The notes: a model not told the origin generated them from the sequence alone. A stretch of DNA of 64,000 bases from a virus (IMGVR_UViG_3300044831_000007:2518-66517), one strand, 5' to 3'; numbered from the stretch's first letter, positions 1 to 64,000 are shown. Numbers and translations are program-made.

Positions 1-366
1 GAGTACGCGCAACAGAAGACGGTTCACGAACGCGAAATCGGTTCGGTGGAGCGCTTCCGTTTCGTGACTTCACCGCTGCTCGCGTCGTTCGCCGGTGCGG
101 GCTCCGCCACGCTGAACGGTTGCTACTCGGTTGGCGCCACGAACGTTGATGTTTACCCGCTCATTCTGATGGCCCAAGACGCTTGGGCCTGCGTCGCGTT
201 GAAGGGGCAGGGCGCAGTCAAGCCGACGATTCTGAAGGCATCCGAAAAGAATCACGCGAACCCGCTGGGCCAGTTCGGCTACGTGGGCGCGAATTTCTGG
301 ATGGCTGCGGTTCGCCTGAATGAAAACTGGATGACCCGCATGGAAGTGGGCGTCACCGCTCTCTAA
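1..366 (+). CDS. Major capsid protein, C-terminal part (N4-gp56-like family); 5' end lies outside the window
   Basis: Frame 1 is open from base 1 (EYAQQKTVHEREIGSVERFRFVTSP...YPLILMAQDAWACVAL...NPLGQFGYVGANFWMAAVRLNENWMTRME), resembling N4-gp56-type capsid C-termini. Confidence 0.8.
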   Translation, partial: EYAQQKTVHEREIGSVERFRFVTSPLLASFAGAGSATLNGCYSVGATNVDVYPLILMAQDAWACVALKGQGAVKPTILKASEKNHANPLGQFGYVGANFWMAAVRLNENWMTRMEVGVTAL

Positions 367-434
367 GCCGTGATGGCTGGCGAGAACGGGGGACCTGAAA
401 TTCCCACGACGCCGGCCTGACTAGGAGAAACAAC

Positions 435-632
435 ATGGCAGCAGAAAGTATCACCCAGCGCGTGAACCTCTCGGCTCTCGACGCCGGTACGGCGCGTCAG
501 CTTAACGCGCTCCTGCAATCGATCGCGATAGACCTCGCCGCGCTCAAGACTGCAATCAACACGCACCAGCACGCAGCACTGAACGCAGCGCCGTCGCTGA
601 ATACGGTGGGCACCCTGAACACCAACCCGTAA
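435..632 (+). CDS. Small hypothetical virion-region protein (65 aa)
   Basis: AGGAGA RBS before ATG 435; directly follows the capsid gene. Confidence 0.7.
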   Translation: MAAESITQRVNLSALDAGTARQLNALLQSIAIDLAALKTAINTHQHAALNAAPSLNTVGTLNTNP

Positions 633-643
633 AGGAAAACGTC

Positions 644-1135
644 ATGAGCATTAACCTTACTGGCCAGCTCGCTGGCGGCAACTTTGCACTGGGAAAGGCT
701 GGTCTGGCCGCTGGCACGACCACGACCTATACGGTGACTAACCAGACCGACTACGCCATTGGCGGTGTCGCCTTTCGCAAGGCCACGGCGTCGAACGCGG
801 CATCGCCGACGCTCGACGGCAACACCGGCTTGGCCTTCAAGCCGCTGGTGCTGAACCAAGCGTGCGTGTTCGTATTCGCGCTCGATGCGGCTGGCACCGT
901 CACGGTGGCACAAGGCCCGATCGTGGACAACACCGCTGTGCTCGGCGGCTCGGCTGCATGCCAGTTCCCCGGCCTCGCGGATGGCAAGACGGCGATCGGC
1001 TACCTGCTCGCGCAGGCTGGCCCGACTGCGGTGGGTACGTGGCTTTTCGGCATCAACAACTTGTCGAGCGTCACCGGCCTGACCTTCACGTTCCGTGACG
1101 TGATCGCGCTGCCTCCGCAGCCGATCACTGCGTAA
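644..1135 (+). CDS. Putative head decoration/structural protein (163 aa)
   Basis: AAGGA RBS; Ala/Gly/Thr-rich, beta-type composition; function inferred from position after capsid. Confidence 0.55.
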   Translation: MSINLTGQLAGGNFALGKAGLAAGTTTTYTVTNQTDYAIGGVAFRKATASNAASPTLDGNTGLAFKPLVLNQACVFVFALDAAGTVTVAQGPIVDNTAVLGGSAACQFPGLADGKTAIGYLLAQAGPTAVGTWLFGINNLSSVTGLTFTFRDVIALPPQPITA

Positions 1136-1200
1136 TGGGTTTTTTCAAGCCTCGGTACGACCGTCGTATCGAGGACATTTTTTACCTACTGGGACGAATC

Positions 1201-1431
1201 ATGAGCGCACTTGACGACCTGCGAGCCGAAGTTACCGCAACCCTCAACGTTGAACAATCCGCCGTCACGCTGATTGAAGGCATCGCGGCACAACTTGCCG
1301 CAGCGCTGGCAAACCAGACCAACCCCGACCCGGCACTTGTTGCCCTGACTGAGGAACTGACGGCCAGTACAGCGGCGCTATCCGCAGCAGTGACGGCGAA
1401 CACCCCCGCCGCACCCGCACCGACGCCGTAA
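1201..1431 (+). CDS. Hypothetical Ala-rich coiled-coil protein (alternative start 1135)
   Basis: GGGA upstream of ATG 1201; helical MSALDDLRAEVTATL... sequence with a Pro-Ala tail. Confidence 0.65.
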   Translation: MSALDDLRAEVTATLNVEQSAVTLIEGIAAQLAAALANQTNPDPALVALTEELTASTAALSAAVTANTPAAPAPTP

Positions 1432-1477
1432 CCGCACTGCGTCTCCAGACACGACTCCTGCGAGAGACGTGTTTTAC

Positions 1478-1510
1478 AGCGGCCGTCCCTCGGGGCGGCC
1501 GTTGCTTTTT
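1478..1510 (+). terminator. Rho-independent terminator-like hairpin after the capsid gene block
   Basis: cagcggccgtccc-tc-ggggcggccgttg stem (with G-U pairs) followed by cttttt. Confidence 0.7.
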
Positions 1511-1540
1511 GGGGGCGCCCTAGAACCTTTGGAGAACAAC

Positions 1541-2023
1541 ATGGCAAAGCAGATTTACGGCGGGCTCGACTCGGACAGCGTGGTGATCGAGAGCCAGAAG
1601 CCTCTCGCCCTGGACGAGATTCATGCTGCCCACGCGAACCCTGAAAGTATTCAGGTGGAGTCTGTCACCGGCATCAATGCCGGCGACGACGCGCTCGCAC
1701 TCGAAGCATTCATGAACGAGCTGGTCACGGTGGTCATCGCGGAATCGACCAACGAAGAAGACCTGCCCGTGATCGTCATCGGCGTGAACGGCACGAATCA
1801 GCCGATCGTGCGCGGCGTGCCGACGCCGATCAAACGTAAGTACATCGAAGCCTTGGCCCGCGCGAAAGAGACGAAGTACCGGCAAACCCTGTCGGACCCG
1901 TCTGATCCGGGCTCTATCGTTCAGGTGCCGCGTACCGCACTCGCCTACCCGTTCAGCGTCGAGCGCGATGCGAACCCGGACGGGCGCGGCTGGCTTCGCA
2001 CGATCCTGTCGCAACCCGTTTAA
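1541..2023 (+). CDS. Conserved phage hypothetical protein (160 aa)
   Basis: GGAGA RBS at 1531, ATG 1541 (the track start at 1469 lies inside the terminator region). Confidence 0.75.
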   Translation: MAKQIYGGLDSDSVVIESQKPLALDEIHAAHANPESIQVESVTGINAGDDALALEAFMNELVTVVIAESTNEEDLPVIVIGVNGTNQPIVRGVPTPIKRKYIEALARAKETKYRQTLSDPSDPGSIVQVPRTALAYPFSVERDANPDGRGWLRTILSQPV

Positions 2024-2034
2024 GCGAGGCCCGC

Positions 2035-2703
2035 ATGAATTTCGTTCAACTGGTGGAAAACCTGCGCGTGGAGTGCGGCGTTTCCGGCTCCCCACTGGTG
2101 ACTGTGCAAACCGTCTCGGGTGAGATGCTGCGCCTGCGGAACTGGATCGCTGACGCATGGAACGAGATTCAGGTATCCCGGCAAGAGTGGAAGTTCCTGC
2201 GGGCTCAGTTCAGCTTCAACACGCAAGCGAACAAGCAGCAATACACGCTGGCGGATTTGAGCCTGACGAACCTCGATATGTGGAAGCAGAACAGCTTTTG
2301 GATTTACGACCCCGCTATCGGGATCGCAGACCAGATGCCGTTTAATCCGCTGCCGTGGGATGACTTTCGCGAAATGTATATCCGTGGCTCGCAGACCCCG
2401 CAGAAGCCGCAGCGCTTTGCGCTTGCCACGGATGACTCCATCTGGCTCGGCCCGCTGCCCGACAACGTGTACACGATCAGTGGGGAGTATTGGACCGATC
2501 CGGTTCAGCTCTCGGCCGACTTGGACACGCCTTCTATGCCGGTGCAGTTTCACAAACTGGTCGTCTATGAAGCGATGAAGAAGTTCGCGGGCTACGACGC
2601 GGCGACCGAAGTCTATCAGCGCGCGGTGAATGAAGGCTCGCACATGCGCACGATGCTGGAAATTAAGCAGTTGCCGCCGGTGACGATTGACGGGGGGTTC
2701 TGA
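2035..2703 (+). CDS. Head-tail adaptor / tail tubular protein A-like (222 aa)
   Basis: Size, position before a 619-aa nozzle-like gene, and pattern IADAWNEIQ...W.FLR...IWLGPLPDNVYTISGEY...MPVQFH typical of podoviral adaptors. Confidence 0.65.
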   Translation: MNFVQLVENLRVECGVSGSPLVTVQTVSGEMLRLRNWIADAWNEIQVSRQEWKFLRAQFSFNTQANKQQYTLADLSLTNLDMWKQNSFWIYDPAIGIADQMPFNPLPWDDFREMYIRGSQTPQKPQRFALATDDSIWLGPLPDNVYTISGEYWTDPVQLSADLDTPSMPVQFHKLVVYEAMKKFAGYDAATEVYQRAVNEGSHMRTMLEIKQLPPVTIDGGF

Positions 2704-4562
2704 TGACGATGCCGATCCCGAAGATGCCGCCGACGCAGACGGAGGCGTTTCTGCTCAAGGGCGGGCTCGACCTCGTTAGCCCTGCACTCTCCATCTCTCC
2801 CGGCGCTTGCCGTGACTCGTTGAACTTCGAGTGCAACCTTCTCGGCGGCTATTCACGCATCTCGGGCTATGAGCGCTTCGACGGTCGGCCAAGTCCTTCC
2901 GATCAGACTTACTGGTCGTTTCCCGCAACCATCTCGGGCGCGCTGGTCGCAGGCAACACGATCACGGGCGCCACGTCTGGCGCCACGGGCGTGGTGTGCC
3001 TGATCGACACGACCACTGTACCCGGCACGACCTACATTGCCTTCACGAAACTGGTCGGCGGATTCCTGGCCGGCGGTGAAAACCTGAAGGTAGGCGGCAC
3101 CGTAGTCGCGCACGCGGCAACGGCTGAATCGCGCACGGGAGCGCCGACCCCGAAGTCCAATGCAGTCTGGACCAAGGCAGTGGCGGATAACTACCGCGCG
3201 GACATTCAGAAAGTTCCGGGCTCCGGCGCGATCCTCGGCGTCTGGGTGTACAACGATGTGACCTATGCTTTTCGCAACAACGCGGGCGGTACGGCCGCAG
3301 TGATGTACAAGAGCACGGTGAGCGGCTGGACGATCGTCACAACGCCCACGCTGCTCCCCGGCGGCAAGTACGAATTCGTTAACGCGAACTTCGGCGGCAC
3401 GGCCGCGATGATGAAGATGTTCGGCTGTGATGCAACCAACAAGGCGTTCTCGTTCGACGGTACGACCTTTACCCAGATCACCACGGGCATGGCGAGCGAT
3501 ACGCCGCAGCACGTCGAGTTTCACAAGAATTATCTGTGGCTCACGTTCAAGGCGAGCTTGCAGCACTCGGGCATTAGCGACCCGTACACCTGGAGCGCGG
3601 TGGTCGGTGCGGGCGAGCTGGCGCTGGGTGATGATATTACAGCGATTCGTTCGTACATCGGCAACAGCAGCTACATCGGCTCCAGTGCATCGAACGCGAT
3701 GCTGGTGACGACGAACTCGAAGACGTTCGTGCTGTACGGCGCGAGCAACAGCGACTTTTCGCTGGCCACGCACTCGGCGGTTGCTGGCGCGGTCAAGGAC
3801 AGCTTGCAGGTGATGGACCAACCGTATTTCCTCTCGGACTTGGGGCTGGTCAACCTCGCGGTCACGCAGGCTTACGGCAACTTCTTGATGTCTTCGCTCT
3901 CGCAGCTTATTAACCCGTTCGTCCAAAACGAGCACTCGCGCGTCACGTCGAGCTGCATCGTGCGCACGAAGAGCCAGTACCGCATCTATTTCTCGGATAG
4001 CTACGGCATTCACGTCACGTTCAATAACGGCAAGATCATCGGGATGATGGTCGTGAATATCAACATCGCGCTGCGGTGTATCGCGTCTGTTAAGAAGGCC
4101 AACAATGACGAAGTAATTTTCGCCGGCTCCGATGACGGGTACGTCTATCAACTGGAGAAGGGCGGCAGCTTCGACGGTGGCCAGATCATCGGCTACCTGA
4201 ATCTCGCGTTTGCCGCGTTCAAGTCGCCACGGATGCGCAAGCACTTCCGTAAGGCCGTGCTGGAAGTGAAGGGCAATGGGTATCTTGAATACCTCCTGTC
4301 TTATGACCTCTCTTGGTCTACCGCACAAATTGCACCGACCCCGGCGCAAAACGCGGTGCTGGCACTTGCGACCACGAACTGGGACACGTTCTTTTGGGAC
4401 CAGTTTTACTGGGACGGAGTGAATAACGCGCCTACCGAAATTGGTCTCGACGGCACTGGAGAAAACATTGGGCTCAAGCTCGTAACGCAAGCGGACTTCT
4501 TGCTGCCGTTCACGGTTTCGAGCGTGATCATTCATTACACGGTGCGCCGCCAACTGAGATAA
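2703..4562 (+). CDS. Tail nozzle / tail tubular protein B-like (619 aa)
   Basis: Coupled to the adaptor stop; beta-propeller-like composition; C-terminal WDTFFWDQFYWDG motif; lies between adaptor and fibre. Confidence 0.65.
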   Translation: MTMPIPKMPPTQTEAFLLKGGLDLVSPALSISPGACRDSLNFECNLLGGYSRISGYERFDGRPSPSDQTYWSFPATISGALVAGNTITGATSGATGVVCLIDTTTVPGTTYIAFTKLVGGFLAGGENLKVGGTVVAHAATAESRTGAPTPKSNAVWTKAVADNYRADIQKVPGSGAILGVWVYNDVTYAFRNNAGGTAAVMYKSTVSGWTIVTTPTLLPGGKYEFVNANFGGTAAMMKMFGCDATNKAFSFDGTTFTQITTGMASDTPQHVEFHKNYLWLTFKASLQHSGISDPYTWSAVVGAGELALGDDITAIRSYIGNSSYIGSSASNAMLVTTNSKTFVLYGASNSDFSLATHSAVAGAVKDSLQVMDQPYFLSDLGLVNLAVTQAYGNFLMSSLSQLINPFVQNEHSRVTSSCIVRTKSQYRIYFSDSYGIHVTFNNGKIIGMMVVNINIALRCIASVKKANNDEVIFAGSDDGYVYQLEKGGSFDGGQIIGYLNLAFAAFKSPRMRKHFRKAVLEVKGNGYLEYLLSYDLSWSTAQIAPTPAQNAVLALATTNWDTFFWDQFYWDGVNNAPTEIGLDGTGENIGLKLVTQADFLLPFTVSSVIIHYTVRRQLR

Positions 4563-4565
4563 GAA

Positions 4566-6326
4566 ATGTCCAACGGCTACTATTCCCACACGACTTACCC
4601 GCAGACTAATGCACAGGGCGCATCGTCCGCGATGCGTGCCGAACTCGATGCGATGATGTCGGGATTCAACCTGCTGCCTAATCCGCTGGGCTCGGGGCAA
4701 CAGGGCTTTGTCGGCGGGCAGTGGAACACTCCGATCGTTGTCGGCGGCATCATCGACAATGCCGCGATCGGCTCGATCACCCCCGGTCCCGGCGCCTTCA
4801 CGACGCTCGCGGCGGGCGGCGATATCACGCGCGACGGTCTGCCGACGACCAAGCGCGCGATCAACTTCCGGTCCAACGGTGTGAATCGCGCGGAACTCTA
4901 TCTCAGCGCGAACGAGACGAGCGGCAACGGCGGATCGGACATCATGCTGGATACCTTCTCGGACGCCGGCGCGCTGATCGCCACGGTCATGAAGATCGTG
5001 CGCAAGACTTCGGCCGTGGTGCTCGCGGGCGGGCTTAGCGCGCTCTCGATCGACGCCACGCCGATCGGGCAGAACGCGGCAGCGGCAGGCAGCTTTACGA
5101 ACTTCGCTGCGAGCGGCACGGCAGTGGTGAGCGGCGCGGCATTCTTCGGCAGCTCGGTCGAAATCAATGGCATGGCGCCGCATCTGTACCAGACCGACAC
5201 GGCGCAGACCGGCGCGCTCGGCAAGTTCCGCATCTTCAACAACTCGAATCAATGGGGCGTGCAGCGTAATACGGCCGCACTCGGCGACTACTCCACGCTT
5301 TCCTCGCCACTGTTCATCAACGCCTCGGACACGCTGATTCTCACGCGCCGGCCGGTGTTCAATGGCATGAACCCGTGGGATAGCGCCAACTTGCCGAACC
5401 CGGTGCAGACCACGGGCGCCACGTTCACCGGTGCCGTGACCTTCGCCAATACGGTGACGTTCTCAAATCAGACAGCCATTGTGCTGGATTCGGGTAACAC
5501 GACCGTCAGCGCGTATCTGGTTTTCAAGGCGAACGCCTATCAGCCATACATGCGGTCGAACGCATCGAATTCGTCCATCGAATTCGTCAACAGCGCGAAC
5601 ACGGTCGTCAACGCGCAAGTGTTCGATAACGGCACGGTGACGTTCCCGCGCGCTCGGCCGAACTGGGTGGGGCTCACGCCATGGGATAACGGCAACTTGC
5701 CGAACCCTGCCGTGACCACGGGCACGACGTTCAGCGGTCAGGTGGACCATAACTCAACGCTTCGGATGCTGAATGCCAATTCCATCCAACTCTGGTCGCA
5801 GAGCAACGGCTATTTCGGGGTTCTGCGCGGCGATTCGGCAGGACTTGTTGGCTTCATCAATGTGTCGCAGAGCGCCTGGAACATGCAGATTTTTGACGGC
5901 GGCACGGTTGTGTTCCCGCGCGCTCGACCGAGTTGGGCGGGCCTCACGCCGTGGGATAACGGCAACCTGACCCCGGCCATCTACATGGTGCAGCGTCGCG
6001 GCGGCACCAATCGTGGCTATGTCGTGACCGACACGGATAACCGGATCACGTTCAACTGGGAAGGGCGCGTCCGGGTGTATGTGGACGACTCGAATCAGGG
6101 CTTGCTCTGGACCGATACGAACTTCGATCCGAATGGTAAGGCTGCTGCGGGCGCGCAAGTCCAATGGGGCAGCGGCGTCACTGAACTCGGGCCGATTGGT
6201 CCGAACGGGGGCTCTACGACCACGGGCGACAGCGCCCCGTTTGTCCAAGTCGGTATGCGCTCGTGCGGCGGTTCGTCTACAGCGAACTGTATCTACATCC
6301 ACGTTGCATGGCTCAGGAATCAGTGA
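4566..6326 (+). CDS. Tail fibre protein (586 aa) with internal repeats
   Basis: Thr/Asn/Gly-rich; three PWD(S/N)(A/G)NL repeats; followed by a chaperone-like gene. Confidence 0.8.
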   Translation: MSNGYYSHTTYPQTNAQGASSAMRAELDAMMSGFNLLPNPLGSGQQGFVGGQWNTPIVVGGIIDNAAIGSITPGPGAFTTLAAGGDITRDGLPTTKRAINFRSNGVNRAELYLSANETSGNGGSDIMLDTFSDAGALIATVMKIVRKTSAVVLAGGLSALSIDATPIGQNAAAAGSFTNFAASGTAVVSGAAFFGSSVEINGMAPHLYQTDTAQTGALGKFRIFNNSNQWGVQRNTAALGDYSTLSSPLFINASDTLILTRRPVFNGMNPWDSANLPNPVQTTGATFTGAVTFANTVTFSNQTAIVLDSGNTTVSAYLVFKANAYQPYMRSNASNSSIEFVNSANTVVNAQVFDNGTVTFPRARPNWVGLTPWDNGNLPNPAVTTGTTFSGQVDHNSTLRMLNANSIQLWSQSNGYFGVLRGDSAGLVGFINVSQSAWNMQIFDGGTVVFPRARPSWAGLTPWDNGNLTPAIYMVQRRGGTNRGYVVTDTDNRITFNWEGRVRVYVDDSNQGLLWTDTNFDPNGKAAAGAQVQWGSGVTELGPIGPNGGSTTTGDSAPFVQVGMRSCGGSSTANCIYIHVAWLRNQ

Positions 6327-6328
6327 TC

Positions 6329-6736
6329 ATGATGATGACCAATGAGGACTTGTTCTATCTGCTGCAAAAGCTGTATCCGGGCACGGACAATGGCAAGGAC
6401 TACCTGACGGCGCACGACCTCGATGCGGACCACGCGCAGACGGGCCATGCCTATCTTTTCTGGTGGAAGCTGGATGCGCCCAAGCCATCGAAGACTGAGT
6501 TACTTGCGCTTTGGCATCAGCACGGCGCGGGTATTCTCGCCGAGCGCGAACTGGCATTGCTGCGCGATGAGCGCAACAGCCGGCTCGCCGTGGCCGATAC
6601 GCTGGTCGAACGCGCGATCGATCAGGGTGATGCGTCAGCGGAAGCCGCAGCGCGCAAGTATCGCCAAGCACTGCGCGATGTACCGCAGCAACCGGGTTTC
6701 CCGGATGTGATTGACTGGCCGGCTCTGCCTGCCTGA
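6329..6736 (+). CDS. Tail fibre assembly chaperone (XkdW/Tfa-like)
   Basis: AGGAA RBS; LRDERNSRLA...ARKYRQALRDVPQQPGFPDVIDWPALP C-terminus is characteristic of tail fibre assembly chaperones. Confidence 0.8.
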   Translation: MMMTNEDLFYLLQKLYPGTDNGKDYLTAHDLDADHAQTGHAYLFWWKLDAPKPSKTELLALWHQHGAGILAERELALLRDERNSRLAVADTLVERAIDQGDASAEAAARKYRQALRDVPQQPGFPDVIDWPALPA

Positions 6737-6767
6737 TTTCCTAAAGCATAAAACTGGAGAAATAAAA

Positions 6768-6971
6768 ATGCCGGAACTGTACGAGCTGAAGCTGCCGAAA
6801 CAAGGCATGGACATCATCCTCGCTGGCCTCGCCGAGCTGCCCTACAAGGCTTCCGGTGCGCTCATTGAAGAGTGCATGAAGCAGTGGACGCAGCAAGAGC
6901 GCGACGAACAGCAAGCCGCCGACACCGCGAGGATCGAACAGGCCAAGGAGCTGGACAAGCTCACGCAGTAA
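6768..6971 (+). CDS. Hypothetical protein (67 aa)
   Basis: GGAGA RBS, ATG 6768; followed by a terminator. Confidence 0.7.
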   Translation: MPELYELKLPKQGMDIILAGLAELPYKASGALIEECMKQWTQQERDEQQAADTARIEQAKELDKLTQ

Positions 6972-6990
6972 GCACATCCCGAAGCAGAGC

Positions 6991-7017
6991 AAAGGGCCGC
7001 ACTTAGCGGCCCTTTTT
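6991..7017 (+). terminator. Rho-independent terminator (possibly bidirectional)
   Basis: aaagggccgc-actta-gcggcccttt perfect stem followed by further Ts. Confidence 0.85.
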
Positions 7018-7031
7018 CATTGGAGCCGCAC

Positions 7032-7280
7032 ATGACGCTCATCGAAGACGCAAAAAATGTCCTCCTCAAATCCTGGTCCAGCCGACTCGGCTTCATCTCC
7101 GCCGTCGCCGGCATCCTCGCTCAATTCCAAGATTCCCTTCCTCTCATTCGTGACTTCGTTCCTGCGAATGCTTTCGCGGTCCTCGCCATCGTCTGCGCCC
7201 TCAGCGTCACCGTCGCCCGAATCGTCAAGCAAGACAACCTCGCGGGGAGCGGCGATGGACAGCCAAAAGAGCTGGCGTGA
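7032..7280 (+). CDS. Putative holin (82 aa)
   Basis: Two hydrophobic segments, KSWSSRL motif, overlaps the endolysin start. Confidence 0.7.
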   Translation: MTLIEDAKNVLLKSWSSRLGFISAVAGILAQFQDSLPLIRDFVPANAFAVLAIVCALSVTVARIVKQDNLAGSGDGQPKELA

Positions 7281-7749
7281 TTACTTCGATGCGCTGGTGA
7301 AGCCCTTCGAAAACCTCAAGCTCAAGGCCTATCCCGACCCGCTAACGGGCGGTGCGCCGTGGACGTGCGGCTGGGGCTGCACGGGTCCCGACATCGGCCC
7401 GAATACGGTGTGGACCGAAAGTGTCGCGCAACAGCGCTTTGACGAAAAGGCTGAAGAGTTTGGTGCGATGGCCGACGCGGCGCTGAGCGTCTATCTCGAC
7501 CCGTGGCAGAAAGCCGCGTTCGTCTCGATCCTCTTCAACGTGGGGCACGGCAGCGCTTGGCGTGACGGAATCATCCGCCTCAAAACGGGCGAGCCCTCGA
7601 CGCTGCTGCGCAAGCTCAACGCAGGCGACCCCACGGCCTCGCTTGAATTCCTCAAGTGGATCAGCCCCGGCACGAATGTCACGAACGGTCTCAAGCGCCG
7701 GCGCTGCATTGAAAAAGTCCTGTTCGACACCGGGGAGCTAACGCCATGA
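7255..7749 (+). CDS. Endolysin, T4/GH24-type lysozyme (164 aa)
   Basis: FENLKLKAYPDPLTGGAPWTCGWG: E-x8-D catalytic spacing plus the downstream T; GLKRRR C-terminal motif; ATG 7255 with GGGAG RBS. Confidence 0.9.
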   Translation: MDSQKSWRDYFDALVKPFENLKLKAYPDPLTGGAPWTCGWGCTGPDIGPNTVWTESVAQQRFDEKAEEFGAMADAALSVYLDPWQKAAFVSILFNVGHGSAWRDGIIRLKTGEPSTLLRKLNAGDPTASLEFLKWISPGTNVTNGLKRRRCIEKVLFDTGELTP

Positions 7750-8240
7750 ACCCTTGGCTTCTGCTTGGCATCGGCGTGCTCTGGATCGCGAGCCTTGGCG
7801 GGGTCTACGTGAAGGCGACCGACATCCAGAAGAACCAAGACACGGCGGCAGCGGCCAAGGTGCTCGACGCGAAGCTGAAGGAAGCCGAAGACAACTGGGC
7901 CACGAATTATCAGGCCCAACTGGAACTTGAACAGGAGAAGCAACGCAATGAGCGCGTTCGCCAGCGACACACAAGCCAAGTCGCCACTGCACTGGCTGTG
8001 GACGCTGGCGCTCGTAATTGCACTCTTGCTGCTGCCTCTATTGGGGTGCTCCGCAGTTCTATCGACGCAAGTAACGGCGCCCAGGATGCCGCCGCCAGCG
8101 GCGGCAATGACGGACTGCAACCCGGCGACAGTGCCAACGGACGGAAGCCTGTACGCGCTGGCGACGGCGCTGGAACAAACGGCGTGGACTCTATCGGCGT
8201 GCCGACTGAGCCACAAAGAGCTGCGGGATTGGACCACTAA
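7746..8240 (+). CDS. Rz: i-spanin (Rz-like)
   Basis: N-terminal TM helix then coiled coil; immediately after the endolysin; overlapped by a lipoprotein ORF. Confidence 0.75.
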   Translation: MNPWLLLGIGVLWIASLGGVYVKATDIQKNQDTAAAAKVLDAKLKEAEDNWATNYQAQLELEQEKQRNERVRQRHTSQVATALAVDAGARNCTLAAASIGVLRSSIDASNGAQDAAASGGNDGLQPGDSANGRKPVRAGDGAGTNGVDSIGVPTEPQRAAGLDH

Positions 8241-8256
8241 GAATTGGAGCCACTAA
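7948..8256 (+). CDS. Rz1: o-spanin lipoprotein (Rz1-like), overlapping Rz in another frame
   Basis: AGGAGA RBS; hydrophobic signal ending LLGC (lipobox), Pro-rich segment, additional Cys residues. Confidence 0.75.
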   Translation: MSAFASDTQAKSPLHWLWTLALVIALLLLPLLGCSAVLSTQVTAPRMPPPAAAMTDCNPATVPTDGSLYALATALEQTAWTLSACRLSHKELRDWTTKNWSH

Positions 8257-8257
8257 C

Positions 8258-9568
8258 ATGGCCGGACTGATCAACGACGCTACGGGCGCCGCCTCGTTGC
8301 CGAACGTCTCGTATGCGGGCGTGGTCGGCGCAAACGCGACCAATGCGAATACGACGAACGCGGCCGCGACGAACGCGGCAGCGGCGAACGCCGGTTCGAC
8401 AGGCTACACGGGAGCGCAATCGCAAGCCGCGCAGATGCAGGCGAGCACCGGCACCGCCTCGACGGCGGGACTCGCTACAAACACGATTGATGATAACCAG
8501 ACCGTTGCCGGCCAGTTGAAGAGCCTGATTAGCGACAACAGTCCGCTGCTTCAGCAGGCTCGCTCGCAGGCGGTTCAGTCGGCGAACTCCCGTGGACTGG
8601 TGAACAGCTCGATGGCGCAGACCGCCGCTGACTCCGCGCTCTACAGCGCGGCCACGCCGATCGCGACCTCGGACGCGAACACGTATTTCCAGAACGGCAC
8701 GAACACCGCCGCTGCGACGAACCAGAACAGCCAGTACAACGCATCGAATGCACAGGACATGACGAAGACGAATCTCGGCTTCGAGAACACGGCTTCGCAA
8801 GTCAACGCGGCGAACCAGCAGCAAACGGGGCTCGCCAACCAGAACGCGACGAACGCCGCTTCGCAATTCACGGCGGGTGCATCGAACACGGCCGCGCTTC
8901 AAAACGCGAACAACCAGACCGACGTCTCGAAGACGAACGCGGCGCTTGGCACGGACGTGTCGAAGTCGAATGCGGCAGCGGCGAACACCACGAGTCAGTT
9001 CAACGCGACGCAGCAGAACCAGACCTCGCAGTTCAACGCCAGTTCGGCGAATCAGGCCTCGCAGTTCAACACGACGCAGGCGAACAACGCCTCGCTCGCG
9101 CAGATGGACGCGGACCTGAAAACCTACATGGATACGCAGGACAACGCCAACAAGGTCACGTTGCAGGCGATGGACGGCGCGACCAAGACGAATCTGGCCA
9201 ACATCCAAGCCCAGTATCAGCAACAACTGCAATCGTCTCAGTCGGCCTCCGACATCTACAAGACGATCGTCGGGAACATCAGCGGGATCATGACCAACAA
9301 GGACATGGACGCGGGCGCGAAGCAGGCGGCAGTCGATCAGCAGGTATCGATGCTCAAGGACGGCATGGCCGTGGCGCAAGCGGTGGGCACGCTGGACTTG
9401 ACCAGCATCCTGACTTTTGATGCTGGCGCGACAGCCCGTGCTAACGCGGCGGCTAATCCTCCGCCGCCTCCGCCTCCGCCTCCGCCTCAATATTACGGGT
9501 ACGGCCCGAACAACATGCAAAGCAACGGCTACGGTGGGGGCGGTGGTGGCGGTGGTGGCGGAGCCTAA
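8258..9568 (+). CDS. Putative internal virion/ejection protein (436 aa), Asn/Ala/Gln-rich
   Basis: Repetitive N/A/Q/T composition; ends in Pro9 and Gly10 tracts; first gene of the pre-giant-protein block. Confidence 0.55.
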   Translation: MAGLINDATGAASLPNVSYAGVVGANATNANTTNAAATNAAAANAGSTGYTGAQSQAAQMQASTGTASTAGLATNTIDDNQTVAGQLKSLISDNSPLLQQARSQAVQSANSRGLVNSSMAQTAADSALYSAATPIATSDANTYFQNGTNTAAATNQNSQYNASNAQDMTKTNLGFENTASQVNAANQQQTGLANQNATNAASQFTAGASNTAALQNANNQTDVSKTNAALGTDVSKSNAAAANTTSQFNATQQNQTSQFNASSANQASQFNTTQANNASLAQMDADLKTYMDTQDNANKVTLQAMDGATKTNLANIQAQYQQQLQSSQSASDIYKTIVGNISGIMTNKDMDAGAKQAAVDQQVSMLKDGMAVAQAVGTLDLTSILTFDAGATARANAAANPPPPPPPPPPQYYGYGPNNMQSNGYGGGGGGGGGGA

Positions 9569-9571
9569 GCC

Positions 9572-10027
9572 ATGACAATCACATTCGCCACTGAAACCGT
9601 CGCACAGGTGCGCGAGGACATCCTGCCGCTTCTCGATCTGCACTACGACGAGCTGACGCTGCATAAGGACGTGATGCAGCTCGCGCCCGATTGGCCGCGT
9701 TACGAGCTGCTGGAGGGGGTTGACAAGCTGCTGACGTTCACCGCGCGTGACGATGGCCAGCTCATCGGCTATTCGGTCTGGCTCGTAGACGCGCACCTTC
9801 ACTATGCGGGCACGCTGGTCGCAACGAACGATGTGATCTTCCTGCACAAAGACTATCGCCATGGCACGAGTGCCGGCCGCGACCTGATTGGCTACAGCGA
9901 GCAAATGCTGAAGTCGTTCGGTGTCGATAAAGCTATCTGGCACATCAAGTTTAAAAATGACTGGTCTGCAATCCTGCGTCGCCGTGGTTACGAGCGCGAG
10001 GATTTTACGATCGGGAAAATTCTTTAG
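9572..10027 (+). CDS. GNAT-fold acetyltransferase-like protein (151 aa)
   Basis: LLTFTARDDGQLIGYSVW...ATNDVIFLHKDYRHG...LIGYSEQMLKSFGV...ILRRRGY matches the GNAT pattern; such genes are common among podoviral ejection genes. Confidence 0.75.
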   Translation: MTITFATETVAQVREDILPLLDLHYDELTLHKDVMQLAPDWPRYELLEGVDKLLTFTARDDGQLIGYSVWLVDAHLHYAGTLVATNDVIFLHKDYRHGTSAGRDLIGYSEQMLKSFGVDKAIWHIKFKNDWSAILRRRGYEREDFTIGKIL

Positions 10028-10035
10028 GAGCGGCA

Positions 10036-11175
10036 ATGGCTATTACTGGTGGCGCAGCAATCGCGGGCGCGCTCGCGGTGGTGGGGGGTGTCGAAGTCAC
10101 GACCGTGCTTATCGTCGGCCTCGCGATTACGGCCGTGGGCATGGTGACGAAGAACGCGATGCTCATGAAGATCGGCGGGGGTCTCGGAATGGGTGCTGGC
10201 GGCGCTGGCGCTCTGGGCGCTGGCGCGGCCGGCGGTGCGGCTTCGGGCGCCGCTGCCGCTGGTCAAGCCGCGCCGAGCGCCGTGGCCCCCGGCAGCTTGG
10301 CCGCTGGCAACATGGCAGAGGCGACCGTGGGCGGCGCAATGGACGCCACGACTGGCGTGGTCGCGACGCCGTTGGCTGAGTCGGCCGCTGGTGGTTACGG
10401 TGGCGTGGCGGAAGGCGCGAGCGCATCTGGAGCGGGCAGCAGCACGCTGGCCGGCGGGAACGCCATGAATGAGGCATCGGCCGCGACGACTGCCGCCGCG
10501 AATCCGAGCGCTGTTGACTCGATGGCGACAAACATCAACGCCGCTTCGCCGGCCGCGCAGGCAATCGCCGCGCCGAGCGCCGCACAGGCGGGCACGGGTG
10601 CGCCGATGGGCTTCGGTGGCGTCGGTGGCGTGCCGGACGCCGCGAGCGCCGCGAGCGCCGCGCCCGGTGACGCGATCAACCAAGGCTTGGCTACCCAGTC
10701 GGGTGTCGCGCCTGGACCACAAGCCGCCGCGCCGGTTACGCCGACTGCGACTCCCACGATTACGCCGACCGATGGTTCCGCGCCCATGCCGAACAACGGT
10801 ATGCCCGCGCCGGGGTCGGCCGCGAGTGGCACGACTGGCAGCGGAGCGCCCAACGGCTTTTCTAATGCTACTGGTGCGCCTGCGGGCAACGTTGTAGGCC
10901 AAGACCCGGCGAACTGGTGGACTTCGATGTCCGACTGGTTCACCAAGCTCGACCCGCACAGCAAGCTCGCCGTGGGACAGACGGCAGCGGGACTGGTACA
11001 GGGCGTAGGTAAGGGCGCGTCTGACTGGATGACGGCGAATGAAAAGATGGCGTTCGAAAAGCAGAAGTACGCCGATCAGGTGCGCAATGCCAACGCGATT
11101 CCGACCGTAGGCATGTCCGTGAATCAGGGTTACGTGCGCTCGAATGGCCTCATCAACTCCGCGAAGAAGGTATAA
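10036..11175 (+). CDS. Putative ejection (DNA transfer) protein (379 aa)
   Basis: N-terminal hydrophobic Gly/Ala helices with a long low-complexity linker; position. Confidence 0.55.
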   Translation: MAITGGAAIAGALAVVGGVEVTTVLIVGLAITAVGMVTKNAMLMKIGGGLGMGAGGAGALGAGAAGGAASGAAAAGQAAPSAVAPGSLAAGNMAEATVGGAMDATTGVVATPLAESAAGGYGGVAEGASASGAGSSTLAGGNAMNEASAATTAAANPSAVDSMATNINAASPAAQAIAAPSAAQAGTGAPMGFGGVGGVPDAASAASAAPGDAINQGLATQSGVAPGPQAAAPVTPTATPTITPTDGSAPMPNNGMPAPGSAASGTTGSGAPNGFSNATGAPAGNVVGQDPANWWTSMSDWFTKLDPHSKLAVGQTAAGLVQGVGKGASDWMTANEKMAFEKQKYADQVRNANAIPTVGMSVNQGYVRSNGLINSAKKV

Positions 11176-11178
11176 GCG

Positions 11179-11790
11179 ATGGCACTCGACAAATCGAAGC
11201 AGCAAGCGCCGGCGCAGGCCCCGCAACCGGCAGCGCCCGCGCCCGCGCAAGGCGCAGCGCCGGCGGACAGTCAAGACTCGGATATCGCGCAAATTCAGGC
11301 ATCGATCCGGGCGAAGACGCCGCCGAACTTGCGCGTCGCGGTGCAGAAAATCTACCTCGCCGGCATGAAGGTGATGTATTCGTCCGACACGCATCAGCTC
11401 GTCCTGAAGCAATTGAACAACTCTCTGGACCCCGGCACTTCCGTGGGCAAAGGCGTGGCCGCGCTGATCACGCTGCTGTTTCAACAGTCGAAGGGCACCA
11501 TGCCGATTCCGGCGGTGCCGCTCGCGGCCGTGCTGTTGGTCTGCGAAGCGCTCGACTTCATGGAGAAGGGCGGGCTCGCGAAGGTCACGCCGCAGATCAT
11601 CGACACGGCCGTGCAAACGGTCATCTCGATGCTCATGCAAAAGGTAGGGCTGACGCCGCAGAAGATGATGCAGATCGCGGCGCAGGCGCGCAACGGTGGC
11701 GTGCCGCAGCAGCCCCAACCGCAGCCCCAACCGCAGCCCCCGGCGCAGCAATCCGGCCTGATCAATACCCAGATGGGAGCCCCGCAATGA
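11179..11790 (+). CDS. Hypothetical virion-block protein (203 aa)
   Basis: Co-oriented and tightly packed; Q/P-rich termini. Confidence 0.65.
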   Translation: MALDKSKQQAPAQAPQPAAPAPAQGAAPADSQDSDIAQIQASIRAKTPPNLRVAVQKIYLAGMKVMYSSDTHQLVLKQLNNSLDPGTSVGKGVAALITLLFQQSKGTMPIPAVPLAAVLLVCEALDFMEKGGLAKVTPQIIDTAVQTVISMLMQKVGLTPQKMMQIAAQARNGGVPQQPQPQPQPQPPAQQSGLINTQMGAPQ

Positions 11791-13001
11791 GTCTGATCGG
11801 CGCAGCAATCGCAGGCGGTGTTGAAGGCGCGGGGGCTGGCGCTGGCACTGCCCTTAAGCAAGAGGCGGAATATCAGGGCAAGTCCGACCTCCAGCAGCAG
11901 TATGTGTCAGCAGTCGAAGCAAAGGACATGCGATTGGCCGAGCTGGCGCAGGGCTATCACGTCACGAACTCGGCAACTGACTTCCAGAACCTCACGGCGA
12001 TCCACACGCAGGACAACACTTCGGCGGAGACGCGCACGGCGGCGGAGCAGTCGGGTGCGAACACGCGTAACGCTGCAACGGTAGCGGCTGATAGGGATGT
12101 CGCGAACATTCACGAGAGCGGTGCGACCACGCGCGCAGCCGCAGAAATCACGGCCCGCCAGACCTCGGACGCAATCGCGCATACGAATTACACGCCGTCA
12201 CAAGATGGAACCGTGTATGCAACCCGCCCGAACAAGGACGGCACGTACACGACTCAGGTGCTCACGGACTTGAAGGGCGCCCCGATCAGGACGCTGAAGG
12301 ATGTTCCGACAAGCGTCCTCAAGGAATTTGACGGGCAGATGCTGATCGCACGCGCGAAGCTCACTCAGAACCCTGACGACAAAGAAGCGTTGCAGATGGC
12401 GAAAGACGCCATCGCAATGCTGCACGTCTACGGCGGCGGCGGTGCTGCCACGGCTGCGCCGTCCACGGCTGGCGTCGTAGAGGGCGACAGGACCAAGCTG
12501 TTGGCCAACCCCACGCTGCAAGCGATGTCGAACTTGGACTATCACTATGGCGCGGGCACGGCGGCGGAACTCATCAGGCAGAGCAAGGCCGCTGCTACAG
12601 CCGCGCCCGGTGCATCGGCGCCCGTCGCCGCTTCCGCAGCAGCGCCCGTCGCCGCTTCCGCAGCAGCGCCCGTGGCCGCTTCCGCAGCCGCGCCCGATGC
12701 CGCTTCCGCAGCAGCGCCCGCTGCCGCGTCGGCCGCAGCGTCCACGCCTTCCGCCGGCAACATGGGCGCGGATGGCTATGGCGACCATATGGCCGCAGCC
12801 GCTGCGCATGCCGCGCAGTATCAGGCAGATCAGAAGGCCGCAGCCGTAGCGAAGGCGCAAGAGATTGCTGACGCCAATGCGGCACGCGCCGGCGCGCAAC
12901 TGAAGAACCCCACGCGAACCGCAGCCAATTCGCGCTTCGGCCCAAGGGTTGATGTGTTCGACCAGACGGACACGGGTCTCATTCGGCGACAAATCAAGTA
13001 A
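11787..13001 (+). CDS. Putative internal virion protein (404 aa)
   Basis: ATGA overlap with the previous gene; N-terminal GxxxG-rich helix; Ala-rich repeats. Confidence 0.6.
   Translation: MSLIGAAIAGGVEGAGAGAGTALKQEAEYQGKSDLQQQYVSAVEAKDMRLAELAQGYHVTNSATDFQNLTAIHTQDNTSAETRTAAEQSGANTRNAATVAADRDVANIHESGATTRAAAEITARQTSDAIAHTNYTPSQDGTVYATRPNKDGTYTTQVLTDLKGAPIRTLKDVPTSVLKEFDGQMLIARAKLTQNPDDKEALQMAKDAIAMLHVYGGGGAATAAPSTAGVVEGDRTKLLANPTLQAMSNLDYHYGAGTAAELIRQSKAAATAAPGASAPVAASAAAPVAASAAAPVAASAAAPDAASAAAPAAASAAASTPSAGNMGADGYGDHMAAAAAHAAQYQADQKAAAVAKAQEIADANAARAGAQLKNPTRTAANSRFGPRVDVFDQTDTGLIRRQIK
12618..12737 (+). repeat. Five tandem 24-bp in-frame repeats (AP(V/D/A)AASAA)
   Basis: gcgccc units start at 12618, 12642, 12666, 12690 and 12714. 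Confidence 0.9.
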
Positions 13002-13014
13002 TAAAGGAATCCGT

Positions 13015-16000
13015 ATGGCCTCCCAAAATCCTGACTACGTTGAGCCGCTTCCGCCGCTCCCGCCCGGTGGCGTGGTGGATGATGGAAGCATGCTCAATGT
13101 CTCGGCGCAAGCGGGCGCGCAGCGCGCGGCGTCGAGCACGAACAACGCGGAGCTTTTGGAGCAAGCGCTGAATGCGCCGGACCAGAAGCCCCCCGTGCCG
13201 CAAGCTCCGGCGGAGCCTGCGTTGCCGCCGCCGCAACTGGGTGCTGATAACGGGTTCGAGGGTCCGGCGAAGTTGCCGCCGCCGCAAGACGAAGCGCACA
13301 ACCCGTTCATGCAGCCGGAACCCACGGTGCTGGGCGAAGCATGGAAGGGCGTGAAGCACGCACCTATCGGTCTGGAAAAGGGCTTTGGCGGTGCGCTGGA
13401 CTACGCTGGCAAGGCATTCAAGAGCGGCGGTTTTCAGCAGCTCGGGCAGTTCCTCCTGAGCGATGCTGCGTCGCGTGAGGACCTGACGAACACGCCGGAC
13501 GCAAGCGCAGGGTTCATCAAGGGCGCAGCCGGCGGCATGGGCGAAGGCCTGCACCAGCTCGCCATGACAACCGGCGCGGGCGCGCTCATCGGCGGCGCTA
13601 TGGCGGGTCCCCCCGGTGCGGTGGTCGGTGGCGTTATCGGTACGGCTGTGGCGTTGCCGGCCTTCTTCGGCATGGCCGCGCACGAGGGTTATAAACTCAA
13701 CTACGACGCGGCGATCAAGGCGGGCAAGACGCCTGACGAAGCGAACGACATCGGCCTGAAGGCGGGCGGCGCAGACGGCACGATCATGGCCGGTGCGCAG
13801 GCGTTGCTGTCGGCGCTGCCGCTGGGCAAGCTCGCCAGCCCGGTGCTCGAAGCAGCCGGTGGCGCCGTGAAGGGCGCGCTCGTTGAGTCGATGCTGAGCA
13901 CGGGATGGCGCAAGATTGGCACGCAGGTGGTGACGCACGCGGGCGAGATGGGTGGCGTCATGGCCGGACAGGACGCTGCGATTCAGGGCGTCGATATATC
14001 CTATGGTGGCCGCGACTCTTTCGACCCCATGGAGACGGCGCAGGCCGGTGCCACTGGTTTGGGCATGGGTCTGGTGACGGGCTCGATTGGCGCCGCACGT
14101 AGCGCGCGGCATGCGAACCAAACGGCCGGTCTGCTCGCCGACCCTTCGGCGGATCAGAATGCGCGCGGGCAAGCTGCATTTGGCATCGCCGCCGTGCTTA
14201 AAGCGCGTGACCCTGAACTGGCGAAGAACTTCTTGCAGTACTCCGGTATGCAGATTCTCAACGGCAAGCCCGTGGAAATCATGCCGGACAAGGCATACGC
14301 ACGCGCAGCGTTCGACGCGGTAATGAAGTCCGATGTGCCGCTGCTGCCCGCGCCGGCGATGAGTACCGCGCCGAACGTGAGCGGTGTCCTCGACATCGTG
14401 GACCAGAAGAAGTCTCTCGATGACTCGATTGCGAGCGCGGAGGACTTTGTAAACACGGGCATGAAGGGCACGCAGGACCAGATCGACGCCGCGAATGCGT
14501 CACTGGATACCGCTCGCGCGGCCTACGCGGCAGAGGCAGAGCAAGCCAAGGCGGCGATGGATCAGCAAGCTGCTCAAGCGCAGCAACAGGGCGAAGGTGC
14601 GCCCGTCGAAGGCGCACCGGTGGCGCCCGTAGAAGGCGCGCAGGCGGCGCCGGTGGACGCCGTACAAGGCGAAGCTGCTCCCGTGGGCCAAGAGGCCACT
14701 GTAGCCCCCGCTACGCCTGCTGAAACCGTAGCGCCGGCCGCGCCGCTTGCACCGCCTTCGCCGACTGCGCAAGCGGATGCGCAGCGCACGGGCGCGATCA
14801 TGCAGAGCAACCCGCGCAATGTGACGACCAGCCAGCTCGCCACGATCGCGGAACACCATAGCGACTCGGCCGTGCGTGCGCAGGCTGCGGACCTGCTTGC
14901 CCAGCGCAAGAACGGACAGGCGTTCGCCTCGCCGGACGCCAAGGGCCGCGTAGTTTCGTGGCTCGCGGACCAGGAGAACGGCCAAACGGTCACGCGTGTG
15001 ACGCGTCAGATGCCGGATGGCTCGTTTGAGAAGACCAGCGCTTACGCCGATGGTACGTCGAAGGTGGAACAGGTGCCGGCGGCGGAGTTTTCGGCCAAGC
15101 GTGCAGAGCCCGCCATGGGTGAAGCGCCGGCAAAGCCCGATACGGTCGATACGGTCGATACGAGCGCGGCTGCTGTTCGCGCCAAGTTGAAGTCCGACCC
15201 GGCTTTCAAGGCCGCATGGAAGGAGAACAACGAGCCGCACCCGGAAAGTGGAGTCGCAGGCCAATTGCTGCGTGGCTGGCTCGACGCTGAAGCTGGCAAG
15301 CCGATGGATCGCGCGCAGGTGTCGCCGATCACGCCTGATATGAAGCCCGATGGTCTCAATCCGGTGGACTCCTATCAGGGCGGCTACCTGTCGAAGAGCA
15401 AGGGCAAGCCGTTTCAGGTCCGCGCCATGGATCGCTCGGTGCAGGACGAGAACGGCAAGTGGATTTCGCCGGAAGCGTCGATCGATAAGGCTGTGGCTGA
15501 AGGCCGCGATACGGTTACGGAGCACAAAGAGGCCGATGGTACGTGGTGGGAGCTGTCGGGCGGCGAGGGCACCCCTCGCGGGTTCAACAACGCGCACGAT
15601 GCAGCTTACGCGCGTGAGGCAATTGAGCGCGCCAAGGGCAAGCCGTCCGCTGAAGCCACGCAAGCGCAAGGCGCGCTCGATACGGGCGCAAAGCACGCAG
15701 AACCGGCCGTGAAAGCCGAGCCGATTGGCGAAAAGCCGGCCGAACCGGTCGTGCAAGCCGAGCCGATTGGTGAAAAGACGGCCGAGCCGGCCGTGAAAGC
15801 CGAACCGGTCGTGCAAGCCGAGCCGATTGCCGCAAAGCCGGCCGAACCGGTCGCAGAGACGCCGAAAAGCGACGTTCACCCGGAATTAGTAGACCTGAAG
15901 GGCGCATTGGACCGCGAAGCGCAGGCCAATGGCCAGACGGCGGCGCCGCACATCGTTCTGGTGGACCCGGCGACGCTGCCGGACAAGCCTGTCGCGGTCA

Positions 16001-19000
16001 ATAATGGCGTGAAGAACGCCACGACACTCTCGAAGGCGCGTTACAAGCTGGTTCAGAAAGTCGCAGCCATGTTCGGGCAGAAGGTTGTGCTGTTTCGCGC
16101 CGGGGACGCCGCGCGAGCGGGCGAACTGGACGATGGCATGGTCCTGTCGCACGATGGCAAGACGGTTTATCTGAATGCGGACGCCTCGGGCGCCGATCAC
16201 ATGGTTATCGTGGGCCATGAGATTGCGCATCAGATGAAGAAGAACGCGCCGGCGCTGTACCGCCAGCTCGGGGACGCTCTGCGCACGCAATTTAAGGGCG
16301 ACGCGGCGCGGCGCTTCTACCGCTACTACAACGCTATCCCGGAGGGCCAGGGCCAGCGGAGCACGTCGAGGGACGTGACGACCGGCAAGGGCAAAAAGAA
16401 GCAGACAACGAACGTCTGGACCGAAACGAAGGAACCGGGCCGCAGCGATGCGTCGATTGACCGCGCATTGCAGAACGAGAAAACGCACGACCGCATGGTC
16501 GGCGAATTCATCGCGGACCTTTTCGGCAACCGCTTCGCCGAGTCGCGCACTTGGACCAAGATGTTCCGCGATCTGGGCGGCAATGAGAACACGAACAAGG
16601 GTCTGGTCTATCGCATCGCCGATTTCATCACGTCGTTCATCGACCGCCTCATGGAACACGCGCCGTTTCGCAAGTTCGCGACCGATGGCATGGTCCGGGA
16701 CCTGAAGAGCGTGCAGACGAACGTGCGGCAAGCGCTGAAGGAATACGCGCAGATGAACAACTCCAGTGGGCTCGCGCACGACGCCGATCAGATGCGTGCT
16801 CGCATGGAGAACAAGCGCGCTCGCGCGGACAAGGCGGAGGGTTTCAACGGCACGAAGGAGCCAATGGAGCAGTACCTTGTCTCGGCCAAGGGCGTGCCGT
16901 TCGTGATGCGCCGCGCGTTCCGTGGCAAGTACGAGATGTTCATCGGCGACCAGAAAATTGGCAGCGTGAGCTATCACGCTACGCCGATGGGCGAATGGAA
17001 GGCCTCGGGCGTCGAAGTGGACCCGAAGTATCGCCGGCAGGGCATCGCCAGCGCGGCCTATGATTTTCTGGAAAAGAAGGTCATCAACGACAAGTTCACG
17101 CAGCTCGGTGGGCAAAGCGAAGACGGCCGCGCGTTCCGCGAGGGGCGTGACCAGAACAAGGCGGACGCCGAAGCCTTCAACCGCAGCAATGCGGCGAAGG
17201 AGCGCGATGCGCGCGAGAGTCAGGTGGACCCGGCCAACGACGATCTGCGCACGGCTATCTCCAAGTTGGGCGGGCTGAACAAGGCAGACGTAAAAAGCCA
17301 ATGGGGCTCTGATTCGGATGCACAGCACGGCCGGCGCTGGCTCGTTTCGCCGAACGGTCTGAGCATCGAAGCGATGTCGCAAAAGCTGCACGAGCTGGGC
17401 TATCTGCACGACACGGAAAACTTGCACAACGAGCTGGCCACGAAATTCGAATCGGGCAAGTCGCACTACACGCCTGAAGGCGAAGAAAATCAGGCGCGTC
17501 TCGCATGGGAGGATCATCAGGAATCGGAGAAGGAGCGCGCAGCGATTCAGGATGAGGGCAGCGCGCCGGTTGATGAGACGCCTGAAGACGATTCGATCCC
17601 GTTCAGCAAGCGCCGTGGCGACGTGCTGGCCAGCAAGCCGCGTGCATCGGCAGAACCGGAGGACGCCGCCGGCCGTGGCCGCGTGAAGATGCGTGGCCCC
17701 GGTGACAAGCCCAGCATTTACGGTGGCGAAAGCGCGGCGTCGATCCGCCCGGAACGGCTGGAAGGCGCGAAGGCGCGCATCGCGGCTGGGGATGACCCGG
17801 AAGCCGTGCGGAAAGAGACCGGCTGGTTTAAGAGCCGCGTCGATGACAAGTGGCGCCACGAGATTGACGACAGTCGCGCGAAGCTCACGAAGCCGTGGGA
17901 TCAAGTCGAAGAGGAGGGCTATCCGTCCAAAATCCACAAGATGAGCGACGTGCTCGATCACCCTGAGCTTTACCACGCGTACCCGGAAGCGCGTGATATT
18001 CCTGTCACGAAGAAGGGCGCCAACTACGACTGGTTCGGCAATACGCAGGGGTGGTTTAACCCGGAGAATGGCCGGCTGAATGTCACGCCTTATGCCAAGG
18101 ACCCGCTTTCCGTGATGCTGCATGAACTTCAGCATTGGGTTCAGGGCAAGGAGGGGTTCGACTCGGGCGGTAACGTGGAGTCCTCGCGCCTCGATAACTC
18201 GGTGAATCTCGCCAAGCTTGAATCGCGTCTGCATGACCGGATTGCCGCGTTGGGCGACGCGACCGATGTCAAGTCCGGTTTCCAGGGCACGCAGCTCGAA
18301 AACTTGGCCAAGTCGCTCGGCAAATTGCGGGAGCAAATGCCGGAAAACCGGGAGGCGTATAAGCGCATGGATGCAGCGGACGCGCATCTCGCGGAACTGG
18401 AACAGCAGAAGAAGGCGGTGAGCGCCAAGTACGACCAGAAGCAGGCCGACGCCAAGGTCGAATACGCGGCCTACGAAAAGGCCCGCGATGCCTACCGGAA
18501 GGAGAAGTTGCGCCTGAAGCTCGACACGATTGTTTCTAGTGCCACGGATGCGCACCGCAAGGCCTATGAGGACTTCATTGCACAAGGGGAGCCGAAGGAA
18601 GTACCGTGGCCTGGGCGGGACTGGAGCGGGGAGGCTGCTGAAAACGACGCGATCGGCAAGCAGGTTAATGCCGAGCGAGACGCGAAGAAAGAGGCTGAGA
18701 AGAGTGTCGGGCAAGGCATTGCGGGTTTGAATGACTTAAAGCACGGGCTCTACCAGCTCATTGCTGGCGAGCGTGAGGCGCGCGATACACAGGCGCGGCA
18801 AGGCATGGATGTATTCGCTCGCCGTGACACCGCGCCCTACAGCGCTGAAAGCATCCGCGATTCTCAGGTGATTCGTTCGCAAGGCGATATCAGCGCGAGC
18901 ACGCGGCGCGGCGAGCAAGACCCTGAAGTTACGCGGCAGATCAAGCGTCTGCGGGGGCAACTGGAGACCGCTGAAGATCGCGGCTACGATCCGGGCTTTT

Positions 19001-22000
19001 TCGCCTCAAAGATCGATGACTTGATTGAAGCGGACCAGTTGGTGAGCCGTATTCCTCGGTCTAAGTGGGATGCCGAGCAAGAACGCTTCTACAAAGCCTC
19101 GGCTGCCGCTGGTAACGACGTTGACCGTGGGATTTACCACGCTGCCGCCGAAGAGCTGGGCCGGCGTATCGCGGCGACGCGCACGGCGGCAGACATCCCG
19201 CGCGATCTGGTGCATGGCACGACGAAGGAAGGCGCTGAAGCGATCCGCAAGGCTGGCGGATTTAAGCCGGGTGACGGCACACGCGCGTACAGCTACTCGG
19301 AGCTTGGCCCGGACGCGTCTTACTTCACTGTGGATGGTGGGCACTGGCTGAACGTTGAACTGGGAGACCGCAAGGCGATTTACGACGCAAAACTGCACGC
19401 CCGTCTGTCGCCGGATGCGAACATCGTTCACATCCGAAACGACGCGGACGTGCGGGCGCTGGCGAAGAAGCTGGGCTACCACGGCGAAGACGCTGAATAC
19501 GACCTCGGCCGCGATTTCTTTGTTGACGGGTTTCATGATGGCCCGGAAAGCAAAGCTCAGATGGAGAAGCTGTACGCGCCGCTGCGCGCGAAGCTGAAGG
19601 CGGCGGGGATCGACGGTATCTATGTCGATAAGCATTACACCCCCGACGCCGGCTATAACGGCCCTTCAATTGGTGGGCACTTCGCAAGCGATCAAGTTGC
19701 GGTTTTCAACCACGACAAAATCGCGCTGAAGGGCGACGCGCCGGGAATTAGTGCGAGCAAGCGCCGGTCGGAAGCGTTCAATGACTGGTTCGGCGAGTCG
19801 AAGGTGACTGACGAAGAGGGCAACCCGAAGACGGTCTATCACGGCACGTCCAAGGGTGGCTTTGACCAGTTCGATGCCTATGGCTCGAATCATGGCCTGT
19901 TCGGGCAGGGCGTCTACACGACCGAAAGCCGGGACGTAGCGCAGAACTACACGAAGAAGGGCCGGGGCAGCGAGCCGCAGGTGTATCCGCTGCACGCGCG
20001 GATTGAGCATCCGATCGACATGGATGCACGGGCCGATCGCGCCGCATGGGAGAAGGGATTCCCCGCTGTGGACTTCGATAGCTATGCGCCCCATAGCGCC
20101 ACGAATGAGGGCTTCTACCGTGCGGCCGAAGATCACTTCATCGATGAAGGCTTGCCGAAGTGGGAAGGCGCAGAAGCGATGCAGGAGGGCTTGCGCGGCA
20201 TGGGCCATGATGGCATCACGCACATGGGTGGTGGACGCGTGGACGCCGAAGGCGAGCGGCACCGCGTTCATATCGCGTTCGACCCGGAACAGGTGAAGTC
20301 GGCCACGGAAAACTCGGGAGAATTCAACCGTGAAGACGCGAATATCTACGCCAGTAAGCGGCGTGCGCAAGGGCTCGGCGAGCTGACGAAGGATCAGGAA
20401 ACTGAGCTTGAAAAGGTGGGTGGGATCATCAGCAAGCCGGGGATCAAGCAGCGCGTGGCCAGCAAGCTCGATGGCCTGGGCCTGCGGTTGGAACAAAATA
20501 TCGCGCACCGGTATGCCCCGATCCGCGCAATCTCTGAGCTGGGCTTTAAACAGGCTCGGCAGGCGCGTGGCAGCGATGGCGGGCTGGAAGCGATCATGCA
20601 GTACGGCAAGCTGAGCGTCGATAAGGACGGCGCCTATGACACGAAGATCGATGAAAAGAATCCGTATGCGAAGGGATTCGCCGCTGCACTGGCGAAGCTC
20701 GACGGGGAGCACAATCGGTTCTTCTGGTGGATCGCGGCGCATCGCGCGGAGGACTTGGCCAAGTTGAGCTTGGAAAACAACTTCGACAAGGACTCGATTC
20801 GAGTCCTGAAGGGCCTCGACAAGCCGAATGCGGACGGCACGGCCGCTGATCGGCCGCAGAAGTTTCAGGAGGCGCTGAAGGCCTACAACGACTTTAACGA
20901 CAACGTGCTGGCGATCGCGGAAAAGTCGGGGCTGATTAACGCCGCGACCCGCGCGATGTTCAAGCTCCATATGTACGTGCCGTTCTTCCGTGTCGCGGAA
21001 GAGACGGGGGACATCGCAGGACCGCGCAATGTGTCTGGACTGGTCAATCAGTTCGCCTTCCATAAGCTGGGCGGCGGCACTGACAAGCTCAATTCGGACC
21101 TGTTGGCGAACGTGTTGCAGAACTGGAGCCATCTGCTGGGTGCATCTGCCCGCAATCGGGCTGCACGCACCACGCTCGACGCCGCGCAGGGCCTTGGCGC
21201 CGCGCACAAGATTCCCTCGGGCCTCGCGGGAAAGAATAGCGTCAAGGTCATGGTGAACGGCGAAAAGCAGCACTGGACCGTGACCAACAAGCCGCTGTAT
21301 GGAGCCGTGTCCGCGATGTATGCGGAAGTGCCGAAGTGGATGAAACCGCTTTCCACGTTCAAGCACGCGCTCACCTTCGGCGTGACGGTTATGCCGGGGT
21401 TCAAGTACCGAAACGTAATCCGCGACACGATCACGACCGCCGGTATCTCGGAAGCGTCCAACCCGTTCAAGACTCTTGTGGAAGGGTGGGAAGGCACGAA
21501 TCACGGTAGCCAGACGCGGGCCTCGATGCTGGCCTCGGGTGCCATTATCCGTTTCGGGAATCTTGCGAAAGAGGGTTCGGCGCAGGCGACGCACCGGCTG
21601 ATTCGCACGATGATCGATCCGAAGACGGTGCTCGATTCACCGGGCAAGCTGAAGCAGGTTGGCGATAAGCTGGCCAAAGCGTTTGACGCCTATCAGGAGC
21701 TTGGCGATCGTTCGGAAAACATCAACCGGGCGGGGCTGTATAAGCAATTGCGCGCGAAGGGGTTCAGTCACATGGACGCCAGTTTTGCCGCGCGTGACCT
21801 GCTGGACTTCTCGGACGGCGGCACCCATGCGGCCATACAGTTTCTTGTACAGTCGGTCCCGTTCATGAACGCGCGTATTCAGGGCCTCTTCAAGCTCGGG
21901 CAGGCGGCAATGGACCCGAAGACGCGCAAGCAGTTTCTCGTGACGGCAGGAGCCGTCTCGCTGGCGAGTCTGGCGCTGATGCTGCGCTATCAGAACGATC

Positions 22001-22929
22001 CTGACTATAAGCGCCGCGAGGATTGGGAGCGGGATAACTTCTGGTGGTTCAAGTTCGGCGGGGTCGGCTACTCGATTCCGAAGCCGTTTGAAATCGGCGC
22101 GATCGGGACGGCCGCAGAACGGCTGTGGCAGACGATGGACTCCAGCAACCATGAGATGACGGCTGGCCGTTTGAGCAACAATCTCCTGAGCCTGTTGGGC
22201 AGTCAGTTCTCACTCAATCCTACGCCGCAGATTGTGAAGCCGTTTAAGGACATCTACGCGAACCGCGATAGCTTCACCGATCGACCGATCGAAAGCATGG
22301 CGATGCAAAAGCTCCAGCCGGAAGATCGCTATGATCCGCGCAGCACTTCAGCAATCGCGCGGGGCTTGGGCAAGCTGCCGTTGCCGGACCCGACACAGCT
22401 CCTGCAAAACCACTGGCAGCGGCTCTCGCCAGTTCAATACGACGCGCTGCTCAAGGGCTACTTCGGTGGTCTGGGGCAGATGATTATTGATGTGGCGGAT
22501 CATGCGCTGAAGCCGAGCTTGGGCATGCCGGCGGCACGGCCGTGGGACCTGGGCAATTACACGATGGGCATTGCACAGAGTCTCCCGGCGAACCGCAGTA
22601 GCCGTTACATGACCGACCTTTACGACCAGATGCGCGAGGTGGAGCAAGCGCACAACTCGTGGAAGCAGGCCATGGCAACGGGCGACTACGCCAAGGCGCG
22701 GCAAGAGCTGCAAGATAACCGGCAGCTCATCACGCAGTATTCGATGCTTGAAGCTGCGAAGCGCATGGAGTCGCGTATGAATCTGCAAGAAAAGCGCGTC
22801 GCCAATAGCCTCACGATGACGGCGAGCCAGAAGCAGGACCGTATGCAGATGCTTAACGAGCAACGCAACAAAATCGCCGAACGGATGATGTCGAATGTTC
22901 GGCGACGTAGCCAGCAGCAACCGCAGTAA
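13015..22929 (+). CDS. Giant polyvalent internal virion protein (3304 aa): metallopeptidase, GNAT, LPD23-like, second HExxH, two ART-like domains, LPD38-like C-terminus
   Basis: AAGGA RBS, ATG 13015. HEIAH at 16216; VEVDPKYRRQGIA at 17011; KETGWFKSRVDDKWRHEIDDS near 17800; HELQH at 18121; VHGTT at 19210 and VYHGTS...FGQGVYTT at 19834; REDWERDNFWWF...IPKPFEIG near 22010-22100. Confidence 0.85.
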   Translation: MASQNPDYVEPLPPLPPGGVVDDGSMLNVSAQAGAQRAASSTNNAELLEQALNAPDQKPPVPQAPAEPALPPPQLGADNGFEGPAKLPPPQDEAHNPFMQPEPTVLGEAWKGVKHAPIGLEKGFGGALDYAGKAFKSGGFQQLGQFLLSDAASREDLTNTPDASAGFIKGAAGGMGEGLHQLAMTTGAGALIGGAMAGPPGAVVGGVIGTAVALPAFFGMAAHEGYKLNYDAAIKAGKTPDEANDIGLKAGGADGTIMAGAQALLSALPLGKLASPVLEAAGGAVKGALVESMLSTGWRKIGTQVVTHAGEMGGVMAGQDAAIQGVDISYGGRDSFDPMETAQAGATGLGMGLVTGSIGAARSARHANQTAGLLADPSADQNARGQAAFGIAAVLKARDPELAKNFLQYSGMQILNGKPVEIMPDKAYARAAFDAVMKSDVPLLPAPAMSTAPNVSGVLDIVDQKKSLDDSIASAEDFVNTGMKGTQDQIDAANASLDTARAAYAAEAEQAKAAMDQQAAQAQQQGEGAPVEGAPVAPVEGAQAAPVDAVQGEAAPVGQEATVAPATPAETVAPAAPLAPPSPTAQADAQRTGAIMQSNPRNVTTSQLATIAEHHSDSAVRAQAADLLAQRKNGQAFASPDAKGRVVSWLADQENGQTVTRVTRQMPDGSFEKTSAYADGTSKVEQVPAAEFSAKRAEPAMGEAPAKPDTVDTVDTSAAAVRAKLKSDPAFKAAWKENNEPHPESGVAGQLLRGWLDAEAGKPMDRAQVSPITPDMKPDGLNPVDSYQGGYLSKSKGKPFQVRAMDRSVQDENGKWISPEASIDKAVAEGRDTVTEHKEADGTWWELSGGEGTPRGFNNAHDAAYAREAIERAKGKPSAEATQAQGALDTGAKHAEPAVKAEPIGEKPAEPVVQAEPIGEKTAEPAVKAEPVVQAEPIAAKPAEPVAETPKSDVHPELVDLKGALDREAQANGQTAAPHIVLVDPATLPDKPVAVNNGVKNATTLSKARYKLVQKVAAMFGQKVVLFRAGDAARAGELDDGMVLSHDGKTVYLNADASGADHMVIVGHEIAHQMKKNAPALYRQLGDALRTQFKGDAARRFYRYYNAIPEGQGQRSTSRDVTTGKGKKKQTTNVWTETKEPGRSDASIDRALQNEKTHDRMVGEFIADLFGNRFAESRTWTKMFRDLGGNENTNKGLVYRIADFITSFIDRLMEHAPFRKFATDGMVRDLKSVQTNVRQALKEYAQMNNSSGLAHDADQMRARMENKRARADKAEGFNGTKEPMEQYLVSAKGVPFVMRRAFRGKYEMFIGDQKIGSVSYHATPMGEWKASGVEVDPKYRRQGIASAAYDFLEKKVINDKFTQLGGQSEDGRAFREGRDQNKADAEAFNRSNAAKERDARESQVDPANDDLRTAISKLGGLNKADVKSQWGSDSDAQHGRRWLVSPNGLSIEAMSQKLHELGYLHDTENLHNELATKFESGKSHYTPEGEENQARLAWEDHQESEKERAAIQDEGSAPVDETPEDDSIPFSKRRGDVLASKPRASAEPEDAAGRGRVKMRGPGDKPSIYGGESAASIRPERLEGAKARIAAGDDPEAVRKETGWFKSRVDDKWRHEIDDSRAKLTKPWDQVEEEGYPSKIHKMSDVLDHPELYHAYPEARDIPVTKKGANYDWFGNTQGWFNPENGRLNVTPYAKDPLSVMLHELQHWVQGKEGFDSGGNVESSRLDNSVNLAKLESRLHDRIAALGDATDVKSGFQGTQLENLAKSLGKLREQMPENREAYKRMDAADAHLAELEQQKKAVSAKYDQKQADAKVEYAAYEKARDAYRKEKLRLKLDTIVSSATDAHRKAYEDFIAQGEPKEVPWPGRDWSGEAAENDAIGKQVNAERDAKKEAEKSVGQGIAGLNDLKHGLYQLIAGEREARDTQARQGMDVFARRDTAPYSAESIRDSQVIRSQGDISASTRRGEQDPEVTRQIKRLRGQLETAEDRGYDPGFFASKIDDLIEADQLVSRIPRSKWDAEQERFYKASAAAGNDVDRGIYHAAAEELGRRIAATRTAADIPRDLVHGTTKEGAEAIRKAGGFKPGDGTRAYSYSELGPDASYFTVDGGHWLNVELGDRKAIYDAKLHARLSPDANIVHIRNDADVRALAKKLGYHGEDAEYDLGRDFFVDGFHDGPESKAQMEKLYAPLRAKLKAAGIDGIYVDKHYTPDAGYNGPSIGGHFASDQVAVFNHDKIALKGDAPGISASKRRSEAFNDWFGESKVTDEEGNPKTVYHGTSKGGFDQFDAYGSNHGLFGQGVYTTESRDVAQNYTKKGRGSEPQVYPLHARIEHPIDMDARADRAAWEKGFPAVDFDSYAPHSATNEGFYRAAEDHFIDEGLPKWEGAEAMQEGLRGMGHDGITHMGGGRVDAEGERHRVHIAFDPEQVKSATENSGEFNREDANIYASKRRAQGLGELTKDQETELEKVGGIISKPGIKQRVASKLDGLGLRLEQNIAHRYAPIRAISELGFKQARQARGSDGGLEAIMQYGKLSVDKDGAYDTKIDEKNPYAKGFAAALAKLDGEHNRFFWWIAAHRAEDLAKLSLENNFDKDSIRVLKGLDKPNADGTAADRPQKFQEALKAYNDFNDNVLAIAEKSGLINAATRAMFKLHMYVPFFRVAEETGDIAGPRNVSGLVNQFAFHKLGGGTDKLNSDLLANVLQNWSHLLGASARNRAARTTLDAAQGLGAAHKIPSGLAGKNSVKVMVNGEKQHWTVTNKPLYGAVSAMYAEVPKWMKPLSTFKHALTFGVTVMPGFKYRNVIRDTITTAGISEASNPFKTLVEGWEGTNHGSQTRASMLASGAIIRFGNLAKEGSAQATHRLIRTMIDPKTVLDSPGKLKQVGDKLAKAFDAYQELGDRSENINRAGLYKQLRAKGFSHMDASFAARDLLDFSDGGTHAAIQFLVQSVPFMNARIQGLFKLGQAAMDPKTRKQFLVTAGAVSLASLALMLRYQNDPDYKRREDWERDNFWWFKFGGVGYSIPKPFEIGAIGTAAERLWQTMDSSNHEMTAGRLSNNLLSLLGSQFSLNPTPQIVKPFKDIYANRDSFTDRPIESMAMQKLQPEDRYDPRSTSAIARGLGKLPLPDPTQLLQNHWQRLSPVQYDALLKGYFGGLGQMIIDVADHALKPSLGMPAARPWDLGNYTMGIAQSLPANRSSRYMTDLYDQMREVEQAHNSWKQAMATGDYAKARQELQDNRQLITQYSMLEAAKRMESRMNLQEKRVANSLTMTASQKQDRMQMLNEQRNKIAERMMSNVRRRSQQQPQ

Positions 22930-22945
22930 GGGATAAGGCAATGGC

Positions 22946-24559
22946 TCACGCGGCGAGAGAAATTTCGCCGTTCAGCCATTGCCGAATCCAACGCCTTGCA
23001 CCGGACACCGCTCCGTTGATCTTGATAAAAGGAACAGGGCACTTCAATCCAGCCGCTTTAACATCCAAGCCAACATGGTCGAGCATGGCGATAACCACGT
23101 CTGCACGATTGGCTGCGGACAGCATATTGGCACCGGCGTTTCCGCCGTTCATGCCTCCCGCCTGAGTCTTGATAAGTTCAAGCTCGGCGACCCCAAAAAA
23201 TCCCTTCTTCAGTTCATCAAATTGCTGGTAGGTCAATCCGACTACCACGACTTTCGGCATGTGATCCTTCGGCGCCAGTGTCAGGCTATGCGCGTCTGTG
23301 GGCACATGCGCCCCTTGCGCGAGCTGGACTACCTGCGGTGCTGCTTGCGCTTTCGGGATCGCCTCGATCGCGGCCAACAGCTCGGCCTTCAGTTCCGTGT
23401 GAACCATCGTCTTCATGTCCGCGCGAATCTCCGCGATCATGCTGCCCATAAAATCGCCCATGACCTTCTTCGCCAGCGCACCGATCAATAGACCATAGGG
23501 CGCGGCGTCGAGCGTCTTCGAGACTTCGGTGGCGACGGCCGCGCTGAATGCTTCAGTCTGCGCGCGGGTGCGGATGGCCTCCGCTTCGGTACGCTTACGC
23601 ATCTCTTCAATGTCATGCGTCGCCTGCTCGTGCGCCCGCGCTTCAAGGGCCTCGCGCTCGATGCGCTCTGCCTCGGCCGCTTGCATGCGTTCTTCAGCTT
23701 CACGGGCCTCCCGTTCCTCCAGTGCCTTGCGCGCCATGTTGCGCTTCACTACCGGGATCAGCTCGATGGCGCGGTCGATGACGGTCTGGCATTTGTGCGC
23801 GGCGTTCAGATCGCGGCGGCGGTCCTCTTCCAATACCGCGATCTGCGCCTGCCGCACCGCGTTCAAATCGCTCAGATTACCTTCGATGTCGGTGGCCAGA
23901 AGGCGCGCGGTTTCGAGTGCGACCTTTTCAATCTCGTCGGGTTTCCAGAAGACTTTTCTTGCCACTTTCGCCATGGCCTCCACCTGCTCCGTGGGAATCT
24001 TTTCAAGGAGCGGCACGGCAGTCGGTTCGGGCTCGGGTTCCGGCTCCGTTTGAGCCTCGACTGTGGGGGTTTCCAGCAACTCGGGAGCTTCGGCTTCCTT
24101 CACGGCAGCGGTCAAAGCCTCGGCCATGGCAGTCGGCTCGGTGGGCTCGGTGGGCTCGACAGTCGGGGGCGTGACTTGTTCGGGGGCTTCGGCTAGGGCG
24201 CGCAGACGCGCGACAACGCTGCGATTTTCTGAGAGTAGCTGTTGGCCCCTCTCTTCGTCCAAGCGGGTCCAATGCGGTATGACCCAATGCGTGACATTGG
24301 GGTAGACAATTTTCTTTTGCCGGTCTGCGGGAAGGTTTTGTTCAGCAGCGCGTTGGAGCGCTATTTCGCGGCTTATGTCTGGGGCATCTTTGTAGATTTG
24401 ATACGCGGCCTCGGCGATAAGCTTCCTCTCTTCCTCGGTGAAAACCACTGTCGGTGTGGCCTCTGACTTCCCCGGCTCCAGCAACTTGCGTGTCGGTGGT
24501 GGCGGGGCATTCCGGGCTTTTGCCCGCTTGGCGATTGCTTGGTATGGATGGCTGGACAT
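22946..24559 (-). CDS. Hypothetical coiled-coil protein with DUF2325-like C-terminal domain (537 aa)
   Basis: Long ORF; C-terminal KVVVVGL...AANRADVVIAMLDHVG...PFIKING resembles DUF2325. Confidence 0.6.
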   Translation of the reverse strand: MSSHPYQAIAKRAKARNAPPPPTRKLLEPGKSEATPTVVFTEEERKLIAEAAYQIYKDAPDISREIALQRAAEQNLPADRQKKIVYPNVTHWVIPHWTRLDEERGQQLLSENRSVVARLRALAEAPEQVTPPTVEPTEPTEPTAMAEALTAAVKEAEAPELLETPTVEAQTEPEPEPEPTAVPLLEKIPTEQVEAMAKVARKVFWKPDEIEKVALETARLLATDIEGNLSDLNAVRQAQIAVLEEDRRRDLNAAHKCQTVIDRAIELIPVVKRNMARKALEEREAREAEERMQAAEAERIEREALEARAHEQATHDIEEMRKRTEAEAIRTRAQTEAFSAAVATEVSKTLDAAPYGLLIGALAKKVMGDFMGSMIAEIRADMKTMVHTELKAELLAAIEAIPKAQAAPQVVQLAQGAHVPTDAHSLTLAPKDHMPKVVVVGLTYQQFDELKKGFFGVAELELIKTQAGGMNGGNAGANMLSAANRADVVIAMLDHVGLDVKAAGLKCPVPFIKINGAVSGARRWIRQWLNGEISLAA

Positions 24560-24572
24560 CTCTCGGACTCCG

Positions 24573-26669
24573 TTACTTTTGATAGAACATCAAATCGGCG
24601 CCGTCCGCTGCGAGCGGAAGGCCAGGAAATGCTTTTTGCGGCTCACACATCAGGTTCTCGACGTAGATCACGCCTTCTGATTTCTTCTTGTTCATCGCGC
24701 TCGGCTGCGCTTTCCAGTCAAGCGGCACTTCGATGACTGCTTCGTCGTGAACACTGAACACGATGGGCAGACCCTGCTTATCCATCTTAAGCAAAGGTAC
24801 AGTGAGGACATCAACGCCATTGGCTTGGTTGCGGTTCTGGAAGATTCGTCCACCATACGTTTTGATGGCTTTCCACTGGTGGGTGTACTGGTCGATGCCG
24901 TCGAAGATAATCGAATCGCGGCCGTGCTTATCATCGTAAATGATATGCGCATTAGGATAGACAATTTTCCGGCCAGACGGAAGGACTTGGAACAGCGTGT
25001 TATTAAAGTATTCGAAGCCATAACGCTCCTCACGCACCACACGCTTGCCCTTGATTGCTTCCATCGCATTGTCTTGGGTGCGATACCAGTTATTCACAAT
25101 TTTCGGGCTGGCCTTGCGCCAGAGCTTCACCGCCGGCACCAGCTCGCACTCCTGCATGGCGTTCGTACCAACGAGCGCGCCCATGTTAATCATGGCATTC
25201 ACAGCCCCTTGATATGACATCGAAAGCTCGCATATTTTTCCTTTCTGCCGCAGCTCGACGCGTGGCCCGCCTTTTTTAATCAGCTCCATGGGCACGCGGA
25301 ACATCCTCGACGCCGATGCCTCATAGATGAGCCCGTGCGTCCTGAACACTTCCAGGCGCCATTCCTCTTGCGCATCCCAGGCCGCGAGCCGCGCTTCGAT
25401 CGCGCTGAAGTCCACGGAAATGAAGCGATGCCCCGGCTTAGGCACAAAAGCAGTGCGAATCAATTCTGACAATACTTGCAGAATGCCTTCGCCGAACAAC
25501 AGCTTCAACGTGGCCAAGTCGCCGCCCTTCACCAGCTCGCGGCACAACTCCAGATCGACCAAATGGTTTTGCGGCAGGTTTTGCACCTGCACAATTCTTC
25601 CCGCCCAACGCCCGGTACGTGCGGCGCCATAAAATTGGAGCAAGCCACGGATACGGCCGTCGCGGCACACGGAGCGCTGCATCGCCCGGTACTTCGAGAC
25701 TGACGACTTGGCCATGAGCTGGCGCAGCTTCAGCACTCGCAGCGCCGTGGGAGACCTTATCGTGCCCAACAGCTCAATCACGGTCTTCTTGCGAAGGTCC
25801 GTGATCTTGGCCTCGACATCCAGTTCTTCGTTGCCTTCAGACGCGAACAGTGCGCGCTGCTTGTCCTCTTCTTCCTCTGCGTCGTTCAGCCACGTAATGA
25901 GCTGCTGGACACTGTTCGGGTTCGACAGCCCCGTGATCTGCCGCGCTTCTTCGATCAGCTCTGCCTTGATGTGATCATTAATGCGAATCGCGTTCTCGAT
26001 CAGCACCATGTCCACGGCCACGCCGCGATCGTTGATCCGCTGGTCCATCGCCCACGCCGGCCACAAACACGGCTGGTCATACTTCGCGAGGCGCGTGTAC
26101 AGCCCGCGTTCGGCTTCAACGTCCCGCTTGCAATATTCTTTGAATCCACCCCATTCCTCGGGGAAGTGGTGGGGCAGATTACGGGTCCTGTAGTTGTGCT
26201 TCTTCAGCGGCTTCTTGATCGGTTTGCAAAACAGCTTGATGCCGTTCTTACCTATCTCGCTCATCTTCTGAATCGGCATGTTCAGGACCTTCGCCTGCAT
26301 GGCGAGGGAACCCGGCAAGCCAAGCGATGCGCCTAGCACCATCGTGCAGCGCCACTGCTCGGGATCACAGTAGATACCGAAGTGGGTGTAGTACGCCTGT
26401 CTCTCGAATGCTGCGTTATAGGCTCTCTTGATGACACCAGGGTCCAGCAGGCCATCGATGAATTCCTGTGGTACTGCTTCACCGCTCAGCACGTCGATCA
26501 GCGTGACGGGATCGTTGTCGAAGGCATAGCCCAGCAAAATGATCTGCGCGTCCGGCTCATCCCAGTAGCGATAGAGTCCGACTTTGCGAAGGTCCGCTGA
26601 ACTGTAGGTCTCCGTGTCAGAGAAAAGCGTGCGTTCTTTGAAGACGAAAAGCATGGAACCCCGGAGCAT
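24573..26669 (-). CDS. polA: Family A DNA polymerase with 3'-5' exonuclease (alternative start 26654)
   Basis: ExoI DTETYS; motif A ISVDFSAIEARL; motif B RQKGKICELSMSYQG; motif C SVHDEAV. Confidence 0.92.
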   Translation of the reverse strand: MLRGSMLFVFKERTLFSDTETYSSADLRKVGLYRYWDEPDAQIILLGYAFDNDPVTLIDVLSGEAVPQEFIDGLLDPGVIKRAYNAAFERQAYYTHFGIYCDPEQWRCTMVLGASLGLPGSLAMQAKVLNMPIQKMSEIGKNGIKLFCKPIKKPLKKHNYRTRNLPHHFPEEWGGFKEYCKRDVEAERGLYTRLAKYDQPCLWPAWAMDQRINDRGVAVDMVLIENAIRINDHIKAELIEEARQITGLSNPNSVQQLITWLNDAEEEEDKQRALFASEGNEELDVEAKITDLRKKTVIELLGTIRSPTALRVLKLRQLMAKSSVSKYRAMQRSVCRDGRIRGLLQFYGAARTGRWAGRIVQVQNLPQNHLVDLELCRELVKGGDLATLKLLFGEGILQVLSELIRTAFVPKPGHRFISVDFSAIEARLAAWDAQEEWRLEVFRTHGLIYEASASRMFRVPMELIKKGGPRVELRQKGKICELSMSYQGAVNAMINMGALVGTNAMQECELVPAVKLWRKASPKIVNNWYRTQDNAMEAIKGKRVVREERYGFEYFNNTLFQVLPSGRKIVYPNAHIIYDDKHGRDSIIFDGIDQYTHQWKAIKTYGGRIFQNRNQANGVDVLTVPLLKMDKQGLPIVFSVHDEAVIEVPLDWKAQPSAMNKKKSEGVIYVENLMCEPQKAFPGLPLAADGADLMFYQK

Positions 26670-26808
26670 CGGTGTCGTTTAGCGATTGCGGCGGGGTCCA
26701 GTCGCCGGCGTGTGCTTCTACTGCCCAAAAGGTGTTTCAAGGGAGAAACATTACAGGATTAACAGAACGGTGGGGGAACTTTCCTTAACAGCTTAAGTAG
26801 AACGCTGC

Positions 26809-26839
26809 AAAAAGCCCTGCCGGTCATAAACCGGCAGGG
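26809..26839 (-). terminator. Rho-independent terminator between the hns-like gene and polA
   Basis: ccctgccggt-cataa-accggcaggg perfect 10-bp stem with a U-tract on the minus strand. Confidence 0.8.
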
Positions 26840-27046
26840 AAAGGCCTGGTGCAACCAGCGAGAGGGCCACGCTGCACCCGTCAGTCGGGGGGAAGACCGG
26901 CTGACGCCTGAAGTTTAAGGCCTGCCTCGGGCTTTCGTCTATGGCGTTATGTTAAGTAAATGGAACAGTTTTGTAACGCTAAGTAAGGATTTCCCTACCC
27001 GACGCTGGCTCACAGCAGCTATTACCGCTGACGCGTTAACGGTGGC

Positions 27047-27469
27047 TTACTGCGCCGTAAGGATCAAGAACTTATCGCGGTTCTTAGCGTCCTTGATCCA
27101 GCCCGGTGCATGGCCCATGCCGCTCCATGTCGCGCCGGTCTCAGGGTCCGCGTACTTCGCCGGCCGCGTGCCCTTATTCGTGGGCGCCGTCACGCCGTTG
27201 GCTGCGCCGTTGGTTTTCGCCTTGGCTTTCGGCTTGGCCTTGCCTGCGACGGCAGCTTTGATAGCCTTGGCCGTATATTTCTCGGGGAGTGGCTTTTTGG
27301 CGGGCTTGATAGTCACCTGACCATCGATCAAGTCTGCCGCTGTCACGCCGTACTCGGCCATGATGAGCTTGATCTGCGCCGCAGCGTGCTCGCGCAGCTC
27401 CGCGCGGGCAGTGTCTACCTTGGCCGTCAGCTCAGCTAATTGTTGCTCTAGGTCTGTCAGTGTCGTCAT
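27047..27469 (-). CDS. hns: H-NS-family nucleoid-associated protein (140 aa)
   Basis: N-terminal coiled coil; C-terminal PAKYADPETGATWSGMGHAPGWI, the H-NS DNA-binding motif; GAGG RBS. Confidence 0.88.
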   Translation of the reverse strand: MTTLTDLEQQLAELTAKVDTARAELREHAAAQIKLIMAEYGVTAADLIDGQVTIKPAKKPLPEKYTAKAIKAAVAGKAKPKAKAKTNGAANGVTAPTNKGTRPAKYADPETGATWSGMGHAPGWIKDAKNRDKFLILTAQ

Positions 27470-27648
27470 GCGGTCCTCTTGTGGTGTTGCGGTTGGTAAA
27501 GGCGCCTAGCAGGGGGCACGGCGAGGCATGTACCGCTACGTTGCAGGCACCAACTAACGCGCACTGAGCGGGGGCGATTCGCCCGCACCGTATGAGAGTT
27601 GTAGCCCCATGCCCTTTGTTAGTCGTCCTCAATTTTACATAACTAATG

Positions 27649-27834
27649 TTATCGAACTTTTTCGGCGTACTCCGTTGTCACGGTTATCTCGCCATATTGC
27701 GGATGATCGTAGACTCCAATGTACTCATCGCGAACCTTCACCAGCAGCTCGAATTCTGTGCCGGCAGGAACCGTCACGTCCGCGTCGTAAGCCGCCATGT
27801 ACACCAGATAAGGCTCTGTCAGTTTGGCTAGCAT
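27649..27834 (-). CDS. Hypothetical protein (61 aa)
   Basis: ATG 27834 abuts the previous stop; part of a tightly packed leftward operon. Confidence 0.55.
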   Translation of the reverse strand: MLAKLTEPYLVYMAAYDADVTVPAGTEFELLVKVRDEYIGVYDHPQYGEITVTTEYAEKVR

Positions 27835-27835
27835 G

Positions 27836-28093
27836 CTATCGCTTGCCGTGCAGGATGAAAACGCCCGGTGCCAGCGGCGTGATGTGCTCGTCATATTCGA
27901 TCGTGACGCGCACGCTTCTGCCGATCAGGGCATCAAAGTCCGGGTGCTCCTTCGCATCGCTCCAGCTTTGAATCCGCACGAACAAGCCCTCGTCCGTGTC
28001 GTCGCCGTCGATCTGGATAATCTTCGCGCATCCACCATCCTCCGTGTTCACGTCATCAGACGTAATCGTTTGCTCAAACGTGAATGTTTTCAT
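27836..28093 (-). CDS. Hypothetical protein (85 aa)
   Basis: ATGA coupling to the upstream gene. Confidence 0.7.
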   Translation of the reverse strand: MKTFTFEQTITSDDVNTEDGGCAKIIQIDGDDTDEGLFVRIQSWSDAKEHPDFDALIGRSVRVTIEYDEHITPLAPGVFILHGKR

Positions 28094-28356
28094 AATTCAG
28101 AGCCCTCAAGCATGCCTTCCGGTGGCCATGGCAAGCCGCGATACCGCGTCAGCCCGTGCTGCTCAAGCCAGTCCCGGCTTTCGTGCCTGTAGCTGTCGGG
28201 AATGCCCGTGCATTCATAGCGTGCCTTGTGGATCGATGCCAGCAAGACTTCCTCGCTAGATGGCTGCGGGCCATCTACCGCTAAATTGATTCGCCGAAAG
28301 TAGGCTAAATCCATTGCCATATACGCGCGGTTGCGCGCTTTAACAGCCTTGTTCAT
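28090..28356 (-). CDS. Hypothetical protein (88 aa)
   Basis: ATG 28356 forms an ATGA overlap with the upstream stop. Confidence 0.65.
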   Translation of the reverse strand: MNKAVKARNRAYMAMDLAYFRRINLAVDGPQPSSEEVLLASIHKARYECTGIPDSYRHESRDWLEQHGLTRYRGLPWPPEGMLEGSEL

Positions 28357-28622
28357 TTCGGGTCGTCTCCGTCGCGCCATGTGCGGCACTCGACAAGCCG
28401 CCTGTTATCGGTCCAGCACAAGATGCAGCAAAAATGCTCATCTCGGACAAGGCCCCCGGCCTCGTCGTCGCTGTACTCACAGACAGGGCACTGGAAGTGC
28501 CACCAGCCCCTTTTGTCCAGCTCGGCCAGCTCGCTAGTCATCCTAGCGAGCCGATCCTTGCGCATCTCGATATCGTCTTCGAGCGCGTCGATTTCCGCCA
28601 GCAGCCTTTCACGCTCGGTCAT
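28353..28622 (-). CDS. Small coiled-coil plus zinc-ribbon protein (89 aa)
   Basis: CPVC...CILC motifs. Confidence 0.7.
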   Translation of the reverse strand: MTERERLLAEIDALEDDIEMRKDRLARMTSELAELDKRGWWHFQCPVCEYSDDEAGGLVRDEHFCCILCWTDNRRLVECRTWRDGDDPK

Positions 28623-28821
28623 GCGCCTTCGCCTGCATGTCGGCCACGCGCTGCAACGCCGCCACGCTTTCGCGAAGCTTCACGCCAAGTGCTTCACCGC
28701 GCGCCATGATGGCGTCAAGCGCCTGTATCTCGTTTTGCAGCTCCGTTGTAGCGCGCACAAAGTCGTGCTGCGCATCAGAGATGTCGTACACCAGCTCGGC
28801 TCGCATTTCAGGCGTCATCAT
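28609..28821 (-). CDS. Hypothetical coiled-coil protein (70 aa)
   Basis: Operon packing; helical composition. Confidence 0.6.
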   Translation of the reverse strand: MMTPEMRAELVYDISDAQHDFVRATTELQNEIQALDAIMARGEALGVKLRESVAALQRVADMQAKAHDRA

Positions 28822-29077
28822 GTGAACTCCTTGTCAGGCGCCGCACCAGCGTGCCCTGTATCCGGTCGTGTTCGTGTTGCTGCTCGGCCGCGCGATCAAG
28901 CACGACTTGGCTTAGTTCTCGCGTGCGTTGCTCGGTCATCGCCAGTTGATGGCCTTCCTCCACGCCGTGCTTATACGCCAGATACACCGCGTCGTATATC
29001 TTCAGATGCCCGCCGGCCCTGAGCCACTTATTCTTTTCCCCCAATAGCCAATTCCAAACCTCTGCGACGGTTTTCAT
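28808..29077 (-). CDS. Hypothetical protein (89 aa)
   Basis: ATGA coupling, GGAGG RBS. Confidence 0.65.
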   Translation of the reverse strand: MKTVAEVWNWLLGEKNKWLRAGGHLKIYDAVYLAYKHGVEEGHQLAMTEQRTRELSQVVLDRAAEQQHEHDRIQGTLVRRLTRSSHDDA

Positions 29078-29298
29078 TTCAAGCCTCCGAACTTGTGGTG
29101 AATCGGCGCTGTCGTGGCGAGAAAGGCGTCCCGCTGTACCACGCTATAGCCCCGGTCTTTGAAACCCTGCTTCCCCTTGTACGGCATGTGCTTGGCGTCT
29201 TCCAAGAGCTTCGCCCACGCTTCTTCTGCCGTGTCGGCCGGGAGCCATGTAACGAGCGTGCCTCCGGGAGTCACGGGAAACCATTTCAGGAACATCAT
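29074..29298 (-). CDS. Hypothetical protein (74 aa)
   Basis: ATGA coupling. Confidence 0.65.
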   Translation of the reverse strand: MMFLKWFPVTPGGTLVTWLPADTAEEAWAKLLEDAKHMPYKGKQGFKDRGYSVVQRDAFLATTAPIHHKFGGLK

Positions 29299-29531
29299 CG
29301 CGCCTGCTGCGCGTCGAATTCGGCCAGTTGCTCGGGCGTCATCTGCCGTTTCAGACTGTCGCGGCCGGCGGCACAGCCAAGCAGGAGCATCGCTTCGGGC
29401 AGCGCGTTGAGCTGGCAGTCCAGAAAGGCGATCTGCTTCAGGTCACTGGCGCCCTTGCGCAGCGCCTCCAGCTCGTCGCCGAACTTGCTAAGAATGCGCC
29501 CTGCCGCGAGGCAGATTTCAGCGTCGGTCAT
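29295..29531 (-). CDS. Hypothetical protein (78 aa)
   Basis: AGGAG RBS. Confidence 0.65.
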   Translation of the reverse strand: MTDAEICLAAGRILSKFGDELEALRKGASDLKQIAFLDCQLNALPEAMLLLGCAAGRDSLKRQMTPEQLAEFDAQQAR

Positions 29532-29540
29532 TTTTGTCTC

Positions 29541-29867
29541 CTAGAAGTTTATGTACTCTTTACTCGCGTCGCCTTCGGGCCTACGCCTTCCGGTATCCGG
29601 GTGCCTGTGCCAGCCCTCGGGCTCGCCTTCTCCATCGCGCCCTATCCATTCGGCCATCGCTTCCATAGCCAGCCAAAGCCCGTCGAAACACCAGCGGTCG
29701 CCATACCCGCACCGGTCTATATCCGCGAGGATCGCGTAGTTAAACCCCATGCGCGTGATGCACGCATCGCGGCCGTTCGGAAATACCGTGTAGTCCGTGT
29801 AGTTGTTGGCCTCGCAGATCGCCAAGCCTCGCTCATAGGCTAAGCGTTCACGCTCTTCAACCTTCAT
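29541..29867 (-). CDS. Conserved-looking phage hypothetical protein (108 aa)
   Basis: GGAG RBS and ATGA overlap; GYGDRWCF...EPEGWHRHPDTGRRR motif. Confidence 0.7.
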   Translation of the reverse strand: MKVEERERLAYERGLAICEANNYTDYTVFPNGRDACITRMGFNYAILADIDRCGYGDRWCFDGLWLAMEAMAEWIGRDGEGEPEGWHRHPDTGRRRPEGDASKEYINF

Positions 29868-30151
29868 TTCGCTCTCCACTCGTCCTTGATCTGCCGCATG
29901 CGGCGTTCGTGCTCTTCCAATATGATCTTGCGCGCCTGCCGGAAGTCGAGCCAGTCACGCACCATGAGGGTGCCCGTGCGCGTAAGCCGGATGCCCGTCA
30001 GGAACGCAAACGGAACAAGCAGCGAATTGAACACTTGCAGCCACACCGGATGCTCGGAGAAGTGCCAGAGCTGATACAGGCAGTTGCCCGCAACGCTGAA
30101 CTCCAGCAGTGCGAACCCCACGACCAGCGCGAGCACGTATTGGACTTTCAT
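29864..30151 (-). CDS. Two-TM membrane protein (95 aa)
   Basis: Two hydrophobic segments and a charged C-terminus; ATGA coupling. Confidence 0.65.
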   Translation of the reverse strand: MKVQYVLALVVGFALLEFSVAGNCLYQLWHFSEHPVWLQVFNSLLVPFAFLTGIRLTRTGTLMVRDWLDFRQARKIILEEHERRMRQIKDEWRAK

Positions 30152-30723
30152 TCGGGCTTGGCCGGAAACAGGTGCTGCATGTGCGCGACGATTTCACGGC
30201 GCTCGCGCTCCATGCGCGCGTGCCCTGCCATGGCTTCATCAAAGGTCGCGTAGCGGTTCATATCCATCTCATCGCGCATCATCTCCTTGCGGCCGAACAT
30301 ATCCACTTCCCTCAAGGTCGCCGAGAACACCATGGATTCGAACAGGATCGGCGGACCCCCGAAGCTGTAGTTGTGATCGAGGCCCAGAAAGATGGTCGAT
30401 AGCCACGAGCCATCTTCGAAGTCCGTGCGCTTTTGAAAGCGGTTTTCGAACTCCGTGGTGGCCCAGCCGATCAGCTTGTCGCGGTTGATTGAGCCGTCCG
30501 GGTTCTCCGTGATAACCGGCGTGACGCTGTGATCGGGGTTCATCCGCCAGTGCAGCGGACGCTGCCGCAGGAACGCGCTAAAGGCCGGCTTCAGCTCGTC
30601 CATGACGGCCTTGGCCTTCACGGCTTTGCTAATGCGGATCAGCGTCGCGGCCATGTCGGCGTGCGCCAGCAGCGCGTACATGCTGCGCTCGCTCTGTGCC
30701 TGTGCGTGTTTAGCGACCTTCAA
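30148..30723 (-). CDS. Hypothetical protein (start uncertain; TTG 30723 preferred)
   Basis: STIFLGLDHNYSFGGPPILFESMVF motif; GGAG 8 nt before a TTG overlapping the upstream stop. Confidence 0.6.
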   Translation of the reverse strand: MKVAKHAQAQSERSMYALLAHADMAATLIRISKAVKAKAVMDELKPAFSAFLRQRPLHWRMNPDHSVTPVITENPDGSINRDKLIGWATTEFENRFQKRTDFEDGSWLSTIFLGLDHNYSFGGPPILFESMVFSATLREVDMFGRKEMMRDEMDMNRYATFDEAMAGHARMERERREIVAHMQHLFPAKPE

Positions 30724-30953
30724 AGCCACGTCTCCACAACGGAGGGGTGATCGACATCTGAGCGCATGAGGCACGTCAGTCCGGGATAATGCGTGGTGAT
30801 GAACGTCCGCGCCTCCTCCAGCGTCGCGCCGAAGAACGCGTGCTCGGTTGACTTATCCAGATAGAACAGCCGTGCCACGAAAAAATCGGGCGCGTCGTCT
30901 GGTCTCGCGAAGATAGTCCAGGCGCCCAGCTCGCCGGTTGGTGACACGATCAT
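30720..30953 (-). CDS. Hypothetical protein (77 aa)
   Basis: First ORF of the leftward small-gene block, after an AT-rich gap. Confidence 0.6.
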   Translation of the reverse strand: MIVSPTGELGAWTIFARPDDAPDFFVARLFYLDKSTEHAFFGATLEEARTFITTHYPGLTCLMRSDVDHPSVVETWL

Positions 30954-31163
30954 ATAGCGTTGGCGTTAAGGTATATCGTATTAACGGAGGATAGTCTACC
31001 GTGAATTAAAGGCAATATTTGCCTTAATGTCGCCGTGGGACCCACTGGGGCGCACCGCTTCGATGATGTCGCAATCCGTTAGCGCGTAAATATTATCCAG
31101 CTTGGCCGGTGGTTCCGACTGCTGTGATCGTGCGAGCAAATGGGTCGATCAGATATGCGCGCA

Positions 31164-32084
31164 TTACGTTCCTCCAGTAAATGGTAGAGACTTCTGTCCG
31201 CCGTTTGTGCGCTGCACGCTGACTAAATCACCTTCACCTAGTTGCCAGCTCGCGATGAACCCGACTTCGACTAGCGAGTCGAGTGCCTTGCGGAGTTGCT
31301 GCCGGAACGATGGCAAGCTCTTCTGCCGGCTTCCCGTGTACTCTCGCAACGTCGCTACCTTGAGCGCGTAAGGTTTTTCATGCGTCGCATAGAACGCGTG
31401 AAGCCACCGCGCCAAGGGGTTCAATCGGGCGCGCATCATGTAATCGATTAGCGTAACCGCGTCGCCGGCCATGAGCCCCGCGATCTTGGTATTCAGATAG
31501 ATGTTCCATGGCAAGGAAGGGCTGCTGTCGTCTACCACGTCGATCGTGTGTATCAAGTGAGCACCGTAGACCGGGCGCCATGTGTTACCCCGCTTCCCTG
31601 CTCGTTCGATATAGCGCTCCACGATCACCGTACCAGTGAGAAGTCGCCAGTACGATTGCCGCAAGCGTTCGTAGCAGGCGCCCTCACGTGGCCAGCCCAG
31701 CCCGTCGAGCGCGTCGTTGCCAATGACCGTCAGTACCGTCTCTAGGTCGTCGTCCTTGGCCATGTGGCAAAGCTGCATAAAGACATCTAGGTCTTCCTGT
31801 CTAAGCTCCTGCCCGGTATATGTGATCCGCATATTCTGGATCGTTGCGATCGGCTGCTTGTCATACATCACTCGCGGCGTCTTCATGTCTGCAACTTGGA
31901 ACAAGGCACTGCGCGTTAGGTCTTTTGAGATACCGCGCATGGTGTCTGTCCATGCCTTCATCTGTAGACGCTTCGGCAGTACCTCGACTTCATCATTTCC
32001 CTCTTCCTGCTCGGCCTGTGCGGTCGCTGCTCGCTCTCTATTTTCTTGGAGCCTTTGCAGGGCCATTTGTATGTTCGCGTCCAC
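31164..32084 (-). CDS. trfA: TrfA-family plasmid replication initiator (306 aa; GTG start)
   Basis: RSALFQV, ITYTGQELRQEDLDVF, LARWLHAFYATHEKPYALKVATLREYTGS and FRQQLRKALDSL match the TrfA family pattern. AGGAG RBS before GTG 32084; the track start at 32150 translates the iterons. Confidence 0.85.
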   Translation of the reverse strand: MDANIQMALQRLQENRERAATAQAEQEEGNDEVEVLPKRLQMKAWTDTMRGISKDLTRSALFQVADMKTPRVMYDKQPIATIQNMRITYTGQELRQEDLDVFMQLCHMAKDDDLETVLTVIGNDALDGLGWPREGACYERLRQSYWRLLTGTVIVERYIERAGKRGNTWRPVYGAHLIHTIDVVDDSSPSLPWNIYLNTKIAGLMAGDAVTLIDYMMRARLNPLARWLHAFYATHEKPYALKVATLREYTGSRQKSLPSFRQQLRKALDSLVEVGFIASWQLGEGDLVSVQRTNGGQKSLPFTGGT

Positions 32085-32093
32085 GCTCTCTCC

Positions 32094-32102
32094 TGTGGAT
32101 AA
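32094..32102 (-). promoter_or_regulatory. DnaA box (perfect TTATCCACA on the minus strand)
   Basis: TGTGGATAA on the plus strand, left of the iterons. Confidence 0.75.
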
Positions 32103-32115
32103 ATGGGTTAACCCT

Positions 32116-32195
32116 GAGTGAAACTGCATATGTCTAGAGTGAAACTGCATACGGTTCTGAGTGAAACTGCATACGGTTCTGAGTGAAACTGCATA
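32116..32195. repeat. Four iterons GAGTGAAACTGCATA (plasmid oriV)
   Basis: Exact 15-mers at 32116, 32137, 32159 and 32181 (period 21-22 bp), directly upstream of trfA. Confidence 0.92.
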
Positions 32196-32260
32196 TGTCG
32201 TACCATTGCTTTCCCCAGCATTAACAGAGACTTAGGATCACTTTTAGCGGGTGCTAAGCC

Positions 32261-32283
32261 TTTCTTTAAGCTTTTCTTTAAGC
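32261..32283. repeat. AT-rich direct repeat TTTCTTTAAGC x2 (candidate unwinding element)
   Basis: 11-mers at 32261 and 32273, between the iterons and the second DnaA box. Confidence 0.55.
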
Positions 32284-32300
32284 GTAAACCGTTCTCAGCC

Positions 32301-32309
32301 TGTGGATAA
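32301..32309 (-). promoter_or_regulatory. DnaA box (perfect TTATCCACA on the minus strand)
   Basis: TGTGGATAA on the plus strand, right of the AT-rich region. Confidence 0.75.
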
Positions 32310-32344
32310 CCGAAAAACCAAAAAGCAGTTTTGCAAAGGGGTGG

Positions 32345-32713
32345 TCATTTCAGTTCCGTGGTGAAAGCCGTGCGTTCGTATGCTTCGAGCGCATAGGCAC
32401 GCAGTTCGTTATCGTCAAGCGTCTTCGCGATCGCCCACAAGGCAGACCGGGCTGCGCTCAATTGCCGTCCGACCTCGTTGTGGCCTTTCTCACGCCCTGC
32501 CGCAAACCCGGCCTTAGCTCCAGCTTCCAAGGGCAGTCCTTCCCCTCTCTCGGCTTTCTCAACGCCCCATGGTCCGCCGCTCAATTGCCACGCTGCCGCG
32601 TCGATCGCCTGCTGCTTGGCCTCCGCTCTCGCGATGACTATGACGCGCTCATCGGTCTCCGAGTTGCGAAAGGTGATGGACCAGAGGGGTTGAATGTACG
32701 GTTGTTCGGTCAT
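32345..32713 (-). CDS. Hypothetical protein in the partition operon (122 aa)
   Basis: GGAGA RBS; 2 nt after the stop of the RHH gene. Confidence 0.65.
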   Translation of the reverse strand: MTEQPYIQPLWSITFRNSETDERVIVIARAEAKQQAIDAAAWQLSGGPWGVEKAERGEGLPLEAGAKAGFAAGREKGHNEVGRQLSAARSALWAIAKTLDDNELRAYALEAYERTAFTTELK

Positions 32714-32715
32714 GA

Positions 32716-33150
32716 TCAGTGGTTCTCCTTCACTTCGGTTTCACGCTTGCGGATCGCTTCGATACGGGCGTTTAGACCCTGCTCCAGAATCTCGATCGCG
32801 ATCCCGTGCAGGCTGTTGCGCCCAAGCGAGTGCTCGGTCACGTAGACCAGTTTCGCGTGCAGCGGTGCCTTGGCGCGCATGGTGAAGTGCGCCGGAATCC
32901 TTGGATCAGCGGCGTCCCACGGTAGCACTTCAACCGCTTTATCGGGTTTTGCCTTACCCTCGGATACCTTCGCGGTGCGTTTACGGGCTACTGGCGGGCT
33001 TGCTGGGGGTTCGGAGGTAGTTTGTGTCGTCTTCTCCCCTTCCGGCGGCGCCACGGGCTGATTCTGTGCATCGCCCGATCCGTCGTCTTCCGCTTTGGCG
33101 AGGAACTTCAGCCTTTTCTGCTCTTGCAGGGCTTCTTTCAGGTCGCTCAT
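32716..33150 (-). CDS. Putative type Ib centromere-binding protein (ParG/omega-like ribbon-helix-helix, 144 aa)
   Basis: ATGA-coupled to parA; disordered N-terminal part, then AHFTMRAKAPLHAKLVYVTEHSLGRNSLHGIAIEILEQGL (strand-helix-helix pattern). Confidence 0.65.
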   Translation of the reverse strand: MSDLKEALQEQKRLKFLAKAEDDGSGDAQNQPVAPPEGEKTTQTTSEPPASPPVARKRTAKVSEGKAKPDKAVEVLPWDAADPRIPAHFTMRAKAPLHAKLVYVTEHSLGRNSLHGIAIEILEQGLNARIEAIRKRETEVKENH

Positions 33151-33809
33151 TGCCAGACCTCGTGCGCCAACTCCACGATTTCGCGACGGGCGTCGGCGTG
33201 TCGAAGGCCCCTTGCGAACTCAACGACCGACTGCCCTTTCTCTGCCACGCGCATATAAATCCGCCGATGAATTATCTGGGTGTTCATCATCGTGAAAGTC
33301 GGCATCTCCGATAACTCTGAGCGCACGTCTTGCGCCGCAGAGTCACCCCGGTAGTGAGGCGAACACTCGTTCAAAAGGATGAACGCCTGGAGTTTCGGGT
33401 TGATTATGCGGGCTTCTTCGACCGCATCTGCCACATCGATCGCCGTAGCGCTGTCGAAAAGAGATGGCTTGATTGGCATGATTATCTTGTCGGCGATCAA
33501 CATTGCCTCACGCATCTCGCGGTTCAGCGCTTCCGATCCGCGTGTATCCAGCACGATATCGTCGTAGTCCGGCGCGAAGTCCATCACGCACTTGCCGGCG
33601 CCCTTCCCTAGTTGCGTCATGAAATGCAGCTTCACGGCATTCGGCGCGTGCTTGCCACGCTGCTGATACCAAACCCGCAGACTCCCCTGTTTGTCCATAT
33701 CCACGATCAGCACCTTGCGGTTCATCGCGGCGCGGACCTGCGCGACTTGGCACGCGTGCGTGGTTTTCCCCGTGCCGCCCTTCGCTGAAGCAAAAGCAAT
33801 GATGGCCAT
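33147..33809 (-). CDS. parA: ParA-family partition ATPase, short type Ib (220 aa)
   Basis: Deviant Walker A KGGTGKTT; LIVDMDKQGS; IVLDT; ADKIIMPIKPSLFD; no N-terminal HTH. Confidence 0.92.
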   Translation of the reverse strand: MAIIAFASAKGGTGKTTHACQVAQVRAAMNRKVLIVDMDKQGSLRVWYQQRGKHAPNAVKLHFMTQLGKGAGKCVMDFAPDYDDIVLDTRGSEALNREMREAMLIADKIIMPIKPSLFDSATAIDVADAVEEARIINPKLQAFILLNECSPHYRGDSAAQDVRSELSEMPTFTMMNTQIIHRRIYMRVAEKGQSVVEFARGLRHADARREIVELAHEVWQ

Positions 33810-33833
33810 GTCATCTCCCCTTAACGAGTTAAC

Positions 33834-33982
33834 ATCATGTGATGTGACGGCAGCTCATGTCAAGCGAGGTGAGGTGATTCGATACAAGGTGACGTGTGGT
33901 GATGTCACCTGATACTGTGTGATGTGGTGTGAATTGGTATGGAGTGAGGTGAGTCGATCTGAGGTGATGTGATATCACATCA
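33834..33982. repeat. 5-bp-period GTGA array, candidate partition centromere and parA operator
   Basis: 12 GTGA copies all start at positions equal to 4 mod 5; the intervening slots hold variants (GTCA, GCGA, CTGA, GTGG, TCGA). Confidence 0.8.
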
Positions 33983-34039
33983 TGCTGAAAGCAGTTTGTA
34001 ATGCAGCTCGATCATTTGTGTGAAGATTGGACAACATCT

Positions 34040-35149
34040 ATGAGCACACTCGACAATTTCATGGCGTTCCTTGATTCTTTGCAAGGCAAAGACGGCAAAG
34101 ACGGCAAGGACGGCAAAGACGGCAAAGACGGTAAAGACGGCAAGCCCTATGACGCGCGTGCGCTGGTCAATGATCCGCGCTTGGCGCCGGGCTTGAAGCT
34201 GTATTACGGCGTGAATGGGCATTGGGATTATCCGGGGACGAGCTCGGCGCCGGCACAGATCATCGCGAAGATGAAAACTATGGGCATGACGGTGTATCGG
34301 GCCACATGGGAAGGCTCCGACGCCTCGTTAGCCGTTTTGCTCGCGTTGGCGCAGGCGTTCCAAGCCGATGGCACTGGATTGAGCCTGTACGTGTGCCTGA
34401 ACGTGAGTCTGACGTCTGACGGTACGAACTTGTGGGGGTCGGAGGCGCTTGCGTACAGTTACGCGTTTGCCGCAGGCCAGCACGTCGCGGCGGTGTTGCA
34501 GCCGGCGGGCGTGGTGATGTACGAGTGCGGCAACGAATTGACGCGCAAGGCCGGCATGACGGGGATTTATCCGGCCATCCAGGGCACGATCGCGGGCGAT
34601 TTTAACAATGCGATGTGGGCGATTTTGCGCGGGGTGACGACCGGCGTCTTTGACGGGGTGAAGTCTTACCAGTGCAATGCGATTTGTGCGAGTAACGCGT
34701 GGGTGTTTTCCGAGTACGCCGCTGCCGAAATGCTATGGACCGGTACGAGTCCCGATGGCTCGGGCGGGCATCGGGCCTTGAAGTGGGACGTAACGGCGTT
34801 GCACAGTTATCACAACTGGGGCAACCCGATGAAAACGTATTACGACGGTCCGGGCGTCGGGCCGACCTTCGACTATCTCGCGCGCATGACGCAGTTTGGC
34901 CGTCCTATCGTGATCAGTGAATTCAATGGGGACGCGGGCGCGATGAGCGATGCGGCCATGTCGGCGTGGGTGTTGCAGATGTATACGCAGTGGTACGCGA
35001 TTCGCCGCCGCTACAACATCGCCTCGGTGATGCTGTATGCGCTGTACAACGCGGACTATCCGTGGGGGTGTTTGAATCAGGACGGCACGATTATCCAGAG
35101 CCTCGGGCAGACGGTGCACGATTTTATTGTCGCCAACCCGGATGACTGA
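34040..35149 (+). CDS. Clan GH-A-like glycoside hydrolase with N-terminal collagen-like (GKD)6 repeat (369 aa)
   Basis: GKD x6 at 34085-34138; YECGNEL (acid/base) and VISEFN (nucleophile) motifs; ALHSYH; lone rightward gene in a leftward region. Confidence 0.7.
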   Translation: MSTLDNFMAFLDSLQGKDGKDGKDGKDGKDGKDGKPYDARALVNDPRLAPGLKLYYGVNGHWDYPGTSSAPAQIIAKMKTMGMTVYRATWEGSDASLAVLLALAQAFQADGTGLSLYVCLNVSLTSDGTNLWGSEALAYSYAFAAGQHVAAVLQPAGVVMYECGNELTRKAGMTGIYPAIQGTIAGDFNNAMWAILRGVTTGVFDGVKSYQCNAICASNAWVFSEYAAAEMLWTGTSPDGSGGHRALKWDVTALHSYHNWGNPMKTYYDGPGVGPTFDYLARMTQFGRPIVISEFNGDAGAMSDAAMSAWVLQMYTQWYAIRRRYNIASVMLYALYNADYPWGCLNQDGTIIQSLGQTVHDFIVANPDD

Positions 35150-35328
35150 ATTAACAGAAAGGTTTTTGTAAGCAAACTCGAGATTTGTCAGACGATTGAG
35201 TCCCGGCTTGTCCTGCTTGCTGTGTCGGCCACGCCGCGCGTCAACGGGTATGGGGTGGTGTTATCGAGCAAGACTTTGGGCAAGGTCCGCCGGGGGGAAC
35301 CCGCAGAGCCACCACCATGGAAAAGCGG

Positions 35329-35514
35329 TTAATCCAGTTTCATGTTTACCTTCACCAGCAATTCTTGGAACATCGCGCGCTCGGCCTCCAGAAACGCGAT
35401 GTCTGCGGCGAACTCGAAAACATTCGGGCACTGCCCGATCTGACTGTTCACGTCGCTGATCGCGCGCTCTAGCGCGGCGAATACCGTTTCCAGATTCTTG
35501 CCTGTAAATCTCAT
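35329..35514 (-). CDS. Hypothetical protein (61 aa)
   Basis: ATGA coupling, GGAG RBS. Confidence 0.6.
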   Translation of the reverse strand: MRFTGKNLETVFAALERAISDVNSQIGQCPNVFEFAADIAFLEAERAMFQELLVKVNMKLD

Positions 35515-36113
35515 GACAGCTCCAGGAATTTCAGCAATCGGGTGAAAGTGGGCGTGGGCTTATTGCCCAGTGCCTCCATGAACAGTGACAGCTCGCGAGT
35601 GAGCGCGCGAATCGGGTCAACGGGCGGAAGCCAGTGCTCCGGGCACTCCAGTCCCGTGGCTTCGATGGCTTCGCTCAAGGTATGGATTTCCCCCACGGAC
35701 GGCGCCACTTCGACGCCGGCAACCTGCGCGAGCGCCTTAATGTCGGCGTGCTTCGTCAAGTCTTCTTTCTTGATCCACTCGCAGAGCTTATAGAACTCAA
35801 TCGGGGTCGGCTGCGCCAGCGTCGCGCCTGCGAGCGGCAACTTTTTGAGAGTGATTTTCTCAGTCACGGGTTTTGTTTCCACGGTTTCGCATACGGTGCC
35901 ATTGATCTTCGCAAACCGCTTGATGCGCGCTTGTTCGTTCATGTCGCCGCGCAAGTCGCCTTGCTTGTTCGGGATGCAGAACGTCTGCTCGACGCCGTTT
36001 GCGGCGCGCACGTCGATGCACACGCGATTCTGTTTCATGTACTGGCGCAGCACTTCGCTATCGGTCCCGCGTGCCATGTTAATCAGGGTCTTGGTGCGGT
36101 TCTCCACAATCAC
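35511..36113 (-). CDS. Hypothetical protein (about 190-200 aa; alternative start 36077)
   Basis: Long ORF in the leftward operon. Confidence 0.6.
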   Translation of the reverse strand: MIVENRTKTLINMARGTDSEVLRQYMKQNRVCIDVRAANGVEQTFCIPNKQGDLRGDMNEQARIKRFAKINGTVCETVETKPVTEKITLKKLPLAGATLAQPTPIEFYKLCEWIKKEDLTKHADIKALAQVAGVEVAPSVGEIHTLSEAIEATGLECPEHWLPPVDPIRALTRELSLFMEALGNKPTPTFTRLLKFLELS

Positions 36114-36240
36114 CCTCGCAACGGTCGCAGTGGTCGCCGTAGAACGCGACTTCGGTCTTCGTCAGTATTTCGCCGCACTCGACACAGCGCGCGTAGATGC
36201 AGCAGGCACCGTCGCACACGCAATCGCCGCAGCGCTGCAT
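36079..36240 (-). CDS. Cys-rich mini-protein (53 aa, 10 Cys); not in the ORF track
   Basis: Manual translation MQRCGDCVCDGACCIYARCVECGEILTKTEVAFYGDHCDRCEGDCGEPHQDPD; ATG directly follows the upstream TAA. Confidence 0.6.
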   Translation of the reverse strand: MQRCGDCVCDGACCIYARCVECGEILTKTEVAFYGDHCDRCEGDCGEPHQDPD

Positions 36241-36483
36241 TTACAGCGTCGCGCGGATGCGCGCTCCCAGAATCATGGCGGCATCGTAGAGACCGTCTTC
36301 GTAGCGGTTGCGGCTCTCGTCATATTTGCGTTCCATCGTGACGCAGATTTCTGCCGCCGAGTCGCGCACGGTTGCAATGAGCGCATAGGCCGCGTCGTAC
36401 ACGTAGTCCTTCAGGTCCTCTTGGCCTTCCTGCACGGCAAAGCCGTGATTCAAAAGAAGGTAGCGAATCTCGTCCTTAGTCAC
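36241..36483 (-). CDS. Hypothetical protein (80 aa)
   Basis: GGAGG RBS, GTGA coupling. Confidence 0.65.
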   Translation of the reverse strand: MTKDEIRYLLLNHGFAVQEGQEDLKDYVYDAAYALIATVRDSAAEICVTMERKYDESRNRYEDGLYDAAMILGARIRATL

Positions 36484-36710
36484 CGTGCCTCCAGCTTCTC
36501 GATTTGTAGTTTCAGCTCTTCAATCGCCTGGTTCACGTCCGCGCCGTTTTCCAGCCATTTAACGGTGCAGATCATCGACGTGCGCACGGATTCGAGCGTG
36601 GCATCGTCCCGGCCGCGCGCCTTCAGGCGTTCCTTGATTTCTTTCTGCCCGTCGCGCCAGCCGGTGTTATAGGTCGTGGCGTAGTCGATGATGTCCTCCT
36701 CAGTGCACAT
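36480..36710 (-). CDS. Hypothetical protein (76 aa)
   Basis: ATG 36710 overlaps the upstream gene end; ICTVKWLENG motif. Confidence 0.55.
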   Translation of the reverse strand: MCTEEDIIDYATTYNTGWRDGQKEIKERLKARGRDDATLESVRTSMICTVKWLENGADVNQAIEELKLQIEKLEAR

Positions 36711-36924
36711 GATGTTTGGGGTCCGCGAAGTCGTCCAGCCAGCTAGAGAGCGCGCTAAGGCGAGCGGCAATCGTGCCACGCAAAACCTTGTTCGAAAGGT
36801 TGCCATCGGCCACGGTATAAAGCGCGTCGTCTGCGCCCACGTAGAACTCGATGGTGAACACCAGCTCAGCCAGCGCGGGCAGGGCGTCGGTTTCTTCGAT
36901 CTCGTTCATGATGGCCTGAGCCAT
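36700..36924 (-). CDS. Hypothetical protein (74 aa)
   Basis: Operon packing; acidic. Confidence 0.5.
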   Translation of the reverse strand: MAQAIMNEIEETDALPALAELVFTIEFYVGADDALYTVADGNLSNKVLRGTIAARLSALSSWLDDFADPKHHVH

Positions 36925-37124
36925 GCGATTACAGCGGGCTGCTTCTCGATTTCGTTCGCGGCTTGCCGCAGGCCGCTGACGATCAGGCCCCGATGGTACG
37001 GGTTCCCGATATCGCCTTCAGCCTTCAGCTCCAGCTCTTGCGAACCGTCTTCGCCCGCGACGTGAAAGAAGTCAATGCCGAACACGAACTCGCCGTCTTC
37101 AAAATCCGTAGATTGTTCGATCAT
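36906..37124 (-). CDS. Hypothetical acidic protein (72 aa)
   Basis: ATG 37124 in an ATGA overlap with the upstream stop. Confidence 0.55.
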   Translation of the reverse strand: MIEQSTDFEDGEFVFGIDFFHVAGEDGSQELELKAEGDIGNPYHRGLIVSGLRQAANEIEKQPAVIAWLRPS

Positions 37125-37387
37125 TTCTTTGCCTGACCGATCTGGTACGGCATCCAGCTCGCATAGGCGTCCGTGGCGTCGCCCACGGCCGTGCCATCCT
37201 GCCTCAAGTGGACCGAGCGCCGCGAGCACGCCTGACCATCGGGGGAGAACACGGCCAAGTTGAGCGTCTGGCCATCGATGACACGCGCAATGATCGCGGC
37301 GCACGGGTCGCCGTTCGGCGTGTGCATCGTCGTTTCGTGGAACCCTGGGTGATACCAGATGCTGCGGCCAACAGTCGGTTCAATCAT
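37121..37387 (-). CDS. Conserved-looking phage hypothetical protein (88 aa)
   Basis: PTVGRSIWYHPG...CAAIIARV...LNLAVFSPDG motif; GAGAGG RBS. Confidence 0.7.
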   Translation of the reverse strand: MIEPTVGRSIWYHPGFHETTMHTPNGDPCAAIIARVIDGQTLNLAVFSPDGQACSRRSVHLRQDGTAVGDATDAYASWMPYQIGQAKK

Positions 37388-37475
37388 ACAAAGCCTCTCA
37401 TAGAGTGGCGCGGGCTCTTCCCCCGCGTGGGTCCGTTCTTGCCTTGGGCAGCTCAGGTCCGTGTCCGGTGCGGGC

Positions 37476-37700
37476 TTACTCCACCGCGATCATGTCGAAG
37501 TAGTACTGCTTGCCAATCACCAGTTGCGGGAGCACTTCCGGGTTGTCGATCACGAACTCAGCCAGTCCGGTCGGGGTGGCTTTGTTAAACCGCTGGTCTT
37601 CCGGCGTCGCGGGGTCGTACTCGCAATTGAAGATGGCTTTGACGCCGCCCCATTGCTGCGCCACAACGGCGCTCAGTTTCATCTTTGCTCGAATGGTCAT
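37476..37700 (-). CDS. Conserved-looking phage hypothetical protein (74 aa)
   Basis: AGGA RBS; EDQRFNKATPTGLAEFVIDNP...GKQYYFDM motif. Confidence 0.75.
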   Translation of the reverse strand: MTIRAKMKLSAVVAQQWGGVKAIFNCEYDPATPEDQRFNKATPTGLAEFVIDNPEVLPQLVIGKQYYFDMIAVE

Positions 37701-37724
37701 GCTGGTTTCCTGTGGTTGTGGGAA

Positions 37725-38357
37725 TCAGTCGAGGAACGAACTCGTCGGTTCGGGTTCTTCCACGCCTTCTACGCTGCCGAACTCGCCGGCGGTCTGCTTC
37801 GCGTCCTGCGGAGCCTTGCCAAACGTCGCATCCTTGGCGCTGAACTGGATCGCCTTCAGGCGCGAACTAACGCCCTTGCGCTCGTTGTCGTAGCCAAAAA
37901 TGTCGAGCTTGATGTAGCCCCAGTGCCCTGAAACATAGCCGCCGGTGTTGGCCAGATTCAGCTCAACGCTGTCGGGCGACAGCAGCACGGGCGCCTGATC
38001 GATGTCGGCGCGCGTCGAGATGAACCAGAAGCCCGGATACTTTTCCTTGCCATCTTCGTCGGTCTCCGTGTCGCCGTCTTTGAGGCAGGATTCGTACTTG
38101 GCCAGCGCCTTGCCGAACACAGTCGTGAGACCGTGCTGGATACGTTCTTGCACGAACTTCAGCAGCTCGGTGTCACCCTTCTCGATGAGCGCGACCGTGC
38201 TGTACTCGTCGCACTTGCGCAGCTTGTTGAGCCGCGCCTTGAAGACGTGCATATGGGACAAGCGCACCGGGCCAAAAATAGCCGTCGAGCCGGACTTCGT
38301 TTGCGCTTCCGTGATAACAAGCTTGAGCTTGCCTTTACCTTCGCGTTGCAGGGTCAT
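37725..38357 (-). CDS. DUF2815-type single-stranded DNA-binding protein (210 aa)
   Basis: PVRLSHMHVF...KYESCLKDGD...YVSGHWG...FGYDNERKGVSSRLKAIQF and acidic C-terminus; follows a DUF2800-like gene. Confidence 0.85.
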   Translation of the reverse strand: MTLQREGKGKLKLVITEAQTKSGSTAIFGPVRLSHMHVFKARLNKLRKCDEYSTVALIEKGDTELLKFVQERIQHGLTTVFGKALAKYESCLKDGDTETDEDGKEKYPGFWFISTRADIDQAPVLLSPDSVELNLANTGGYVSGHWGYIKLDIFGYDNERKGVSSRLKAIQFSAKDATFGKAPQDAKQTAGEFGSVEGVEEPEPTSSFLD

Positions 38358-38386
38358 GGGTTTATGTTCTCTCAGGTTCTATAGAT

Positions 38387-39652
38387 TCATTCGGATTCAA
38401 GCGGCTCAAAGCCTTCCATGGCCTTGGCCTTGTCATCCATCTCGGGGCGGGGATCGGTTTCATCCACCAGCACCGGCTTGCCTCGGGGCTTCGTAATGCA
38501 GTTGCCCAGAAGGGCGTCGAACTTCTTCTTGCCCTTCAGGAGCGTGGTCATATCAGTTACGCCCAGCAACTTCGATTTCATGTACTGCTCAGGCAGAAAG
38601 CCCTCCAGCGCGAGGATCGTCTTAACCGTTGCCTCATCCGTGTACTTGCGATTGGCGCGGCCTTCAACGAGCTTCTTGCCAGCGAACTTCTTACCCTTTC
38701 CTGCTTCTTCGAGCGCCCATGTTTCAAGGTCGGCCGCCCACTTCTGCAAGTGCTTGGCTTCCGCCAAACACTCGATCACTTCTTCGTCCGTCAACAGCGC
38801 CGGATCGCGGAACTCAAACTTCGTCATGGCAACCATCCGATCGCGGCGAGCGCGGCAGTGAACTTTTGCTTTGCAGAACTGGCACGCTTCGTAGTCCGAT
38901 GCGTCGAATTCGACAAAACTAAGATCGCCGGTTTCCATCGCGTACCAGACCCGATCGGCGGTCGGCTTGACCGTCATGTCGGCCCATTCCAGCAACGCTG
39001 TGACGCTGATTTCCCACTGCGCGATGTTTCCGATGCGGGGCTGGTACAGGTTCAGCACGATCTTTTTGATGTCGAAAAGATGGCGGCACATATTCCAGGC
39101 ACCCAGCGCGTAGAGCATCAACTGCTCATTTTCCGTTACGCTAACGAAAACTCCCTTGCCATACTTCAGATCGGTCACGTCGAGCACGTCATCGCTCACG
39201 ATCACGCAATCACCCGTTCCGAACCCTTCCGGGACCCACGGGCTGAAGTCCACGCGCTGCTCGATGGAAACGATCGCGTCTGGATTTCTGGCCTTCGCTT
39301 GCTCTACCCGACGATGTACAAAGTCGATGTAGTCCTGCACGTACTCCCGCATTTCATCGGGGTAGTCTTCCTCAAACATCTCCAGTTGGTCGGAGGGGTC
39401 GAGCGGCGGGTCTGCTAGGGCATGGCCCAGCGCAATGTCGCTAAACTTGCGCTGATACCATTGGGCCGCGTCAATGCCGGCCTCCAGAGACTCGCTGGCC
39501 CAGGCATGGGCACGCGTACCTTCTTCGGCGAAGAGGCTGGACTTGTCCTCGAAGGGCAGTTCAGCCCACGCGGATGCGGTGCAACGCATCCAGCGATGGG
39601 CGCCAGACGCCGAAAGTTTTGCATGTGCCCGATCAATTGCATGGACGCTCAC
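38387..39652 (-). CDS. DUF2800 / Cas4-like PD-(D/E)XK exonuclease (421 aa)
   Basis: HAKLSASGAHRWMRCTAS, AEEGTRAH, EQRVDFSPWVPEGFGTGD, DLKYGKG, QLMLYALGA, CQFCKAKVHC. Confidence 0.9.
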   Translation of the reverse strand: MSVHAIDRAHAKLSASGAHRWMRCTASAWAELPFEDKSSLFAEEGTRAHAWASESLEAGIDAAQWYQRKFSDIALGHALADPPLDPSDQLEMFEEDYPDEMREYVQDYIDFVHRRVEQAKARNPDAIVSIEQRVDFSPWVPEGFGTGDCVIVSDDVLDVTDLKYGKGVFVSVTENEQLMLYALGAWNMCRHLFDIKKIVLNLYQPRIGNIAQWEISVTALLEWADMTVKPTADRVWYAMETGDLSFVEFDASDYEACQFCKAKVHCRARRDRMVAMTKFEFRDPALLTDEEVIECLAEAKHLQKWAADLETWALEEAGKGKKFAGKKLVEGRANRKYTDEATVKTILALEGFLPEQYMKSKLLGVTDMTTLLKGKKKFDALLGNCITKPRGKPVLVDETDPRPEMDDKAKAMEGFEPLESE

Positions 39653-40089
39653 GACGCCGTGTTGTGCTTGTGCTGCGCGTCGGCCAGCACTCCACGCGGG
39701 TATTCGCCTTCATCGGCGACTTCGAGCGTGCTGCCATCGCTCATGCGCAGGTGCTCGCCCGGTTGCGGCGGAGCGATCGTTTCATTCGCAGCAAGCACTG
39801 CGCGCAGGCGGGTTTCAGCCTCAGCGGCCGGGATTTCCTCGAAGCCGGCCGTTTCGCCGACTTGGGTGAGGAGTTCTTCCATCCGTTCGGAGACCGCCGC
39901 GATAAAGCGATGCGCCGGGTTGGCCATGTCAAGGATGTTGCTGCCGATCGTGACGGCGCGCACGTCAAGGAATCCGCCGTTGCCGTCCTCGTTCGTGTGC
40001 AGGATGCACTGGATCACGGCCGAACCCGGCGGCAGTTTCATGTCTTCGGTGACAACGTTGGTTTCTTCGAGCTGGATGTCTTCAGTCAT
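39649..40089 (-). CDS. Hypothetical acidic protein (146 aa)
   Basis: GAGGA RBS before ATG 40089; GTGA overlap with the nuclease. Confidence 0.65.
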   Translation of the reverse strand: MTEDIQLEETNVVTEDMKLPPGSAVIQCILHTNEDGNGGFLDVRAVTIGSNILDMANPAHRFIAAVSERMEELLTQVGETAGFEEIPAAEAETRLRAVLAANETIAPPQPGEHLRMSDGSTLEVADEGEYPRGVLADAQHKHNTAS

Positions 40090-40105
40090 GTGGTGTTTCC
40101 TCGGG

Positions 40106-40594
40106 TCAAATGGTTTCGAGTGCTGCTGTGAAGTCATTGAGCGCGGAGACACGCACGATGTTGTCGCGTTCAGCCAGCTCGGTGACACTTTTGGCGCCAT
40201 GCTTGGCCAGAATGCCCACGGCAATGGCGCGGGTTTCGTCGGTGTTGAACTTGCGGGCGATCGCGCGGATGTCTTCGATCTTCACGTCCGGCGCGTCGGC
40301 GCCATCAGGGCCGGCTTTGAGCGCTTGGGCGATGACTGCCGACTGATCGGCCGTCGCGGTCTCAGCGCTTTCCGTCTGCGGCGCCGGCGTTTCAGCCTGG
40401 GCCTTCTGGCGCTTGGCCACGGACTTCGTGGCCTTCGGCGCTTCAGCCGCGTCGGGCGCCGGCGGCATAGCGGTCTTGATGGCCTCGTCGCTGGTCGCGA
40501 GGCCCGTGATCTGCTCGGCGAAGTAGTTCAGGACAGAGGCGAAGACGCGAACGAGCGCGGGCGGCTCACTGCCGTTCAGCATGATATTCAGCAA
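40106..40594 (-). CDS. Hypothetical protein of the type found upstream of DUF2800 genes (162 aa)
   Basis: GGAG RBS plus TTG; Ala/Pro linker, then IEDIRAIA...ILAKHGAKSVTEL C-terminal motif. Confidence 0.7.
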   Translation of the reverse strand: MLNIMLNGSEPPALVRVFASVLNYFAEQITGLATSDEAIKTAMPPAPDAAEAPKATKSVAKRQKAQAETPAPQTESAETATADQSAVIAQALKAGPDGADAPDVKIEDIRAIARKFNTDETRAIAVGILAKHGAKSVTELAERDNIVRVSALNDFTAALETI

Positions 40595-40770
40595 GGGTTG
40601 GCTCCAGTGGAATGGCGGGCGCGTTTAGATTCGCGGCCTCGGTGCGGGCATGCGGGGGGCTATGGCGGGGGAGGGTGATAGAAGATGCTGGTCATGGTTT
40701 CAGTTCTCTCAGGCTCTTTAGTTTTCAACAGGGGCACGGGTGAAGCGGGTACTTAACACTGCTTAACAGT

Positions 40771-41163
40771 TAGTGAGTTCGCCTCACTATCGCAACAGAC
40801 AGGAGGACTAAGCCCGTCTATCCCAATTAGTGAGGCGTTCCCGGTTTGCTGCCACTGCGAAACGAACAGGGCTAGGTGGCAGGGCGCTACTCCTGCTTCT
40901 TTCCCAAGATTCTGGGAACGTGTGTGGGTGGATTTTTAGGCCATGCCTAGCTACTTACTCCACTGCACCCTTGCCAGCGCGAAACACAGTGTCAGCAGAA
41001 GTGGGCGCTGGGCATCTCCCAGCGAGGCGCCTTTCGGCTGTGCCCACTTCTTCTGACGCTCCAGAACGTTTTGGTAGCAGCGCAGCGCGGCCGGTGCCAG
41101 CCGGAGTGCAGACCGGCGCGCACCCTGGGACTTACTCTCGCGCGCCGCTACCGAAGCGTTCTG
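40771..41163. ncRNA. Candidate structured RNA / regulatory leader (several long stems, three-way junction with GAAA tetraloop on the minus strand)
   Basis: 16-bp stem 40991-41006/41042-41057 enclosing two hairpins; 17-bp stem 41062-41078/41147-41163; hairpins at 40771, 40849 and 40901; no convincing ORF. Confidence 0.5.
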
Positions 41164-41275
41164 TTAATGAGACTGAAAAATCATAATACCAATCTGAAAA
41201 AATAGCCCCGGCCGTTCCTGCAACCGGGGGGAATCCATCGCGCGCTTCCTGGAATCGTGGGAGTGCTTAATTGAG

Positions 41276-41304
41276 AATGTAGGCGTGTTGAAATGCCCCG
41301 TCAA
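41276..41304 (-). promoter_or_regulatory. Sigma70-type leftward promoter TTGACG-N17-TACATT
   Basis: Near-consensus -35/-10 with 17-bp spacer, just downstream of the cI terminator. Confidence 0.65.
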
Positions 41305-41347
41305 TGGCCTGAGAAAAAATTTTTTATGGGATTTTGACGAAAATGAA

Positions 41348-41379
41348 CCGGCGTCGTTAAGGGCGATTAACGACGCCGG
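41348..41379 (-). terminator. Terminator downstream of the repressor gene
   Basis: ccggcgtcgttaa-gggcga-ttaacgacgccgg perfect 13-bp stem; U-rich tail (ttcatttt) on the minus strand. Confidence 0.75.
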
Positions 41380-41398
41380 GTAGACACTGATCTGGTAA

Positions 41399-42031
41399 TT
41401 ACTGAGACTTAAACCAGTGGGCCGGCGTGACTTTGGCAATCTCGAAGCCTTCGATTTCTGTCCGAATTCCGGGGTTAATCAGGCGGAATCTGCCGGGTTC
41501 ATGTGGGCGCGAAAGCACGCCGAACAAACGTTTGCGGTCGATCGTCTCGACTAATGAGAGCTTGCCCCAGCACTTCGATTCATCGAATTGTCCGGGCTCA
41601 AAGTAGACGATCGTGCCGTCCCAGAAGCCTCCCACTGCTGCCGCCGAGCGCACTTGCAGAGCAAAGCCATTGGCCGCAAAGCCAGGAGGGACGGGGGCTC
41701 GCATCACGGGGGCGTTAGCTTCTTCGACGTTGAAGTCGTCATAGGCGTAGAGCAGGACGGGCGCGGTTGGCTGATCTGACTCGGGCACCTCATAGCCCCA
41801 GCGTCGCATCACCTCAGTAATAGGGACATCTAGCACGCCGGCTATTTTTATCGCGTCCGAGACTTTCAGCTCGCGCGAGCCGTTGACCGCGTATGAGAGC
41901 GTCACGGGATCGACTCCCATGCGTCCTGCCATCTGAGCTTGCGAGAGTTCCTTTCGCGCGAGCTGGGCGGTGAACCAGTGTTTGTCTGGCGTTCGTTCTG
42001 TCCCTTTCCTATCACTTTTTGCGTTGTCCAC
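41399..42031 (-). CDS. CI-like repressor (XRE HTH plus S24-like C-terminal domain, 210 aa)
   Basis: LSQAQMAGRMGVDPVTLSYAVNGSRELKVSDAIKIAGVL HTH; divergent from a small HTH gene; GGAG RBS. Confidence 0.8.
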   Translation of the reverse strand: MDNAKSDRKGTERTPDKHWFTAQLARKELSQAQMAGRMGVDPVTLSYAVNGSRELKVSDAIKIAGVLDVPITEVMRRWGYEVPESDQPTAPVLLYAYDDFNVEEANAPVMRAPVPPGFAANGFALQVRSAAAVGGFWDGTIVYFEPGQFDESKCWGKLSLVETIDRKRLFGVLSRPHEPGRFRLINPGIRTEIEGFEIAKVTPAHWFKSQ

Positions 42032-42137
42032 GGGCCTTACTCCAATTGTTATATGTGATGAAAAATGTGTATATTCGAGACCTGCCGGCCTTACGTTAAG
42101 CCGTTAAGATTTTACCTCAACACGTCCGCCCTTAACA

Positions 42138-42449
42138 ATGCCCACTCGCAAAACCATGCCTGCCAACACTCCCCCGATTCTGGGAAGCCAGCCTCTTGAT
42201 GCGCTGCTCGTGAATACCGCTGAGCCCGCGTATTCGATCATCAAGAAATGCGGCGGTGTGCGTCCTCTCGCACGCGCCTTATCCATCTCGCCAGCGGCGG
42301 TGACGCGCTGGCAAAAGCACCGCACGCCGACCGACAAACGGGGGTGCGATGGTGTCATTCCTGAGTTCCGCCGTTCGACAGTCATTGCGGTCGCCCGTGA
42401 ATTGGGCAAACGCGTGACCAAGGCTGAGTTTCTGAAGACTCAAGCGTAA
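42138..42449 (+). CDS. Cro-like HTH regulator (103 aa)
   Basis: IIKKCGGVRPLARALSISPAAVTRWQ...GVIPE; divergent from cI. Confidence 0.75.
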   Translation: MPTRKTMPANTPPILGSQPLDALLVNTAEPAYSIIKKCGGVRPLARALSISPAAVTRWQKHRTPTDKRGCDGVIPEFRRSTVIAVARELGKRVTKAEFLKTQA

Positions 42450-42495
42450 GGCCCCTAAATTCACAGCAGTGCTGCCACTGATTTGGGGGAGCCTT

Positions 42496-44991
42496 ATGGC
42501 GACGGGAAATAGTACAGAGCGCCCGAAGGCGTTGCCGTTCAATGCTGCCGGTGTGCCGGCGAGTCTGAAGGCGCACGACCGCTGGTGCGTCTGGAAGTAC
42601 GTCCAGCGGGATGGGACTTGGACCAAGCAACCGATCAACGCCCGCACGGGCGGAGGCGCGCAATCGAACAACCGTTCGACCTGGGCGAGCTATGAAGAGG
42701 CTCATGACGCGTTCCTGCACATCTCTGAGCTGGCGGGTCTGGGGTTCTTTCTGGGCGACAACTTCGTAGGGGTTGATGTTGATGATTGCTACAACTGGAT
42801 AGATGGTTATAGCGAGATGGCGCGCTCGGTGCTTGGCGCCGTTGCTGGGTATGCCGAAACGTCTCCATCGGGTGAAGGGTTGAAGATTATAACGCTCGGG
42901 ACCATTCCCCAGTCGAGAGCCAATCACAAGATAGGGCTCGAAATTTACGACCGAACACGCTTTTTTGCTATTACGGGCGCGGCGATCGCCGATCGGGAGA
43001 ACGATCTGCCGGCGGCGCCGATCGATCTTTCGGCATTTTACGCGCAGCACTTCGGCGCGTTCGCGGGGTTGTCTTCGATTGACGATGAAGACCTGTTGGC
43101 ACTCCAGAACGCCAAGGGACCGCTCGCGGGCTATGACATCGATCGCGTGCGCGACAAGCTGCTGCCGAACCTGACGAGTGACTGTCATTACAGCGAGTGG
43201 CTGGAAGTGGGCGCGGCCTTGCACCATCAGGGTGAGGGCGATGACGAGTGGCTGGAGCTGTGGGATGAGTGGAGCGCGAAGGCGGGCGAGCGCTATACCC
43301 CCGGTTTGTGCGCCGAGAAGTGGGAGACGTTCGGCTCGCACCTGCAAGGCCGTGGGGCGGTAACGCTGGCAACGGTGATCCATCGGGTTAAGCAGACGCG
43401 GGCGGTCAAGAAGTTCGATCGGGTGACGCACTGGACGCTCCAGATTATGGCGACGGAGGACCGTGCGCAGTTGCTCGAAGAGCTGCCGCACCTGATTGCG
43501 CGCGACTTGCTGGTCGATGAAAAAGTGCGCGAAGAGCTGGCACAGATGCTCAAGCGACGGCTGAAGACGGTGATCCAGACGAGTTACAGCATCACAGTGG
43601 TACGCAAGTGGTTGCGCCCGGAAGTGGCGCCAGACACGCTCGACTACTCCCCTGACTGGGTGAAGCGGTACGTGTATGTGACGGATGAAGACAAGTTCTT
43701 CGAGATGGAGCGGAAAATCCACTTCACGCGCCAGAGCTTTAACTTACTCCATAACCGTGACATGCCGAAGGATGATAACGGCAACCCGGTGAAGCAGGCG
43801 GCGGATGGCGCGTCCGATATGTACGGGATTCGCGTGGTCGATAGCGCCTTGTATCAGCCAGCGGCGGGGCTGTTCTTCGAGATGGAGGGGCGGACCTGCG
43901 TGAATAGCTATGACGCTTCGGTCGCGCCCGTGATGCCGCCGGTGCTGCTCGATGAGGAGGAGCGGGCGGTCGCCGTGGTGCAGCGCCATCTGGCCAACAT
44001 CCTGCCCGATGCGCGCGAACGGCAGTTGTTTACGAACTGGCTGGCGTTCGTGGTCCAGAATCCGGGCGTAAAAATCCGCTGGGCGCCGTACCTGTGCGGC
44101 GTGCCTGGGGACGGCAAGAGCTTCTTCGCCACGCTGCTCGCGGCGTGCATGGGCTCGACGCATGTCAAGACGCTGAGCGGCGACATGCTGGCGAACGGCA
44201 GTAGCTTTTCTGACTGGGCGGTCAATCGGTGCGTGACCGTGATTGAAGAGGCGAAGCTGCACGGCGGTAACAAGTTTGATGCTGCGAACCGGATCAAGCC
44301 CTTCATTACCAATCCGGTGATCGACGTGCATCCGAAGGGCCGCGCCAGTTACAACGCGCCGAATACGGTCCAGTACATGATCGCGTCCAATTATCTCGAC
44401 GGCGTGCCGATCACGTCCGACGATCGGCGCTTCATGTTCCTGATGACGCCGTACACCCGCGAATCGCTGGATGCGTTCAAGGAAGCGCACCCGGACTACG
44501 ACACGCACCTGTTCGACGCGGTGGCCGACTTTCCGGGCGCGATGCGCTTCTGGCTGTATCACTACCGCGACTGGCATGCCGAGTTCAACCCGAACGCTAA
44601 CGCGCCGATCACGCGCATGCGTGGGCTGGTGATCGACATGAGTGAGAGCGACGCGGATTCCGCTTGCCGATCGGTGTTCGAAGCGCAGCCTCCCGGCGTC
44701 ACGAATTCATGGATAGCGGCGGCTCTGTTCTCTCAGGCTGTTGAAACGGAGTTGGGTCCGCACAGCGGCCTGAAGCGTTCGCAGATTGCGCGTATCTGCG
44801 CTGACTACCTGCGGCTGCGGGGCTTCACTTATATGGGCGACGTGCGTCACAGAGTCGGGCCGAGTGGTGTGCAGTCGCGATTCTGGTGCGGGGGCTGGCT
44901 CACGCCAGACCGTCTCAACTGGTGGCCGGAAGCCGAGGCGGCGATGAAAAAGTCATTCGCCGATGCTGTTGCTGCCGATTTTCTGAGTTGA
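42496..44991 (+). CDS. Primase-polymerase / PriCT-2 / SF3-like (DUF5906-type) helicase fusion (831 aa)
   Basis: GVDVDDC...YAETSPSGEGLK (prim-pol); YSEWLEVGAALH...WDEWS...KWETF (PriCT-2); Walker A GVPGDGKS; IEEAK; GGGGAG RBS. Confidence 0.88.
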   Translation: MATGNSTERPKALPFNAAGVPASLKAHDRWCVWKYVQRDGTWTKQPINARTGGGAQSNNRSTWASYEEAHDAFLHISELAGLGFFLGDNFVGVDVDDCYNWIDGYSEMARSVLGAVAGYAETSPSGEGLKIITLGTIPQSRANHKIGLEIYDRTRFFAITGAAIADRENDLPAAPIDLSAFYAQHFGAFAGLSSIDDEDLLALQNAKGPLAGYDIDRVRDKLLPNLTSDCHYSEWLEVGAALHHQGEGDDEWLELWDEWSAKAGERYTPGLCAEKWETFGSHLQGRGAVTLATVIHRVKQTRAVKKFDRVTHWTLQIMATEDRAQLLEELPHLIARDLLVDEKVREELAQMLKRRLKTVIQTSYSITVVRKWLRPEVAPDTLDYSPDWVKRYVYVTDEDKFFEMERKIHFTRQSFNLLHNRDMPKDDNGNPVKQAADGASDMYGIRVVDSALYQPAAGLFFEMEGRTCVNSYDASVAPVMPPVLLDEEERAVAVVQRHLANILPDARERQLFTNWLAFVVQNPGVKIRWAPYLCGVPGDGKSFFATLLAACMGSTHVKTLSGDMLANGSSFSDWAVNRCVTVIEEAKLHGGNKFDAANRIKPFITNPVIDVHPKGRASYNAPNTVQYMIASNYLDGVPITSDDRRFMFLMTPYTRESLDAFKEAHPDYDTHLFDAVADFPGAMRFWLYHYRDWHAEFNPNANAPITRMRGLVIDMSESDADSACRSVFEAQPPGVTNSWIAAALFSQAVETELGPHSGLKRSQIARICADYLRLRGFTYMGDVRHRVGPSGVQSRFWCGGWLTPDRLNWWPEAEAAMKKSFADAVAADFLS

Positions 44992-45031
44992 TTGTCTGTG
45001 TCAGTCATCGCAGCGAGGCCTAAAAAGCTGG

Positions 45032-45240
45032 CTGTCACAGCGACTGTCACAGATGACTGGCTCAGCACTGAAACCCTTTATTTATAAGGCTCTTATCTAT
45101 TTTAGAGTAGGTATTGAGACAGTGAGACAGTGTTATGCCGTGTGTACGTTGCGTTTTTAAAATGCAGCGAGATAAGGGAAATAAATATTTTTTATATAGC
45201 GCTGGCCGACTTTGCGCAGTGTCACAGCTCACTGGCTCAG
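45032..45240. repeat. Repeat plus AT-rich block downstream of the primase-helicase (candidate lytic origin)
   Basis: TGTCACAG x3; TGTCACAG-N3-ACTGGCTCAG x2 (45045, 45220); TGAGACAGTG x2 in inverted sense; AT-rich tracts between. Confidence 0.5.
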
Positions 45241-45267
45241 ACGCGCGGCGAGTTCAACTGGAACGAT

Positions 45268-45624
45268 ATGCGGGAATCATCCATCGAAACGTACCTGATC
45301 GAACAAGTGAAGCTGTTCGGGGGTGACTGCCAGAAGCACGTCAGTCCGGGGCGATCTGGCGTGGTCGATCGCATCGTGATCATGCCGCTGGGTCTGCCGG
45401 TGTGGTTTGTGGAAACCAAGCGGCCGGATAACGATCTGCAACCGCTGCAACGCTATGAGCGCGATCGACTCCTGGAACTGGGGCAACGTTATACGGTGCT
45501 GGACACGAAAGCGGCCATCGATAGCTGGGTGGCGTTTCGCAAGCAGGAGATTGCCAGACATGCCGCCGTGGTGACGGAAGCGGCGCGCACGGTGGCGCGC
45601 AAGTGGATGGGACCCTTAGCATGA
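45268..45624 (+). CDS. VRR-NUC domain nuclease (118 aa)
   Basis: MRESSIETYL...KHVSPGRSGVVDRIV...WFVETKRP...LQPLQ. Confidence 0.88.
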   Translation: MRESSIETYLIEQVKLFGGDCQKHVSPGRSGVVDRIVIMPLGLPVWFVETKRPDNDLQPLQRYERDRLLELGQRYTVLDTKAAIDSWVAFRKQEIARHAAVVTEAARTVARKWMGPLA

Positions 45625-47144
45625 GCCGGATTTGGACGCCGCGAGGCTATCAGGACGACATGCTGGAGTTCGGCCTTGCGACGCCGCATTGCGCATGGTT
45701 CGTAGACATGGGGCTGGGCAAGACTTCGAGCGCGGCGACGCTGATTCAGCGCAGCCTCTATGACCTGTTCGACACCAAGCGGTGGCTGATCGTGGGACCG
45801 AAGCGTGTGGCCAACAAGGCGTGGCCCGATGAGCTGCGGAGCTGGTTGCACCTGCAAGACGTGTCTTACAGGATTTTACGAGCGGAGGATTTTGGGCTGA
45901 CGCCGGCGTTTGACGCCGTAGATGTGTTCGATCCGGTCACGGGCGAGATTGCCGCTGGCATGAAAAAGCGCGGCCTCACGTTCGGCTGGAGCGAGACCGA
46001 TCCGAAAGCGGCCGGCGCGCAAGCGAAGCGGTTCGCCAAGCGCCGGATCATGGCGATGCGTGAGCACGTCCTGATCGTGAGCTATGACTTTCTGCCGTGG
46101 CTGGCGAAAGCGCTGGGCGATACCCCGTGGTTCGACGGTCTGTGCGTAGACGAGTCGAGCATGGTCAAGAATCAGGACACGGTTCGATTCCGGGCGCTGC
46201 GGCACCTGCGCAAGAACGCCTGCCGTGTGGTGCTGCTGACGGGCACGCCGAGCCCGCGGTCGTTGCTGGACCTGTGGGCGCAACTGTACATCGTGGATCA
46301 GGGCGAGCGCCTGCTGGACACGTACACGGGGTATCGCGAGCTGTACTTCAGGCCGGACAAGCGCGGCCGGCATGGCGATATCTATACGTGGAAGCCGGAC
46401 CCTGACGGGCGCGAGCGCATCTACCGGGCGATTGGCGACGTGGTGATGAGCCTGAAGTCTGAGGACTATCTGAGCCTGCCGCCACTGGTCGATAACCCCG
46501 TCAGAGTCGTCCTGCCGCCTGCTGCGCGCGAGCTGTATGACCGTGTGGAGCGTGACCTGATCGCGGTGCTGGCGGGTAGCGTGATCGTGGCGTCCACTGC
46601 CGCGATTCTGGGAAACAAGCTGTTGCAGATTGCGAACGGTTGTGTGTACGACGATGGCAAGAAGCCGGTGCATATCCACGACGCGAAGCTGGATGCGCTG
46701 GCCGAGCTGGTGGAGGCGACGCCGGGGTCGCTGCTGGTGGCGTATGGCTATCGGCCGGACGCCGAGCGCATCCAGAAGCGTTTCGGGCGGCTGGCGCGCA
46801 AGATCGAGACCGACGCGGACATTGACGACTGGAACGCCGGCAAGATCAAGCTGGGGTATGGACATCCGGCGAGCTTCGGGCACGGCCTGAATCTGCAAGA
46901 CGGTGGCAATCATGTCGTCTGGTTCGGGCCGACTTACTCGCTGGAGTTGTGGCTGCAACTGATCAAGCGGCTGCATCGAAGCGGGCAGAAAGCGGATTGC
47001 GTGATTGTGTCTACGATCCTGGCTGATGACACCTTGGATGACTACGTGCGCTATGAGGTCATCGTGGGCAAGGACAGCGAGCAAGCGGCGTTGATGGAAG
47101 CGATGAAGGCGCGGGTGTATCGACAGGAGCGGCTTGCCGCATAG
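45621..47144 (+). CDS. SNF2-like superfamily 2 helicase (507 aa)
   Basis: DMGLGKTSS, VDESS, LLTGTPSP, GHGLNLQDGG, QLIKRLHRSGQ. Confidence 0.9.
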   Translation: MSRIWTPRGYQDDMLEFGLATPHCAWFVDMGLGKTSSAATLIQRSLYDLFDTKRWLIVGPKRVANKAWPDELRSWLHLQDVSYRILRAEDFGLTPAFDAVDVFDPVTGEIAAGMKKRGLTFGWSETDPKAAGAQAKRFAKRRIMAMREHVLIVSYDFLPWLAKALGDTPWFDGLCVDESSMVKNQDTVRFRALRHLRKNACRVVLLTGTPSPRSLLDLWAQLYIVDQGERLLDTYTGYRELYFRPDKRGRHGDIYTWKPDPDGRERIYRAIGDVVMSLKSEDYLSLPPLVDNPVRVVLPPAARELYDRVERDLIAVLAGSVIVASTAAILGNKLLQIANGCVYDDGKKPVHIHDAKLDALAELVEATPGSLLVAYGYRPDAERIQKRFGRLARKIETDADIDDWNAGKIKLGYGHPASFGHGLNLQDGGNHVVWFGPTYSLELWLQLIKRLHRSGQKADCVIVSTILADDTLDDYVRYEVIVGKDSEQAALMEAMKARVYRQERLAA

Positions 47145-47154
47145 GGGAAAAAGA

Positions 47155-47670
47155 ATGTCTGGATTCGAGCGTTTGACCGATCTGAGCATTCACGCGTCGA
47201 GCATGGAACCGCGTGTCGATGGCACGCCGTTGCGGGGGTTGGGGTGGGTGGAGATTGCGGCGACGATGGCGAGCCTGCCGAGCGAGGGGGGCGATCTACT
47301 GCGGGCGACGTACCTTGATGATCATCACGCGCTGGCGCGGACAGTGAAGCGGTTGACGGTGAGGCTTTCCGGGAGCGCTGCGTTGTCGCCTGAGATGCGC
47401 GCGGCGCTGGCTGTCACGGTGGTGCAGGCGTTCTTCTCGCTGCGTACCTGTGGCACCTGCGACGGGCATGGGCATCTACGTGGGCACCTGTGCCCTACGT
47501 GCCTCGGGGAGTGTGTGGACCATCTGCGGCCGGACGCGATCCGGGCCATGCTGGAAGTGAGTGAGCCGGTGTGGGATGCGTTGCTGGCGGTGCCGTTCGG
47601 TGAGCTGTACCGGGAGTTGCTGAGCTGGCATGAAGTCGCGCGGGCGATGCTGGAGCGTCGAGTGCGGTGA
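47155..47670 (+). CDS. Putative late antiterminator Q-like zinc-finger protein (171 aa)
   Basis: CGTCDGHG...CPTCLG zinc finger; last gene of the rightward middle operon; function inferred. Confidence 0.5.
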   Translation: MSGFERLTDLSIHASSMEPRVDGTPLRGLGWVEIAATMASLPSEGGDLLRATYLDDHHALARTVKRLTVRLSGSAALSPEMRAALAVTVVQAFFSLRTCGTCDGHGHLRGHLCPTCLGECVDHLRPDAIRAMLEVSEPVWDALLAVPFGELYRELLSWHEVARAMLERRVR

Positions 47671-47697
47671 GCGGGTCCTTGCGTACCTTTGGCACGA

Positions 47698-47907
47698 TTA
47701 CCGGAATAGGGCATGCCATTCGTGCGTGGCGCGGATGAGCGCTCCCACGATTGTGGGACCGACCACGTATAGTGTGACGAGCGCGAACAAGACTATGCCG
47801 ACTTTGGCGACGCGAAGCACGACTTCGCCGAACGTGTCTGGCGGTTCGTCGGGCGTGCCTTCTACGCGCTTCACTATCTTGCGGACATCCTCATCGAAGC
47901 TAGACAT
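47698..47907 (-). CDS. Small membrane protein (69 aa)
   Basis: AAGGT RBS; one long hydrophobic segment. Confidence 0.6.
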   Translation of the reverse strand: MSSFDEDVRKIVKRVEGTPDEPPDTFGEVVLRVAKVGIVLFALVTLYVVGPTIVGALIRATHEWHALFR

Positions 47908-47978
47908 TTTGCGTACCTTTCAGCGGTGGAAGGCGACGTACAGGGCGGCGATGCTGGCAAGCAAACTGGCGAACGATC

Positions 47979-48221
47979 TTATTCTGGGTGCTCCAGTTGG
48001 CGAAGCCGTTCGTCATGCTTGTCGTAGTGCTCCCATTGCGCGGCCACGGATTCACCGATGCTGGAAACAGTCGATCTGAGCAGTGCCAGTTCCTTTTCTA
48101 CGGCGGACTGGCGAGCCTTGAGCTGCATCATGTCGGCATGCGTCTCGGAGCGAAAGGCTTGCATCTCGGCCAGTACCTTGTCGAGCTTCACCAGCACAAT
48201 GTCTTTCGGTTCGTTTTCCAT
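47979..48221 (-). CDS. Coiled-coil hypothetical protein (80 aa)
   Basis: AGGAG RBS before ATG 48221; heptad pattern. Confidence 0.7.
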   Translation of the reverse strand: MENEPKDIVLVKLDKVLAEMQAFRSETHADMMQLKARQSAVEKELALLRSTVSSIGESVAAQWEHYDKHDERLRQLEHPE

Positions 48222-48229
48222 TATTTCTC

Positions 48230-48637
48230 CTATTCTGTGGTCTCTGGGATGGTCTGCCCGCAGCATGGGCAAATGATGGGCTTACCCGTGCGCTTTTGCT
48301 TGCGTTTCTCACGCGCGAGCGTGATCGAGACGTTCTGCGAGGTGATGCCAAAATGCCGAGCGGCGACTACAGGCCCCGTGCCCGGATTGTCCTGCATGAA
48401 CTGGATCGCCTTGCGTACCCTTGACATGGGTTTGACGTAGACGCCTAAGAGCGTGCCGTGCGCGGGATCGAATGCCGCCGGGTGTGCGCCCGCCACAGAC
48501 ACGGCGCGACGCGTGCCGGATTCGTTCTCATAGACGGCAAGGGCGACTATCTTGGGGCTCGCGAGGGCGCTTGTCAGTCCCGGATGGATAGACTCCGGGA
48601 AGAGGTTGAAAAGGTGGGTTTTGTCGATCGTTGCCAT
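48230..48637 (-). CDS. Hypothetical protein with HTH-like segment and C-terminal CPCC ribbon (135 aa)
   Basis: PVVAARHFGITSQNVSITL; ICPCCGQTI. Confidence 0.6.
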   Translation of the reverse strand: MATIDKTHLFNLFPESIHPGLTSALASPKIVALAVYENESGTRRAVSVAGAHPAAFDPAHGTLLGVYVKPMSRVRKAIQFMQDNPGTGPVVAARHFGITSQNVSITLAREKRKQKRTGKPIICPCCGQTIPETTE

Positions 48638-48683
48638 TGCCGTTAACTCGGTTGCGTACCTTTGGCATTGTACTGCTACGGGC

Positions 48684-48971
48684 TCAAACTTCCACGCAAT
48701 GCGCTTCGGCTTTCAGGGCGGCGAATTTCTCCGCATAGAACGTGTCGATGGCTTCGAGAAAATCGTCTTTCTCTTCGTCTGGCCGAGCTTCATAGGCTTT
48801 GTCGAATTCCTCCGCCCACGCAATTACGAGCTGGTACAGCCCGAACGAACCTTGAACGTGGTCGATCAGGGTCTCGCACACTGTCCGGTGCGTGTGGGAC
48901 CATTCATGGCCCAGGTTAAACGCGAGGGCGGCGACAACTTCGGCGATGCGGGTGTGATCGTTGGTTTCCAT
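48684..48971 (-). CDS. Early hypothetical protein (95 aa)
   Basis: CCGGAG RBS before ATG 48971. Confidence 0.7.
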   Translation of the reverse strand: METNDHTRIAEVVAALAFNLGHEWSHTHRTVCETLIDHVQGSFGLYQLVIAWAEEFDKAYEARPDEEKDDFLEAIDTFYAEKFAALKAEAHCVEV

Positions 48972-48976
48972 GGTCT

Positions 48977-49297
48977 TTACTCCGGGAGTTGGGGGAATGA
49001 GGCGGCGAACGACTGCATGATTGTTTCCTGATAGCGCGTGGTGAATTCGCCGTTGAGCTGAACCCGTGCAATCCAGTTCTTGCCATTGAGCAACGAATAG
49101 AAGTTCGCTTCGCCGTCCGGTTTGACTTCGAGGGGTTGCGTACCTTTGGCATGTGCGTTCATGCCGTCTACGACGCCTGCTAGGCGTGTCAGCTCTGCGC
49201 GTGCGATGCGCTTGCCTTCGTCTGTGCCGTCCTCCAGCGCGGCCAGCAGGATGGGCATTACTGCGGCCCATGTCGGCGTTATGTCGATCGTTTCCAT
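48977..49297 (-). CDS. Early hypothetical protein (106 aa)
   Basis: GAGGT RBS; TIDITPTWAAVMPILL motif. Confidence 0.7.
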   Translation of the reverse strand: METIDITPTWAAVMPILLAALEDGTDEGKRIARAELTRLAGVVDGMNAHAKGTQPLEVKPDGEANFYSLLNGKNWIARVQLNGEFTTRYQETIMQSFAASFPQLPE

Positions 49298-49326
49298 CGC
49301 GTACCTCTGGTAGTTGTGGGAAGGCG

Positions 49327-49509
49327 TCAGGCTGCGGCGCGAAACAAGGCATAGGCGACGTTATCGGTCCAGACCATGCCTTGCAGTATCTGCTGTTGAC
49401 GGACGTATTCGCGAGCTGCGGTCATGCTATTGCCCTTGGAACCGGGAAAGTCAATCCAATGGCGGTAAGCCTTAAGCATGGTCGCGGCGATCTCTTCGCA
49501 TTCAGTCAT
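49327..49509 (-). CDS. Early hypothetical protein (60 aa)
   Basis: CCGGAG RBS before ATG 49509. Confidence 0.65.
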   Translation of the reverse strand: MTECEEIAATMLKAYRHWIDFPGSKGNSMTAAREYVRQQQILQGMVWTDNVAYALFRAAA

Positions 49510-49586
49510 GGTCGTTACTCCGGTTGTGGTGGGCAAATTGGGAGCCCCTTGGGGAAGGGCTCCGGGTTTGCGTACCTTTGGAATGC

Positions 49587-49850
49587 TTACGAGTGGAATT
49601 CGACGGTCGCGCCCTTGGTGCGCTGGATTGCACCGATGAACAGTTTTCCGCCATCTTCATATGATATGGAGATTCCGTATTCCAACCATTGCGGGTGTTT
49701 GTAGTCGGGCGCGTCGTCTGGAATTCGAGCGGCGCAAAACACTTTTATCTCTTTGGCGCGGTGGGTGTGCCGTGCTGCGTTCGCCATAACGGCGGCGAAG
49801 AATTCCGGCTCTTCTTTCGCCAGCTCGGCGTCGATAACTTGAATGTCCAT
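49587..49850 (-). CDS. Early hypothetical protein (87 aa)
   Basis: GGGGA RBS; ends GAIQRTKGATVEFHS. Confidence 0.7.
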   Translation of the reverse strand: MDIQVIDAELAKEEPEFFAAVMANAARHTHRAKEIKVFCAARIPDDAPDYKHPQWLEYGISISYEDGGKLFIGAIQRTKGATVEFHS

Positions 49851-49910
49851 GGTGGTCCCCTGCGGTGGTGGTTGTGGTCGATCTGGAGCCCTTGGCGGGG
49901 CTCCAGCGGG

Positions 49911-50471
49911 TTAGAACGGTTCGTCTTTGCCGGGTGTCGGCTTGGCCTTCGCCGGCGTCGGCGTCGGCGTCGGCTTGGCCTTGGGTTGCAGTGCGGTTAA
50001 GTCGGCGAAAAGCTTTTGCGTCACTTCGTCCGCCGTCTCGGTCGTGGTGCGCAGAATTCTAAGCGGGGGCGGGAGGTCGTCTGGAAAGTCCCAATGCTGC
50101 GCGTCATACCCCGGCAGTTCACGCACGGCGCTATTGACGATAGAGGCGGTTATCTGAGCTGCAAGCGTCGTTTCGTAGTTCGGGATTTCGCAGGCCTGAT
50201 AGTCGAAGCAGATACAGGCCTTGAGGATCGCAAGGGGCGTGAGTGCTGCCTTGTTGCGGTACTCGGTGAAGCTGTACCCCTCCGTATCTTCGCCGTGACC
50301 ATAGCGGGCTTTCAGGCTGTCCACGTTGGCGCGTCTAAGAATGTCGGCTATCTCTGCGGTGTTGGTCGAACCCTTGAGATGCACATTCCAATGATTGATG
50401 TAGGTATCGTGGATCTTCGCGAACGTCGCGAGGGCGTTTAGATGGTCGGCTGAAACTAGGTAAGCGGACAT
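49911..50471 (-). CDS. Early hypothetical protein (186 aa)
   Basis: CCGGAG RBS; MSAYLVS...ANVDSLKARY...ILKACICFDYQACE motif. Confidence 0.75.
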   Translation of the reverse strand: MSAYLVSADHLNALATFAKIHDTYINHWNVHLKGSTNTAEIADILRRANVDSLKARYGHGEDTEGYSFTEYRNKAALTPLAILKACICFDYQACEIPNYETTLAAQITASIVNSAVRELPGYDAQHWDFPDDLPPPLRILRTTTETADEVTQKLFADLTALQPKAKPTPTPTPAKAKPTPGKDEPF

Positions 50472-50543
50472 GCGGTTATCTCCGGTGGTGGTCGTGGTGG
50501 CGGTGGGCAAATTGGGAACCCCTGTGAGGGGTTCCGGGTTTGG

Positions 50544-50825
50544 CTACCAGTGGGCAAACGCGGGCAAGGTCTTATAAATGCGGTCGCAGATGGTTTCATA
50601 GGTGAGGGCGGCGGTGATGTCACCACGGGCGCGGCACTTCATCGCGACGGCCTTGTTAATGGCGTAGTGCGCGAGGTCTCGCGTGGCGGTCTTGGTGCCT
50701 TCTCCACCTTCGGGGAACAGCTCTTTCACGCGAATGCCTCCATGGTGTCGAACCCAAAACGCGGATAGTTCGGCGGCGTCCATGGCGTCGAGGTTCGGCG
50801 CGTTGCTGGTGGTGTCGGTGTTCAT
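50544..50825 (-). CDS. Early hypothetical protein (93 aa)
   Basis: ATGA coupling; CDRIYKTLPAFAHW end. Confidence 0.7.
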   Translation of the reverse strand: MNTDTTSNAPNLDAMDAAELSAFWVRHHGGIRVKELFPEGGEGTKTATRDLAHYAINKAVAMKCRARGDITAALTYETICDRIYKTLPAFAHW

Positions 50826-51043
50826 AGCGAGGTCCCAAAAAATGCGTTGTACTGCGTGCGCGCGTCGTATGCGGTCCAATCGGTGATGTCCAGTACGGTT
50901 CCGACTGCCAGCGCTGCGGCTTGTTTAAGCGCGTAGGCCGGCGATTTGCCACGGGAGAGCAGATAGAAGGCGCGTTCGTAGCCTGCGGGCGTCAGGCGGT
51001 ACAGCGTGCCTCTATGTACCAGATGGCGGGGCGCGGTGGTCAT
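50822..51043 (-). CDS. Early hypothetical protein (73 aa)
   Basis: GGAG RBS, ATGA coupling. Confidence 0.6.
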   Translation of the reverse strand: MTTAPRHLVHRGTLYRLTPAGYERAFYLLSRGKSPAYALKQAAALAVGTVLDITDWTAYDARTQYNAFFGTSL

Positions 51044-51387
51044 ACCCGGCTCCATCCTACTGGGAACCCAGCGGCGGCAAGTTCGGCGCGTGCGGCGTCG
51101 TCCCAATGTGCGGGGCTCTCACTCTCGCACCGATACGCGTATTCAGTCGCGGCTTCGTCTTCGTCGTCATACCGGCACACTACTTCGCGATAGGTCCCAA
51201 AGTCGTGCGAGTTGGCTTTGATCCGCAGAAAAGCTCCTTCGGGTGGTTCGCCTAGTGCGCGTCTGATTTGAAAGGCGAACGCGCGGCACTCTGCGAGGTT
51301 GTGTGCGGCGAAGTTCTCTTCTACTCCGCAAGCTGCGGCGTCTTCTTCGCAAGGGCTCGGGCCGATGTCTACCGTTTCCATGGTCAT
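51040..51387 (-). CDS. Early conserved-looking hypothetical protein (115 aa)
   Basis: CCGGAG RBS; IGPSPCEED...HDFGTYREVVCRYDD motif. Confidence 0.75.
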   Translation of the reverse strand: MTMETVDIGPSPCEEDAAACGVEENFAAHNLAECRAFAFQIRRALGEPPEGAFLRIKANSHDFGTYREVVCRYDDEDEAATEYAYRCESESPAHWDDAARAELAAAGFPVGWSRV

Positions 51388-51419
51388 GGTACTTACTCCG
51401 GTGGTGGTGATGGTGCGGA

Positions 51420-51503
51420 TCAGATAAAGCCGTTCAAGTGACCGGCGTAAAGCCAGAATGCGAATAGCGCGGCGAAGTTTGCGAACAGCACATAACGGAA
51501 CAT
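51420..51503 (-). CDS. 27-aa hydrophobic peptide; not in the ORF track
   Basis: GGAG RBS; MFRYVLFANFAALFAFWLYAGHLNGFI; fills the gap after a stem-loop element. Confidence 0.55.
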   Translation of the reverse strand: MFRYVLFANFAALFAFWLYAGHLNGFI

Positions 51504-51569
51504 GGTTTGTGTCTCCAGGCGGTGGGCAAACTGGGAACCCCTCGGCGAAGGGTTCCGGTGTGCCTACTG

Positions 51570-52568
51570 TCAGACCGTCAGCAGTTGAGCGGCGCGGGTC
51601 TTCAACTTGTCACCGTTGCCAAACCAAGCGCTATCGGTGCGGTTGTCGTCAGACCGGGCGCGAATATGGTGGTCAACGTACTCCGTAACGCTGTTGAGCA
51701 GTCCCCAGCGTGTGCCCCGTACACCGTCGAGCGTCGCGCCCTTACCTTGGCCATTGAACAGCCCCATGATCGTCTCAAACCCGGTTGTCTTGCGGGTCTC
51801 TTCGATCACTGCGGCGGTTGCCTTGTCCCAATCCTTGGCGGTCAAAATCTCGAAAACGAATTGCTCGGCGCTGTCATGTCCGCAGGGTTCGGCAGCTAAC
51901 AGGCGGGCCGTCTTGGCCCAATCGCTGAAACCATCGCGGGCAATGCCAAGTTGGTCTTTCAGCGCTTCGGGATCGAAGATTGAGCGGTGCGAAACTTTCA
52001 CGGACGTGCGGCCGTCTGACTCGCGAAAAGCCATTGCGATGGTATTGGCGCATACCACGCGCTCCGTTACGTATTTGCCTTCCGTCGCGCGGGAGCCGTC
52101 GCAAGCTGTCGAGATGAGCAAAAACGGCGCTACTGCGTCCGCCTTGTTACGGATGATTGCATCGGGACCAATGCGGGCCATGGCCCAATAGACGCGGCCT
52201 TCCTTGAGTACACCTGCGGTTTCGAGCTGGAACCCGGCGCGGTCTGACAGGTCGCGGAACGTCTCGATTACTTGGCGGGGCTGGACAATGTTGAAGCGGT
52301 CGGAAACGACAGCGAGGGGCAATTTCGTGTCTGACCGAAAGATGACAACCTGACCGGGCATTTCGCGGAACGCATCCGGCGTCATGCCGTGCGCCGTGGC
52401 ATAGCGCACTTTCCCGCGTTGCAGCTCGTAGGCCATGTGTGCTTTGGTCTGGATCACTTCGAGCGAGTCGCCGGCGAAAATTTCCTGCCCTTTGTCGTGC
52501 CAACCTTTCGCGCCGCGATAGGCGAAACCATAGGTGCCGTCTGCGGCTTGTGCGAGTTCGTGTGCCAT
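51570..52568 (-). CDS. DUF932 / TIGR03299-type phage-plasmid protein (332 aa)
   Basis: AYRGAKGWHDKG, VVSDRFNIVQP, LETAGVLKEGR, LISTACDGS, VVCANT, WGLLNSVTEYVDH. Confidence 0.85.
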   Translation of the reverse strand: MAHELAQAADGTYGFAYRGAKGWHDKGQEIFAGDSLEVIQTKAHMAYELQRGKVRYATAHGMTPDAFREMPGQVVIFRSDTKLPLAVVSDRFNIVQPRQVIETFRDLSDRAGFQLETAGVLKEGRVYWAMARIGPDAIIRNKADAVAPFLLISTACDGSRATEGKYVTERVVCANTIAMAFRESDGRTSVKVSHRSIFDPEALKDQLGIARDGFSDWAKTARLLAAEPCGHDSAEQFVFEILTAKDWDKATAAVIEETRKTTGFETIMGLFNGQGKGATLDGVRGTRWGLLNSVTEYVDHHIRARSDDNRTDSAWFGNGDKLKTRAAQLLTV

Positions 52569-52641
52569 GGTGGTAAAGCTCCGTTAGTAGTGCTACAGGG
52601 TGGGTAAACTCAGAACCCCTCGGCGAAGGGTTCGGATTTAC

Positions 52642-52890
52642 CTACAGGCCTGCGGTAAGGGCGGCGACTCGTGCTTCCAGTAGTGCGGCAAGCGTGCGGG
52701 CGTCGGCCAGTGCGTCGAGCGCGTCACGGTTCAGGGCGGCTTTGAGGGCGTCGCGCAACCAGAAACTGGTCGCGGGGTTGTTGATAAACAGGGCAATGCC
52801 ACGGTCGGAGCGCGCGAGCTGGAGCGCGGCGGGCATTGTCGAGACAACGTGCGCGATTTGCTGCGCTTCTGCGTACTGGTTCGGTGTCAT
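52642..52890 (-). CDS. First early-operon hypothetical protein (82 aa)
   Basis: CCGGA before ATG; follows the AT-rich divergent promoter region. Confidence 0.6.
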   Translation of the reverse strand: MTPNQYAEAQQIAHVVSTMPAALQLARSDRGIALFINNPATSFWLRDALKAALNRDALDALADARTLAALLEARVAALTAGL

Positions 52891-53233
52891 GTCCGGTAGT
52901 CCTATGGGGGTTCATCGGGGCGGAATGCCCCTTGCCCAAATAATGGGGGTTGTAAATATAGCTGGTAATCAGTGTAAACCCTTGAACTAGTGTTTCCCTT
53001 AACTGTGGGAGCAAATTGGTGCGACGCAGCACCGATGCTCTGATTTTTATGGGGGTGCGTCATATGGGGTAAGCGTCTCCGGGGCGAAACGCAGTGCAAT
53101 AAGTGGGGTTTTTTCGTGAGCTGCAAACTGATTCAACCGACGAATGCATTGTTATGACGTTAAGTTTTTGTTGCGTTCATACCATATGATGAAATACTAT
53201 CCCGCTGGGGGCATTGCGCCCATAAAACACAAG

Positions 53234-53259
53234 GGCTCGCCACTTCGGCGGGCCTTTTT
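53234..53259 (+). terminator. Terminator just upstream of the late genes
   Basis: ggctcgcc-acttc-ggcgggcc stem plus TTTTT. Confidence 0.7.
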
Positions 53260-53275
53260 ACGTTGGGGGTTTCCC

Positions 53276-53641
53276 ATGGCGGTAACAGTCGAGATAACGC
53301 TAGGCGATGATGGCGCGCTAACGGTCGGTATCGCGGAACAGCCTTCCGCCGATCTTGATAACCAGCAGTCGGTTCAAGACATTGGCCAAGCGCTGGCCAT
53401 GGCCAAGCATCTGTTAGAGAACCCGCCGGCGGATACCGACGAATCCAGCGAAGCGGGCGGAGCTGCTGACGCGGACGACAGCGCGAGTGCTGGTGGAGCT
53501 GGTGGAGCTGGTGGAGCTGGTGGCGCTGCGATGCCTGCTGACGCTAGCGGCGCTGCGATGCCTCCAGCGGGCGGGGATCAAACGACTGACCCTAAAGCGA
53601 TATGGGATCAGCTCGCAGCACAAGGGCGTCCGGCTCATTAG
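53276..53641 (+). CDS. Acidic low-complexity hypothetical protein (121 aa)
   Basis: GGGGG RBS-like; D/E/G/A-rich with 9-bp gctggtgga repeats. Confidence 0.55.
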   Translation: MAVTVEITLGDDGALTVGIAEQPSADLDNQQSVQDIGQALAMAKHLLENPPADTDESSEAGGAADADDSASAGGAGGAGGAGGAAMPADASGAAMPPAGGDQTTDPKAIWDQLAAQGRPAH

Positions 53642-54148
53642 GTGTCACTGATTGAGCCAGGGTTTATGCACTTTTTTGCTATTGGGAGGGCGGACAGCTA
53701 TCCGGCGCTGGCGCGAGCTGCGGAGCTGGCAAGCGGCGCGGTCTTCCCACAGTCGTGGGAACGGTGCCCGATATGCGGTATGCGTCCGGTATGCTGGCCA
53801 AAGGTTGATCACTGTTATTATGTCAAGTTGCCTAATGCCCGCAAAGCCTTACTGGGCAAGGGTTCGCATGTAGCGCGTGTGTTGATCTAGTGCCAGACCG
53901 CCAGAATGCAGGCGATTGCATGCCATCGCAAGCATTCTGCCCGCCATGTCTCACGTCATACCATATGAGGGGTGGGGGCTTGTCGATGAGCTTTGGACCC
54001 CCCGGCACCCCGCTTTCGTCCCCCGGAACGGGTCCCTGGGCTCGCGTGCATCAGTGTGGGGACAAGAAATTTTTTCCCAAAAAATTTTAAAGGGACTGTT
54101 AAGGACTCTTAACGACTTAACACCCCTGACTCTCTGACGGAGCCAATC

Positions 54149-54826
54149 ATGGCAACCGAGATTCCCGGCCACAAGGCAAAGCGGGCCGCTGCAAAGAACA
54201 GGAAGCCCACGCTCGCTGAATCGCTGGAAGACGAGATTTCGAAGCTCGCGCAAGCCAAGTTCGTGGCCAGCGCCGCGATTGATTCGGCGATTGCGCTGCA
54301 ACAGGCGAAGCTGCCGAACCGGGTGATTTCGGCGACGCACCTGAAGGCGAAGATGGGCGTGAAGCTGGATGACGTGCGCGATGAGTTGCTGATCCGGGTC
54401 GCCGAAGGCGAGAGTGTTTTCACGATCTGTCATGACGCGCACATGCCTTGCCGCTCGGTGATGTACCGCTGGATTCAGAAAGACACCCAGTTCTGTGCGG
54501 AATACGAAGCCGCTCTGTACCAGCGTGCGGATAAGTACGTGGAACAGATCGCCGACCTCTCGGAGCACATGCAGATGCGCGCCAAGATGGGCGCGTCCAA
54601 CGAAGAGATGACTGCGTTGAAGACGCACATCAATTCGCTCCAGTGGATCGCGGCCAAGCTGAACCCAAGGAAGTACGGGGAGAAGCAGCACCTCGAAGTG
54701 GAACAGACCATCAAGCTCGATGACAAGCAGCTCGACATGCGGCTTGAAGCGTTGCTGGCCAAAGCACGCGCCGCGCAGTTGGTGGCGCCGCCGCTGATCG
54801 CCAATGAACTCGTGCATGAACTTTAA
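54149..54826 (+). CDS. terS: Terminase small subunit (Sf6/P22-like fold, 225 aa)
   Basis: AEGESVFTIC...MPCRSVMYRWI...EYEAA...LQWIAAKLNPRKYGEK; GGAG RBS. Confidence 0.85.
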   Translation: MATEIPGHKAKRAAAKNRKPTLAESLEDEISKLAQAKFVASAAIDSAIALQQAKLPNRVISATHLKAKMGVKLDDVRDELLIRVAEGESVFTICHDAHMPCRSVMYRWIQKDTQFCAEYEAALYQRADKYVEQIADLSEHMQMRAKMGASNEEMTALKTHINSLQWIAAKLNPRKYGEKQHLEVEQTIKLDDKQLDMRLEALLAKARAAQLVAPPLIANELVHEL

Positions 54827-54828
54827 GC

Positions 54829-55386
54829 ATGAACTTCAGGCGAGTTGTGCCGGCGCTGCCGGTAGTCGCGCTGGTCCAGGCGATCGAACATCACCCCACG
54901 CTCTGGCGCCGGCACACCTTGCGCCAAGAGTTTCTGGGCTCGCCCCACTGGCAAACCTATTGCATCTACCTGCGCGGGCCGAGTGACTTCACGTTTTCTG
55001 AGTACTTCATGGACATCGGCGCGTTCGACTACGACACGCCGGCGCCCGTGTGGCGTGCTGCGGCCGACATCGTGACGGCGATTGTTCAAGCGACTCAGGC
55101 CACTGAGCTGGGCCGGGTCCTGATCGTGACCATGCCCGCCGGCGCAGAACTCAAAGAGCACCGCGACGAAGGGGTCTACGCCGAGCACTACGACCGCGTG
55201 CATGTGGCGCTCGTGACGAACCCGCGCGCCGAGCTGGTCTGCAACGGCGAAGCCCGTCATATCCCGGCGGGCGAAGCGTGGTGGTTCGATCACCGCGCGC
55301 CGCACACCGCCCACAACCGGGGCGATTCGGGACGCATCCACCTGATCGTGGACCTCGTGGCGCCCGGTCTCAGGCACGTCCGATAG
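54829..55386 (+). CDS. Aspartyl/asparaginyl beta-hydroxylase-like 2OG-Fe(II) oxygenase (185 aa)
   Basis: H-x-D (EHRDEG), RVHVAL, GEAWWFD, distal H (PHTAHN), RIHLIVD. Confidence 0.8.
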   Translation: MNFRRVVPALPVVALVQAIEHHPTLWRRHTLRQEFLGSPHWQTYCIYLRGPSDFTFSEYFMDIGAFDYDTPAPVWRAAADIVTAIVQATQATELGRVLIVTMPAGAELKEHRDEGVYAEHYDRVHVALVTNPRAELVCNGEARHIPAGEAWWFDHRAPHTAHNRGDSGRIHLIVDLVAPGLRHVR

Positions 55387-55394
55387 GAACGCCA

Positions 55395-56849
55395 ATGGAC
55401 ATCACTGACTTAGCTACGCTCGACCTCTCGACGCTTAGCAGCGACGAGAAGCGCGAGTTGCTGGACCTGTTGGAAATCAAGCAGCGCCGCGCCGATGAAA
55501 CCAAGCTCTACGCCTACGCGCCGTACCCGAAGCAGGCGGAGTTTCACGAAGCCAGCACCATCGCGGGCGTGATTGACAGGCTGCTGATGGCGGGCAACCA
55601 GCAGGGCAAGACGGTCAGCGCGGGGTTCGAGACCGCCATGCATCTGACCGGGCAGTACCCGGACTGGTGGAAGGGTGCGCGCTTTCATGAGCCGACTGTG
55701 TTTTGGGCAGCGGGCGTGACAGGTGAGTCCACGCGTGACAACCCCCAGCGCATTTTGCTCGGGCGTCCGGGGAGCTGGGGCACCGGCGCGATTCCGGCGG
55801 ACTGCATCATCGCGGTCACGCGCAAGGCGCATGGCGTGCCCGACAGTGTGGACAGCATCAAGGTGCGCTACATCACCGGCGGCGTCTCGCTCGTGAATTT
55901 TAAGGCCTACGAACAGGGCCGTGAGAAGTGGCAGGGCGAAACGCTGCATGGCGTGTGGTTTGACGAAGAGCCGCCGATCGACATCTACACGGAAGGCAAG
56001 GCGCGCACGCAAGCGGGCAACGGCGGCATGGGCGGGATTACCTACATCACGTTCACGCCGTTGCTGGGAATGTCGGAAGTGGTGCGGCGGTTCCTGCTCG
56101 ACCGCGTACCGGGGACGCACGTCACCAACATGACGATCGCGGACGCACTGCACTACACCGAAGCGCAGCGCACGCAGATTATCGCGGGCTACCCGGTGCA
56201 TGAGCGCAAGGCTCGCGCGATGGGCGTGCCGATGATGGGCTCGGGTCAGGTGTTTCCGGTCGATGAGGACTTGATCAAAGAGAGCGCGCTGCAAATCCCG
56301 TGGCACTGGCCGCGCATCGTGGGCGTGGACTTCGGCTGGGATCACCCGGCCGCAGGCGTGTGGATGGCATGGGATCGGGAGACCGACACGATCCACGTCT
56401 ACGACTGCTACCGGATCAAGGAACAGACCAGCATCTTTCACGCGGCGACGCTCAAGGCCAAGGGGAACTGGATTCCCGTGGCGTGGCCAGTGGATGGCTT
56501 GCAGACGCGCGACGGCAAGCAGGCGATGGTCCAGTACCGCAACCACGGCGTCAACATGCTCGACAAGCATGCGTGTACGCCGGACGGCGGCACGTCGCTC
56601 GAAATCACCGTTGGCGACATGCTGGAGCGCATGCAGACCGGCCGGTTCAAGGTGGCCTCACATCTCAATGACTGGTGGGAAGAGTTTCGCATGTACCACC
56701 GCAAAGACGGCTTGATCGTGGACAAGGCCGATGACTTGATGAGCGCCACACGCTACGCCGTGATGAGCATTCGCTTTGCGATCACGCCCGCGCCTGAGCG
56801 CAACTATATTCCGCAGTTTCTGGCGCTGGATATCGAAGCGGGCTATTAG
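55395..56849 (+). CDS. terL: Terminase large subunit (P22-like, probably headful; 484 aa)
   Basis: AGNQQGKT Walker A; WFDEEPP Walker B; TFTPLLG; GVDFGWDHP; DDLMSATRYA. Confidence 0.93.
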   Translation: MDITDLATLDLSTLSSDEKRELLDLLEIKQRRADETKLYAYAPYPKQAEFHEASTIAGVIDRLLMAGNQQGKTVSAGFETAMHLTGQYPDWWKGARFHEPTVFWAAGVTGESTRDNPQRILLGRPGSWGTGAIPADCIIAVTRKAHGVPDSVDSIKVRYITGGVSLVNFKAYEQGREKWQGETLHGVWFDEEPPIDIYTEGKARTQAGNGGMGGITYITFTPLLGMSEVVRRFLLDRVPGTHVTNMTIADALHYTEAQRTQIIAGYPVHERKARAMGVPMMGSGQVFPVDEDLIKESALQIPWHWPRIVGVDFGWDHPAAGVWMAWDRETDTIHVYDCYRIKEQTSIFHAATLKAKGNWIPVAWPVDGLQTRDGKQAMVQYRNHGVNMLDKHACTPDGGTSLEITVGDMLERMQTGRFKVASHLNDWWEEFRMYHRKDGLIVDKADDLMSATRYAVMSIRFAITPAPERNYIPQFLALDIEAGY

Positions 56850-56965
56850 AGTCAGCGCGCTGATCTTAATGTTGTCGACGCGCTCGGAGCCTTACCCAGT
56901 AAGGCTTTCAGCGATTTACACCCCTGCAAACAGGGGGGCTTGTCGTCCCGCTCTGGAGAGCACCA

Positions 56966-57247
56966 ATGAATAGCGAAGCGAAGGTTGCGCGTGGCCAAAT
57001 CGTCATGACGCACGGGCCTTGGAGCAACGGGCACCAGGAGCAAACCGCGATCGTCACCCACGTCTACGGACAGGGGGTAACGGGGTCGCTGGTGAATCTG
57101 CATGTGTTCATGGATGAGGGGATGTCTCTCGTTGAAAGCGCGGTGCCGTGGTATCCGACGCTGGCTGAAGGGCTGGAGCGGGTCCAGTTGTCGAGCCAGC
57201 GGGCGGGCGCTCGCTTCTGCTACTTCCCGCAGCCCGTCGATGCATGA
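56966..57247 (+). CDS. Hypothetical protein (93 aa)
   Basis: GGAGAG RBS; TAIVTHV...VNLHVF motif. Confidence 0.7.
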   Translation: MNSEAKVARGQIVMTHGPWSNGHQEQTAIVTHVYGQGVTGSLVNLHVFMDEGMSLVESAVPWYPTLAEGLERVQLSSQRAGARFCYFPQPVDA

Positions 57248-57280
57248 CCATCAATGAAGGCCTTCTAACGGGAGAACCCC

Positions 57281-57439
57281 ATGTCGATCGGAACCATTGT
57301 ATTGATCTTGCTGGTGCTGTGCCTGGTGGGCGCTTTTCCGCAGTGGGGCTATAGCCGCAGTTGGGGCTATGGGCCGAGCGGCGTAGTGGGGGTTGTCCTG
57401 ATTATCTTGCTGGTGCTGTTCCTGCTGGGCCGGCTCTGA
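57281..57439 (+). CDS. DUF3309-family small membrane protein (52 aa); not in the ORF track
   Basis: GGAGA RBS; MSIGTIVLILLVLCLVGAFPQWGYSRSWGYGPSGVVGVVLIILLVLFLLGRL. Confidence 0.85.
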   Translation: MSIGTIVLILLVLCLVGAFPQWGYSRSWGYGPSGVVGVVLIILLVLFLLGRL

Positions 57440-57822
57440 TGAATGACCATCTTCCGCACGCCACGAACGCCGAGATGCAGCGAATCGCTGCCCGTTACCC
57501 GATGGCAACCCCCGAAGAGCGGCGCGACTATTACGCGAAGAGGACTTCTGACGAAATGCTGAAGATCATCGGCGCACTGAACCGCGCGAAGCATGCCGCT
57601 GCCTTGCAGGCGGAGCACGACGCCGTGAATCACCCGGCGCATTACACGTCGCACCCCTCGGGCGTCGAGTGCGTCACGATCGCCGAGCACTTCGGATTCA
57701 ACATCGGCAACGTTATCAAGTATCTCTGGCGCTGCGAAGAGAAGGGCGCCCCGATTCAGGACCTCGAAAAAGCCGCGTGGTATTTGAACCGCGAGATTGC
57801 CAAGCGCAAAGGAACCGAATGA
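57439..57822 (+). CDS. DUF3310-domain protein (127 aa)
   Basis: VNHPAHY...GNVIKYLWR...KG...DLEKAAWYL. Confidence 0.85.
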   Translation: MNDHLPHATNAEMQRIAARYPMATPEERRDYYAKRTSDEMLKIIGALNRAKHAAALQAEHDAVNHPAHYTSHPSGVECVTIAEHFGFNIGNVIKYLWRCEEKGAPIQDLEKAAWYLNREIAKRKGTE

Positions 57823-58070
57823 CTACTCGTGCACAGATTGAAGCCCGCGTCGTGGTTGTTGAATACGTGAAGCGCGGCACCAAGACGCTGTGTTTCCTCA
57901 CGCTCGATAACGGTTGGGAACAGTCGGGCGAATCCGATTGTGTAGACCCGGCGAAGTACAACGAAGACCGTGGCGCGGACATCGCATTTGAAGACGCGAT
58001 TGACCAGCTCTGGCCGTTGCTGGGGTTTCTTGAGAAAGAGGACCTGTACCGCCAGCAAAAGAGCGGTTGA
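57819..58070 (+). CDS. N4 gp49 / Sf6 gp66-like protein (83 aa)
   Basis: TLCFLTLDNGW...GESDCVDPAKYNEDRG...AFEDAIDQLWPLLGF; ATGA coupling. Confidence 0.8.
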   Translation: MTTRAQIEARVVVVEYVKRGTKTLCFLTLDNGWEQSGESDCVDPAKYNEDRGADIAFEDAIDQLWPLLGFLEKEDLYRQQKSG

Positions 58071-58090
58071 CCCCGCTCGGGGAGAACTGC

Positions 58091-58714
58091 ATGGCTGATC
58101 GTGAAGAAGACGCGCTTGAAGCCGCGAAGGAACTGTTTGATTCGAAGATCAACACGCTGCGCCAAGAACTGAGCACGGCGATTTTGAACCTCAAGGAACT
58201 GAAGGAGCATGACATCGCCAGTCTGGCCGAGCATCAGCGAATGCTGGCACTGGGCCTCGACCGGCGCATTGACGCGATTGAGAAGGCAGCGGACACGGCG
58301 CTGGCCGCGCAGGAAAAGCGCTTCGATACGGTCAATGAAATCCACTCCCAGTTCGCCCTGCAAGCGGCCTCGTTCCTGCCACGCGCTGAATTCGACCGTG
58401 CCTTGCGCTCCCTCTCAGACAAGCTCGACATTCTGACGATGACGATGGCCGATAAAACCGAAGCCGCAGCCAAAGGCTTTGATGCGCGCGTGATAGCCCT
58501 CGGGAATTCCTTCGACGCGAAGGTCGAAGCGAACGCTTTAAAGATCGAAGCAAACAACAAGACGTTTGGCGCACGCCTGGATGATCTTCGCGCCTTCAAG
58601 GATTCCTCTACGGGCCGCTTGGACGGGCTCAACGCGGGCTGGGTTTATTTACTCGGCCTCGTCTCCTTGGTCAATGGCCTCGTCGCGCTCTTCCTGATCT
58701 TTCGCCACGCCTGA
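58091..58714 (+). CDS. Coiled-coil protein with C-terminal TM anchor (207 aa)
   Basis: GGAGA RBS; heptads then GWVYLLGLVSLVNGLVALFLIF. Confidence 0.7.
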   Translation: MADREEDALEAAKELFDSKINTLRQELSTAILNLKELKEHDIASLAEHQRMLALGLDRRIDAIEKAADTALAAQEKRFDTVNEIHSQFALQAASFLPRAEFDRALRSLSDKLDILTMTMADKTEAAAKGFDARVIALGNSFDAKVEANALKIEANNKTFGARLDDLRAFKDSSTGRLDGLNAGWVYLLGLVSLVNGLVALFLIFRHA

Positions 58715-58762
58715 TCTTTCGTCGCCGATTGCATCACTCGCCTAGTCAATAAAGGGCTGATT

Positions 58763-61120
58763 ATGTTCGACATTGAGAACCCGCCTGAAGAGTCGCTGGA
58801 CCCTCTCGATAAAGGCGCCGATCCGCAGGCCATGAGCGCGCAAGCGCTGCTTGCCAAGATGGAGCGCATGCAGATGTTTCAGCAGATGCTCTGCGATCGG
58901 CGCAAGGAAGCCGTCACTGCACGCGTGGCGAGTGGCGTAGAGCGCCGCTGGCTCGATGACCTCGACAACTACCACGGCCGCGACGGCGCGACGCGGCGCC
59001 TCGACATGCTCGACGTGCTTCAGGGCAGTGCGACTGGCGGGCGCGGTAGCAGCGGTGACACGCAGGCCGCGAACCGTTCGACGGTGTTCGTCCAGCTCAC
59101 GCGCCAGAAGGCCAATGCTGCCGCCGCGCGCTGCGCCGACATGCTCTATCCGATGGATGACAAGAACTGGGGCATCAAACCGACCCCGGTGCCCTCCCTC
59201 ATGGACGCCGCGAAGAGCAAGAATAGCCCGCCGGTGATGGAGAACGGCCAGCCGTTGCCGCACCCGAACGTCCCGAATCAGAACCTCACCTACGCCGACC
59301 TTGCAGCCGAGCAACTGATCCTTGCGCAAGAGAAAGCCAAGGCGATGGAAGACGAGATTGACGATCAGTTGACTGAGTGCCAGTTCAACTATGAAGGGCG
59401 CAAGGTCATTCAGGACGCGGCCATGATGGGCAGCGGCATCCTGAAGGGTCCGGCAGTCGTCAGTCGCATCGCGAAGAAGTGGAGCCCGAAGACCGCCGTC
59501 GATCCGCAAACGCAGAAGACCACGACGGTCCAGGTGCTGGAGATGGCGGAAGTCATCAAGCCGCATAGCTACCGCGTGGATTTGTGGAATTTTTATCCCG
59601 ACCCGGCGTGCGGCGAGGATATTCAGGACGGCTCCTATGTGTGGGAGCGGGAGTACATGCCCGGTCGCAAGCTGGCCAAGCTCGCCAAGGTCCCCGGTTA
59701 CAACGCGCAGGCAATCATGCTGTGCCTGCAAGAAGGGCCGCAGCGCGTGCATGGTGAGGAAGGCAGTTACAGCGACAACATGCGTGCGAGCGGCACGGCA
59801 TACGACCGTAGTGGCGCGTATGACGACAAGCGCTATGAGCTGTGGACCTACACCGGTGACGTGGCGCGCGAAGACCTCGAACTCGTGGGCGTGAATATTC
59901 CTGACGACATGGAAGGGTGGCTCACGACCTTCAGCGGCGTCATGGTGATGTGTAACAACCGCGTTATCAAAGCCATGTTGAACCCGCTGGACTCGGGCGA
60001 CTTCCCTTATGACGTGTTCATTTGGGAACGCATGGCGCTCTCGCCGTTCGGCGTGGGTGTGCCGTACCTCATGCGCTACGCGCAGCGCACGCTCAATGCT
60101 GCATGGCGCGCGATGCTCGACAACATGGCGCTCTCCAGTGGCCCGCAGATCATCATGAACCGCAAGGCGGTGGTGCCGGCTGACGGTAACTGGCAGCTCA
60201 CGGCGCGCAAGATTTGGCACATGGCCGGCGACGCTGACGATGTGACGAAAGCCATGATGGTTTTCGAAGTGCCGTCGCACCAGCAGGAAATCAGCAACAT
60301 CATCGAAATCGCGCAGAAGTTCGCCGATGAGGAAACCAGTCTCCCGCAGATCGCGCAAGGCGAGAAGGGCACTGCTCCCGATACTGTGGGCGGCATGTCC
60401 ATCCTGATGAACAGCGCCAACACGGTGCTGCGCCGGCTCGTCAAGCAGTACGACGACATGGTGACGCGTCCGCATTTGCGCCGCTATTACGACTGGAACA
60501 TGCAGTACAACCCGAAAGAAGAAATCAAGGGCGACTTCGAAATCGATGCCCGTGGTTCTTCTGTGCTGATCGTTCGCGACCAGCAGCAGCAAGCCGTGAT
60601 GCAGATGTTCGAACTGGCGACGAATCCCGTCTTTGGTGTCTACGTCGATCCGCTCAAGCTCTTTAGAAAGGGGCTGGAGATGAATCACCTGACGCCGGAT
60701 GACGTGATGCGCTCGCCTGAAGAGATTGCGCAGAAGCTCAAGGAAGCCAGTCAGCAACAGCAACCGCCTGACCCGCGTGTCCAGGCTGCGCAGATTCAGG
60801 CGCAGGCACGACTCAAGGAAGCGCAGATCAGCACGCAGGGCGAACAGGCCTACATCAACTCGCAGGCTCAGATCGCCCGCGACGACCATGCCGCCACGAT
60901 GGGCGAACTCCAGATGAAGCGCGAGCTGGCGATCCTGGATTACGCCAACAAGAACGGCATGCAGCTTATGCAGATCAAGGCCGACCTCGCGCAGCTCGCG
61001 CTCAAGCTCAACAGCGATCATGCACTGAAGAACGCCGAGAACATGACGCGTGCCGCGCAGAGCGCAGGGCCAGCCGACGCCGCGACCCCCACGACCTCAC
61101 CGGATAGGACCCTCCAATGA
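58763..61120 (+). CDS. Portal protein (785 aa)
   Basis: Size and position after terL; DAAMMGSGILKG, VDLWNFYPDP, PFGVGVP, LNAAWRAMLDN, YYDWNMQY...KGDFEIDARG; Q-rich C-terminal tail. Confidence 0.88.
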   Translation: MFDIENPPEESLDPLDKGADPQAMSAQALLAKMERMQMFQQMLCDRRKEAVTARVASGVERRWLDDLDNYHGRDGATRRLDMLDVLQGSATGGRGSSGDTQAANRSTVFVQLTRQKANAAAARCADMLYPMDDKNWGIKPTPVPSLMDAAKSKNSPPVMENGQPLPHPNVPNQNLTYADLAAEQLILAQEKAKAMEDEIDDQLTECQFNYEGRKVIQDAAMMGSGILKGPAVVSRIAKKWSPKTAVDPQTQKTTTVQVLEMAEVIKPHSYRVDLWNFYPDPACGEDIQDGSYVWEREYMPGRKLAKLAKVPGYNAQAIMLCLQEGPQRVHGEEGSYSDNMRASGTAYDRSGAYDDKRYELWTYTGDVAREDLELVGVNIPDDMEGWLTTFSGVMVMCNNRVIKAMLNPLDSGDFPYDVFIWERMALSPFGVGVPYLMRYAQRTLNAAWRAMLDNMALSSGPQIIMNRKAVVPADGNWQLTARKIWHMAGDADDVTKAMMVFEVPSHQQEISNIIEIAQKFADEETSLPQIAQGEKGTAPDTVGGMSILMNSANTVLRRLVKQYDDMVTRPHLRRYYDWNMQYNPKEEIKGDFEIDARGSSVLIVRDQQQQAVMQMFELATNPVFGVYVDPLKLFRKGLEMNHLTPDDVMRSPEEIAQKLKEASQQQQPPDPRVQAAQIQAQARLKEAQISTQGEQAYINSQAQIARDDHAATMGELQMKRELAILDYANKNGMQLMQIKADLAQLALKLNSDHALKNAENMTRAAQSAGPADAATPTTSPDRTLQ

Positions 61121-61488
61121 GCACGAAAAGTGTCATCTCCGTACCGAACGGAAATCAGAATATTCGGCAGGTGGTCTGGGCCGCTCTCGTCAATGGTGAC
61201 GCCGGCGACCCGATCGGGCCGGACCTCGATATGTGGTCCGACCGATCGGTCCAGGTCGGTGGCACCTTCGGCGCGGCCGGCACGGTCGTGTGGGAAGGCT
61301 CCAACGATGGCGTGAACTACTTCATGTTGTCGGCGCCGCAGGGCACCTCGCTCTCCTTTACCTCGGCGGGTCTCAAGCAAGTCCTCGAAGGCGTGCTGTA
61401 CGCGCGCCCGCGTGTGGCAGCAGGCGACGGCACGACCGCGATTGCCGTCAGTCTGATGCTGCGTCTGCCGACGCTGCGCGCGGGCTAA
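61117..61488 (+). CDS. Hypothetical virion-associated protein (123 aa)
   Basis: ATGA coupled to the portal; VQVGGTFG...VWEGSNDG beta-rich motif. Confidence 0.7.
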   Translation: MSTKSVISVPNGNQNIRQVVWAALVNGDAGDPIGPDLDMWSDRSVQVGGTFGAAGTVVWEGSNDGVNYFMLSAPQGTSLSFTSAGLKQVLEGVLYARPRVAAGDGTTAIAVSLMLRLPTLRAG

Positions 61489-61552
61489 CTTTTTGGCGGT
61501 GGCCGTTTAGGGCTACTTAACAACTTAACACCCGTTAAGGAATGAACACACA

Positions 61553-62374
61553 ATGTCCGACCTCCAAAACGACAACGCCCAAGCGCAAGCACCGGCGACC
61601 GAAACGCAAACCCCCGGAAGCGCAGCCGGAACACCTGACGCAAGCGCCGCTGTATCCGATCCGGGAGCCGGAGCTGACGTGGCCGTGCCTGCTGCGGTGA
61701 CGCCGCCGGCGGAAGTGCCTCCCGCGATTACGGGAACGATGGCCGTCACGGTCACGGACCAGCAGCTTATCGATATGGCCTTCGGTACGGCGCCCGCTGC
61801 ACCGGCGGTGACGACGCCGGCGCCGGCGCCGGTGATCAGCGACGCGCAGATGCGTGCTGCCTGCGAACAGCTCACGAACGGCGCTCGCATGTACTACGGA
61901 ATGCTCGACGCCGCTGCGGCGCTGAACCAAGTCGGTTCGCTCGGTGCCGCAGTGAGCGAGCGTCAGACCGCGCTCAATGGTCTGGACAGCGCGATCGCCG
62001 ATCGCCGCGCCCGGATCAACGCACTCGATCAGGCAATCGCCGATCAGGTTGCGGCGAACGAGCGCTCGATGAACGCCGCGTTGCGCGCAGCGAGCGACAA
62101 GGGCGTCGAAGCGAACAACCAGGCCAACTTGATTCTCTCGACCGCGCAAGGCAATGCCACGACGCTGCTCACGGCTGCACGCGTGAAGGCGCAAGAGCTG
62201 TTGGACGCGGCCAATACCACGGCCAGCCAGATTCAGATGCAGACGGCCGAAGACACGCAAACCGTCGCTGCACTTGAGCAAAAAGCCACTGAGCTGACCG
62301 GGCACATCGCCGACCTTGAAACGAATATCGCACTGGCACGCGCCAGTCTGCGCCAGCTCCTTGGAGACAGCTAA
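61553..62374 (+). CDS. Ala-rich coiled-coil protein (273 aa)
   Basis: AAGGA RBS; disordered N-terminus and long heptad region. Confidence 0.65.
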   Translation: MSDLQNDNAQAQAPATETQTPGSAAGTPDASAAVSDPGAGADVAVPAAVTPPAEVPPAITGTMAVTVTDQQLIDMAFGTAPAAPAVTTPAPAPVISDAQMRAACEQLTNGARMYYGMLDAAAALNQVGSLGAAVSERQTALNGLDSAIADRRARINALDQAIADQVAANERSMNAALRAASDKGVEANNQANLILSTAQGNATTLLTAARVKAQELLDAANTTASQIQMQTAEDTQTVAALEQKATELTGHIADLETNIALARASLRQLLGDS

Positions 62375-62766
62375 TGACCATCGGACTCTCTACGACCGTC
62401 CGCAACGCAATGCTGGACGCGATCACGACAGCAGCGGGCGCTTCGGCGCTCTTTCGTTTTTATGACGGTACGCGTCCGGCTACGGCTGGGACGGCCACGA
62501 CCAAGCTCGCGGAACTGCCGTGCTCGGCCACGTTCGCACCGGCCTCCAGTGCTGGCGTGCTCACGCTGAACCCGATCACGTCCGCTGCGGCGGTGGCCAC
62601 GGGCACGACGACGTGGTTCCGCATCACGAAGGCGGACGGTACGACCGTGGTCATGGACGGCTCGGTCGGGACTTCGGGCTCGGACGTGAACCTGAACTCG
62701 GTTTCGATTTCGAGCGGCGCGACGGTCAGCGTGACCTCGGCAACCATCACGGCGGGCAACCCCTAA
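62374..62766 (+). CDS. Putative virion structural protein (130 aa)
   Basis: RNAMLDAI...FYDGTRPA...ATGTTTWFRI...MDGSVG...ISSGATVSVTS pattern seen in phage structural modules. Confidence 0.7.
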   Translation: MTIGLSTTVRNAMLDAITTAAGASALFRFYDGTRPATAGTATTKLAELPCSATFAPASSAGVLTLNPITSAAAVATGTTTWFRITKADGTTVVMDGSVGTSGSDVNLNSVSISSGATVSVTSATITAGNP

Positions 62767-62791
62767 GCCCAGCCTCACCGGAGGCTAGGCC

Positions 62792-64000
62792 ATGCCCACA
62801 ATCGTACTCACCACGGGCACAACTTGGACCGTGGTGTCGGATTGGAACAATTCGAATAACACCATCGAAGTCTGGGGTGCGGGCGGCGGCGCTGGCGGTG
62901 ACGGCTCATTTGGTTCGGGCGGTGGCGGCGGCGGTGCGTGGTCAAGGATCGCGAACCTCGCGCTCACCCCCGGCGCATCGATCAACATCCGCATCGGCGC
63001 GGCCGGCGGCAGCTTCGACGGCAGCAACGGCACAGTGGGCGGCGATAGCTGGTTCAACGGCACCACGGTATCGAACGCATCCGTGTCCGCGAAGGGCGGT
63101 GGCGGTGGCGGCTTCGGCCCCAGCTCGCCGGGTACGGCAGGCGCCGGCGGCACGACAGCCGGTGTAGGCACGACGAAGTTCGCGGGCGGCGCCGGCGGCA
63201 TCGGCGGCTCGAACGGTAACGGCGGCGCAGGCGGCGGTGGCGGTGGTGCGGCTGGCCCCGCCGGCGCGGGCGGAGTTGGCGCCAACCCGAACAACGCCAC
63301 GTTTAACGGTGCTAACGGTGGCGCGGGTAACAACGGCGCGAACGCGGGCGGTACAGGCTCGACCGCTCAGGGCGTCCCAGGCGGCACGGGTGTCTCGCAG
63401 GCGAATGGCGGCGGTGGTGGTGGTGGCGGCTCAAACATAGACGTCAACTCAATCGGCCTCGGCGGTAATGCTGGCCTTCCGGGCGGCGGCGCAGGCGGCG
63501 GTGGCAATACTCAGTGGTCGCTGGGCGGCACAGCGGGCACGGGCCAGATTCGCATCACGTACACCGTGGCGTCCACCACGGGCACGCTGGCCCCGACGCT
63601 CGCCGGCGTAACGGCGGCGATCGCAGGCGTGATCCTCAACCCGGTCACGGGCACGCTGTCGCCGACGCTGGGCAATGCCGTGGCGAACGGCTTCACCGGC
63701 ACACTGGAATTCAGTGGGTCGATGGCGCAGACACTTCAGGCAGTCACGCAAGCGGCAAGCGGTGGGCTCACGATCAGCGGCTTTCTCGGTGGCTACCTCG
63801 ACTCATCGGTCAGTGCGATACCGGCCAAGCAAACCTTCAGTGGCACGATGGCGCCGATCACGCTGGGCGCCGCGACGATGAACGCGAGCGGGAACCAGCC
63901 GGTTTTCGGCACGTTCTCCCAGACCCTTGGGAACGCAATCGCTGCAATGGCCGGCAACGAGTTGTTTACCGGCACGCTGGCCAAGACGCTGGCCAACCAC
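62792..64000 (+). CDS. Glycine-rich virion protein, 3' end outside the window (absent from the ORF track)
   Basis: GGAGG RBS; reads MPTIVLTTGTTWTVVSDWNNSNNTIEVWGAGGGAGG...; same frame is open to ...GNELFTGTLAKTLANH at the window end; TGTL(A/S)PTL repeats. Confidence 0.75.
   Translation, partial: MPTIVLTTGTTWTVVSDWNNSNNTIEVWGAGGGAGGDGSFGSGGGGGGAWSRIANLALTPGASINIRIGAAGGSFDGSNGTVGGDSWFNGTTVSNASVSAKGGGGGGFGPSSPGTAGAGGTTAGVGTTKFAGGAGGIGGSNGNGGAGGGGGGAAGPAGAGGVGANPNNATFNGANGGAGNNGANAGGTGSTAQGVPGGTGVSQANGGGGGGGGSNIDVNSIGLGGNAGLPGGGAGGGGNTQWSLGGTAGTGQIRITYTVASTTGTLAPTLAGVTAAIAGVILNPVTGTLSPTLGNAVANGFTGTLEFSGSMAQTLQAVTQAASGGLTISGFLGGYLDSSVSAIPAKQTFSGTMAPITLGAATMNASGNQPVFGTFSQTLGNAIAAMAGNELFTGTLAKTLANH

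Follow-up and report, generated by a model that had tools for sequence, protein, structure and literature searches.

Positions 31164 to 33982 of the window, that is, the 64-kb stretch of viral DNA that we analyzed, hold a gene for a TrfA-family replication initiator, an origin with iterons and DnaA boxes, and a partition operon preceded by a repeat array. This module lies in the leftward early gene block of a phage, between the exonuclease/SSB genes and polA. The window comes from a complete virus contig of 66,517 bp (66.5 kb; 2.5 kb more than the window) that was assembled from a soil metagenome and has a CheckV completeness of 100%. The contig ends overlap and a single open reading frame (ORF) runs across the junction, so the record contains no host flanks. 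Overlapping ends and a circular map are equally expected from a plasmid or from headful-packaged, circularly permuted virion DNA. The composition showed no sign of recent acquisition except for a dip in GC at the origin.

The initiator gene, trfA, is carried by the minus strand (31164 to 32084). Its ORF (31164 to 32150) matched the Pfam TrfA family (PF07042) with an E value of 6.7e-25 and a score of 88.2 bits against a cutoff of 22, and the match spanned profile positions 37 to 281 (245 of 282 positions), which bears out the TrfA-like Rep proposed in the first-pass annotation. The longest version of the ORF starts at an ATG at 32150, which falls within iteron 2. Translation probably begins either at the GTG at 32084, with AGGAGAGAG 5 nt upstream, or at the ATG at 32066, which is the start used in a database protein (P0001). 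A scan for consensus promoters found no trfA promoter. The protein is 42 to 44% identical to TrfA proteins of Burkholderia plasmids (42% to that of a B. glumae plasmid) and 28% identical to TrfA of the IncP-1 plasmid R751 over 256 residues (E value, 1e-23).

Four iterons, all exact copies of the 15-mer GAGTGAAACTGCATA, occupy positions 32116 to 32195, with starts at 32116, 32137, 32159, and 32181 and spacings of 21, 22, and 22 bp. They are the four that the first-pass annotation had seen, and no further copy exists in the window, even when 3 mismatches are allowed. The iterons are presumed to be TrfA binding sites and probably overlap the trfA promoter. They are flanked by two perfect DnaA boxes (TTATCCACA, minus strand), one abutting the trfA ribosome-binding site (box 1, 32094 to 32102) and the other at the far edge of the origin (box 2, 32301 to 32309). 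As had been noticed earlier, both boxes are perfect, and they proved to be the only such copies in the 64 kb, compared with a chance expectation of ∼0.5 over both strands; each is embedded in an 11-nt repeat, CCTGTGGATAA. A tandem pair of 12-mers, TAAGCCTTTCTT and TAAGCTTTTCTT (32255 to 32278), forms the most AT-rich part of the origin and is a candidate DNA-unwinding element. The AT-rich repeat pair of the first-pass annotation was therefore present, as 12-mers, but its AT richness is only moderate, at about 61% for the region of the pair and 57% for the whole origin (32094 to 32344) versus 40% for the window. The window contains no Rfam family, and thus no antisense copy-control RNA was identified. 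Several of these elements recur in two related phages described below, G001 and G002, which have a DnaA box at the place equivalent to box 1 and keep the motif GCTTAAAGAAA-N-GCTTA, a similar form of which is found in the B. glumae plasmid origin. A small palindromic motif (TTGCAAAACTGCTTTTTGG in the minus-strand reading, 32318 to 32340) is present in all three phages.

Upstream of the origin, three tightly packed genes form an operon in the order parA, a gene for a ribbon-helix-helix (RHH) protein, and orf122. The parA gene (33147 to 33809, minus strand) encodes a short Walker-type partition ATPase of 220 aa, with matches over its whole length to Pfam AAA_31/CbiA/MipZ and to phrog_164 (ParA-like; E value, 2.5e-31), a deviant Walker A motif (KGGTGKT) at residues 10 to 16, and no N-terminal DNA-binding domain. 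Its nearest phage homologues, at ∼29% identity, are found in phiHAP-1, D6, VP882, and Zymomonas elements. The second gene (32716 to 33150, minus strand) overlaps parA by 4 nt, consistent with translational coupling of the two genes, and encodes a putative ParG-like centromere-binding protein in which a helix at the N terminus is joined by a disordered linker to a C-terminal RHH domain (residues 85 to 144). The profile of its family (n = 37) matched the Mnt repressor (E value, 0.006). In an AlphaFold model (pLDDT, 82), residues 85 to 144 aligned to RHH proteins with Z scores of 5 to 6.4 and root mean square deviations of 1.2 to 2 Å (VIA-align), and the top structural matches were almost all RHH proteins, including the centromere binders pCXC100 ParB and omega. 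A Foldseek search of the model against the PDB returned no significant match, and the protein did not match Pfam ParG. Cofolding of ParA with the RHH protein gave an ipSAE of 0.56 versus 0.00 for the best control (partner pLDDT, at least 59; contact agreement between runs, at least 54%), which is a weak score: of 80 solved complexes, 58 cleared the pass mark, as did 2 of 110 mismatched pairs, and the passes at ≤0.60 comprised only 7 of the 80 solved complexes yet both mismatches. The third gene, orf122 (32345 to 32713, minus strand), had no Pfam or PHROG match, yielded no usable protein-atlas lead, and is not conserved in G001. The short parA coupled to an RHH-like gene thus stood up to closer analysis, and the short ParA without an N-terminal DNA-binding domain, together with its RHH partner, supports the earlier assignment to type Ib partition systems.

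The repeat array that had been seen upstream of parA extends from 33834 to 33982 and consists of 12 GTGA tetramers, mostly arranged as GTGAnGTGA doublets, all in register on a 5-bp lattice. GTGA is ∼20 times as dense there as in the window. A promoter-like sequence, TTGACA-18-CATGAT, lies inside the array and reads into parA, and contigs from two runs show an indel of one 5-bp unit (TGAGG) in the array. We regard the array as a candidate centromere and operator.

The record also carries genes for virion formation, packaging, and lysis (TerS, TerL, portal, major head protein, tail proteins, tail fiber, endolysin, and spanin) and for phage replication (PolA, primase, helicase, SSB, and exonuclease), while many other phage genes lack an annotation. 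The virion, packaging, and lysis set and the TrfA/origin/par module therefore share one replicon, the combination that marks a phage-plasmid. A switch region (41399 to 42449) comprises a cI-like repressor gene (41399 to 42031, minus strand; HTH_3), whose product matches Pfam in the HTH domain only, and a divergent cro-like gene (42138 to 42449, plus strand); both genes are kept in G001. This pair would constitute a lysis-lysogeny switch, which suggests temperate growth. The first-pass annotation had seen no integrase, and this held for the whole record, including the 2.5 kb beyond the window: six-frame searches of the 66,517 bp detected no tyrosine integrase (PF00589), serine recombinase (PF00239), or rve transposase (PF00665). 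PF00589 was likewise not found in G001 or G002. No protelomerase-type or Cre-type functions were seen, and the window contains no tRNA gene.

The known relatives all derive from metagenomes. The sister phage G001, from another metagenome, is syntenic with the phage under study (G000), has a TerL 78% identical to that of G000, and shares 38 of 78 genes with it. Its trfA is 57% identical and lies between the same flanking phage genes, and its origin has the same layout (DnaA box, 12-mer motif, iterons, and DnaA box) with a different iteron sequence; its parA belongs to an unrelated lineage, so that the par cassettes of the two phages differ. The distant phage G002 (portal 29% identical, TrfA 43%) carries six iterons, whose sequence differs from both others, together with a DnaA box and parA. 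The iterons of the relatives number 3 to 4 and 6, with the same period and a different specificity half. In a phylogenetic tree, the phage and Burkholderia plasmid TrfAs formed one clade (support, 100/99), within which G002 TrfA grouped with the plasmid proteins and not with G000 TrfA, and R751 TrfA was a long, distant branch.

Beyond these relatives, no close relative emerged when 185,579 species genomes were scanned with the portal protein; the best match was 45% in a betaproteobacterial MAG, and the further matches were to integrated prophages at ∼35% or less, so that the scan supplied no isolate in which the plasmid state could be seen. Positions 30 to 36 kb gave no blastn hit in a phage collection and a 158-bp match of chance level in a plasmid collection. 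Nor was there DNA similarity to any GenBank phage; the best portal and TerL matches were 38% and 51% identical, respectively. TrfA was absent from 50,697 GenBank phage records, as searched with three different TrfA queries, and we found no TrfA-carrying phage in the published work searched. Pattern scans for TrfA with a single protein gave no hit in viral or genome contigs, the homologues in contigs having been retrieved by alignment-based scans only. A soil run from a different study contains near-identical stretches of the module and of its flanks, and the sequencing runs listed as containing the element include no RNA run.

Because a repressor switch without an integrase is combined here with a TrfA/iteron origin and a ParA cassette like those of Burkholderia plasmids, we consider it likely that the element is a phage-plasmid, i.e., a temperate, apparently podovirus-like tailed phage whose prophage is a circular low-copy plasmid and is not integrated. 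From the observed sequence features, family assignments, conservation in the relatives, and absence of recognizable integrases, we infer all binding steps, autonomous replication, the plasmid state, and the division between plasmid and lytic replication modes. By analogy with plasmids of the TrfA family, TrfA would bind the four iterons and host DnaA the two flanking boxes, and their joint action would melt the 12-mer region close by and bring in the host helicase and polymerase. Iteron binding beside the trfA start might also autoregulate trfA and limit copy number. The parA/RHH/orf122 operon would segregate the plasmid copies, with the RHH protein coating the GTGA array as centromere and operator and its N-terminal part stimulating the ParA ATPase. 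In this lysogenic state, the cI-like repressor would silence the lytic genes; after induction, the phage primase, helicase, PolA, SSB, and exonuclease would take over, and a P22-type headful terminase would package the DNA. Against the plasmid reading, the candidate unwinding region is only ∼60% AT, and neither a multimer-resolution recombinase nor a toxin-antitoxin pair, one of which low-copy plasmids usually have, was seen. The earlier description of the replicon and partition system as complete was right about the features that it listed but generous, given that a multimer-resolution recombinase was not detected.

Theta replication during lytic growth might be initiated by TrfA as well, or might be its only task. 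In the second case, TrfA and the iterons would be the phage's own early lytic origin, comparable to lambda O and ori-lambda, without a role in prophage maintenance, and the ParA cassette would have some other function or support no more than a transient carrier state. The location of the module in the leftward early block, between the exonuclease/SSB genes and polA, is compatible with this proposal, as is the fact that we identified no other initiator for the phage replisome; moreover, lambda-type origins share iterons plus an AT-rich stretch. We nevertheless find a purely lytic origin unlikely, since a dedicated par operon with its own promoter-like site and candidate centromere array would make little sense, the DnaA boxes and gene order match the basic replicons of real plasmids, and a cI/cro switch is present without an integrase. 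The two functions would not be mutually exclusive, judging by N15, in which one Rep protein serves both the plasmid and the lytic modes. A sequence-only record would also fit a plasmid whose prophage has become defective or domesticated and makes no infectious virions, yet we hold this to be quite improbable: one compact record, 100% complete according to CheckV, has intact genes for packaging, portal, capsid, tail fiber, lysis, and replication; the same full set is kept in two diverged relatives; and near-identical DNA is present in soil runs of separate studies.

Integration through an unrecognized recombinase or host functions, with rep/par as cargo or a relic from a Burkholderia plasmid, would find room among the many unannotated genes, and the different par cassettes of G000 and G001 point to recent module exchange. 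However, trfA and the origin are intact and kept in position, the iterons differ among the three phages as the TrfAs do, three complete records lack PF00589, and G000 shows no host flank or tRNA, all of which makes integration very improbable. The possibility that the assembly had joined phage and plasmid DNA into a chimera had to be considered because, in the source run, the Logan unitigs are interrupted at the iterons (32166) and within parA (about 33515 to 33542), and the piece between the breaks has a depth of 5.8 versus ∼9.8. Unitigs nevertheless bridge the phage genes into trfA (27812 to 32166) and parA into the phage genes (33515 to 37689), the same pieces are present in a run of another study, and in G001, which comes from a different metagenome, trfA and the origin have the same phage genes on both sides. 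We thus reject a chimera, giving it next to no probability.

Phage-plasmids carry genes between the phage and plasmid worlds, and most of the groups catalogued so far are from enterobacteria, Vibrio, Acinetobacter, Bacillus, and mycobacteria. If the plasmid-prophage reading is right, the lifestyle is a known one with a conventional mechanism; what is new is a TrfA/iteron replicon, not seen in any deposited phage, on a new phage backbone from soil. The TrfA tree is direct evidence for one replicon pool common to phages and plasmids. More tentatively, G000, G001, and G002 may be unrecognized soil-borne, podovirus-like phage-plasmids of Burkholderiales that drew their replicons from the TrfA pool of conjugative or mobilizable Burkholderia plasmids; incompatibility and host range could then be coupled between phage and plasmid, cassettes could be swapped between phage and plasmid, and the 5-bp GTGA lattice could represent a new RHH centromere architecture. 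Should the 3-kb module replicate and segregate alone, it would offer a compact vector backbone for Burkholderiales, and incompatibility would be predicted between the phage and resident TrfA plasmids.

Integrase-less cluster A mycobacteriophages carry parABS. The known phage-plasmids (P1, N15, SSU5, the VP882/phiHAP-1 group, and D6) are temperate and rely on a plasmid Rep and/or partition system instead of an integrase (Pfeifer et al., 2021; PMC7969092). Our phage resembles some of them in its ParA, with nearest phage homologues in phiHAP-1, D6, and VP882, and differs from them by its TrfA and in that no protelomerase-type or Cre-type functions were seen. The remark in the first-pass annotation that such a pairing of TrfA replicon and ParA/RHH cassette does not occur in the well-known groups thus fits our searches of phage records and literature. 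With type Ib systems (TP228 ParF-ParG-parH, pCXC100 RHH ParB, and pSM19035 delta-omega), the phage shares a short Walker-type ParA, a small partner that is flexible at its N terminus and ends in an RHH, and short boxes arrayed upstream, putatively doubling as an operator. In contrast, the boxes are ACTC with 4-bp spacers in TP228-type systems and GTGA on a 5-bp lattice here; the phage operon has a third gene, orf122, and its partner lacks a Pfam ParG match.

The RK2 oriV combines iterons, DnaA boxes, and an AT-rich region. The phage shares with the IncP-1 plasmids (RK2/RP4 and R751) the TrfA family, direct iterons with a period of ∼22 bp, and DnaA boxes, and its repeat pair, in a moderately AT-rich stretch, would correspond to their AT-rich repeats. 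In R751, however, an ssb-trfA operon lies away from the origin, beside the Kor regulon, whereas trfA abuts the origin in the phage; R751 is partitioned by ParA and ParB/KorB, which form a set with KorA, and the phage presumably by a ParA/RHH pair of the ParF/ParG type instead of IncC/KorB; and the phage TrfA lacks the long N terminus (300 to 306 aa versus 407 aa in R751). The origin layout proposed in the first-pass annotation was borne out, but its term RK2-style applies only at the level of the TrfA family, and an IncP-1 replicon in the strict sense is ruled out by these neighbors, the trfA-origin adjacency, the 28% identity to R751 TrfA, and the distant position of the latter in the tree. 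The closest counterparts are the basic replicons of circular Burkholderia plasmids, such as B. glumae p947s3p (NZ_CP100190.1) and unnamed5 of Burkholderia sp. PAMC 26561 (NZ_CP014312.1). These plasmids are conjugative or mobilizable and lack virion genes, and the B. glumae origin has >12 iterons with a different sequence, while the boxes close to its parA are of the ACTC type and do not form a GTGA lattice. Yet they have the same order of parA, small partner (ParG), oriV, and trfA; their origins likewise present a DnaA-type box, a AAAGGCTTAG-type motif, and direct iterons, followed by trfA; and their TrfA proteins, 42 to 44% identical to that of the phage, belong to the same well-supported clade.

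Bases 2518 to 66517 of a single 66,517-bp IMG/VR virus record (60% GC) make up the window, and CheckV rates the phage (G000) as 100% complete. The first 146 bases of the record match its last 147 at 96%, and when this overlap was collapsed, one glycine-rich, repeat-bearing, tail-fibre-like ORF became continuous across the junction (window 62792-64000, completed by a further piece at L092:3-497). Since the ends overlap and the ORF reads through, the map is circular and free of host flanks; the label "linear" in IMG/VR probably arose during assembly, from a repeat within the gene. Overlapping contig ends were also found in two related phages, each at a different gene. The G000 record encodes both terminase subunits, the large one matching best that of the P22-like Xylella phage Xfas53 (51% identity), together with a portal, a major head protein, tail and fibre proteins, an endolysin, a spanin-like protein and a giant protein of 3326 aa. 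PolA, a primase, a helicase, an exonuclease and a gp2.5-like SSB form the replication set, and a divergent cI-like/cro-like pair the switch. In addition, a DUF932 protein is encoded in the early region (51570-52568, minus strand; E 7e-51) and is shared by the closer relative; this family is common on plasmids and conjugative elements.

The first-pass annotation had proposed that the phage carries a TrfA-like initiator with an iteron origin, and each feature that it listed was recovered. The Rep ORF indeed matched the Pfam TrfA profile with an E value of 6.7e-25. Its longest version opens at ATG 32150, which falls within the second iteron; the likely start is GTG 32084, with a strong Shine-Dalgarno sequence ahead of it, or ATG 32066. 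The four iterons announced from the sequence are exact 15-mers starting at 32116, 32137, 32159 and 32181 (spacing of 21, 22 and 22 bp), and no further copy was found elsewhere in the window with up to three mismatches allowed. They lie between two perfect DnaA boxes (32094 and 32301), also as announced, which have the same orientation, are each contained in an 11-nt repeat and are the sole perfect copies in the 64 kb. The expected AT-rich pair of 11-mers was recovered as a pair of tandem 12-mers (32255-32278), in an origin stretch of 57% AT versus 40% for the whole window, where the local GC minimum falls. Downstream of trfA, a gene at 27047-27469 (minus strand) encodes an H-NS-like protein (C-terminal H-NS domain, E 4e-9), which has homologues in both related phages and may have a role in silencing or plasmid stealth.

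The short parA gene (33147-33809), a 144-aa partner gene (32716-33150) and orf122 (32345-32713) follow one another closely: parA and the partner gene overlap by 4 nt, and 2 nt separate the partner gene from orf122. ParA is of the type Ib form, given its 220 aa, the presence of KGGTGKT and the absence of an N-terminal DNA-binding domain. The partner, described earlier as ribbon-helix-helix (RHH)-like, had no Pfam match, but the profile of its family, which has 37 representatives, matches the RHH repressor Mnt (E 0.006). In its AlphaFold model (pLDDT 82), a disordered linker joins an N-terminal helix to a strand-helix-helix unit (residues 85 to 144), whose structural matches are nearly all RHH proteins (rmsd of 1.2 to 2 Å), including the centromere binders pCXC100 ParB and omega. 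The Z scores of 5.0 to 6.4 are too low to decide alone, so the predicted RHH fold is argued from the consistency of the match list. Cofolding of ParA with the partner lent weak support to a predicted interaction, with an ipSAE of 0.56 (best control, 0.00), a partner pLDDT of at least 59 and at least 54% agreement in contacts. Of 80 solved complexes, 58 passed the mark used, as did 2 of 110 mismatches; those that passed at 0.60 or less were only 7 of the 80 and both mismatches.

Upstream of parA, the repeat array consists of 12 GTGA tetramers in a single phase of a 5-bp lattice, at ∼20 times the background density, and contains a promoter-like TTGACA-18-CATGAT directed into parA. Logan contigs from the source run and from an independent soil run carried an extra TGAGG after position 33959. 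As this is exactly one lattice unit, either the array varies in length by whole units or the IMG assembly lost one. A lone plus-strand gene (34001-35149) separates the par operon from the leftward early genes. Its product has a GKD-repeat collagen-like N terminus, and the start region of the gene and the array lie in one intergenic space. In the source run, the unitig over 32166-33542, which spans half of the origin, orf122, the RHH gene and part of parA, had a depth of 5.8 versus ∼9.8 in both flanking unitigs. A second allele of the partition segment may thus coexist in the sample.

Such an allele would be in line with the exchange of the cassette between G000 and its relative G001. TrfA homologues above 50% identity are rare, with five clusters among 5.8 billion proteins, one of which is the TrfA of G001 (IMG/VR record of 64,483 bp, CheckV 100% complete). 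By sequence, G001 is a sister phage of G000, with 78% identity in TerL, 80% in PolA and 76% in the exonuclease, and 38 of 78 genes in common. Its trfA is 57% identical and occupies the equivalent position, between genes that are 65 to 80% identical, and its origin has the same order: a DnaA-type box, a GCTTAAAGAAA-type motif pair, three to four iterons at 21 to 22 bp of a sequence unlike that of G000, a second DnaA-type box and trfA. In contrast, its ParA (L081:8120-8758) is only 25% identical and its partner is another RHH-like protein, indicating that the partition cassette was exchanged while the replicon was retained. The far more distant phage G002 (62,905 bp, CheckV 100% complete; portal 29% and capsid 35% identical) also has the module. 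Its TrfA is 43% identical, its six iterons repeat yet another sequence, the motif pair recurs together with a perfect DnaA box, and its parA is divergent. There, the module adjoins a gene for a 976-aa DUF927 primase-helicase-like protein, with SLT and Rz lysis genes upstream. The iterons of the three phages all begin with TAT-N-C, and their other ten bases vary from phage to phage, the pattern that would be expected if the specificity half coevolves with the initiator. A small palindromic motif, TTGCAAAACTG(C/G)TTTTT, is also kept in all three (window 32318-32340; L081, ∼9150-9172; L082, ∼9620-9645), and may serve for protein binding; it adjoins the origin in G000 and G002 and directly follows the RHH gene in G001.

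An assembly chimera was excluded, since G001 is syntenic, unitigs cross both module borders and near-identical pieces occur in a soil run from another study. The first-pass annotation had seen no integrase in the window, and this extends to the whole 66,517-bp record, where searches for tyrosine integrases, serine recombinases and rve transposases found none; tyrosine integrases are likewise absent from G001 and G002. The combination of a cI/cro switch, a full virion set, a plasmid-type replicon and a par operon on a record lacking these recombinases is most likely the signature of a phage-plasmid. The main rival explanation is that TrfA fires lytic theta replication in the manner of lambda O. 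This leaves the partition operon unexplained, and a lytic role of the origin would be compatible with plasmid maintenance. For a phage-plasmid, the known workings of RK2-type and TP228-type systems suggest that TrfA would bind the four iterons and DnaA its two boxes, with the DNA opening at the 12-mer region. The RHH protein would stimulate ParA, the GTGA array being the candidate centromere and operator of the par operon, and trfA and the par operon would each be autoregulated.

Three queries (the TrfA proteins of G000, G002 and the IncP-1 plasmid R751) retrieved no TrfA from 50,697 GenBank phage records, and window 30-36 kb had no meaningful DNA similarity to GenBank phages or PLSDB plasmids. 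The literature searched contained no paper tying TrfA to a phage-plasmid, and the main text of Pfeifer et al. 2021 (PMC7969092) does not mention TrfA. TrfA-like proteins are already present in phage and prophage collections as PHROG 26900, and additional contigs with TrfA are found in IMG/VR. G000 would join a well-known kind, the phage-plasmids that pair an iteron Rep protein with a ParA system.

The best TrfA matches in PLSDB (42 to 44%) were from circular plasmids of Burkholderia glumae, B. gladioli and Burkholderia sp., which have the same order as G000, namely, parA, ParG or a small protein, the origin and trfA, and whose origins contain DnaA-type boxes, a AAAGGCTTAG-type motif and many iterons. 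In a maximum-likelihood tree, the TrfA group of G000 and G001 joined a group formed by G002 and two Burkholderia plasmids (support of 100/99), G002 being nearer to these plasmids (99/95) than to G000. A host among the soil Burkholderiales is probable, given this clade, the soil metagenome from which the record came and the betaproteobacterial MAG that gave the best portal match. The TrfA of R751 is only 28% identical and sits on a remote long branch, so the "RK2-style" label holds at the level of the TrfA family and not beyond it. Together, the tree and the distance to R751 identify the module as a replicon of the Burkholderia plasmid type.
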